Shown here piece by piece: positions 1 through 32,000 of a DNA stretch of 32,000 nucleotides. The DNA is from Candidatus Hermodarchaeota archaeon. GTDB taxonomy: Archaea > Asgardarchaeota > Heimdallarchaeia > Hodarchaeales > Hodarchaeaceae. The notes beneath the pieces were generated by a model, which was not told the DNA's origin, ran no database searches, and saw nothing but the letters and a program-made list of their open reading frames with translations. Made by a program: the position numbers and the translations under genes. Within the stretch, counting starts at the first letter, position 1. Each line of letters begins with the position of its first letter. Location of the stretch: contig JBHLKY010000003.1 in assembly GCA_048886185.1 (NCBI GenBank), positions 120,595 through 152,594 on the forward strand, given 5' to 3'.

Positions 1-498
1 TATAATAATCTGAGGATTAAATTCCCTGAGTCATATCAAATCGAAAAGATGTTACTTACTGGATTAGAAAGAAATCATACTGCTAAAACAATCATTTTAA
101 ATTTACCTAAGAATTTTCTGAAGTTAGCCATATCAGCGTATCAATCTTATCTTTTTAACAAGGTTCTAAGTTATCTAAATAATGTTGAGTTCCCTCTCTC
201 TGTTAATGAGGCGATTCCATTACCAGGTTATCAAACTGATCGGAAGAAAATACCCAAGATGATTTCTGATACAGTTACACTTTTCTTAGAAGAAGATGCC
301 TTAAATTTCCAAAGTTTTAATCATGAACACTCTAATCTACGATCAAAAGGATCAACGAGACAAGCGATTATTTTACCGACTAAATTTAGTTATTCTCAAG
401 AGAACTTAACAGAAAAGGAAAAAAGAGTCAGTTTTTGTTTACCCAAGGGATCCTATGGAACTGTTGTTATAAGAGAGATAATAAAAGCAGAAATTTAA
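1..498 (+). CDS. truD: tRNA pseudouridine(13) synthase TruD, C-terminal part (5' truncated by window edge)
   Basis: Frame is open from base 1 to the ORF ATG at 49. C-terminal FCLPKGSYGTVVIREI matches the TruD F.LP.GSYAT..LREI motif; L.ISAYQSYLFN also matches. Confidence 0.9.
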   Translation, partial: YNNLRIKFPESYQIEKMLLTGLERNHTAKTIILNLPKNFLKLAISAYQSYLFNKVLSYLNNVEFPLSVNEAIPLPGYQTDRKKIPKMISDTVTLFLEEDALNFQSFNHEHSNLRSKGSTRQAIILPTKFSYSQENLTEKEKRVSFCLPKGSYGTVVIREIIKAEI

Positions 499-510
499 TG
501 AATTTTGACA

Positions 511-918
511 TTACTTTGGATAGAAGATCCCATCTTTGACTTTTCCATTAAGTTGACCCTGATTGATCAAAGTTTCAATAGCCTTGCTAACAGCTGCAGC
601 TGAAATACCTTCAATTTCAATTTGCTCAATAGGTGTTGCTTCTTGAACAAGTGCAACAGCCTGAATTAGTAATTCTTTTTTGGATTTCCCGGAACCAATT
701 TCATCTCCACGAATTTTCTTCAAAGAGGCTCGAATGGAAGCATTACACCTTGGGCAACGGAATGAACCCATTATGGTTAGAGTGACTCTACCCTCTTTAT
801 CAGGCATGGGACTTACTAATTGCCATGTTTTATCTGGTGGTGTTTCAATTGGATTGATAATTTGTCCGCATTTCTTACACGAAATCTGTTTTTCTCTTTT
901 TTTACCTCGAGAGCTCAT
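511..918 (-). CDS. Zn-ribbon Cren7-like N-terminal domain plus C-terminal winged-helix/PCI-like domain
   Basis: CxxC...PDKTWQLVSPMPDKEGRVTLTIMGSFRCPRC resembles Cren7-family P.K.W.L.P...V.IG.F.CP. C-terminal AIETLINQGQLNGKV resembles a winged-helix/PCI end. AAGGT SD-like upstream. Confidence 0.5.
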   Translation of the reverse strand: MSSRGKKREKQISCKKCGQIINPIETPPDKTWQLVSPMPDKEGRVTLTIMGSFRCPRCNASIRASLKKIRGDEIGSGKSKKELLIQAVALVQEATPIEQIEIEGISAAAVSKAIETLINQGQLNGKVKDGIFYPK

Positions 919-977
919 GATTTTTACCTTCTTTGACTGGTTTAAACTGAGAACATTGAAAAGAGGTTTAAATTATG

Positions 978-1196
978 TTACATTGAAATGGATTGAATGC
1001 TAGTTCTTAGACATGCATGACATATCTCTCCCCCATATGGCCGTTCTGCATGTTTTCCGCTTTTCGAGTCTTTCACGGTTTTAATGTGTAATAATGAACC
1101 ACAAACTCTACAATAAGACCTACGACCTTTTTTCTTAATATTATGTTCTAATAACCGCCCTCCAGGGCTCCTTTTTTTTCTAATGTTTTTAGTCAT
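978..1196 (-). CDS. rpl34e: 50S ribosomal protein L34e
   Basis: SPGGR, CxxC and ERPYGGEICHAC motifs. Confidence 0.95.
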   Translation of the reverse strand: MTKNIRKKRSPGGRLLEHNIKKKGRRSYCRVCGSLLHIKTVKDSKSGKHAERPYGGEICHACLRTSIQSISM

Positions 1197-1226
1197 TGTA
1201 CTTAAGCACCTACTGATTTGAATATA

Positions 1227-1856
1227 TTAATCAGGTTGTAATCCTGCAACTTTTCGTAAAATCGATCCAAATGCGAGGCTACCTCCGAAGTACCACCAAA
1301 TGTAGTTGGGGATAAAGACATTTCCCCACCCTGGGAGATCTTTAACATTTTTCCCAAGATCAAAGAACCTAGGAAATGGGAAATACTCAGGTAATGCGAA
1401 TGGTATGACTGCTGGAATATTTCCTTCAGTCAGGACACCATTTTCAACTGTAAAATTGTAAATCCCTGATAAAACAACAAAAAAGAGTATCATTGGTAGA
1501 AACATAATCATTAAAGGTTTCAAATTCATCATCGTAAGTTCGGATTGTACTTTTCTCATTCTATCAGCATTTCTATCATACTTTAGTTTTAATTTAGTGT
1601 CGGCAGTTTTCAACATCTGCATACGTAATTTCTGATATTTTTTTGTTTCTCTTGTAAGCCTTCTTAGCTTATCAACGTCAATCATCTTTCTTGAGACTAA
1701 TGTAGATGTTAATGAAACAAGGAATGCAACAATCAATATAAATATCGATGATAATGGTGGTTCAGTTGGAATGGCGTCAGTTATATTCTGAAGAATTGCC
1801 ATCGGTAGTGGTATTAAATTCATAATTATTTGAGGTATCTTTTGGAGAATGTGCAT
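1227..1856 (-). CDS. EMC3/TMCO1 (DUF106, Oxa1 superfamily) membrane protein
   Basis: TM1, basic coiled-coil, LKPLMIMFLPMILFF, then C-terminal WWYFGGSLAFGSILRKVAG. Canonical position upstream of L34e. Confidence 0.9.
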   Translation of the reverse strand: MHILQKIPQIIMNLIPLPMAILQNITDAIPTEPPLSSIFILIVAFLVSLTSTLVSRKMIDVDKLRRLTRETKKYQKLRMQMLKTADTKLKLKYDRNADRMRKVQSELTMMNLKPLMIMFLPMILFFVVLSGIYNFTVENGVLTEGNIPAVIPFALPEYFPFPRFFDLGKNVKDLPGWGNVFIPNYIWWYFGGSLAFGSILRKVAGLQPD

Positions 1857-2129
1857 GATTTTTCCCTTTATAGGTATCCTGGGTATTGTTAAAGGATTAT
1901 AAGCTTAAATTCTTCCGAAAAGTACCTTTTTTTGTTTGTTTTTTATTTTTCATGTAAAACACAAATTCTTCTAAATTGAAGTCAAAACAAATAATTTCCT
2001 TGATCTGTCATTTCGATGTTTAATTCAAGGAATTACGCAAATTAAATCAAAAATTTATTTTACCAATGAAAATCCGATTTTTTAAATTCTTATTTAAGAT
2101 CGAAAGGTTATATTGCTTCTTTCAAGTTG

Positions 2130-3518
2130 TTATTGTCCTGTACTGACAATGTGATTATTTAGATGTTTTCTTCTCTTTAAATACATGTAAAAAGCCTCTT
2201 GGAAATCCGTGTCAGGGGAGAGATGAAATTGTAAAGGAGGGATTCTAGAAACAGGTTTAGTTAAATGTCTCTGAGCACAAACGGGGATGACATACCTTAT
2301 CCCTGCTCGAATTTTTCTACTTTGTGATTTATAGTTGAATTTTTTGCTTGAAGAAATGTACGAACACTTTTTGCATTTCAATCCTTGCTCTTTCCCAGCA
2401 GAAGTCAGAGAAGCTCCACAATTGGGGCATTTTGGAGTGATTTTTTCCTTGATATGTGTCAAGTTGAGAATGTGAATTTCTTCAAGATTTATTGTCATTG
2501 GGAATTTTGTTGTTGCTGGGCGAACTCCCCCAAAAACAAGAACTTCGTCTCCTACAATCAGTTCTCTAATGATTTTTCGAAATTGCTTTGTAGGTTCGTA
2601 AGCTGCACAATCGACTATAGTGTTACCTGACTCTATACTGAAGATAACATGACCACCAGGGAAATCATGAGGTTTTTTTATCACTACTCCTCTCATTTTT
2701 ACTGAAAGGTATGGTGAAAGTTCGTCACCAAGGAACTTTTTAGGAAAATGAACTTGGGTATGTTGATTGGTGCGAAATACCATTGAGGTTAAGATTGGTT
2801 CAAAAATCTCTAGTTGTTCCCACATTTGGATGACTGCATTAGGAGTTTCTCCCCGTATTCCACAAAACACGGGATCAGGGCCGTGAGGAGTAATCATTAC
2901 TTGTTTATGCTCATAGTCATAATTATTAAAGGTTAAGGGCGATTTTTTATCAGCTTTGATGATTGAATTTGGATTAATTAGACGGTCAGTTTTTTTCTCT
3001 TTCGGATCACGATAAGCAATGAATTCATAAGTATAGTCATTTGATAAAGTTGCTCCAATAGCGGCAGTAGCACCAATCAACCCTCTACCCTTCTTTATAT
3101 AGAAGTTTTTTCCTTTTGGGTGGTTTTTAAGCACCTCTACAACATCTCTTAACGGAATTACTTGGTAGAGAGCCCGACGATAGATTTGTTGAAAAGTTAA
3201 GGGGATTTCACCTTTGAGAAGTACGAGACCTGGATCCGTGTGTGGATCATTAATGTCAGCATGATTCTTTACGAGGTCAGCAGCTCCTTTCCAAATATCA
3301 TCATCAATTTTTTCTACTGTCATAAATTTAATTGCTACTGCTCCATTTCCCCTAGTTTTATAGGGAATATTAGGATTCAATCGTATTAATTTAGGAAAAT
3401 CAAGAAATTTTATAGGAAAAGTAAGTAAGAAATCAACTAACATTGTCGCTAAGTAGGTCGTACACATTCCTTTATTGGAATCAGTATCATCAATCCCAAT
3501 ATGCCAGGTTTCTTGCAT
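2130..3518 (-). CDS. tiaS: tRNA(Ile2) 2-agmatinylcytidine synthetase
   Basis: HIGIDDTDS..GMCTTY, LIRLNPNIPYKTRGNGA, TPHGPDPVFCGIRG, FRTNQHT, AAYEPT and C-terminal CPNC...CKKC ribbon. Confidence 0.97.
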   Translation of the reverse strand: MQETWHIGIDDTDSNKGMCTTYLATMLVDFLLTFPIKFLDFPKLIRLNPNIPYKTRGNGAVAIKFMTVEKIDDDIWKGAADLVKNHADINDPHTDPGLVLLKGEIPLTFQQIYRRALYQVIPLRDVVEVLKNHPKGKNFYIKKGRGLIGATAAIGATLSNDYTYEFIAYRDPKEKKTDRLINPNSIIKADKKSPLTFNNYDYEHKQVMITPHGPDPVFCGIRGETPNAVIQMWEQLEIFEPILTSMVFRTNQHTQVHFPKKFLGDELSPYLSVKMRGVVIKKPHDFPGGHVIFSIESGNTIVDCAAYEPTKQFRKIIRELIVGDEVLVFGGVRPATTKFPMTINLEEIHILNLTHIKEKITPKCPNCGASLTSAGKEQGLKCKKCSYISSSKKFNYKSQSRKIRAGIRYVIPVCAQRHLTKPVSRIPPLQFHLSPDTDFQEAFYMYLKRRKHLNNHIVSTGQ

Positions 3519-3533
3519 GAATTCTTCATTCCA

Positions 3534-4457
3534 TTAGCCAGAAAGGCGAGATAAGACTCCAGAAATCATTAACGGTAAAACTAGTGTAACATCACTCATG
3601 ATATCTATCCATTTTGCTTTTGATGTTACTTTTCCCCAAGATATTGCTTCCTTTACACTTGCTCCACTAACGCCCCCATGTTCTGGTCGATCCATAGTTA
3701 TTTGGATTGCATATGATAGTCCATTATGTAACTGAGAACCATTCATAATGAAGTGCTTTGGTACACCTCCACCCAAGAATAAAGCTCCCATACGTTCTGT
3801 CTCATAAATAATCTTGGAAAAATCTGAGTGATCTTTAAGAAAGTCAATAGAAATTGGAGTAGTTTGCGAAAAGAGCCACACCTGAACACCTAACATGCTA
3901 TCCACGAGTGAGGGGGAAAAAATTGGTATTTCTTTCAAAAAAGCTGCTCTTACTATTGACTCTGGATCTTCAACATAACGTCCGAGCTCAAATAAAAATT
4001 CACGACTACTCATTTTACGATTGGGCATGTTTTTGAATATTTTTTGAACTAAGGCTTCAAATTTAACAAACGATTCATAGGGGATAAGTGTACTAAATAT
4101 ACGACTCATCTGCATTTCCTTTAATTTCTCATCATTTAAGTATTCTGAACCATGATGATGAGAACCTCCAGATGTTTCCAATAGATCATGACTGATATTT
4201 GCTCCTGTTGTGACTATACAATCCACCATATCTTTTTCAATCATTGTACGGATAATTTTACGCATTCCACCTGGGATTAAAGCTCCTGCTAGCCCTAAAA
4301 ATACAGTACAGTTTTTATCAAGAACCATTTGCTCTAATAGCTCTGTTGCTATTGCAACTTTACGACAGGTAAATCCACCACTTTTCATGGATGTTAACAG
4401 TTCTAAAATTGTCATATTTGGATAAATATCTACCTGTTTCATGCGATTATATTTCAT
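3534..4457 (-). CDS. dys: Deoxyhypusine synthase
   Basis: GALIPGGMR, IVTTGAN, LGGGVPKH, RPEHGGVSGA and KEAISWGK with the active-site Lys. Confidence 0.95.
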   Translation of the reverse strand: MKYNRMKQVDIYPNMTILELLTSMKSGGFTCRKVAIATELLEQMVLDKNCTVFLGLAGALIPGGMRKIIRTMIEKDMVDCIVTTGANISHDLLETSGGSHHHGSEYLNDEKLKEMQMSRIFSTLIPYESFVKFEALVQKIFKNMPNRKMSSREFLFELGRYVEDPESIVRAAFLKEIPIFSPSLVDSMLGVQVWLFSQTTPISIDFLKDHSDFSKIIYETERMGALFLGGGVPKHFIMNGSQLHNGLSYAIQITMDRPEHGGVSGASVKEAISWGKVTSKAKWIDIMSDVTLVLPLMISGVLSRLSG

Positions 4458-4648
4458 ACTTATCGGACTCTTAGATTACATTGGTCAATACTCCTTATGA
4501 AGCTTGTTTTTCCTCTTTTAAATCATCTAGTTATTTCTCTTTTCAAAAGGAGTCTTAAACCTCTAATTTACGGATTTTTAATTGTGATGAAAAAGCTTTA
4601 TTCGCTTAGATATTTTTCAATAATCTAACTTCAAAGTTGTGAAATGCT

Positions 4649-5575
4649 GTGAAGAACTTAAAATTTGTATGTCATGAACCTCAAATGTTGTGCGGGATTC
4701 TTAACAGTGAGTGGATAGAGAATGAACCAAATTACCACTTTTTGGGTATACCCCTAGATATATCCTCTTCCTATAGAAATGGAGCCCGTTTTGGTCCAGA
4801 TATTTTTCGAAGAATTCTGCGTTCAGAAAATTTTGAGTGTATAACAGAGACTGGTGTGGTTTTAAAGGATCACTTCAGGATTCAAGATTGGGGAAATGTC
4901 GGAATTATATCTACAGATCTTTCTAAGAGTCTTAAATTAGTCTCTGAGGGAGTTCTTGATTTAATTTCTAATAAACAACCTTTTTTGCTATTTGGGGGTG
5001 ATCACAGCTTAACGATAGGTATTGGTAAGGCTTTTGAAGAAGCTGCTCTTCCCATTTATCTTATTTATCTAGATGCTCATCTAGATTTGTATGATGAGAT
5101 GATGGAATCAGATCTATCTCATGCATGCACTTTAAGAAGATTTTCGGAATTATCTGGATTCCATGGAGCTACAGTTTTAGGATATCGGTTTTTTACAGAA
5201 GAGCAGTTATCATATGCAAATAGTAACAATATTAGAGTCATATCTACAAATAATCTAGTTCAACAGTCCGATTTATATCAGTTCGGCGTTAATACTACTC
5301 AATCCCTAAATAAGGGGAATTTTAGAGTTCATGTTTCAGTAGATCTAGATGTTTTAGATCCAAGCTTTGCTCCTGGTGTAGGAAATCCTGTCGCTGGGGG
5401 AATATCAACAAGAGAACTATTGTGGCTTCTTAGAGGGATATTTCAAGGAATTAAAACTGCGGTAATCAGTTGGGACATAGTAGAGTACAATCCTCTCTAT
5501 GATCCAGCGGAAATCACAGCATTTACTGTAGTTAAATTACTATTGGAAAGTTTAGGTGCTCAGATCAATAAATAA
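4649..5575 (+). CDS. speB: Agmatinase / ureohydrolase family
   Basis: SSYRNGARFGP, GGDHS, DAHLD, SHAC, SVDLDVLDPSFAPGVGNP, DIVEYNP. GTG start. Confidence 0.88.
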   Translation: MKNLKFVCHEPQMLCGILNSEWIENEPNYHFLGIPLDISSSYRNGARFGPDIFRRILRSENFECITETGVVLKDHFRIQDWGNVGIISTDLSKSLKLVSEGVLDLISNKQPFLLFGGDHSLTIGIGKAFEEAALPIYLIYLDAHLDLYDEMMESDLSHACTLRRFSELSGFHGATVLGYRFFTEEQLSYANSNNIRVISTNNLVQQSDLYQFGVNTTQSLNKGNFRVHVSVDLDVLDPSFAPGVGNPVAGGISTRELLWLLRGIFQGIKTAVISWDIVEYNPLYDPAEITAFTVVKLLLESLGAQINK

Positions 5576-5800
5576 AAACTGCCAATAAAAGAGATTGAGC
5601 TAAGAGGTTAGATGATATTGTTTTACTTACATCCCCCTGTATTACAACTTGCTGTGGTAACAAGCTACGTGGTGACCTCATGTGAATAAAATTAAAATGA
5701 TTTTTTTTCAACTTTGAATAACCTAAATAAAATCCTTAGAATTATTTGTAGTAAATCAGAAATTTAAATATCTGAAGTAGTTTTGAAGGTGAAAAAAGAA

Positions 5801-7015
5801 ATGAAAGAGGATCCAACAGCTTTTCTTAGTGAGGAAATGAGTGACATTCGTAAAGCTGGACGAGAGTGGGTTCACAGGGTTTTAGAGGGGCCTAGTGATA
5901 CGGTATGCACAGTAGAGGGAAAAAAAGTCATTATGTTATGTTCGAACAATTATCTTGGCCTATCCAATCATCCTGAGATGAAAAAAGCAGCTATCGAAGC
6001 TATTAAAACTCATGGAGTGGGTTCTGGTTCCGTTCGTGCGATTGCAGGTAATATGGACTTACACGAGCAATGGGAAAAGAGACTTGCTGAATTTAAAAAA
6101 CAAGAAGCTGCCTTTATTACTTCTGCAGGCTTTACAGCTAATCAAGGGGTTATTCAACAACTTGCTCCTTCTCCAGATGATGTTATTTTATCAGATCGTT
6201 TAAACCATGGATCAATAATAGATGGTGTACGAACTACAAAGGCTAAAAGAGCCGTTTATGAGCATTGTGATATGACTTCTCTCGAAGATGAGCTCGCCAA
6301 ACTTGCAAAAGGATCTTCTCGTCGAATCTTGGTAATTACTGATGGAGTATTTTCAATGGATGGAGACCATGCGCCCCTTGATGAGATTTACAAGATATGT
6401 GAACCCTACAGTAACGCAATAATATATGTTGACGATGCCCATGGAGATGGTGTTCTTGGAAAAGACTATTCAGGAAAGGGTCTTGTTGATCATTACAATT
6501 TACAAGGTAAAGTTCACATTGAGATGGGGACTTTTTCAAAAGCTTTTGGAACTATGGGTGGTTCGATAGTAGGATCTCAGAAACTAGTCACATGGTGTCG
6601 AAATAAAACACGGTCTTATTTATTATCTGCTAGTCATCCTCCTGCGACTGCAGCGGCATCAATCAAGGCACTTGATCTAATTGAGCACGAAGAGCCAAAT
6701 CTTGTTAAGAAACTCTGGGATAATATTAATTATTTCAAAAAGGAAATAATCAGTATGGGATATAACCATGAAATAACGAATGCTTCATCTACTGCAATCA
6801 TTCCAATTATTTTCGGTGATCCCTTGAAAGCAAAAGAAGCATCCAATGCTTTGTATTCTGATTATGGTGTTTTTGCTTTACCAATTGTATTTCCGATGGT
6901 ACCTCGGGGATTGGATCGAATTCGCGTTCAAGCTAATGCAGCACTTACAAAAGACCAATTGGACGAAGGACTCCGCGCTTTTGAGAAGGTAGGCGTAAAA
7001 TTAGATATATTCTAA
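5801..7015 (+). CDS. PLP-dependent alpha-oxoamine synthase, probably glycine C-acetyltransferase (Kbl/BioF-like)
   Basis: CSNNYLGL, SDRLNHGSIIDG, TDGVFSMDGD, VDDAHG, GTFSKAFG (PLP Lys). ATG 5801 follows an AAGGTGA SD; the ORF track TTG at 5783 is less likely. Confidence 0.85.
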   Translation: MKEDPTAFLSEEMSDIRKAGREWVHRVLEGPSDTVCTVEGKKVIMLCSNNYLGLSNHPEMKKAAIEAIKTHGVGSGSVRAIAGNMDLHEQWEKRLAEFKKQEAAFITSAGFTANQGVIQQLAPSPDDVILSDRLNHGSIIDGVRTTKAKRAVYEHCDMTSLEDELAKLAKGSSRRILVITDGVFSMDGDHAPLDEIYKICEPYSNAIIYVDDAHGDGVLGKDYSGKGLVDHYNLQGKVHIEMGTFSKAFGTMGGSIVGSQKLVTWCRNKTRSYLLSASHPPATAAASIKALDLIEHEEPNLVKKLWDNINYFKKEIISMGYNHEITNASSTAIIPIIFGDPLKAKEASNALYSDYGVFALPIVFPMVPRGLDRIRVQANAALTKDQLDEGLRAFEKVGVKLDIF

Positions 7016-7074
7016 GTTCTGAGGTTCTGAAAAATTTCCTCCTTTTTTTCACATATTTCTTTATCTACTGCTAA

Positions 7075-7533
7075 TTACTTCAAAAAATTAGTTAGTTCTC
7101 TCCTTTTTTTATCAGCTTTTAAATTTACAAGAAGATCTTCCAAAATTTTTATTACTTTATCCTCATATGTTTCTCCGCTGTATTGATGACTCCAATGGTT
7201 CCAATTCGGTTTTTTATGGGCTATTTTATATTTTACCCCTGTCATTGTGGTTCCATATGTATTGGCGTCTATTTTGGTCACTTTTTGATCTGCAATTATG
7301 TACCAGTGGTATTGTGTGTTTTTTAATGCTCCTGTACCCTTTGGTGCTTGATGGATTCGGTATTTATTACATATGAATTTAAATTTCCATTTTTCAGGCG
7401 TAACTTTCGTTTCATTCCAATTTCCATTCTTATACTCCCATCTATGTTTCATTCCTACTTTCATCCCTGTATATTGCTGCCCTTCAAATTCTTTAAGAGC
7501 GTTATAATGTTTTCTTCTATTCTGTTTTAACAT
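7075..7533 (-). CDS. Conserved hypothetical basic, Trp/Tyr-rich protein
   Basis: SD AAAGGA. YTGMKVG..H.W.Y..G.W.ETK...W and YHWYIIA.Q recall an uncharacterised mainly bacterial family. Confidence 0.7.
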   Translation of the reverse strand: MLKQNRRKHYNALKEFEGQQYTGMKVGMKHRWEYKNGNWNETKVTPEKWKFKFICNKYRIHQAPKGTGALKNTQYHWYIIADQKVTKIDANTYGTTMTGVKYKIAHKKPNWNHWSHQYSGETYEDKVIKILEDLLVNLKADKKRRELTNFLK

Positions 7534-7747
7534 ATAGTTACATCCTTTAGAGTATGGACAGAAATATCATCTTTTAAGAATTTAAAAGCAACTTTATATA
7601 TAAAATGACTTAAGACCCTTACTTGAAAATAATTACTCCATCTAGATAAGCGAGAAATTAAAAAGAACATTTTATATGAACTTTGAAGGATATGAAGAAA
7701 TGAGATATATTTTATTTATATTAAATTAGTTTAAAAGAGAATAAAGA

Positions 7748-8212
7748 TTATTTTGAATTGTTTAATTTCTTTTTTGTTGAATTGCGATCCTTATGATTCT
7801 TATCATGATAATTGCTTGATAAGACTCGTCGTTTAGGCTTTACTTCAACTTTTCCAGAGAACCGAAACACCTGTCCACAATCAGGACAAAACCAGTATTT
7901 TCGTGACGCCTCATCACCACGAGAAAATTGGTAGAAACCTTGAAAAAAGGCATTAGGATGTCGGCATCGGTTTTTACGACGTTCTTCATATGTTTGAGTA
8001 AAAATTTTAGGTATTGGTGGAGGTTCATTCTCTAGAATACGTGTATGGTCTCTAGGGGTGTGTTCAATTGGTGAATGTTCTTGAAAGATTTTCGTATCTT
8101 TAATTTTCACTTCCTCTCTGCAATTTGGGCACCATAATATTGTCTGATTTTTCATTTGTGTTCCCTTTGGAACTATCACAGTACCGCATTTTTCGCAAAA
8201 AGGGGATGTCAT
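7748..8212 (-). CDS. TFS/RpoM (RPB9/TFIIS)-like double zinc-ribbon protein, divergent paralogue
   Basis: FCEKCG...CPNC N-ribbon; C-ribbon CRH...YQFSRGDEASRKYWFCPDCG, compare QTRSADE. Confidence 0.75.
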   Translation of the reverse strand: MTSPFCEKCGTVIVPKGTQMKNQTILWCPNCREEVKIKDTKIFQEHSPIEHTPRDHTRILENEPPPIPKIFTQTYEERRKNRCRHPNAFFQGFYQFSRGDEASRKYWFCPDCGQVFRFSGKVEVKPKRRVLSSNYHDKNHKDRNSTKKKLNNSK

Positions 8213-8514
8213 GTGAATTTCACGGGATTTTAAGGAATTATTCGTCTTTTTACAGTGATACTCGTCATTAACTCTAATAAAGGATTTTTTTCAAACTATA
8301 TGTACTTTATCAATGACTCTCTTAAACGTAACACTATTAAAAAGAAGTCAATTAAGATTTTTTAAATCATTATTAACCCAATAAGGTGATTTCAAAAAGA
8401 TTCTCAATTTCTTATTCTTTAAATGTTTGTATTGAAAATTTAAGTTTTAAAATTTGTTTAAATGTATTTTTTCTACTAAGATATACTTAAATTCTTTATT
8501 ATGGCGAGAAAAAA

Positions 8515-17184: not shown

Positions 17185-17298
17185 TAGCCCCGCTCAGATT
17201 CGAACTGAGGTCACGAGGACTTTTCATAAATCTCATATCTTAATAATATTAGAATTTATACCAAAACCTCGCATGATGGTCCGCTACACTACGGGGCT
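17185..17298 (-). tRNA. tRNA-Gln(TTG) with 41-nt intron at 37/38 (17220-17260); CCA not encoded
   Basis: Acceptor AGCCCCG/CGGGGCT (A1-U72, archaeal Gln feature), anticodon stem CGAGG/CCTCG, T arm CTCAG-TTCGAAT-CTGAG, clean BHB. Confidence 0.93.
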
Positions 17299-17534
17299 GA
17301 AACGCTCTGAATAGCACACATGACATTGATAGCTAACACAGGGCAGACGATCTCACAAGCTCGACATTCGAAGCATAATTCAGGATTTACAACTTTAATG
17401 AATTTTTTGGATCCACTTGAGTCAGGTTGTTCTTGAATTAGAATCTCTGCTGGACAACTTTTGATACATTTTAAACATCGAATACAAAGGCTTTGATTGA
17501 CTATAATCTTCCGATCTATAGTATTCCACCTCAT
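17289..17534 (-). CDS. 2[4Fe-4S] ferredoxin
   Basis: CIRCLKCIKSCP and CFECRACEIVCP. Confidence 0.92.
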   Translation of the reverse strand: MRWNTIDRKIIVNQSLCIRCLKCIKSCPAEILIQEQPDSSGSKKFIKVVNPELCFECRACEIVCPVLAINVMCAIQSVSAP

Positions 17535-19603
17535 TTTGTAAGTAAAGCGCGTAATTCAATCAAAACCTTATCAACTTCATTATTTGTTTTACGGAGCTGT
17601 TTGTCATAGTTTATTTTTAGTTTAGCGTATGCTTCCTTCCCGATTCTTCCTTTAGTTTTCTTCTGTTCGAGTGATTCTATATTTTGTAAAATATCCTCAC
17701 GATTAGCTTCGGCAACTTCAATAGATCTCATCGATATTCTATATCGTGTTCCTTCTTCAGCTAGTTTTTGTGATATGGATACAATTGAACGATCTATTCC
17801 TTGTTGCCGATTTCTTAATATAATTCTGGTCTGTTCGTACTCTCGTGCACTTATGTTTCTTGATTTCCTCTTTTTATCCAATCTCAGTATTTGTTCTCTA
17901 ATTGCAGTTTTTTCTTCATAAGCCTTAACAAATTCTTTGATTAAATCTAGGGGGATTTCTTCAAAAGTAATTCGTTTAGGTTTAAAACCAAATGAAAAAT
18001 TTCGAATCAATGCATAAGTTATTCCTAAGGCTAAGAACAGAATGAAAATAGATAATGGGGTTTGAACGAAGAAGATGAAATTTATACCAAATTCAATATT
18101 GATGTATCGATTACTTAGAGGGGTTAGTTGTTCAAAAACAAGTTTTAAACCTGTTTTGTCGAAGATTCCGAGTAATTCGTTTGTACGAATTGAGGAATTG
18201 TAGGTCGAATCTCTTAAAATTTTGCTTTCAATGTTATTTATAATACCTGTTAAATTGTATCTCGAACCAGATGGTAGTAATAAATTCAATTCGAATCTTT
18301 GAACTGTCCAATTAAAGCTCATGGATAATGGGATTTGTAATTTGATTTTACCCCCTCCTAGGTCTCTTATGATGTCTGGAAAATGCTCTCTATAAGATAA
18401 ATAAAGATTATATTTTGAATTTTGTTCTATCTCGACTCTAGGGGTGATTGCTACAATCTTTTTATTTATTACAGGGTCAGTAGACACTGTTGGTGTGAGA
18501 TTACCATAGTTATCACGTAATCCAATTTTTCTAGCAGTACTGGGTAATTGACAGGTGATTGTAGGAAATAGAGATCCTCCAAGAGATGTGGAAAGTGAGG
18601 ATCCTGATTTTATTCCACTATTTTGGAGCTCAAATTTGTGACTTGTAGTAACATATCCCCATTCTGACACTGTAACCACAGATTTTAATTCTGTGAACTC
18701 TATTTTTGTGTATGAACTTTGATAATATTCAAATGAGAGATAAGCGGAGAAATTTGAATGTGTATCTAAACTAGGAGTATAGGCAGGGATAAAATTTCGG
18801 TTTTCAAGTTCTGTAAGGTTATACATTCCATACTTTGTTTCATTCAGTAAAGATCTATCAATAGTTGCCAGATTGGTGATATTAGTAAAAGTTAAGCCAT
18901 AAGAGGAATTTCCTGAAAATTTTCCTTGATAATAATTTTCAGTTGGTTGAATAGAATCGTTATTCACTTTCACATTGATATCTTGGCCTACTTTCCATTC
19001 GAGTTCATAATATGTAATTGGAAGAGATATTAATGGCAGAAAACTGAGATTAAAGCGATAGGGATATGCTGTTTCTTCGAGTTCAGCTCCTTTATTGAAT
19101 GATACTGCATTAAGATGATCCATCTCGATAATTATTGTTATCTCTTCATTTTGTTCTACCAATGGAGTCTTGATTACTAATAAAATGGAATTATTTTTCT
19201 TAATTTGAGCTAAAACCATAGACTCTGAATCAGTCTTGTTTGGAGAATGAATTCTCCAATACTTTGTATCCATGAATTCATGAGATGGGATAGTATAATT
19301 AAACGCATTTATAGGTTCTGTTGCATAATTATATAGATGAATCTCTGTCCGAGAAGTAGTATAGCCATATTGGTTGGCTGTGATTACACGACTTACATTT
19401 ATCTGGTGGCTTGTGTTTGTAAACTCAGAAGGTTCAAAAAAATTTAGTGAAGTGAAATCGTCCTGTTCTGTGCCAATTTGGTAATAATTCTCTCTTGACA
19501 GAGAGACTCCATTGCCAATATTGGAATTAATTAGGATAAAGACAGTAGAAACTATTATGACGATAAGAAAAATGTGCAAATATGATCCTAGTTTCCTTTT
19601 CAT
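17531..19603 (-). CDS. Ribophorin I (Ost1/RPN1) homologue
   Basis: Signal peptide, two repeated luminal domains (ITANQYGY / VTVSEWGYV), one TM, long helical cytosolic tail. Confidence 0.85.
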   Translation of the reverse strand: MKRKLGSYLHIFLIVIIVSTVFILINSNIGNGVSLSRENYYQIGTEQDDFTSLNFFEPSEFTNTSHQINVSRVITANQYGYTTSRTEIHLYNYATEPINAFNYTIPSHEFMDTKYWRIHSPNKTDSESMVLAQIKKNNSILLVIKTPLVEQNEEITIIIEMDHLNAVSFNKGAELEETAYPYRFNLSFLPLISLPITYYELEWKVGQDINVKVNNDSIQPTENYYQGKFSGNSSYGLTFTNITNLATIDRSLLNETKYGMYNLTELENRNFIPAYTPSLDTHSNFSAYLSFEYYQSSYTKIEFTELKSVVTVSEWGYVTTSHKFELQNSGIKSGSSLSTSLGGSLFPTITCQLPSTARKIGLRDNYGNLTPTVSTDPVINKKIVAITPRVEIEQNSKYNLYLSYREHFPDIIRDLGGGKIKLQIPLSMSFNWTVQRFELNLLLPSGSRYNLTGIINNIESKILRDSTYNSSIRTNELLGIFDKTGLKLVFEQLTPLSNRYINIEFGINFIFFVQTPLSIFILFLALGITYALIRNFSFGFKPKRITFEEIPLDLIKEFVKAYEEKTAIREQILRLDKKRKSRNISAREYEQTRIILRNRQQGIDRSIVSISQKLAEEGTRYRISMRSIEVAEANREDILQNIESLEQKKTKGRIGKEAYAKLKINYDKQLRKTNNEVDKVLIELRALLTK

Positions 19604-20137
19604 CTATATATGCTCCTTTGATTTAATTATAATAGGACTAGCACTGTTAGCGTTGATTAAAAGATTGATATTCTGATAATCCACTTGAACTTACAAATTA
19701 TGGCTGACACGGTCTCGTTTTCCACAGTATAAAATATTTTATCCTTTTCTGAAAAGCTCTATAACAAAAATTTCATTAGCTTAAGGGCCTCTTGAGATTA
19801 ATGAAACACCAATAATTGTAAATTTTCTTCAGGTTACAATACTCTTGAATCAATAATTGGAACCTTAAACGTTGCAAAAAATATGGCGAAATTTAAACTC
19901 GATCAATATCTCTTCACTTCCTAACTCCAGATTTCCATATCTTTCTTGGGTAATGTTATGAAATAAAGAATTTTAACAAGAATTAGAAAGAATGATTTGT
20001 GACTAAATCAATAAAAAATGAAAATAATGTCGAATATACAGATTAAGTGGCCCCTTAATTGCCAGAAGATCTAATAATACCACAAACCTGAGTCCCTATA
20101 TATTAGTAATGTTCATTTGATATTGGAGGTACGATAT

Positions 20138-21643
20138 ATGACATCTAGGTTTCTTCAAGTTGTTCGGCCGTTTATGTCAATAACACCAGAAGTCGTTAAA
20201 CCAACTCGTGAGGTTCATTTCAATGAAAAAGTAGTCTGGACATTTGTTGCTCTGGTCATTTACTTTGTAATGGCATCAACTCCAATCATTGGCGCTGATT
20301 TAGGAGAAGGTGACCCTTTTGCATTTATGCGTACAATAACAGCCTCAACTCAGGGATCATTAGCTGAACTTGGTATTGGCCCAATAGTAACCGCGGGACT
20401 CATTATGCAAATCTTAGTGGGGTCTAAAATTATTTCTGTAAATATGGGAGATCCAGAGGAAAGATCTCTTTATACTGGCGCACAAAAAGTCATGTCAGTT
20501 GTGATGACAATCATTGAGGCTAGTGCATTTCTAATTGGGGGAACTTATGGAACTGATCTTAACCTCGAGACTCAATTGGCTATCATTGCTCAATTATTAG
20601 CAGCTGGAATCATCATCATTCTTCTTGACGAAATGATTCAGAAAGGCTGGGGTTTAGGATCAGGAATCTCTCTTTTCATTGCAGGTGGTGTTGGGTTACA
20701 AATTTTTCAAGGATTATTTGCAGCTCAACCTTTTATTGAAGGTCCTAGTGATGAATCCGTAACATCGTATAGGGGTATTGTTCTTGCATTTATTGCATGG
20801 ACAACAACGCGAGGACCAATTGAAACATTCGGAGCTCTATTTTTCCGATACAGTCCAGCTGAAAATGTGAATTTACCGTCCCTCTCACTCCTTTCGGTCA
20901 TTGCTACCGTAGTAGTTTTTATTATTGTAATTTATTTTGAGTCTATGCGTATTGAAATTCCGATTTCTTATGCACAGTATAAAGGTATTCGTTCAACATA
21001 TCCTATAAAGCTGCTATATGTTTCGAACATCCCTGTTATATTAACATCCGCTGTATTTGCTGACATTTACTTTATTGCCCAGATGATATGGAATGCTTCG
21101 GGGGGAACAAATACATCTAATCCTTTAGCTTTATTACTAGGCCAATTCAGGATTGATGAAGCCTCTCAACAGTACGTTCCAACATCAGGTCTTGTTTACT
21201 TTTTAACTCCTCCGCGATCCTTAATTGGTGATCTTGGGGTTATAAATCCTGCAAATCCAATAGAGTCCATTGTTCGTGCTCTAATATATGCAGTAATTTT
21301 GATTATTCTTTCAGTCATATTTTCGGTTATGTGGCTAGAAACTGCAGGAATGGGTCCTCGTGACGTTGCAAACCAATTCCTACAATCGGGAATGCAGATG
21401 CCAGGTTGGCGACGAAGTAAAAAGATTGTTGAACGACGGTTAGAAATGTATATTCCTACCATAGCAGTAATTGGTGGTTTATTCATTGGTTCTCTAGCAG
21501 CTTTTGCTGATTTCCTTGGAGCAATAGGTTCTGGTATGGGAATACTACTCTCGGTCAGTATTATGAGGCAGTATTTCGAATTGATCAGCAAAGAAAGAGT
21601 TGCTGAAATGAATCCTGCTTTACGTGGTTTTCTAGGAATTTAA
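20138..21643 (+). CDS. secY: Preprotein translocase SecY / Sec61alpha
   Basis: SLAELGIGPIVTAGLIMQ, LLDEMIQKGWGLGSGISLFIA, YPIKLLYVSNIPVIL, GSGMGILL. ATG 20138 follows a GGAGGT SD. Confidence 0.98.
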   Translation: MTSRFLQVVRPFMSITPEVVKPTREVHFNEKVVWTFVALVIYFVMASTPIIGADLGEGDPFAFMRTITASTQGSLAELGIGPIVTAGLIMQILVGSKIISVNMGDPEERSLYTGAQKVMSVVMTIIEASAFLIGGTYGTDLNLETQLAIIAQLLAAGIIIILLDEMIQKGWGLGSGISLFIAGGVGLQIFQGLFAAQPFIEGPSDESVTSYRGIVLAFIAWTTTRGPIETFGALFFRYSPAENVNLPSLSLLSVIATVVVFIIVIYFESMRIEIPISYAQYKGIRSTYPIKLLYVSNIPVILTSAVFADIYFIAQMIWNASGGTNTSNPLALLLGQFRIDEASQQYVPTSGLVYFLTPPRSLIGDLGVINPANPIESIVRALIYAVILIILSVIFSVMWLETAGMGPRDVANQFLQSGMQMPGWRRSKKIVERRLEMYIPTIAVIGGLFIGSLAAFADFLGAIGSGMGILLSVSIMRQYFELISKERVAEMNPALRGFLGI

Positions 21644-21649
21644 AAGAGT

Positions 21650-22429
21650 CTATTTATTGACGGGAGTTATTTGTATTCGATCACCTGGAGTAATATCTAA
21701 GAGTTCTGAAGCTTTACCATTACGAAGAGCGATTTCCATTGTTTCATAGCTATTTACAATAAGAAAAGGTTTATCAGTAGACCCTTCAACATAAGACTTC
21801 TTAAAACATACATTAAGATTAGTTCTGTTTGTTGATACCCGACACTCTGCATCATGTTTCAGATTTAGCGAGCTAGGGACATTAGTTATAATATTACCAA
21901 AATGATCAATGTATATTACCTCCCCTGTAGATGTTCCAGAATCCCAAAGGAATCTTAGAGGGACTTGAAGGATACTTGGAGGGCCTAACTCCATTAATAA
22001 ATATGTTTGACTAAGTTTTGCAGCCGCGGGAGCGAATACATCCCTTCCATGAAAAGTATGGGAAACCTCTTTGAATATTGGCAGCTCAACAATCATCACA
22101 TCTTTTATATTCTCAATGATAGGTGCAAGGATACCGTTATCAGGCCCAATGAAGTAGTACTTCTCTGTTTGGACGCCTATGGCTTTTCTGGCCCCACCCA
22201 CTCCGGGATCTACCACAATTAAAAAGATAGTATTGACTGGAAAATATTTATAGGATTTCATTAGAATAAAAGCCCCCTGTCGAATGTTATGGTTTTGGAT
22301 ATGATTAGTAAGAGAAATAATATTCACAAACGGATTTATTTGAAGTATTCGACCTTTCATTATACCAGTAAAAGCATCATTCCCAAAATCTGTCATTAAT
22401 ACAATGAGAGGGATTCTATCTGAATTCAC
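21650..22429 (-). CDS. SAM hydroxide adenosyltransferase (DUF62, chlorinase/fluorinase family)
   Basis: LMTDFG, VVDPGVG, TFHGRDVFAPAAA, YIDHFGNIITN. Confidence 0.93.
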   Translation of the reverse strand: MNSDRIPLIVLMTDFGNDAFTGIMKGRILQINPFVNIISLTNHIQNHNIRQGAFILMKSYKYFPVNTIFLIVVDPGVGGARKAIGVQTEKYYFIGPDNGILAPIIENIKDVMIVELPIFKEVSHTFHGRDVFAPAAAKLSQTYLLMELGPPSILQVPLRFLWDSGTSTGEVIYIDHFGNIITNVPSSLNLKHDAECRVSTNRTNLNVCFKKSYVEGSTDKPFLIVNSYETMEIALRNGKASELLDITPGDRIQITPVNK

Positions 22430-22493
22430 GTTATAACCACACCTGCTTCCATCTTGAGTAGAGACAGTCTAATAAAAATTAAGAAAAACTCTG

Positions 22494-23864
22494 TTAATAT
22501 GATTTATCGATAGGTATAATTTCAGGATTTTTAGCAGCTATTAATGATACAATTCCCAAACAACTTATTAAAAATAAAAACATGAGAGTTCCTATAAAAC
22601 TAGCGGACTCAAGAATGATTCCAATCATTCCAAATCCAATTAATGAGAGAAGCAAATTAATTGTGTTAAAGAGCGACTCCTGTGAGCTTCTACATTTAGA
22701 TGAAGTAATCTTAAGATAGAGTTGCCAGTATAGACCCGTTGCAAGTCCACTTAAAATAATTTTAAAAAGGAATATTAAGATTATAAGACTTAACTGGATG
22801 TAAGTGGGGAGATTACATATCAAAACTAACAAATAAGCCATCCATACAACTGGATAATCCAGAATATAAAAAATTAAGATTCCTTTATAGGATGATTGAA
22901 TAAAGGAGGTTACTTTTCCCGAAAAACGACTAGAAATTGCAAATAATACATTTGAGAGAGAATGGGTTAAAGTAATTAATATAATAGAGAGATCTGTATA
23001 TCGAATGATAAATTCATTTCGATTAAAAGGGTGAATAGATGAATTAATTTGATATAAAAGCGGAGAAAAAACAAGAGTGCTAAACGAAACCGATGTAAAG
23101 CTTAAAAGTGAAAAACTTATGAAAAATGGGATAACTGAGTAATAATTCTTTCTTAAGCTAGTTCTGAGTAAGACCAATTTAGAATGACTACATTCAAACC
23201 TTTTTGAGAGAGATTTTGTAGAACTTACATTCTTCAGAGCTACTGGTGTTGAAATTAGTTTTAGCCCCAATATTACTCCCAAAGCAGCGACAATAGCCTG
23301 AATTAGGAAAATAAATTGAGGTAAGATTCCATCCTGTCTGAGTAAAATTCCTCCTATGAATGTAATAATGGCTATAAAAATAGATTTAGCAAAACTGACA
23401 TTTCCCATTATATTTCGGAATAATAAGCCAGTTTCAGGATATTTTGCAGCAGCAGATTCCCAGGAATTTAGAAACCAAGAGATGAAAGACCCCGATAATA
23501 GAGCTGAATAAATTCCGACTAAAATTTCCAACAAAACTAGTTCAATGGGATGATTCACAAGAATCAATCCAAAATAATAAATCATCAAACATAAAAATGC
23601 ACCACTAAACGCTGTTCTTTGCCCAAAACGATCTGTCAAGATGCCAAGAGGTACATCAAGGATTGCTCCAAAAAACATACCAATAGCTACTATAATACTG
23701 AAAGTGCTGAAAGAATTCAAGATAGAAAGGTAATAAAGAGAAATCCAAGAATAACTAAGATATATTCCAGTAACCACTCCTTCCAAACAAAAAAATCTTA
23801 AGCTTAAACTCTGTAATTCTCTTGGAAATGTTGAAATGCCAAGAAGACTATGGATGAATGCCAT
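22494..23864 (-). CDS. MFS transporter
   Basis: About 12 TMs; motif A-like DVPLGILTDRFGQR. Confidence 0.85.
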   Translation of the reverse strand: MAFIHSLLGISTFPRELQSLSLRFFCLEGVVTGIYLSYSWISLYYLSILNSFSTFSIIVAIGMFFGAILDVPLGILTDRFGQRTAFSGAFLCLMIYYFGLILVNHPIELVLLEILVGIYSALLSGSFISWFLNSWESAAAKYPETGLLFRNIMGNVSFAKSIFIAIITFIGGILLRQDGILPQFIFLIQAIVAALGVILGLKLISTPVALKNVSSTKSLSKRFECSHSKLVLLRTSLRKNYYSVIPFFISFSLLSFTSVSFSTLVFSPLLYQINSSIHPFNRNEFIIRYTDLSIILITLTHSLSNVLFAISSRFSGKVTSFIQSSYKGILIFYILDYPVVWMAYLLVLICNLPTYIQLSLIILIFLFKIILSGLATGLYWQLYLKITSSKCRSSQESLFNTINLLLSLIGFGMIGIILESASFIGTLMFLFLISCLGIVSLIAAKNPEIIPIDKSY

Positions 23865-23912
23865 CTTTATCCCTCTATTTAGAAAATTTTTAAATCTGAG
23901 AATCTGCTTATA

Positions 23913-25301
23913 TCAATTCACAGGCGAAACATTCTTAGCAACACTTGCTATAGTGGAGAAATTTACAATGGGGAAATTCTGTGAATTTATTTCCCCTCCT
24001 GAGATAATGACTAAGTAAGGGACATTCTTGAGATGCTTTTCATATTGGTCTACAAAATGATCAAATTTATCACCAACTATCATTGCCCTATTAGCGCAGT
24101 CAAAAAATAAAGCAAACATTGTATTTTCAGTGATTATGTCAGATAACGTTCTATTTAGCAATTCCTCAATTGTTACGACACTTTGATCACAAATATATGC
24201 TTGATAAGAGGATGGGTCCTTAGAAATTAATTTTCTGGCAATCTGACTGGGTGCCGTGATAAGAGCATGCTTAAGATTTGGATTAATAGCTAGTGCATAT
24301 AAATTTTGGTTCCGTTCTTTGTCAATGATACACAGTGGTCTGAAAGGATGATAGTAAAAGTATTTTTGAGTGCACTGCTCAAATACATCAGGTGTTTTTT
24401 CCATATCATATAGTTCCAACAAAGCATCAGCTCCCCATTTTCCACGGATTCGTGGAATAAACCCACCATCAAGATAACTATCGATATCAAAGCTCTTATG
24501 AGGGATGATACTTGCTCCAGAACTAGTTCTGCTCTCAAATCGAAGACTCGGTGAACTTATTGATACATATGACAATGAGTCTTTGTACGCTTTATAGTTG
24601 TGGAATTGGTATGCTTTCTCCATAGTTAAGGGATCTGCCCCAAAACTACCTGTGTAGTGGATTCCTTTTCTATAGAGTTGTGTAAAAAGAGGCCAAGTAC
24701 AGGAGTATGATATTCCAATTCCTGCGAAATCCATTGATACTCCAGCTAATTTTCCAATGACTTTTGGTAAGACCGGAAATTTTCGCCAAATTCTGTTGTT
24801 AAGTATAAAAAATGGATTTAATCCTTCAAGACGATGATTTAGCAAATCAACTATAAATTTAGGAAATCCAATCCCTGGGGGAAAGAAAATGTGAGTAGTG
24901 TTTGAATGCCTTTTTTTTTCTTCTTGAACAGTTTTTTCACATTTTTTGACAACTTTTGATGTTTTAAAACGTGTTCCGATCCGAAACCGCTTTATAATAT
25001 TATTTTGGGCCGAAACTCCTTCTAAAAGCATTAATGCTGCTCCTTTCAATCCATAGTCATCATTATTTGCAAAGCCAATACCTGAACATCCTGATAAGGG
25101 AATCTCTTTGTATTCTTCTTTTATTACTTCCATAGCTTTGTTGTAAGTTTTAACCCCTCCAGTGTGTGAGCCAGTAAAATACAGTATAAGCGATGGATGC
25201 GTTTTTAATCTTGATTGGGCTTGTTCCAGAGCTTTAATTGTAGCTTGGATTAAATCATGATCTACATTAAGACCAGTTGCAGCATTAATCATATTAGTCA
25301 C
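23913..25301 (-). CDS. FIST-domain signal-transduction protein
   Basis: IPLSGCSGIG (FIST_N); FFDCANR and ISGGEI (FIST_C). Confidence 0.8.
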   Translation of the reverse strand: MTNMINAATGLNVDHDLIQATIKALEQAQSRLKTHPSLILYFTGSHTGGVKTYNKAMEVIKEEYKEIPLSGCSGIGFANNDDYGLKGAALMLLEGVSAQNNIIKRFRIGTRFKTSKVVKKCEKTVQEEKKRHSNTTHIFFPPGIGFPKFIVDLLNHRLEGLNPFFILNNRIWRKFPVLPKVIGKLAGVSMDFAGIGISYSCTWPLFTQLYRKGIHYTGSFGADPLTMEKAYQFHNYKAYKDSLSYVSISSPSLRFESRTSSGASIIPHKSFDIDSYLDGGFIPRIRGKWGADALLELYDMEKTPDVFEQCTQKYFYYHPFRPLCIIDKERNQNLYALAINPNLKHALITAPSQIARKLISKDPSSYQAYICDQSVVTIEELLNRTLSDIITENTMFALFFDCANRAMIVGDKFDHFVDQYEKHLKNVPYLVIISGGEINSQNFPIVNFSTIASVAKNVSPVN

Positions 25302-25767
25302 CTAACGATTTCTTTCTATCAATAATCCATCCTAACCGTTTTGCGGTCCTACTCATCTCAATTTCCATTAATCCAGAATTAGCTGTTGAGGTTAGGAGAG
25401 TAACTAAGATAGCTGAATTTCCAGCACAGTAAAAGTAAACTGGGATTCTATTTTTAGACCTAATTTCTTTGTCATATTTAACAGACCTCGACCCTCGTTG
25501 AAGTTCTTCCATTGTCTTAGAAATAATATTTTTTACCCAGCTGATAACAATCAGGAGATCCTGAGAAGCCTCATTACAATAACTAGAGTGTAAGACTCGC
25601 CCATCAAGTCGAAATAGTATTGTAGCCTGTACATCTGCAAATTCGGCCAAATATTTTAGTTCTTTTTTAATTGAAGTAATAACTGATGATATATTATTGG
25701 TTGAGGGAAGAGGATCAATCGCTTGCGATATCATATACAACCAATCCTTTATTTTTCTCAAAACCAA
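25294..25767 (-). CDS. Roadblock/LC7 (MglB/LAMTOR-like) protein
   Basis: ILFRLDGRVLHS...AGNSAILVTL...GLMEIEMSRTAKRL. The start may be ATG 25734. Confidence 0.8.
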   Translation of the reverse strand: MVLRKIKDWLYMISQAIDPLPSTNNISSVITSIKKELKYLAEFADVQATILFRLDGRVLHSSYCNEASQDLLIVISWVKNIISKTMEELQRGSRSVKYDKEIRSKNRIPVYFYCAGNSAILVTLLTSTANSGLMEIEMSRTAKRLGWIIDRKKSLGD

Positions 25768-26464
25768 TGGGTTGAGGCATTTCTGAATGAGCTGATCCTC
25801 TAAACTTACGTATACTTAGAGTTCTGCTATAAATTCCACCCAATCCAATATGTTCAAGTTCTATGATTGAATCAGAGAGGAAAAGGGGAATTCTAGCAAG
25901 TGCTTGGCCAAATCCTTTTTCGATTGTCACAACTGAAGTTCCAATTTTCCTTAATGAAGAAAAGATACGGTTTATTACATTTCTTTGTTGGTTTGGTTCA
26001 GATATTTCAAGGAGTAATGGAGTGAGAGGATCAATTGCTATTCGGATCCCCCCATAGAATCCTTCAGACGTTTCCTTAATAATTTCCAGATACTTTGGTA
26101 GCTCTGACATGAAGAATCGTAATGCAATCTCACCTGAGGTTAAGTCTGAATCTTCAGAGAACGCAACTTGGAATTGTAGATTCCCTCGTTTGTATTTCTC
26201 CTCGAATTTTAACAAACCAATTTCATTACAATCTTGGAGGACTGAATGAAGATTTTGTTCGAGAGAGACATATAGGGCAGGTGATTGAAGATCCTCGGTG
26301 CAAAATTGCCAACAGAATGTTGATTTCCCGCATCCAGGATCAGCAATAATAACGTTTACTGAATTTTTCCGAAATCCACCAAAAACTAGATTGTCAAAAC
26401 CAAGGACACCACTTATTATTCGCTTATTTTCTTGTTTTTGCATCTTTCTTAATAATTTTTGCAT
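25715..26464 (-). CDS. Single-domain KaiC/RAD55-family ATPase
   Basis: ISGVLGFD..GG, DPGCGKS, YVSLEQ, IAID, RTLSIRKFRGSAHS. Confidence 0.9.
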   Translation of the reverse strand: MQKLLRKMQKQENKRIISGVLGFDNLVFGGFRKNSVNVIIADPGCGKSTFCWQFCTEDLQSPALYVSLEQNLHSVLQDCNEIGLLKFEEKYKRGNLQFQVAFSEDSDLTSGEIALRFFMSELPKYLEIIKETSEGFYGGIRIAIDPLTPLLLEISEPNQQRNVINRIFSSLRKIGTSVVTIEKGFGQALARIPLFLSDSIIELEHIGLGGIYSRTLSIRKFRGSAHSEMPQPIGFEKNKGLVVYDIASD

Positions 26465-26474
26465 TTAAACCACC

Positions 26475-27086
26475 TTACGGGATTGATAGATGTTTTGAGA
26501 CTTCTAATGGTAATTTTTGAGAAAATTTATCCTCATACTTTCTGATATTCTGAATGAATTCAAATATTGATTCAAAAACTTCCATTATCGAAACAACATC
26601 CTTTGCTGAACATTTGAAAGAATTTATACACTGAAATCTCCTCTCAAATGATGTTAAGTCAATTTCTCTTTCATCAAAAGAAGCAATATCCGATTTCGTC
26701 CCAATTAAGAACTTGGGGACATGAGGTTCAACAAAATTAAGCCACCCTGAAATGGAAAATAAGGAGGATAGATCTGTAAGATCAAAACATAGAACAGCAG
26801 CGTCGGAACCTTTGCAAAACTCTTTGAATACCCCCATGTTCTTGAATTGCTCTTGTCCTCCTAGATCCCAAATTTGAACTTTTGTACAAGGAATCTTATC
26901 GTCAGAAAGTGTTTTTAAATGAAATTCTAATGCAATCGTTTGTCTAGCTTTACTAAAAAATGAATTATTGATAAAGGTCTTTGATATAGTTGTTTTACCT
27001 ACACCACCTTCCCCTAAAATGACAATTTTCAGTGGTTTATTTCTATTTGGATGTAGGAACCTCATGAGACACACTAATACATCCAA
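26475..27086 (-). CDS. Rab-like small GTPase (Ras superfamily)
   Basis: G1 GEGGVGKT, G2 TI, G3 WDLGGQ, G4 TKSD, G5 CSAK; no C-terminal Cys motif. The start may be ATG 27065. Confidence 0.93.
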   Translation of the reverse strand: MDVLVCLMRFLHPNRNKPLKIVILGEGGVGKTTISKTFINNSFFSKARQTIALEFHLKTLSDDKIPCTKVQIWDLGGQEQFKNMGVFKEFCKGSDAAVLCFDLTDLSSLFSISGWLNFVEPHVPKFLIGTKSDIASFDEREIDLTSFERRFQCINSFKCSAKDVVSIMEVFESIFEFIQNIRKYEDKFSQKLPLEVSKHLSIP

Positions 27087-27107
27087 TAATACTTTATATT
27101 TTAACTA

Positions 27108-27128
27108 CCCAAAAAAATATTTCTTGGG
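27108..27128. promoter_or_regulatory. Imperfect palindrome in the short divergent promoter region between the GTPase and pilin-like genes
   Basis: CCCAAAAAAATATTTCTTGGG (8/10 pairs) between two TATA-like elements (27093-27100 minus strand; 27134-27140 plus strand). Confidence 0.3.
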
Positions 27129-27165
27129 TTGATTTTTGGGATATTATAAGTGATTCCCATAGAGG

Positions 27166-27393
27166 ATGGATGGTGGAAATATGAGAATTAATTTTTTGAA
27201 AATAGGAGTTTCTTCCCTAGAAAAGCTATTAAGGAGAAAAAGAAGAGGTTCACCTCTAGTAGAAGAAGGAATACTCATTGGATTAAGTTTGTTTGGTTTT
27301 TTGTTAATCTTATCTATTGTAACAGGAGTTCTGGATTGGCTTCTAGTAAATGCTGATGAATTACTTAAGCAGCTTGGATCCCTGTTCTCTTAA
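27166..27393 (+). CDS. Small Flp-like pilin / class III signal peptide protein
   Basis: RRKRRG|SPLVE: basic leader, Gly at -1, Glu at +5, then a hydrophobic helix. The start may be ATG 27181. Confidence 0.65.
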   Translation: MDGGNMRINFLKIGVSSLEKLLRRKRRGSPLVEEGILIGLSLFGFLLILSIVTGVLDWLLVNADELLKQLGSLFS

Positions 27394-27650
27394 CAAAGAG
27401 TATTCTAGTATCGAAAAAGGCTTGAACTGTATAGATCTAGTAAACTTTCACAAAAAATTTATGGGGATTTCCGCTATTTATTTTGTTGAAGAAAAGCCAC
27501 TTCATAAAAAATTAGGATGATAAAACCATTCATTCAAGCCAACTTTTAATTACCCCGATAGCCCCAAAGATAAAGCCATACCCTTTGAGAAGTATTGGTG
27601 GAAAAATTTAAGCTGTTTACAGTTATTTGGCATATTCCCAAAACAGAACA

Positions 27651-27785
27651 TGGACCGAGTGGGATTTTCGGGCATAAAGACAGCCTATATGCCATTTGAA
27701 CCCACGACCTCCTGATGTCTTGAACAGCTGTATTTAACAGTCCGTTTGCAAGCCAGGCGCTACTTCCAAGCTGAGCTATCGGCCC
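27651..27785 (-). tRNA. tRNA-Ala(TGC) with two 30-nt introns (37/38: 27717-27746; T-loop 59/60: 27665-27694); CCA not encoded
   Basis: Acceptor GGGCCGA/TCGGTCC with G3:U70, anticodon stem CCTGG/TCAGG, T stem GTGGG/CCCAC. BHB-like junctions. Confidence 0.93.
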
Positions 27786-27828
27786 TAAATATTCAGAGTG
27801 GTCAGATAATAGTTTTCTTAAAAACATT

Positions 27829-28395
27829 TCAATTTTCGTCGAGATGCTGTTCCTTCCATATTCTTAGGGGTTCCTGTTTAGATTTAAATCGTAGTTGTTC
27901 TAAATATCGATAAACTGTACCGTGTTTCGATCCTTGTATTAACTGCATGATAGCTTCCCTCGCATTTTTTATCTCTGTCAGTTCTCCAATTATTGAAACT
28001 TGATTCCCAAATATAGAGATCAACACTTCCGTACCTGCCTCAATCATTCTTCTTGCTTTTCCTTTCTCTCCAATGATTCGTGATTTTATTCTTTTAATTG
28101 TGTTCTTTGATCCTGCTAGTTCAATAGTCTCAAGATAAATATCGTCATCTAATAGGTAGAAAGCTTTCTCCGCACTGAAACCCCTGCCGATTGCTTTTAT
28201 GATTTCACGAGCTTTCCACATGAGTGTTGGATCTGAGGTGTTTAAAGACGAAGTTATGTGAACTGAACCATCTTCACTGTTGATTTCAATGGAAACACCC
28301 GTAATAGTTTCTATTTCCGATTTAACAGATCCATTTTTTCCAATCACCACTCCTATTCGGCTCTTGGGAATTTTTAACCGACTTTCTATTACCAT
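27829..28395 (-). CDS. KH-domain pre-rRNA processing protein Dim2/Pno1
   Basis: IGVVIGKNG, KAIGRGFS, RIIGEKG, GSKHGTVY. Confidence 0.93.
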   Translation of the reverse strand: MVIESRLKIPKSRIGVVIGKNGSVKSEIETITGVSIEINSEDGSVHITSSLNTSDPTLMWKAREIIKAIGRGFSAEKAFYLLDDDIYLETIELAGSKNTIKRIKSRIIGEKGKARRMIEAGTEVLISIFGNQVSIIGELTEIKNAREAIMQLIQGSKHGTVYRYLEQLRFKSKQEPLRIWKEQHLDEN

Positions 28396-28440
28396 TCGAT
28401 TTATTTCACCCTGATGATTCCTATCTGTCTATTTGTCCTT

Positions 28441-29274
28441 CTAAAGTATAAGGTTTTTATCTGGTAAGTCTTTGATAATTTCATCAAATAGTTCTTGATC
28501 ATTAGGAATTTCGATTTCCTTAGTTGAAAAGAATGAGAGAATGTTTTTTAAATCACGTTTCAGAAAATCCAAAGCTCTAGGATGGGATAACAGAACACTT
28601 TGACTCATATCAATGAAATATGGTGTTGTATTTACCATTAGAATGTTGAAAGCTGATAAATCTGCATGTACAAGCCCAGCTCGTTGAAAGAGAAGTTTAA
28701 TCTGATTAAGTATTTGGGTTAATGTTTTCTCTGTAAACGCTTCTGGTGTATTTTTTAGCAAAGGAGAGGGGATGCCCTCTTTTCCTAATAGTTCCATTAA
28801 TAGGATATTCTTCCTTATTAATATTGGCTTTGGTACATTGACTTCTGCTTGTATGCTTCTCTGTAGATTGCTATACTCTTTTTCAGCCCAAAGGTAGATT
28901 ACACGACGCAGTTTTTTACTCTGCTTTGTGAATCTTCTGTCACCATTAATGTACTGTTTAATTTGTTTAAAATTCAGGGTGCTGGTTCGAAAGATCTTAG
29001 CAACAATTGGCGACTCAATTGAGTATGCTTTACAATACTTCTCACCCTCTGGCCCAAGCTCAGCCAAAAAAACACCTGATTCCTTTCCTGAAGCAATAGT
29101 TCCAGTAATTGAGACAATAATCCCCCTTTCTTGTAATCTTTTTATTTCTTTTGCTGTATTTAAGTCAATTACAGAATCAACAGTCTTAATATCCTCTGAT
29201 CTTTTTTTTCTTTTCCTCCATCGATCTTCATCCTGATCTAGGTTTTCCCATATCTTTTTATCATCTGGCTTCAT
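28441..29274 (-). CDS. rio1: RIO1-family kinase/ATPase
   Basis: IASGKES, WAEKEYSNL, LVHADLSAFNIL, IDMSQSV. Confidence 0.93.
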   Translation of the reverse strand: MKPDDKKIWENLDQDEDRWRKRKKRSEDIKTVDSVIDLNTAKEIKRLQERGIIVSITGTIASGKESGVFLAELGPEGEKYCKAYSIESPIVAKIFRTSTLNFKQIKQYINGDRRFTKQSKKLRRVIYLWAEKEYSNLQRSIQAEVNVPKPILIRKNILLMELLGKEGIPSPLLKNTPEAFTEKTLTQILNQIKLLFQRAGLVHADLSAFNILMVNTTPYFIDMSQSVLLSHPRALDFLKRDLKNILSFFSTKEIEIPNDQELFDEIIKDLPDKNLIL

Positions 29275-29878
29275 TCCTAGATGGCCTCAAGTTACGAACT
29301 AAAGATTTCCCAAAATACTTAGATGTGATTCTTGTTTGGATAGTATCACAATTAGGGCATCCTAAGGTGTTTCGTCTTTTATATTCCAATTCATAACCAC
29401 ACTGAATGCAATAGGAAATTATCACACCTAATCCATTACCAATTAAGCTTATATAAATTGGCTTTGCGGTTCGAATTATTCGAAATCTAATCCAGTCTCC
29501 TGGTCGAGCCACTTCATACATATTTTTAACAAAACGTCGTGATGCTTCTGAAACATGTAGTACAGCACTCATAGGGATCGGTAAGAATTCTTGGTTTAAA
29601 TAGTAGATATTTACTGATGCAATTTGCTTTTTCATGAATTCTACACGACCTAATCCAATATCCCCATTCTTTATTGTTCGGTGCGGATTCTTTGGGATAA
29701 CAGTAATTTTGTGCTTTTTAGGATCTGTCTTAACATTACCAAAAATTTTTGAATATATACCTCCATCCTGTTCGTAGCAGGTTTCATCAGGTAGAAATTC
29801 TTCTATAACTGCTATTTTGTCACCTGGTACTACTAAATTGTCATCAGAGTTGATTTTCTTGTTATTCTTCATATCCAT
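29261..29878 (-). CDS. csl4: Exosome cap subunit Csl4
   Basis: VVPGDKIAVIEEF, S1 domain, GLGVI...CIQC...CPNC. Confidence 0.9.
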   Translation of the reverse strand: MDMKNNKKINSDDNLVVPGDKIAVIEEFLPDETCYEQDGGIYSKIFGNVKTDPKKHKITVIPKNPHRTIKNGDIGLGRVEFMKKQIASVNIYYLNQEFLPIPMSAVLHVSEASRRFVKNMYEVARPGDWIRFRIIRTAKPIYISLIGNGLGVIISYCIQCGYELEYKRRNTLGCPNCDTIQTRITSKYFGKSLVRNLRPSRNEAR

Positions 29879-29974
29879 TCCTAATTAATCTATCTAGCTT
29901 TCCTATTTAATACTCTCCCTATTTTGTCTGGAACAGGGTTATTTTGAATTTCTTTCGGATATCTAAGATATGTA

Positions 29975-30682
29975 TTACCTTTTTTCACTGATCCTGTAGA
30001 CATCAACACAGACATAATGACTCTTTTTTTTATGAAACACAAATAAAGGCGGAATTGGGAATTCTAAAGTCGCTAAAATTTCACATGATTTATCATACTT
30101 TTGACTTACCCTTTTAATGAGTTTTCGGGATTCTCGATTTGATTTATGAATAGATATTACTTTTTTTGAAAAAATCAATGCTTTTTCCAGAAATACAATG
30201 TCAATACCCTTCCTTTTTGTACCAAAAGGTGGATTCATAATAGTAACCTCAAAAGCGTTTTTCCAGGAATAAGTTTCCAGAAATTCAATAGCTGATATCA
30301 AAAGTTCCGCTTCGAGTTTTTGCGATTTGAGGAGCGCTTTTAAACCATACATTGTCTCTGAGTCCACATCTACACAGAGTAAATATTTGGAAAAGAATTT
30401 TACTAATGGTAGACTTATTCTACCAGTTCCTGATCCAAATTCGACAATTTTCTGATTCATCAAATCATTTTCTACATACACTAAAATAAAAGCGATGAGC
30501 TGCGCTGGTAATGTATATTGCTCTAATTCTATTTTACCTTTATGAAATGAATTAATAGTATTTACATAATCAAGTATTTGATTATACAAATAATATTTGT
30601 CTTGAGTCCAATTAATGGCCCTAGGAGATAATAATCTAAATTCTGTGGAAGGCCATTTTTTCCCTGACATTCTCTTTTTCAC
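29975..30682 (-). CDS. METTL5-family N6-adenine rRNA methyltransferase
   Basis: LEQYTLP, EFGSGTG, VDVD, MNPPFGTKRKGIDIVFL. Confidence 0.9.
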   Translation of the reverse strand: MKKRMSGKKWPSTEFRLLSPRAINWTQDKYYLYNQILDYVNTINSFHKGKIELEQYTLPAQLIAFILVYVENDLMNQKIVEFGSGTGRISLPLVKFFSKYLLCVDVDSETMYGLKALLKSQKLEAELLISAIEFLETYSWKNAFEVTIMNPPFGTKRKGIDIVFLEKALIFSKKVISIHKSNRESRKLIKRVSQKYDKSCEILATLEFPIPPLFVFHKKKSHYVCVDVYRISEKR

Positions 30683-30738
30683 ACATTAAAAAGGAAAGAA
30701 AATTGAGAAATCTTGGGATATTAGAAAAAAAGGTAATA

Positions 30739-31182
30739 TCAACGCATAGGTTTTTCCTTTTTTCCAGAAAGCATTGCATCAAGGCTTACTCCATTTACGT
30801 GAACAATTTTATATCTCACGCCTGGTAGATCACCTATGGCACCGCCTTTTGCGCCTCCGATCCCTTCTATTATTACTTCATCATGTTCATCTATAAATAA
30901 CAGCCCTCCATCACCAGGAACGAAGGCTGTAACCTGTTTTCCATTTTTTATTAGCTGTACTCTTACACATTTCCTAATTGCTGAATTTGGTTGTTTCGAT
31001 TCAATTCCTACCTTTTCAATCACAATTCCACGAGCTTGAGGTGCTCCTTCCAGAGGATCGAATTTTTCCTTCAAGCGAAGCACTTTTCGCTTATATATTG
31101 TATTCTTCCAACGAAATTTCTTTCTTTTTTGCAATAACTTATTTGCAGCAAATTCTCCTCTTGGTGATTTCAATCCAGTCAT
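30739..31182 (-). CDS. rps12: 30S ribosomal protein S12 (uS12)
   Basis: [24 protein letters not shown]. Confidence 0.98.
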
Positions 31183-31322
31183 ATTTATTCACCTAACTAA
31201 AATTTTTTACTAAATCAATATATCAAACTGATCTAATTTCTCTTTAGTGCCAATAGGGGTTTTTGTACTCTGTTTTGGTTTAGTATAAGAAGGGTTTGCC
31301 TTACAAATATAAGTTGACAATT

Positions 31323-31763
31323 TCATGGAGGACTTTGGATGACTACATTATTGACTCCAAAATGTCTTTTCATCAAAAGTCGCGATCTTTGGATATTTCT
31401 GCCATTTTTACCAATAGCTTTTCCTCTTTCTTTAGGAATAACCGTAATTACAACCGTTTTCTTTCCTGATTTTTCATGAATCTCAATATTTTTCGTTTTG
31501 GCTGGAGCTAAGGTATTTGCAGCAAAAGTTTCCAAATTTTCAGAATACTCAACAATATCGATTTGCTTCTGAAAATGATCACGAAGGCGTCTTATTGTCG
31601 TTCCGCCACGTCCAATCACTTTTCCTTTATCACTTCGTCGAATCACAAAAATAACACGAGTTTCAGATTTATCCCAAATACAATCAACCGCTAATGCACC
31701 TGTGAGTCCCTCGAGAATAGAAATAAAACGAAGTTCCTCTTGGGACATGCGAATATTAGACAA
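31323..31763 (-). CDS. nusA: Archaeal NusA (two KH domains)
   Basis: VIGRGGTTI, IDIVEYS, AIGKNGRNI. Confidence 0.95.
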   Translation of the reverse strand: MSNIRMSQEELRFISILEGLTGALAVDCIWDKSETRVIFVIRRSDKGKVIGRGGTTIRRLRDHFQKQIDIVEYSENLETFAANTLAPAKTKNIEIHEKSGKKTVVITVIPKERGKAIGKNGRNIQRSRLLMKRHFGVNNVVIQSPP

Positions 31764-31777
31764 TTGAAAACATCCTA

Positions 31778-32000
31778 TTAAAGGAATTCTAATATTTTTG
31801 AATTTCCTGGGTCTAAAATCGCTATTGTGGAAATCATATGAGGACGTCCACAGACAGCACCAAGATCCACTCCGGTTTTTTCATATTGAATAATTGGGAT
31901 TTTTGAGAGTTCACAGTTCCTTAATAGTCTCTTTTTCGAATCCAAAGGTAAATTGTTTGAAATAATAGTTGCTTTAACTTTTCCGCTCATTACGCTTTTA
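31778..32000 (-). CDS. rpl30e: 50S ribosomal protein L30e (5' truncated by window edge)
   Basis: GKVKATIISNN, DLGAVCGRPHMIS..ILDPGNS; frame is open to the window edge. Confidence 0.92.
   Translation of the reverse strand, partial: KSVMSGKVKATIISNNLPLDSKKRLLRNCELSKIPIIQYEKTGVDLGAVCGRPHMISTIAILDPGNSKILEFL

What the first reader, a model, noticed from the sequence alone, without database searches (positions are those of the whole stretch)
17185..17534. Ferredoxin stop codon lies inside tRNA-Gln
Seen: the ORF ends TCA GCC CCG TAG, and tRNA nucleotides 1-10 are AGCCCCGTAG (17298-17289). Ribophorin I overlaps the ferredoxin start by 4 nt, so there is no intergenic promoter space. Inference: RNase P cleavage of the polycistron leaves a non-stop ferredoxin mRNA, making tRNA maturation and complete translation mutually exclusive (reminiscent of mitochondrial tRNA punctuation), unless the tRNA has a promoter within the CDS.
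Basis: partly seen in the sequence, partly recalled or inferred. Interest (0 to 1): 0.6.

Follow-up and report, generated by a model that had tools for sequence, protein, structure and literature searches.

The report
Ferredoxin gene ends inside tRNA-Gln gene
In an Asgard (Hodarchaeales) archaeon a small ferredoxin gene really does borrow its stop codon from the first bases of the next tRNA-Gln gene, and this has lasted across most of the genus, but it is a known, probably near-neutral kind of gene packing with no sign of a special regulatory device.

Summary
An 81-aa 2x[4Fe-4S] ferredoxin ORF (17534..17289, minus strand) ends TCA GCC CCG TAG. Those last 10 nt are nucleotides 1-10 of an intron-bearing tRNA-Gln(UUG) (17298..17185), and the TAG is tRNA U8-A9-G10.

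It is not a sequencing error. Twelve of 20 congeneric Hodarchaeales genomes have the same in-frame overlap, despite saturated synonymous divergence (dS >= 1, dN/dS 0.08-0.28). It lies on all deep branches, so it is probably ancestral. Two further congeners keep only a decayed tRNA remnant.

The tRNA has no A/T-rich box within about 76 nt upstream, unlike free-standing tRNA genes. Its sister gene tRNA-Gln(CUG) sits 3-4 nt behind rpoN in 15 of 15 genomes. Co-transcription followed by RNase P separation is therefore the likeliest mechanism, but it is inferred; I had no transcript data.

"Mutually exclusive" is not shown:
- The C-terminal tail is variable.
- A second tRNA-Gln(UUG) gene exists.
- The linked tRNA was lost repeatedly.

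The kind is already described for bacteria (Hudson, Lau and Williams 2014: 250 such overlaps, proposed sources of non-stop mRNA) and for mitochondria. This scan has also noted similar overlaps on other DNA.

Verdict: a real, conserved new member of a known kind, of modest interest.

The parts
17531..19603 (-). 690-aa membrane protein, ribophorin I-like, first gene of the presumed transcription unit. Its TGA (17533..17531) overlaps the ferredoxin ATG.
   Evidence: ORF list. Pfam finds nothing. ESM Atlas features score 0.96, with 24 of 30 hits in clusters carrying PF04597; structure TM 0.55-0.62 to ribophorin I clusters. The C-terminus ...DKVLI(E/D)LR.LLTK is conserved in all 20 congeners.
17289..17534 (-). 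81-aa 2x[4Fe-4S] ferredoxin ORF including its TAG stop (17291..17289).
   Evidence: Pfam Fer4 family hits, E 3e-12 to 1e-9. Orthologues in 20 of 21 congeners. dN/dS 0.08-0.28.
17185..17298 (-). tRNA-Gln(UUG) gene: exon 1 17298..17261, 41-nt intron 17260..17220 at position 37/38, exon 2 17219..17185. A1-U72, discriminator A, no encoded CCA.
   Evidence: ARAGORN -i. The fold shows the acceptor and anticodon stems plus an intron hairpin, z = -3.7. The intronless orthologue in G010 scores 56.6 bits with Rfam RF00005.
17289..17298 (-). The 10-nt same-strand overlap. tRNA nt 1-10 (AGCCCCGTAG) supply the third base of the Ser codon, then Ala, Pro and the stop of the ferredoxin.
   Evidence: The same register occurs in 12 of 20 congeners.
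17150..17154 (-). T5 tract, the first oligo-T after the tRNA (31-35 nt past its 3' end); candidate archaeal terminator of the unit.
   Evidence: Sequence read. Its function is inferred.
17527..17532 (-). Shine-Dalgarno-like GAGGTG, partly made of the upstream gene's stop codon.
   Evidence: The motif is conserved in congeners. GAGGT and AGGTG are enriched 2.5-3 fold at -12/-11 before ATG starts genome-wide.
17517..17519 (-). Conserved Ile codon (ATA here; ATT or ATC in congeners), a possible true start of the ferredoxin.
   Evidence: Codon alignment. Five congeners have TAG or TGA at codon 3, and two lack the upstream ATG.
16809..17099 (+). Convergent Trm112-like gene that bounds the unit downstream.
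   Evidence: Pfam PF03966, E 3.1e-10.

Best explanation
The ribophorin I-like gene, the ferredoxin gene and tRNA-Gln(UUG) most likely form one transcription unit. It would start at a promoter upstream of 19603 and end at the T-tract after the tRNA.

The ferredoxin frame has no stop of its own. It runs into the tRNA and is caught by UAG at tRNA positions 8-10. That triplet cannot drift, because U8, A9 and G10 are held by selection on the tRNA. A second TAG at tRNA nt 13-15 would catch a second frame.

On each transcript, ribosomes that follow the polymerase can finish at the UAG. Once the whole tRNA is made and folds, RNase P cuts at -1/+1. This releases the pre-tRNA for intron splicing, 3' trimming and CCA addition. 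It leaves an mRNA ending ...GUU UC, without a stop. Ribosomes stalled there would be freed by the archaeal Pelota/ABCE1 route, since archaea have no tmRNA.

The overlap itself is best read as tolerated, near-neutral gene packing with no evidence of a regulatory role.

Shown: the overlap, its conservation, the lack of a proximal A/T box, the sister case behind rpoN, and the presence of RNase P RNA.

Inferred: co-transcription, cleavage and rescue.
For: - Overlap and tRNA.
- Conservation: 12 of 20 congeners share the same register, at dS >= 1 with dN/dS 0.08-0.28.
- History: the overlap lies on all deep branches of the tree built from the neighbouring protein. Remnants are nested inside overlap clades, so it is probably ancestral (midpoint-rooted tree).
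- G005 (L015) still uses the TAG of a decayed tRNA 5' half as its stop.
- No A/T-only run of 6 nt or more lies within 76 nt upstream of this tRNA, or within 80 nt of the rpoN-linked tRNA-Gln(CUG). Nearly all free-standing tRNA genes of G000 have one between -60 and -15. The other exceptions are tRNAs that directly follow another tRNA.
- Of 27 tRNAs tested in G000, only the two A73-type tRNA-Gln genes abut an upstream same-strand ORF.
- The rpoN stop is followed after 3-4 nt by tRNA-Gln(CUG) in 15 of 15 genomes.
- In the complete genome G010, further tRNAs sit 6-32 nt behind same-strand ORFs; one of these looks like ribosomal protein eS26 by my reading of its tail.
- Archaeal RNase P RNA is present, 148 bits against a cut-off of 84.
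- TAG is a stop here: no PylS.
- Tail length varies by whole codons and tail sequence is unconserved, as expected for a run-on.
Against: - No RNA data of any kind were available. The Logan contigs that end at the tRNA do so because of a 31-nt repeat shared with tRNA-Gln(CUG) and still carry the intron.
- An A/T-rich run lies about 87-110 nt upstream of the tRNA in all 11 intact-overlap loci. It could be an internal TATA box, although it encodes a conserved Ile-Lys-Val/Ile strand and such runs occur about once per 50 nt in this 33% G+C DNA.
- The tRNA survey covers only the 27 tRNAs that ARAGORN or Rfam could find. Multi-intron tRNAs were missed.
- Loss of the tRNA in 8 of 20 congeners, plus a second tRNA-Gln(UUG) gene, shows the linked copy is dispensable. 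It might therefore be weakly expressed.
Confidence: 0.65

Rival explanations
1. The tRNA is made mainly from its own promoter inside the ferredoxin coding sequence, for example the A/T-rich run about 100 nt upstream. Read-through from the operon promoter would be a minor source. The overlap then has almost no effect on tRNA supply, although operon mRNAs would still carry the tRNA at their 3' end.
For: An A/T run at about -87 to -110 is present in all 11 intact-overlap loci. Archaeal promoters need only a short TATA/BRE element, and the DNA is A/T-rich.
Against: The run encodes conserved residues (I-K-V/I) and is equally present in congeners that have no tRNA there. Such runs occur about every 50 nt in these CDSs. 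It would imply a 5' leader of roughly 70 nt or more, whereas the nearest A/T-rich box of free-standing tRNAs in this genome lies 15-60 nt upstream. The sister tRNA-Gln(CUG) also lacks any box within 80 nt and sits 4 nt behind rpoN.
Confidence: 0.2
2. The overlap is a selected regulatory coupling. tRNA-Gln maturation deliberately limits ferredoxin output, or ribosome occupancy of the acceptor stem limits tRNA release, tying the redox protein's expression to translational capacity.
For: The same reading register has persisted through synonymous saturation and across all deep branches of the genus.
Against: The UAG is fixed by the tRNA, so persistence needs no selection on the overlap. The overlap was resolved or lost at least 3-4 times without loss of the ferredoxin: TAA placed 2 nt before the tRNA in G006, and the tRNA decayed or gone in 7 others. 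The tail is variable. A redundant tRNA-Gln(UUG) gene exists. Comparable overlaps in bacteria are rare, lineage-restricted accidents (PMC4131195).
Confidence: 0.1
3. Artefact: the ORF is not a real gene or is mis-extended, or the tRNA is a pseudogene, so nothing functional overlaps.
For: Default tRNA and Rfam scans do not report the tRNA. In G019 the linked tRNA has two acceptor-stem mismatches (by my reading of the sequence), and in G005 and G017 it is a remnant.
Against: Fer4 domain with all eight Cys present and dN/dS 0.08-0.28. The tRNA is called with intron detection, folds correctly, and keeps a conserved tRNA-Gln sequence (acceptor, D, anticodon and T arms) while its intron position changes among species. 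The sequence is identical in independent assemblies.
Confidence: 0.03

Closest known systems
Same-orientation CDS-upstream overlaps with tRNA/tmRNA genes in bacteria, proposed as sources of non-stop mRNA (Hudson, Lau and Williams 2014, Front Microbiol 5:421, PMC4131195; e.g. FtsW/RodA with tRNA-Ile(CAT) in 44 Helicobacter genomes, smpB with ssrA in Carsonella)
   Same: A Pfam-positive CDS runs into a valid downstream tRNA on the same strand. Maturation of the RNA would remove the stop codon. The arrangement is rare and shared by one closely related group of genomes. The C-terminal extension is apparently random sequence set by the extent of intrusion (read).
   Different: That survey's overlap table covered 2031 bacterial genome projects only. 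Here the host is an Asgard archaeon without tmRNA, so rescue would go through Pelota/ABCE1. The tRNA carries a BHB-type intron whose position varies among species. The overlap has lasted across a whole genus at saturated dS.
Mitochondrial tRNA punctuation (polycistronic transcripts cut at tRNAs by RNase P and RNase Z)
   Same: There is no spacer or promoter room between the mRNA and the tRNA, and RNase P would create the mRNA 3' end. In this genus two tRNA-Gln genes sit at 4 nt (3 nt in one genome) and -10 nt from the preceding stop.
   Different: This is a large chromosome in which most tRNA genes stand alone with A/T-rich upstream boxes. The cut mRNA would end ...UC, so adenylation cannot rebuild a stop codon as it does for the mitochondrial T/TA ends (seen directly in the sequence). 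No evidence of genome-wide punctuation.
tRNA genes co-transcribed with protein genes in prokaryotic operons (e.g. E. coli secG-leuU, separated by RNase P, PMC2241853; the tufB tRNA operon; tRNAs inside archaeal ribosomal-protein/RNAP operons, from general knowledge)
   Same: A tRNA lies at the 3' end of an mRNA without its own proximal promoter, and RNase P is the separating nuclease.
   Different: In those cases the stop codon lies outside the tRNA, as it does for rpoN-tRNA-Gln(CUG) here. Only the ferredoxin case puts the stop inside the tRNA.

Membership tests
Archaeal tRNA-Gln(UUG) gene | Cloverleaf with anticodon UUG | tested here: met
   ARAGORN -i calls tRNA-Gln(ttg) at c[17185,17298]. 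The intronless orthologue in G010 scores 56.6 bits with RF00005, gathering score 29.
Archaeal tRNA-Gln(UUG) gene | A1-U72 first pair, typical of archaeal tRNA-Gln (recalled from the GatDE literature) | tested here: met
   5' AGCCCCG pairs with CGGGGCT 3', followed by discriminator A. The role as an identity element is from memory and was not tested.
Archaeal tRNA-Gln(UUG) gene | Intron flanked by a bulge-helix-bulge splice motif | tested here: inconclusive
   The fold gives the anticodon stem, a UUUU/AAAA central helix and an AUAAAU/AUUUAU outer helix, with the splice sites in short bulges. This is a relaxed rather than strict 3-4-3 motif. I did not run a BHB classifier.
2x[4Fe-4S] bacterial-type ferredoxin (Pfam Fer4, PF00037 / PF13237) | Two CxxCxxCxxxCP cluster-binding motifs and a Pfam hit above the cut-off | tested here: met
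   Motifs CIRCLKCIKSCP and CFECRACEIVCP. PF00037 46.1 bits against 21.1; PF13237 40 bits against 25.5. All eight Cys are conserved in 20 congeners.
CDS/tRNA same-strand overlap yielding candidate non-stop mRNA (Hudson et al. 2014 criteria) | Pfam-positive CDS upstream, valid tRNA, same orientation, stop codon inside the tRNA | tested here: met
   Criteria read in PMC4131195.
CDS/tRNA same-strand overlap yielding candidate non-stop mRNA (Hudson et al. 2014 criteria) | Co-transcription and RNase P cleavage actually produce a non-stop mRNA | not testable with these tools
   Indirect only: no proximal A/T box, RNase P RNA present, sister tRNA 4 nt behind rpoN.
Mitochondrial-type tRNA punctuation | Incomplete stop codon completed by polyadenylation after tRNA excision | tested here: not met
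   After a cut at -1/+1 the mRNA ends ...GTT TC. Adding A gives UCA AAA..., which is not a stop.
Mitochondrial-type tRNA punctuation | tRNAs generally flank mRNAs without promoters, genome-wide | tested here: not met
   Only 2 of 27 tRNAs tested in G000 abut an upstream ORF. Most have A/T-rich upstream boxes.
Pyrrolysine (TAG) recoding | PylS present | tested here: not met
   Best TIGR02367 match is 26.4 bits against a cut-off of 178. By eye, the sequences of ARAGORN's three 'tRNA-Pyl' calls look like mis-registered intron-bearing tRNAs: one is tRNA-Gln(CUG), one looks like a tRNA-Lys; the third I did not resolve.
Ribophorin I (PF04597), for the upstream 690-aa gene | Match to the Pfam model | tested here: not met
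   No PF04597 hit even at E <= 10. Only language-model and predicted-structure similarity support it (score 0.96; TM 0.55-0.62), so 'ribophorin I-like' is a lead and membership is unshown.

The most novel reading that the evidence does not exclude
In Hodarchaeales, the archaeal order proposed as closest to eukaryotes (from memory; not checked here), the A73-type tRNA-Gln genes are produced only as 3' passengers of mRNAs (rps2-rpoN and ribophorin-like/ferredoxin). RNase P would then act as an mRNA 3'-end-forming enzyme. For the ferredoxin it would constitutively make a non-stop mRNA whose fate depends on Pelota/ABCE1 surveillance. That would be a chromosomal, selected form of tRNA punctuation coupling tRNA-Gln supply to expression of these operons.
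Probability: 0.1. Interest if true: 0.6.

Novelty: new member of a known kind. Interest (0 to 1): 0.33.

Why it matters
It is a clean, evolutionarily stable archaeal example of a protein gene that uses tRNA positions 8-10 as its stop codon. It includes "fossils" in which the tRNA has decayed but its TAG still ends the protein.

If transcript data confirm co-transcription, it offers a natural substrate for studying how an archaeon without tmRNA copes with RNase P-generated non-stop mRNAs. It would also show that some Asgard tRNAs are made as 3' passengers of mRNAs.

For annotation, intron-bearing tRNAs missed by default scans can hide such overlaps, and gene callers should not "repair" them.

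Tried and rejected
1. Default ARAGORN and the Rfam gathering scan found no tRNA in the window. The tRNA appears only with intron detection.
2. TAG recoding by pyrrolysine: rejected. There is no PylS, and ARAGORN's 'tRNA-Pyl' calls look like mis-registered intron-bearing tRNAs.
3. Sequencing or assembly error hiding a stop: rejected, because of conservation in 12 species and identical Logan assemblies.
4. I hoped the Logan contigs ending exactly at the tRNA 3' end were transcripts. Rejected: both ends coincide with a 31-nt repeat shared with tRNA-Gln(CUG), and the intron is retained.
5. A conserved internal promoter at synonymous sites: the codon alignment shows free synonymous variation in the last 80 nt. 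The only positionally recurrent A/T run (about -100) encodes conserved residues and also occurs where no tRNA follows. Unresolved, not supported.
6. The bacterial sigma-70/hairpin-terminator scan is uninformative for an archaeon.
7. The 16S rRNA 3' end, wanted to check the anti-SD: not found in G000, G010, G015 or G007 by pattern, nor in G010 by RF01959. I replaced it with a genome-wide motif enrichment.
8. Literature searches for archaeal tRNA punctuation or archaeal CDS/tRNA overlaps gave nothing specific. The 2026 preprint on Asgard tRNA introns does not mention overlaps, promoters or Gln.
9. One paper search failed on syntax.

Full report
**Observation.** On the minus strand, the ORF list gives an 81-aa ORF at 17534..17289 ending ...AIQSVSAP-TAG. 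Its ATG overlaps by 4 nt (ATGA) the TGA of a 690-aa ORF at 19603..17531. The sequence reads TCA GCC CCG TAG TGTAGCGG... ARAGORN with intron detection calls tRNA-Gln(ttg) at c[17185,17298] with a 41-nt intron at the canonical 37/38 site. The tRNA's first ten nucleotides, AGCCCCGTAG, are therefore the last ten of the ORF, and the stop codon is tRNA U8-A9-G10. Default ARAGORN and the Rfam gathering scan miss the gene because of the intron. The pre-tRNA folds with an acceptor stem, an anticodon stem and an intron hairpin (-37 kcal/mol, z = -3.7). The ORF is a 2x[4Fe-4S] ferredoxin (PF00037, E 3.4e-12, two CxxCxxCxxxCP motifs). The genome lacks PylS, so TAG is a stop.

**Organism and genome.** The window is G000:C3:120595-152594 of a 4.84-Mb, 96%-complete, roughly 33% G+C assembly. 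Record titles of the closest loci name Hodarchaeota/Heimdallarchaeota MAGs, including Candidatus Hodarchaeum mangrovi. This is a Hodarchaeales (Asgard) archaeon.

**Conservation.** Orthologues of the ferredoxin occur in 20 of 21 congeneric genomes, always directly behind the same 690-aa gene.
- In 12 of the 20 (G000 plus G008, G003, G007, G012, G014, G015, G021, G019, G010, G016, G001) the frame runs into tRNA-Gln(UUG) in the same register and stops at the tRNA's TAG. In G019 the tRNA has two acceptor-stem mismatches (by my reading of the sequence).
- In G006 a TAA lies 2 nt before the tRNA.
- G005 and G017 keep only a decayed 5' half of the tRNA. G005 still uses its TAG as the stop.
- Five genomes have no tRNA there.

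The ferredoxin is under purifying selection in all clades (dN/dS 0.08-0.28), while dS is about 1 or saturated. A sequencing error or a young accident is therefore excluded. On a tree of the neighbouring protein the overlap lies on all deep branches, and the remnants are nested inside overlap clades (midpoint-rooted). The overlap was probably ancestral to the genus and was lost at least 3-4 times.

The tail between the last conserved Cys and the tRNA varies from 3 to 10 codons and is unconserved. Only (S)AP, dictated by the acceptor stem, recurs.

Two of the three frames entering this tRNA meet a TAG within 15 nt (nt 8-10 and 13-15; seen directly in the sequence). The tRNA 5' end is thus a fixed stop trap.

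**How the tRNA is expressed.**
- Nearly all free-standing tRNA genes of G000 have an A/T-only run of 6 nt or more between -60 and -15. The exceptions are tRNAs that directly follow another tRNA, and the two A73-type tRNA-Gln genes. The ferredoxin-linked gene has none within 76 nt, and tRNA-Gln(CUG) on C14 has none within 80 nt.
- Of 27 tRNAs tested in G000, only these two abut an upstream same-strand ORF.
- The C14 gene follows the rps2-rpoN genes (the 219-aa and 67-aa ORFs; names are my reading of the sequences, I ran no family search), with TAA, then 4 nt, then the tRNA. The same 3-4-nt gap is found in 15 of 15 genomes examined.
- In the complete genome G010, further tRNAs sit 6-32 nt behind same-strand ORFs; one ORF looks like ribosomal protein eS26.
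- Archaeal RNase P RNA is present.
- The first oligo-T after the ferredoxin is a T5 tract 31-35 nt past the tRNA (17154..17150).

Together these make co-transcription with the upstream genes, followed by RNase P separation, the most economical reading. I put it at about 0.65. It remains an inference, because I could obtain no transcript evidence. Two Logan contigs that stop at the tRNA do so at a 31-nt repeat shared with tRNA-Gln(CUG), and they still contain the intron. An internal promoter cannot be excluded. An A/T run about 87-110 nt upstream recurs in all intact-overlap loci, but it encodes a conserved I-K-V/I strand, also occurs where no tRNA follows, and matches the background density of such runs.

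**Consequences.** Whatever the tRNA's promoter, a ferredoxin mRNA that contains its stop codon must contain the tRNA 5' end, and no terminator precedes the tRNA 3' end. If RNase P cuts, the mRNA ends ...GUU UC and lacks Ser-Ala-Pro-stop. A-tailing cannot rebuild a stop, so the mitochondrial analogy fails on that point. "Mutually exclusive" is too strong for four reasons:
- Lead ribosomes coupled to transcription can terminate at the UAG before the 3' acceptor strand exists.
- The tail is dispensable, judging by its variability.
- Archaeal Pelota/ABCE1 can recycle stalled ribosomes (general knowledge).
- tRNA-Gln(UUG) is redundant.

On the last point, G000 also carries an intronless, G73-type tandem pair tRNA-Gln(UUG)/tRNA-Gln(CUG) on C12. 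BLAST finds that pair in 12 of 21 congeners, including the complete G010 and three of the five that have no tRNA at the ferredoxin locus. Repeated loss of the linked tRNA fits a tolerated, near-neutral arrangement better than a regulatory device.

**Comparison with what is known.** Hudson, Lau and Williams (2014, PMC4131195; read) counted 250 same-orientation overlaps with the CDS upstream of a valid t(m)RNA gene in 2031 bacterial genome projects. They proposed these overlaps (379 same-orientation in all) as sources of high-frequency non-stop mRNA, noted that they represent few evolutionary events within closely related genomes, and described smpB running into ssrA in Carsonella with random C-terminal extensions. 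The present case meets all their sequence criteria. It differs in three ways: the host is an archaeon (no tmRNA), the tRNA carries an intron, and the overlap has genus-wide depth. Notes of this scan report similar overlaps in other genomes, some also using U8-A9-G10 as the stop; I did not verify those. My literature searches found no description for archaea, and the recent preprint on Asgard tRNA introns does not address it. I class this as a new member of a known kind.

**Side observations.**
1. The true start of the ferredoxin is doubtful. Five congeners have TAG or TGA at codon 3 after the ATG/GTG. Two others lack that ATG, and one of them (G006) has no canonical in-frame start before the first Cys. 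Yet these genes are under purifying selection. A conserved GAGGTG lies 12-13 nt before a conserved Ile codon (ATA at 17519..17517). That is within 1 nt of the spacing at which GAGGT and AGGTG are enriched 2.5-3 fold before ATG starts genome-wide. This suggests initiation at AUA/AUU/AUC, or reinitiation after the upstream stop.
2. The orthologous tRNA-Gln(UUG) genes carry their intron at 37/38, in the T-loop, at two sites, or not at all.
3. The upstream gene is ribophorin I-like only by language-model and predicted-structure similarity. Pfam is silent.

Noticed in passing
window 17517-17534 (-); L010, L012, L013, L014, L017, L018, L019: The annotated ATG of the ferredoxin is followed by an in-frame TAG (4 congeners) or TGA (1) at codon 3 and is absent in two more. 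One of those (G006) has no canonical in-frame start before the first Cys cluster, while G017 has a GTG. The genes are nevertheless under purifying selection (dN/dS 0.11-0.25 in the TAG clade). A conserved SD-like GAGGTG lies 12-13 nt before a conserved Ile codon (ATA/ATT/ATC). This suggests near-cognate initiation, or reinitiation after the upstream stop.
   Followed up: partly
G000:C14:26675-26781 (L034 1176-1282, -) and L089-L102: tRNA-Gln(CUG), with an intron, starts 4 nt after the TAA of rpoN (rps2-rpoN-tRNA). The same 3-4-nt gap occurs in 15 of 15 Hodarchaeales genomes. ARAGORN -i mis-registers this gene as 'tRNA-Pyl(cta)'.
   Followed up: yes
G000:C12:160175-160364 (L033 2176-2365, -): A second, intronless tandem pair tRNA-Gln(UUG)/tRNA-Gln(CUG) with discriminator G73 instead of A73. 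BLAST finds it in 12 of 21 congeners. The genus therefore keeps two distinct tRNA-Gln sets; the reason is unknown.
   Followed up: partly
L004-L009, L016, L018, L020, L022 (orthologous tRNA-Gln(UUG) genes): The intron position of one orthologous tRNA gene differs among congeners: 37/38 (G000, G014, G021, G019), T-loop (G008, G003, G007, G012, G015), none (G010, G006), and two introns including one in the D-arm region (G016, G001). This indicates rapid intron gain, loss or sliding.
   Followed up: no
L015 (G005) and L012 (G017), just after the ferredoxin ORF: Decayed remnants of the tRNA-Gln 5' half. In G005 the relic TAG still terminates the ferredoxin. In G017 a 1-nt deletion shifts the frame to a TAA inside the relic.
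   Followed up: partly
window 17531-19603 (-): The 690-aa membrane protein, rich in N-glycosylation sequons, is ribophorin I-like by ESM Atlas features and predicted structure, but has no Pfam PF04597 hit even at E <= 10. It is always followed by the ferredoxin in this genus, an unexplained pairing of an OST-like subunit with an Fe-S protein.
   Followed up: partly
G010 loci L038, L045, L048, L053: In the complete congener genome several other tRNAs lie 6-32 nt behind same-strand ORFs (one ORF looks like ribosomal protein eS26, 25 nt before a tRNA). mRNA-tRNA co-transcription may therefore be fairly common in this genus.
   Followed up: no

What the first reader, a model, noticed from the sequence alone, without database searches (positions are those of the whole stretch)
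21650..27086. Rab-like GTPase - KaiC ATPase - roadblock - FIST operon leading into an MFS transporter and SAM hydrolase
Seen: six co-oriented genes, the first four tightly coupled (10-bp gap, then overlaps). Knowledge: roadblock proteins act as GAPs or scaffolds for small GTPases (MglA/B, Rag-Ragulator); archaeal KaiC-like ATPases are signalling hubs; FIST domains are predicted small-ligand sensors. Inference: a nutrient-sensing switch joining a prokaryotic sensor and KaiC hub to a eukaryote-like GTPase/roadblock pair. I do not recognise this four-gene combination as described.
Basis: partly seen in the sequence, partly recalled or inferred. Interest (0 to 1): 0.76.

Follow-up and report, generated by a model that had tools for sequence, protein, structure and literature searches.

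The report
KaiC-roadblock-FIST operon with Rab-like GTPase
In an archaeon close to the ancestors of eukaryotes, an old three-gene archaeal signalling unit (a KaiC-type ATPase, a roadblock protein and a FIST domain protein) has gained its own Rab-like GTPase, which names concrete candidate regulators for one of these otherwise unassignable GTPases.

Summary
Six co-oriented minus-strand genes encode a Ras/Rab-like GTPase, a single-domain KaiC-like ATPase, a roadblock-fold protein, a FIST protein, an MFS permease and a SAM hydrolase. The first four are joined by a 10-nt gap, a 20-nt overlap and a 1-nt gap.

The genome is a Hodarchaeales Asgard archaeon.

- **Core.** The conserved unit is not a eukaryote-like GTPase/roadblock pair. 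It is a GTPase-less triad, KaiC-roadblock-FIST, also found in Euryarchaeota (Methanoperedens, Methanohalarchaeum, Ca. Mnemosynella). All three proteins are homologous between the two groups.
- **GTPase.** Heimdallarchaeia added a GTPase. It lies 5' of the triad in the window's genus and 3' of it in Ca. Heimdallarchaeum. On a tree the data are compatible with one dedicated GTPase clade. The GTPase has decayed in some lineages of the window's genus.
- **Accessories.** The MFS gene follows FIST in 17 of 18 genomes of the genus. The SAM hydrolase is present in only 8 of 18 and is not part of the unit.

Function is inferred: FIST gives the input, the KaiC state is read by the roadblock dimer, and the GTPase is the output. 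Nothing supports nutrient sensing or a Rag/Ragulator identity.

I found no description in the searchable papers. This scan has already found the same cassette on other genomes.

The parts
26475..27065 (-). Rab-like small GTPase of the Ras superfamily, 196 aa. It is the first gene of the operon and belongs to a cassette-dedicated clade.
   Evidence: PF00071 at 2.8e-27 and TIGR00231 above its cut-off. The best solved relatives are Rab43, Rab7/Ypt7 and Rab35 at about 1e-19 to 1e-20. Motifs G1-G5 are intact, including DxxGQ, and there is no C-terminal Cys. It groups with the Ca. Heimdallarchaeum cassette GTPases.
25715..26464 (-). Single-domain KaiC-like RecA-superfamily ATPase, 249 aa.
   Evidence: PF06745 at 7e-29. 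PDB matches to KaiC and to PH0284, PH0186 and SSO2452. Walker A, Walker B, the catalytic Glu and the K-x-R-G-x-x-H motif are conserved. It is the best own-genome match of the Methanohalarchaeum cassette KaiC.
25294..25734 (-). Roadblock/LC7/MglB-fold protein, 146 aa, of the KaiC-associated family (precomputed label PF27410 'AF0774'). Its start overlaps the KaiC stop by 20 nt.
   Evidence: AF2 model with pLDDT 85. Foldseek to 9jue, 3t1r, 1j3w, 7f8m and LAMTOR proteins. phmmer to 7f8m at 0.005. Single copy in the genome. 85 close relatives, named COG2018 roadblock by JGI.
23913..25292 (-). Stand-alone FIST_N plus FIST_C protein, 459 aa, the putative input module.
   Evidence: PF08495 and PF10442 above their cut-offs. 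AF2 model with pLDDT 85. Top PDB fold match is human FBXO22. Atlas TM 0.82 to archaeal FIST clusters. Single FIST gene in the genome.
22494..23864 (-). MFS permease, 456 aa. A lineage-specific accessory gene, found in 17 of 18 genomes of the genus.
   Evidence: PF07690 at 36 bits against a cut-off of 33.4. Conservation. Absent from the Ca. Heimdallarchaeum and L048 versions.
21650..22429 (-). SAM hydroxide adenosyltransferase (SAM hydrolase), 259 aa. An adjacent gene that is not part of the module.
   Evidence: PF01887 and PF20257. It resembles the (R)-SAM hydrolase NCBIfam models but scores below their cut-offs. Present in only 8 of 18 genomes of the genus. Two T5 runs lie in the 64-nt spacer before it.
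27091..27103 (-). A+T-rich TATA-like element about 30 nt upstream of the GTPase ATG. A possible operon promoter; this is inferred only.
   Evidence: Read from the sequence. No transcript data are available.

Best explanation
This is a conserved operon built around an ancient archaeal three-protein signalling core: a single-domain KaiC-like ATPase, a dedicated roadblock-fold partner and a stand-alone FIST protein. Heimdallarchaeia added a dedicated Rab-like small GTPase to this core, and the window's genus also added an MFS permease.

Shown here:
- gene content, order and coupling;
- homology of all three core proteins between Asgard archaea and Euryarchaeota;
- intact catalytic motifs in the ATPase and the GTPase;
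- the roadblock and FIST folds.

Inferred mechanism:
1. The FIST protein receives the input, either a small ligand or a protein.
2. This biases the ATP-hydrolysis or autophosphorylation state of the KaiC-like oligomer.
3. The roadblock dimer binds KaiC and reads that state.
4. In Heimdallarchaeia the same MglB-like platform also engages the cassette GTPase and sets its nucleotide state, as a GAP, as a GEF or by sequestering it.
5. The GTPase passes the signal to effectors that are not yet known.

The MFS permease either carries the sensed solute or is the regulated target. The SAM hydrolase is only a neighbour.
For: - **Close relatives.** The order GTPase-KaiC-roadblock-FIST-MFS is kept in three related Hodarchaeales contigs. 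In 18 genomes of the genus, KaiC is present in 17, an intact GTPase in 14 and the MFS gene in 17.
- **A second gene order.** In Ca. Heimdallarchaeum and its relatives the same four genes stand as KaiC-roadblock-FIST-GTPase plus a small CxxC protein. The flanking genes there are different.
- **Roadblock and FIST stay together.** Of 28 more distant Asgard roadblock relatives, 27 have FIST directly downstream; the other is cut by a contig end.
- **Triad without a GTPase.** A GTPase-less triad occurs in Methanohalarchaeum, Ca. Mnemosynella, Methanoperedens and Halobacteriota genome bins.
- **Homology between the two groups.** hhalign gives 97.7% for the roadblock and 97.2% for FIST. The Methanohalarchaeum cassette KaiC finds the window's KaiC as its best own-genome match, 4e-28 against 4e-19 for the next.
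- **Coupling.** KaiC and roadblock overlap by 1-20 nt in most Asgard and several euryarchaeal loci (coordinates).
- **Dedicated GTPases.** The cassette GTPases of both gene orders fall on one side of a 98% SH-aLRT branch. Forcing them into one clade is not rejected (AU p 0.72), and the constrained tree has the higher likelihood.
- **Independent roadblock-GTPase links.** A 58%-identical GTPase paralogue lies 26 nt downstream of another roadblock gene. A roadblock fused to a degenerate GTPase domain also exists.
- **FIST as an input module.** The fold matches bacterial FIST domains fused to GGDEF, EAL, cyclase, SpoIIE or HD output domains.
- **Motifs.** The ATPase and GTPase motifs are intact.
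Against: - There is no transcript evidence and no biochemical evidence. No physical interaction has been shown.
- The GTPase is missing or decayed in 3 of 17 informative genomes of the genus and in Ca. Hodarchaeum mangrovi. It is absent from one other Asgard lineage and from all euryarchaeal triads seen. The core therefore works without it.
- Within the genus the whole region from RNA polymerase to SecY is syntenic. Conservation of the MFS gene and the pilin-like gene there is weak evidence of linkage.
- The two cassette GTPase groups are not reciprocal best hits. Both sit on long branches, so their clade could be long-branch attraction.
- The only solved FIST protein, FBXO22, recognises a protein rather than a small ligand.
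Confidence: 0.55

Rival explanations
1. This is a nutrient-sensing switch like Rag/Ragulator, in which a eukaryote-like GTPase/roadblock pair is coupled to prokaryotic sensors, and the MFS transporter and SAM hydrolase belong to the same pathway (amino acid, SAM or adenosine sensing).
For: The roadblock fold also matches LAMTOR/Ragulator subunits. FIST is a predicted sensor domain. The MFS gene follows FIST in 17 of 18 genomes of the genus, and a non-orthologous MFS follows the triad in one other Asgard lineage.
Against: The GTPase has no C-terminal roadblock domain, and its Gtr1/RagA score of 17.4 bits is below the cut-off of 22. The roadblock family predates the GTPase and occurs without it. 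The SAM hydrolase is present in only 8 of 18 genomes and lies behind T-runs. There is no MFS gene in the Ca. Heimdallarchaeum or L048 versions. No ligand evidence exists.
Confidence: 0.08
2. The cassette regulates a pilus-like surface structure. In this view KaiC, the roadblock and the GTPase control the assembly or placement of a type-IV-pilus-like machine, as MglA/MglB do in Myxococcus and as KaiC-family ATPases are proposed to do in archaeal pilus loci.
For: A 75-aa pilin-like gene is transcribed divergently from the GTPase and is kept in 17 of 18 genomes of the genus. An earlier follow-up of this scan reports a divergent pilus machine a few kb beyond the window (not checked here). KaiC-family ATPases and arCOG02603 roadblock proteins are often encoded in archaeal type IV pilus loci (PMC4858521).
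Against: The Ca. Heimdallarchaeum, f22 and euryarchaeal versions have no pilin or pilus genes among the neighbours examined. Within the genus the whole region is syntenic, so adjacency says little. The pilin-like ORF has no family match.
Confidence: 0.15
3. The functional unit is the triad alone, and the roadblock serves only as a KaiB-like partner of the KaiC ATPase. The GTPase is a loosely attached passenger that shares the promoter but does not interact with the triad.
For: The triad is complete without a GTPase in Euryarchaeota and in one Asgard lineage. The GTPase has decayed in part of the genus. The KaiC-roadblock overlap is the most widely kept junction.
Against: The GTPase stays attached in two different gene orders and two genomic contexts. 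The data are compatible with one dedicated clade. A paralogue of this GTPase pairs with another roadblock, and a roadblock-GTPase fusion exists.
Confidence: 0.17
4. This is chance synteny with no shared function.
For: Hodarchaeales genomes are broadly syntenic in this region.
Against: The same genes recur in another order, in other contexts and in another phylum.
Confidence: 0.02

Closest known systems
Archaeal KaiC-like ATPase signalling hubs (Makarova, Galperin and Koonin, mBio 2017; cited in PMC5847659, full text not held), including ArlH/FlaH and the solved PH0284, PH0186 and SSO2452 proteins
   Same: A single RecA-type KaiC domain with intact Walker A, Walker B and catalytic Glu. It is encoded next to small partner proteins and a putative sensor.
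   Different: It scores below the curated cut-off of every NCBIfam archaeal KaiC group and of ArlH. Its partners are a roadblock protein and a FIST protein, and in Heimdallarchaeia a small GTPase. I found none of these pairings described in the papers I could search.
MglA/MglB polarity switch (Myxococcus, Thermus)
   Same: A roadblock-fold protein with the extra C-terminal helix, encoded with a small Ras-superfamily GTPase. MglB structures are among the top fold matches.
   Different: The GTPase keeps the G3 aspartate (DxxGQ), which the MglA family lacks. In the 2014 census, 0 of 121 such Rup-type GTPases were coupled to MglB, against 404 of 488 MglA (PMC4316618). The roadblock family also exists without any GTPase and is always next to a KaiC-like ATPase.
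Actinobacterial conservons / G protein systems (CvnA-D; PMC13343842, PMC13621833)
   Same: [quoted passage not shown]
   Different: There is no histidine-kinase-like CvnA and no DUF742 CvnC. The ATPase is of the RecA/KaiC type and the sensor is a soluble FIST protein. The GTPase is Rab-like, not of MglA group 2.
Rag GTPases with Ragulator (eukaryotes) and the Asgard LAMTOR1-like / Rab-like GTPase / DENN operon (bioRxiv 10.1101/2020.10.19.343400)
   Same: Roadblock-fold proteins paired with small GTPases in a lineage close to eukaryotes. LAMTOR structures match the fold.
   Different: The GTPase has no Rag-type C-terminal roadblock domain and there is no DENN or longin gene in the window. The partners here are KaiC and FIST, which those systems lack.
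Euryarchaeal KaiC / PF27410 'AF0774' / PF27411 'AF0772_C' gene triad (labels from the precomputed Pfam annotation; no paper found)
   Same: All three core proteins are homologous and stand in the same order with the same coupling.
   Different: The window's version has a GTPase in front and an MFS gene behind. Its KaiC has lost the roughly 65-aa C-terminal tail, and its roadblock has gained N- and C-terminal extensions.

Membership tests
KaiC family ATPase (PF06745) | KaiC/RecA-type domain with Walker A, Walker B and the catalytic Glu | tested here: met
   PF06745 at 7e-29 over residues 18-245. The motifs are conserved in the alignment with the Heimdallarchaeum and euryarchaeal cassette KaiCs.
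Circadian KaiABC clock | Double-domain KaiC of about 520 aa with KaiB (and KaiA) partners | tested here: not met
   The protein is 249 aa with a single domain. It scores 84.6 bits against the 408-bit cut-off of the KaiC equivalog. No KaiA or KaiB domain was found among the neighbouring ORFs scanned.
Roadblock/LC7/MglB superfamily | alpha-beta-beta-alpha-beta-beta-beta fold, with an extra C-terminal helix in the MglB type | tested here: met
   The AF2 model has pLDDT 85 and this topology. Foldseek gives probability 1.00 to 9jue, 3t1r, 1j3w, 7f8m and 5y3a.
Roadblock/LC7/MglB superfamily | Match to Pfam Robl_LC7 (PF03259) | tested here: not met
   There is no hit even at E up to 10 in the local Pfam copy. 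The precomputed annotation instead gives PF27410, marked weak for the Hodarchaeales members.
Roadblock/LC7/MglB superfamily | GAP or GEF activity on a small GTPase | not testable with these tools
   This needs nucleotide hydrolysis and exchange assays.
MglA family GTPase | The G3 motif lacks the conserved aspartate (PMC4316618) | tested here: not met
   G3 reads W-D-L-G-G-Q in the window's genus and W-D-F-A-G-Q in Ca. Heimdallarchaeum. All of the top 60 PDB matches are Rab or Ypt proteins.
Rab family GTPase (eukaryotic sense) | Closest to Rabs, with a C-terminal prenylatable Cys motif | tested here: inconclusive
   The best solved relatives are Rab43, Rab7 and Rab35 at about 1e-19 to 1e-20. 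There is no C-terminal Cys. On the paralogue tree the protein sits in a divergent cassette-specific clade. No eukaryotic sequences were included in that tree.
Rag/Gtr GTPase | Gtr1_RagA G domain plus a C-terminal roadblock domain | tested here: not met
   PF04670 scores 17.4 bits, below its cut-off of 22. The protein is 196 aa with no C-terminal domain.
FIST domain proteins | FIST_N and FIST_C domains and their fold | tested here: met
   PF08495 scores 37.4 bits and PF10442 31.6 bits, both above their cut-offs. The top PDB fold match is FBXO22. Atlas TM is 0.82 and 0.80 to archaeal FIST clusters.
FIST domain proteins | Binding of a small ligand | not testable with these tools
   This is a prediction from bacterial domain architectures. 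The only solved FIST protein binds a protein.
Actinobacterial conservon (CvnA-D) | Histidine-kinase-like CvnA and DUF742 CvnC together with a roadblock and a GTPase | tested here: not met
   None of the six proteins has an HATPase or DUF742 match. Only the roadblock and the GTPase have counterparts.
Archaeal KaiC / PF27410 / PF27411 triad | Three homologous genes in the order KaiC, roadblock, FIST-like | tested here: met
   hhalign gives 97.7% for the roadblock and 97.2% for FIST. The KaiC is the best own-genome match of the Methanohalarchaeum cassette KaiC. The order is the same in all 9 euryarchaeal loci long enough to show all three genes.
SAM hydroxide adenosyltransferase (SAM hydrolase) | SAM_HAT_N and SAM_HAT_C domains | tested here: met
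   PF01887 at 7.7e-50 and PF20257 at 1.9e-20.

The most novel reading that the evidence does not exclude
The locus records the step at which a roadblock protein that originally served a RecA-type (KaiC-like) ATPase was co-opted as the regulator of a Rab-like GTPase in the archaeal lineage nearest to eukaryotes. That would be a prokaryotic origin for partnerships between roadblock proteins and GTPases outside the MglA family, such as Ragulator with Rag. In this reading the KaiC ATPase state gates the GTPase cycle.
Probability: 0.15. Interest if true: 0.8.

Novelty: new variant of a known kind. Interest (0 to 1): 0.6.

Why it matters
Asgard archaea encode dozens of Ras-superfamily GTPases; this genome has at least 38 such ORFs. 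Their genes are generally not next to candidate regulators, so GTPases cannot be matched to GAPs or GEFs from genome layout (PMC10933270). This cassette is an exception that survives gene-order change. It names three specific candidate partners for one GTPase clade: a KaiC-like ATPase, a roadblock protein and a FIST protein. All are small soluble proteins that can be expressed and assayed.

The cassette also shows a roadblock family whose ancestral partner appears to be an ATPase rather than a GTPase. It couples a GTPase that keeps the G3 aspartate to a roadblock gene, a coupling not seen in the 2014 census of prokaryotic small GTPases (PMC4316618).

Tried and rejected
- **Complex prediction.** I ran two copies of the roadblock with the GTPase, GTP and Mg. 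The result was no verdict, with a score of 0.00 against a mark of 0.32. It is not evidence either way.
- **RNA runs.** I searched for public RNA runs holding window 23900-27100. No RNA holder was listed, so co-transcription could not be tested.
- **Makarova et al. 2017 (mBio) on KaiC hubs.** The paper is not held under its DOI or its PMC id. I could not check whether it mentions the KaiC-roadblock-FIST neighbourhood. It is cited here only through PMC5847659.
- **Literature searches.** I tried KaiC with roadblock, GTPase and archaea; FIST with KaiC and archaea; KaiC with LC7; and the AF0772-AF0775 locus tags. Nothing relevant to this cassette came up.
- **The search for related loci with the broad roadblock alignment** failed for lack of a conserved stretch. 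Narrower queries worked.
- **Reciprocal best hits** between the two cassette GTPase groups failed. The question was therefore taken to a tree and an AU test.
- **The fifth Ca. Heimdallarchaeum gene**, a small CxxC protein, has no homologue in the window's genome.
- **The two MFS genes**, in the window's genus and in the f22 lineage, are not orthologous.
- **ARAGORN** finds no tRNA at 27300-27900, where another first-stage note places a multi-intron tRNA. That note is neither confirmed nor refuted.

Full report
**Observation.** The window is G000:C3:120595-152594 of a 4.84-Mb Asgard genome. Earlier notes and the names on close relatives place it in Hodarchaeales.

Six consecutive minus-strand ORFs fill 21650-27086. 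Pfam assigns them as follows:
- Ras/Roc to the 196-aa first protein;
- KaiC to the 249-aa second;
- nothing to the 146-aa third;
- FIST_N plus FIST_C to the 459-aa fourth;
- MFS_1 to the fifth;
- SAM_HAT_N plus SAM_HAT_C to the sixth.

The junctions read from the sequence are a 10-nt gap, a 20-nt overlap, a 1-nt gap (or an 8-nt overlap from an alternative GTG), a 48-nt gap and a 64-nt gap.

The GTPase probably starts at the ATG at 27065 rather than the TTG at 27086. Two things point that way. An A+T-rich TATA-like element lies about 30 nt upstream of the ATG, and the genes called on related contigs give 196-197 aa.

**The third gene is a roadblock protein.**
- The local Pfam copy gives no hit even at E up to 10.
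- Its closest relatives form a family of 85 clusters at 52-78% identity, nearly all from Hodarchaeales or Heimdall-type bins. JGI names them COG2018 roadblock/MglB, and the precomputed annotation gives PF27410 'AF0774'.
- The only PDB sequences reached by phmmer are roadblock or MglB proteins; the best is 7f8m at 0.005 over the whole length.
- An AlphaFold2 model (pLDDT 85, pTM 0.80) has the alpha-beta-beta-alpha-beta-beta-beta-alpha topology.
- Foldseek returns MK-D1 Roadblock3, the Thorarchaeota roadblock, MglB, MglC and LAMTOR proteins at probability 1.00.
- The gene is single-copy in the genome, and so is FIST.

**Conservation within the genus.** Three related contigs carry the same order: pilin-like gene (divergent), then GTPase, KaiC, roadblock, FIST, MFS. 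Only one of them has the SAM hydrolase.

The whole region from the RNA polymerase genes through RIO1 and Dim2 to SecY and ribophorin I is syntenic there. Synteny inside the genus is therefore weak evidence by itself.

Counts in 18 further genomes of the genus:

| Gene | Genomes with it |
|---|---|
| KaiC | 17 |
| intact GTPase | 14 |
| MFS | 17 (the other is cut by a contig end) |
| SAM hydrolase | 8 |
| pilin-like gene | 17 |

In three genomes, and in Ca. Hodarchaeum mangrovi, a shorter ORF sits in the GTPase position. The 159-aa H. mangrovi ORF is still recognisably homologous (8e-9). It has lost the P-loop and the switch II region.

**The decisive evidence comes from more distant lineages.**

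A profile of the roadblock family, searched in 301 Asgard genomes, finds a 120-aa relative in 26 of 29 genomes of a second Heimdallarchaeia family, one genome of a third family and one genome of another class. A FIST search of the same genomes shows FIST directly downstream, on the same strand, in 27 of these 28. The remaining one is cut by a contig end.

I fetched ten of these loci. In all nine from the second and third families the order is KaiC, roadblock, FIST, GTPase, followed by a conserved CxxC protein of about 105 aa. The GTPase therefore follows FIST there instead of preceding KaiC. The flanks also differ: a UFM1-ligase-like gene upstream and EF-1-alpha convergent downstream. That family includes the closed genomes of Ca. 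Heimdallarchaeum aukensis and endolithica.

The locus from the other class has KaiC, roadblock, FIST and then an MFS gene. There is no GTPase, and a longin-like gene lies upstream on the other strand. Its MFS is not orthologous to the window's.

A metagenomic relative keeps the window's order but is followed by unrelated genes and has no MFS.

**The core is older than the GTPase.** A profile search of 1.84 billion representative proteins finds only 32 clusters below 1e-10. Among them are members from Euryarchaeota:
- In Methanohalarchaeum thermophilum and Ca. Mnemosynella the gene lies between a KaiC-like ATPase, with a 4-nt overlap, and a FIST-like protein of about 450 aa labelled PF27411 'AF0772_C'.
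- Thirteen genome loci from Ca. Mnemosynella, Halobacteriota bins, Methanohalarchaeum and Methanoperedens all show KaiC directly upstream. FIST-like follows in every locus long enough to show it. No GTPase lies within 4 kb.

Homology across the two groups holds for all three proteins. hhalign gives 97.7% for the roadblock and 97.2% over 375 columns for FIST. The Methanohalarchaeum KaiC finds the window's KaiC as its best match in this genome, 4e-28 against 4e-19 for the next paralogue.

Beyond about 1e-10 the profile hits are ordinary Robl_LC7 proteins in unrelated contexts.

**The GTPase.**
- Its best solved relatives are Rab43, Rab7/Ypt7, Rab35 and Rab9 at about 1e-19 to 1e-20.
- G1 to G5 are intact in both cassette versions, including the G3 aspartate and glutamine. 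There is no C-terminal cysteine.
- The G3 aspartate excludes the MglA family. In the 2014 census none of 121 such Rup-type GTPases was coupled to an MglB gene (PMC4316618).
- The two cassette GTPase groups are not reciprocal best hits among the 18-38 paralogues per genome.
- On a tree of 81 GTPases they fall together on one side of a 98% SH-aLRT branch. Constraining them to one clade gives a higher likelihood than the free search, with AU p 0.72. Both groups sit on long stems, so long-branch attraction cannot be excluded.

Two further observations tie this clade to roadblock proteins:
1. A 58%-identical paralogue in the same genome lies 26 nt downstream of another roadblock gene.
2. A 337-aa metagenomic protein fuses a cassette-type roadblock to a degenerate GTPase domain.

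**The ATPase and FIST.**

The KaiC-like protein keeps Walker A, Walker B, the catalytic Glu and the K-x-R-G-x-x-H motif. It reaches the curated cut-off of no NCBIfam KaiC group. The window's genus has lost a C-terminal tail of about 65 aa that the Ca. Heimdallarchaeum, f22 and euryarchaeal proteins keep. Its roadblock has gained terminal extensions.

The FIST model (pLDDT 85) matches human FBXO22 best in the PDB. At a lower level it matches Toblerone-fold hydrolases and chorismatases. In the ESM Atlas it aligns at TM 0.80-0.82 with archaeal stand-alone FIST proteins. It aligns at TM 0.71-0.74 with bacterial FIST domains fused to SpoIIE, GGDEF, cyclase, EAL or HD outputs, which is the architecture of an input module.

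**Interpretation.** The best-supported reading is a signalling module. Its invariant core is the KaiC-like ATPase with its roadblock partner and the FIST protein. Heimdallarchaeia attached a dedicated Rab-like GTPase to it.

I infer, but have not shown, the following chain:
1. FIST supplies the input.
2. The KaiC nucleotide or phosphorylation state is read by the roadblock dimer.
3. The roadblock platform sets the state of the GTPase.

The output is unknown. A link to the nearby pilin-like gene and pilus machine is possible, but it is specific to this genus. The SAM hydrolase is not part of the unit. The MFS gene is a lineage-specific accessory.

**Comparison with known systems.**
- The design resembles MglA/MglB and the actinobacterial conservons, which combine a sensor ATPase, a roadblock, a further protein and a small GTPase (PMC13343842, PMC13621833).
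- It is a member of neither. The GTPase is not of the MglA type, and there is no CvnA-like or DUF742 protein.
- It is not Rag/Ragulator.
- It differs from the Asgard LAMTOR1-like / Rab-like / DENN operon.
- It fits the general idea of KaiC-like ATPases as archaeal signalling hubs. I could not read that paper.
- No searchable paper joins KaiC with roadblock, FIST or a small GTPase in this way.

**Status within this scan.** The same cassette has been reported and followed up several times on other Hodarchaeales and Heimdallarchaeaceae genomes, with similar conclusions. My tests here were independent of those notes, except for the conservon comparison, which I took from them as a lead.

**Limits.** There are no transcript data, the complex prediction gave no verdict, and there is no biochemistry.

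Noticed in passing
window 27166-27393 (+): A 75-aa ORF with a basic N-terminus followed by a hydrophobic stretch (pilin-like). It is transcribed divergently from the GTPase about 100 nt away. It is kept in 17 of 18 genomes of the genus at 69-98% identity and matches no Pfam-independent family in NCBIfam.
   Followed up: partly
G000:C19:32024-33086 (-), outside the window: A second roadblock ORF (137 aa, ordinary Robl_LC7 type) lies 26 nt upstream of a GTPase that is 58% identical to the cassette GTPase. The pair is convergent with a MinD/ParA-like ATPase gene.
   Followed up: partly
G000:C10:41667-43618 (-), outside the window: Another small GTPase lies about 640 nt upstream of another KaiC-like ATPase on the same strand. 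No sizeable ORF lies between them.
   Followed up: partly
L035:9496-9816 (+) and the equivalent position in L036-L044: A conserved protein of about 105 aa with an N-terminal CxxC and a conserved His/Asp-rich motif follows the GTPase in every Ca. Heimdallarchaeum-type cassette. It has no Pfam match and no homologue in the window's genome.
   Followed up: partly
L047:6001-7014 (+): A 337-aa metagenomic protein fuses a cassette-type roadblock to a Ras-like domain whose P-loop and G3 motifs are degenerate. No KaiC or FIST gene lies nearby.
   Followed up: partly
L002:6787-7266 (+), Ca. Hodarchaeum mangrovi; also L091, L096 and L103: In L002 the GTPase position holds a 159-aa remnant that is homologous to the GTPase but lacks the P-loop and switch II. 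In L091, L096 and L103 tblastn finds no GTPase at that position.
   Followed up: yes
window 25715-26464 compared with L035, L039 and L049: The KaiC-like ATPase of the window's genus lacks the C-terminal helical tail of about 65 aa that the Ca. Heimdallarchaeum, f22 and euryarchaeal orthologues keep. Its roadblock partner is 25-27 aa longer than theirs.
   Followed up: partly
L039:5353-5838 (-): A 161-aa protein with weak longin-domain matches (Fuz_longin_1 and Sybindin, both below their cut-offs) lies divergently upstream of the GTPase-less triad in the f22 lineage.
   Followed up: no
window 27546-27827 (-): A 93-aa ORF with no family match. ARAGORN finds no tRNA at 27300-27900, although another first-stage note places a multi-intron tRNA-Ala at 27651-27785.
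   Followed up: partly
whole genome G000: At least 38 ORFs match small Ras-superfamily GTPases at phmmer E below 1e-8. Of seven roadblock-like ORFs found with the cassette profile, three lie within 1 kb of a GTPase on the same strand, one of them the cassette's own roadblock.
   Followed up: partly
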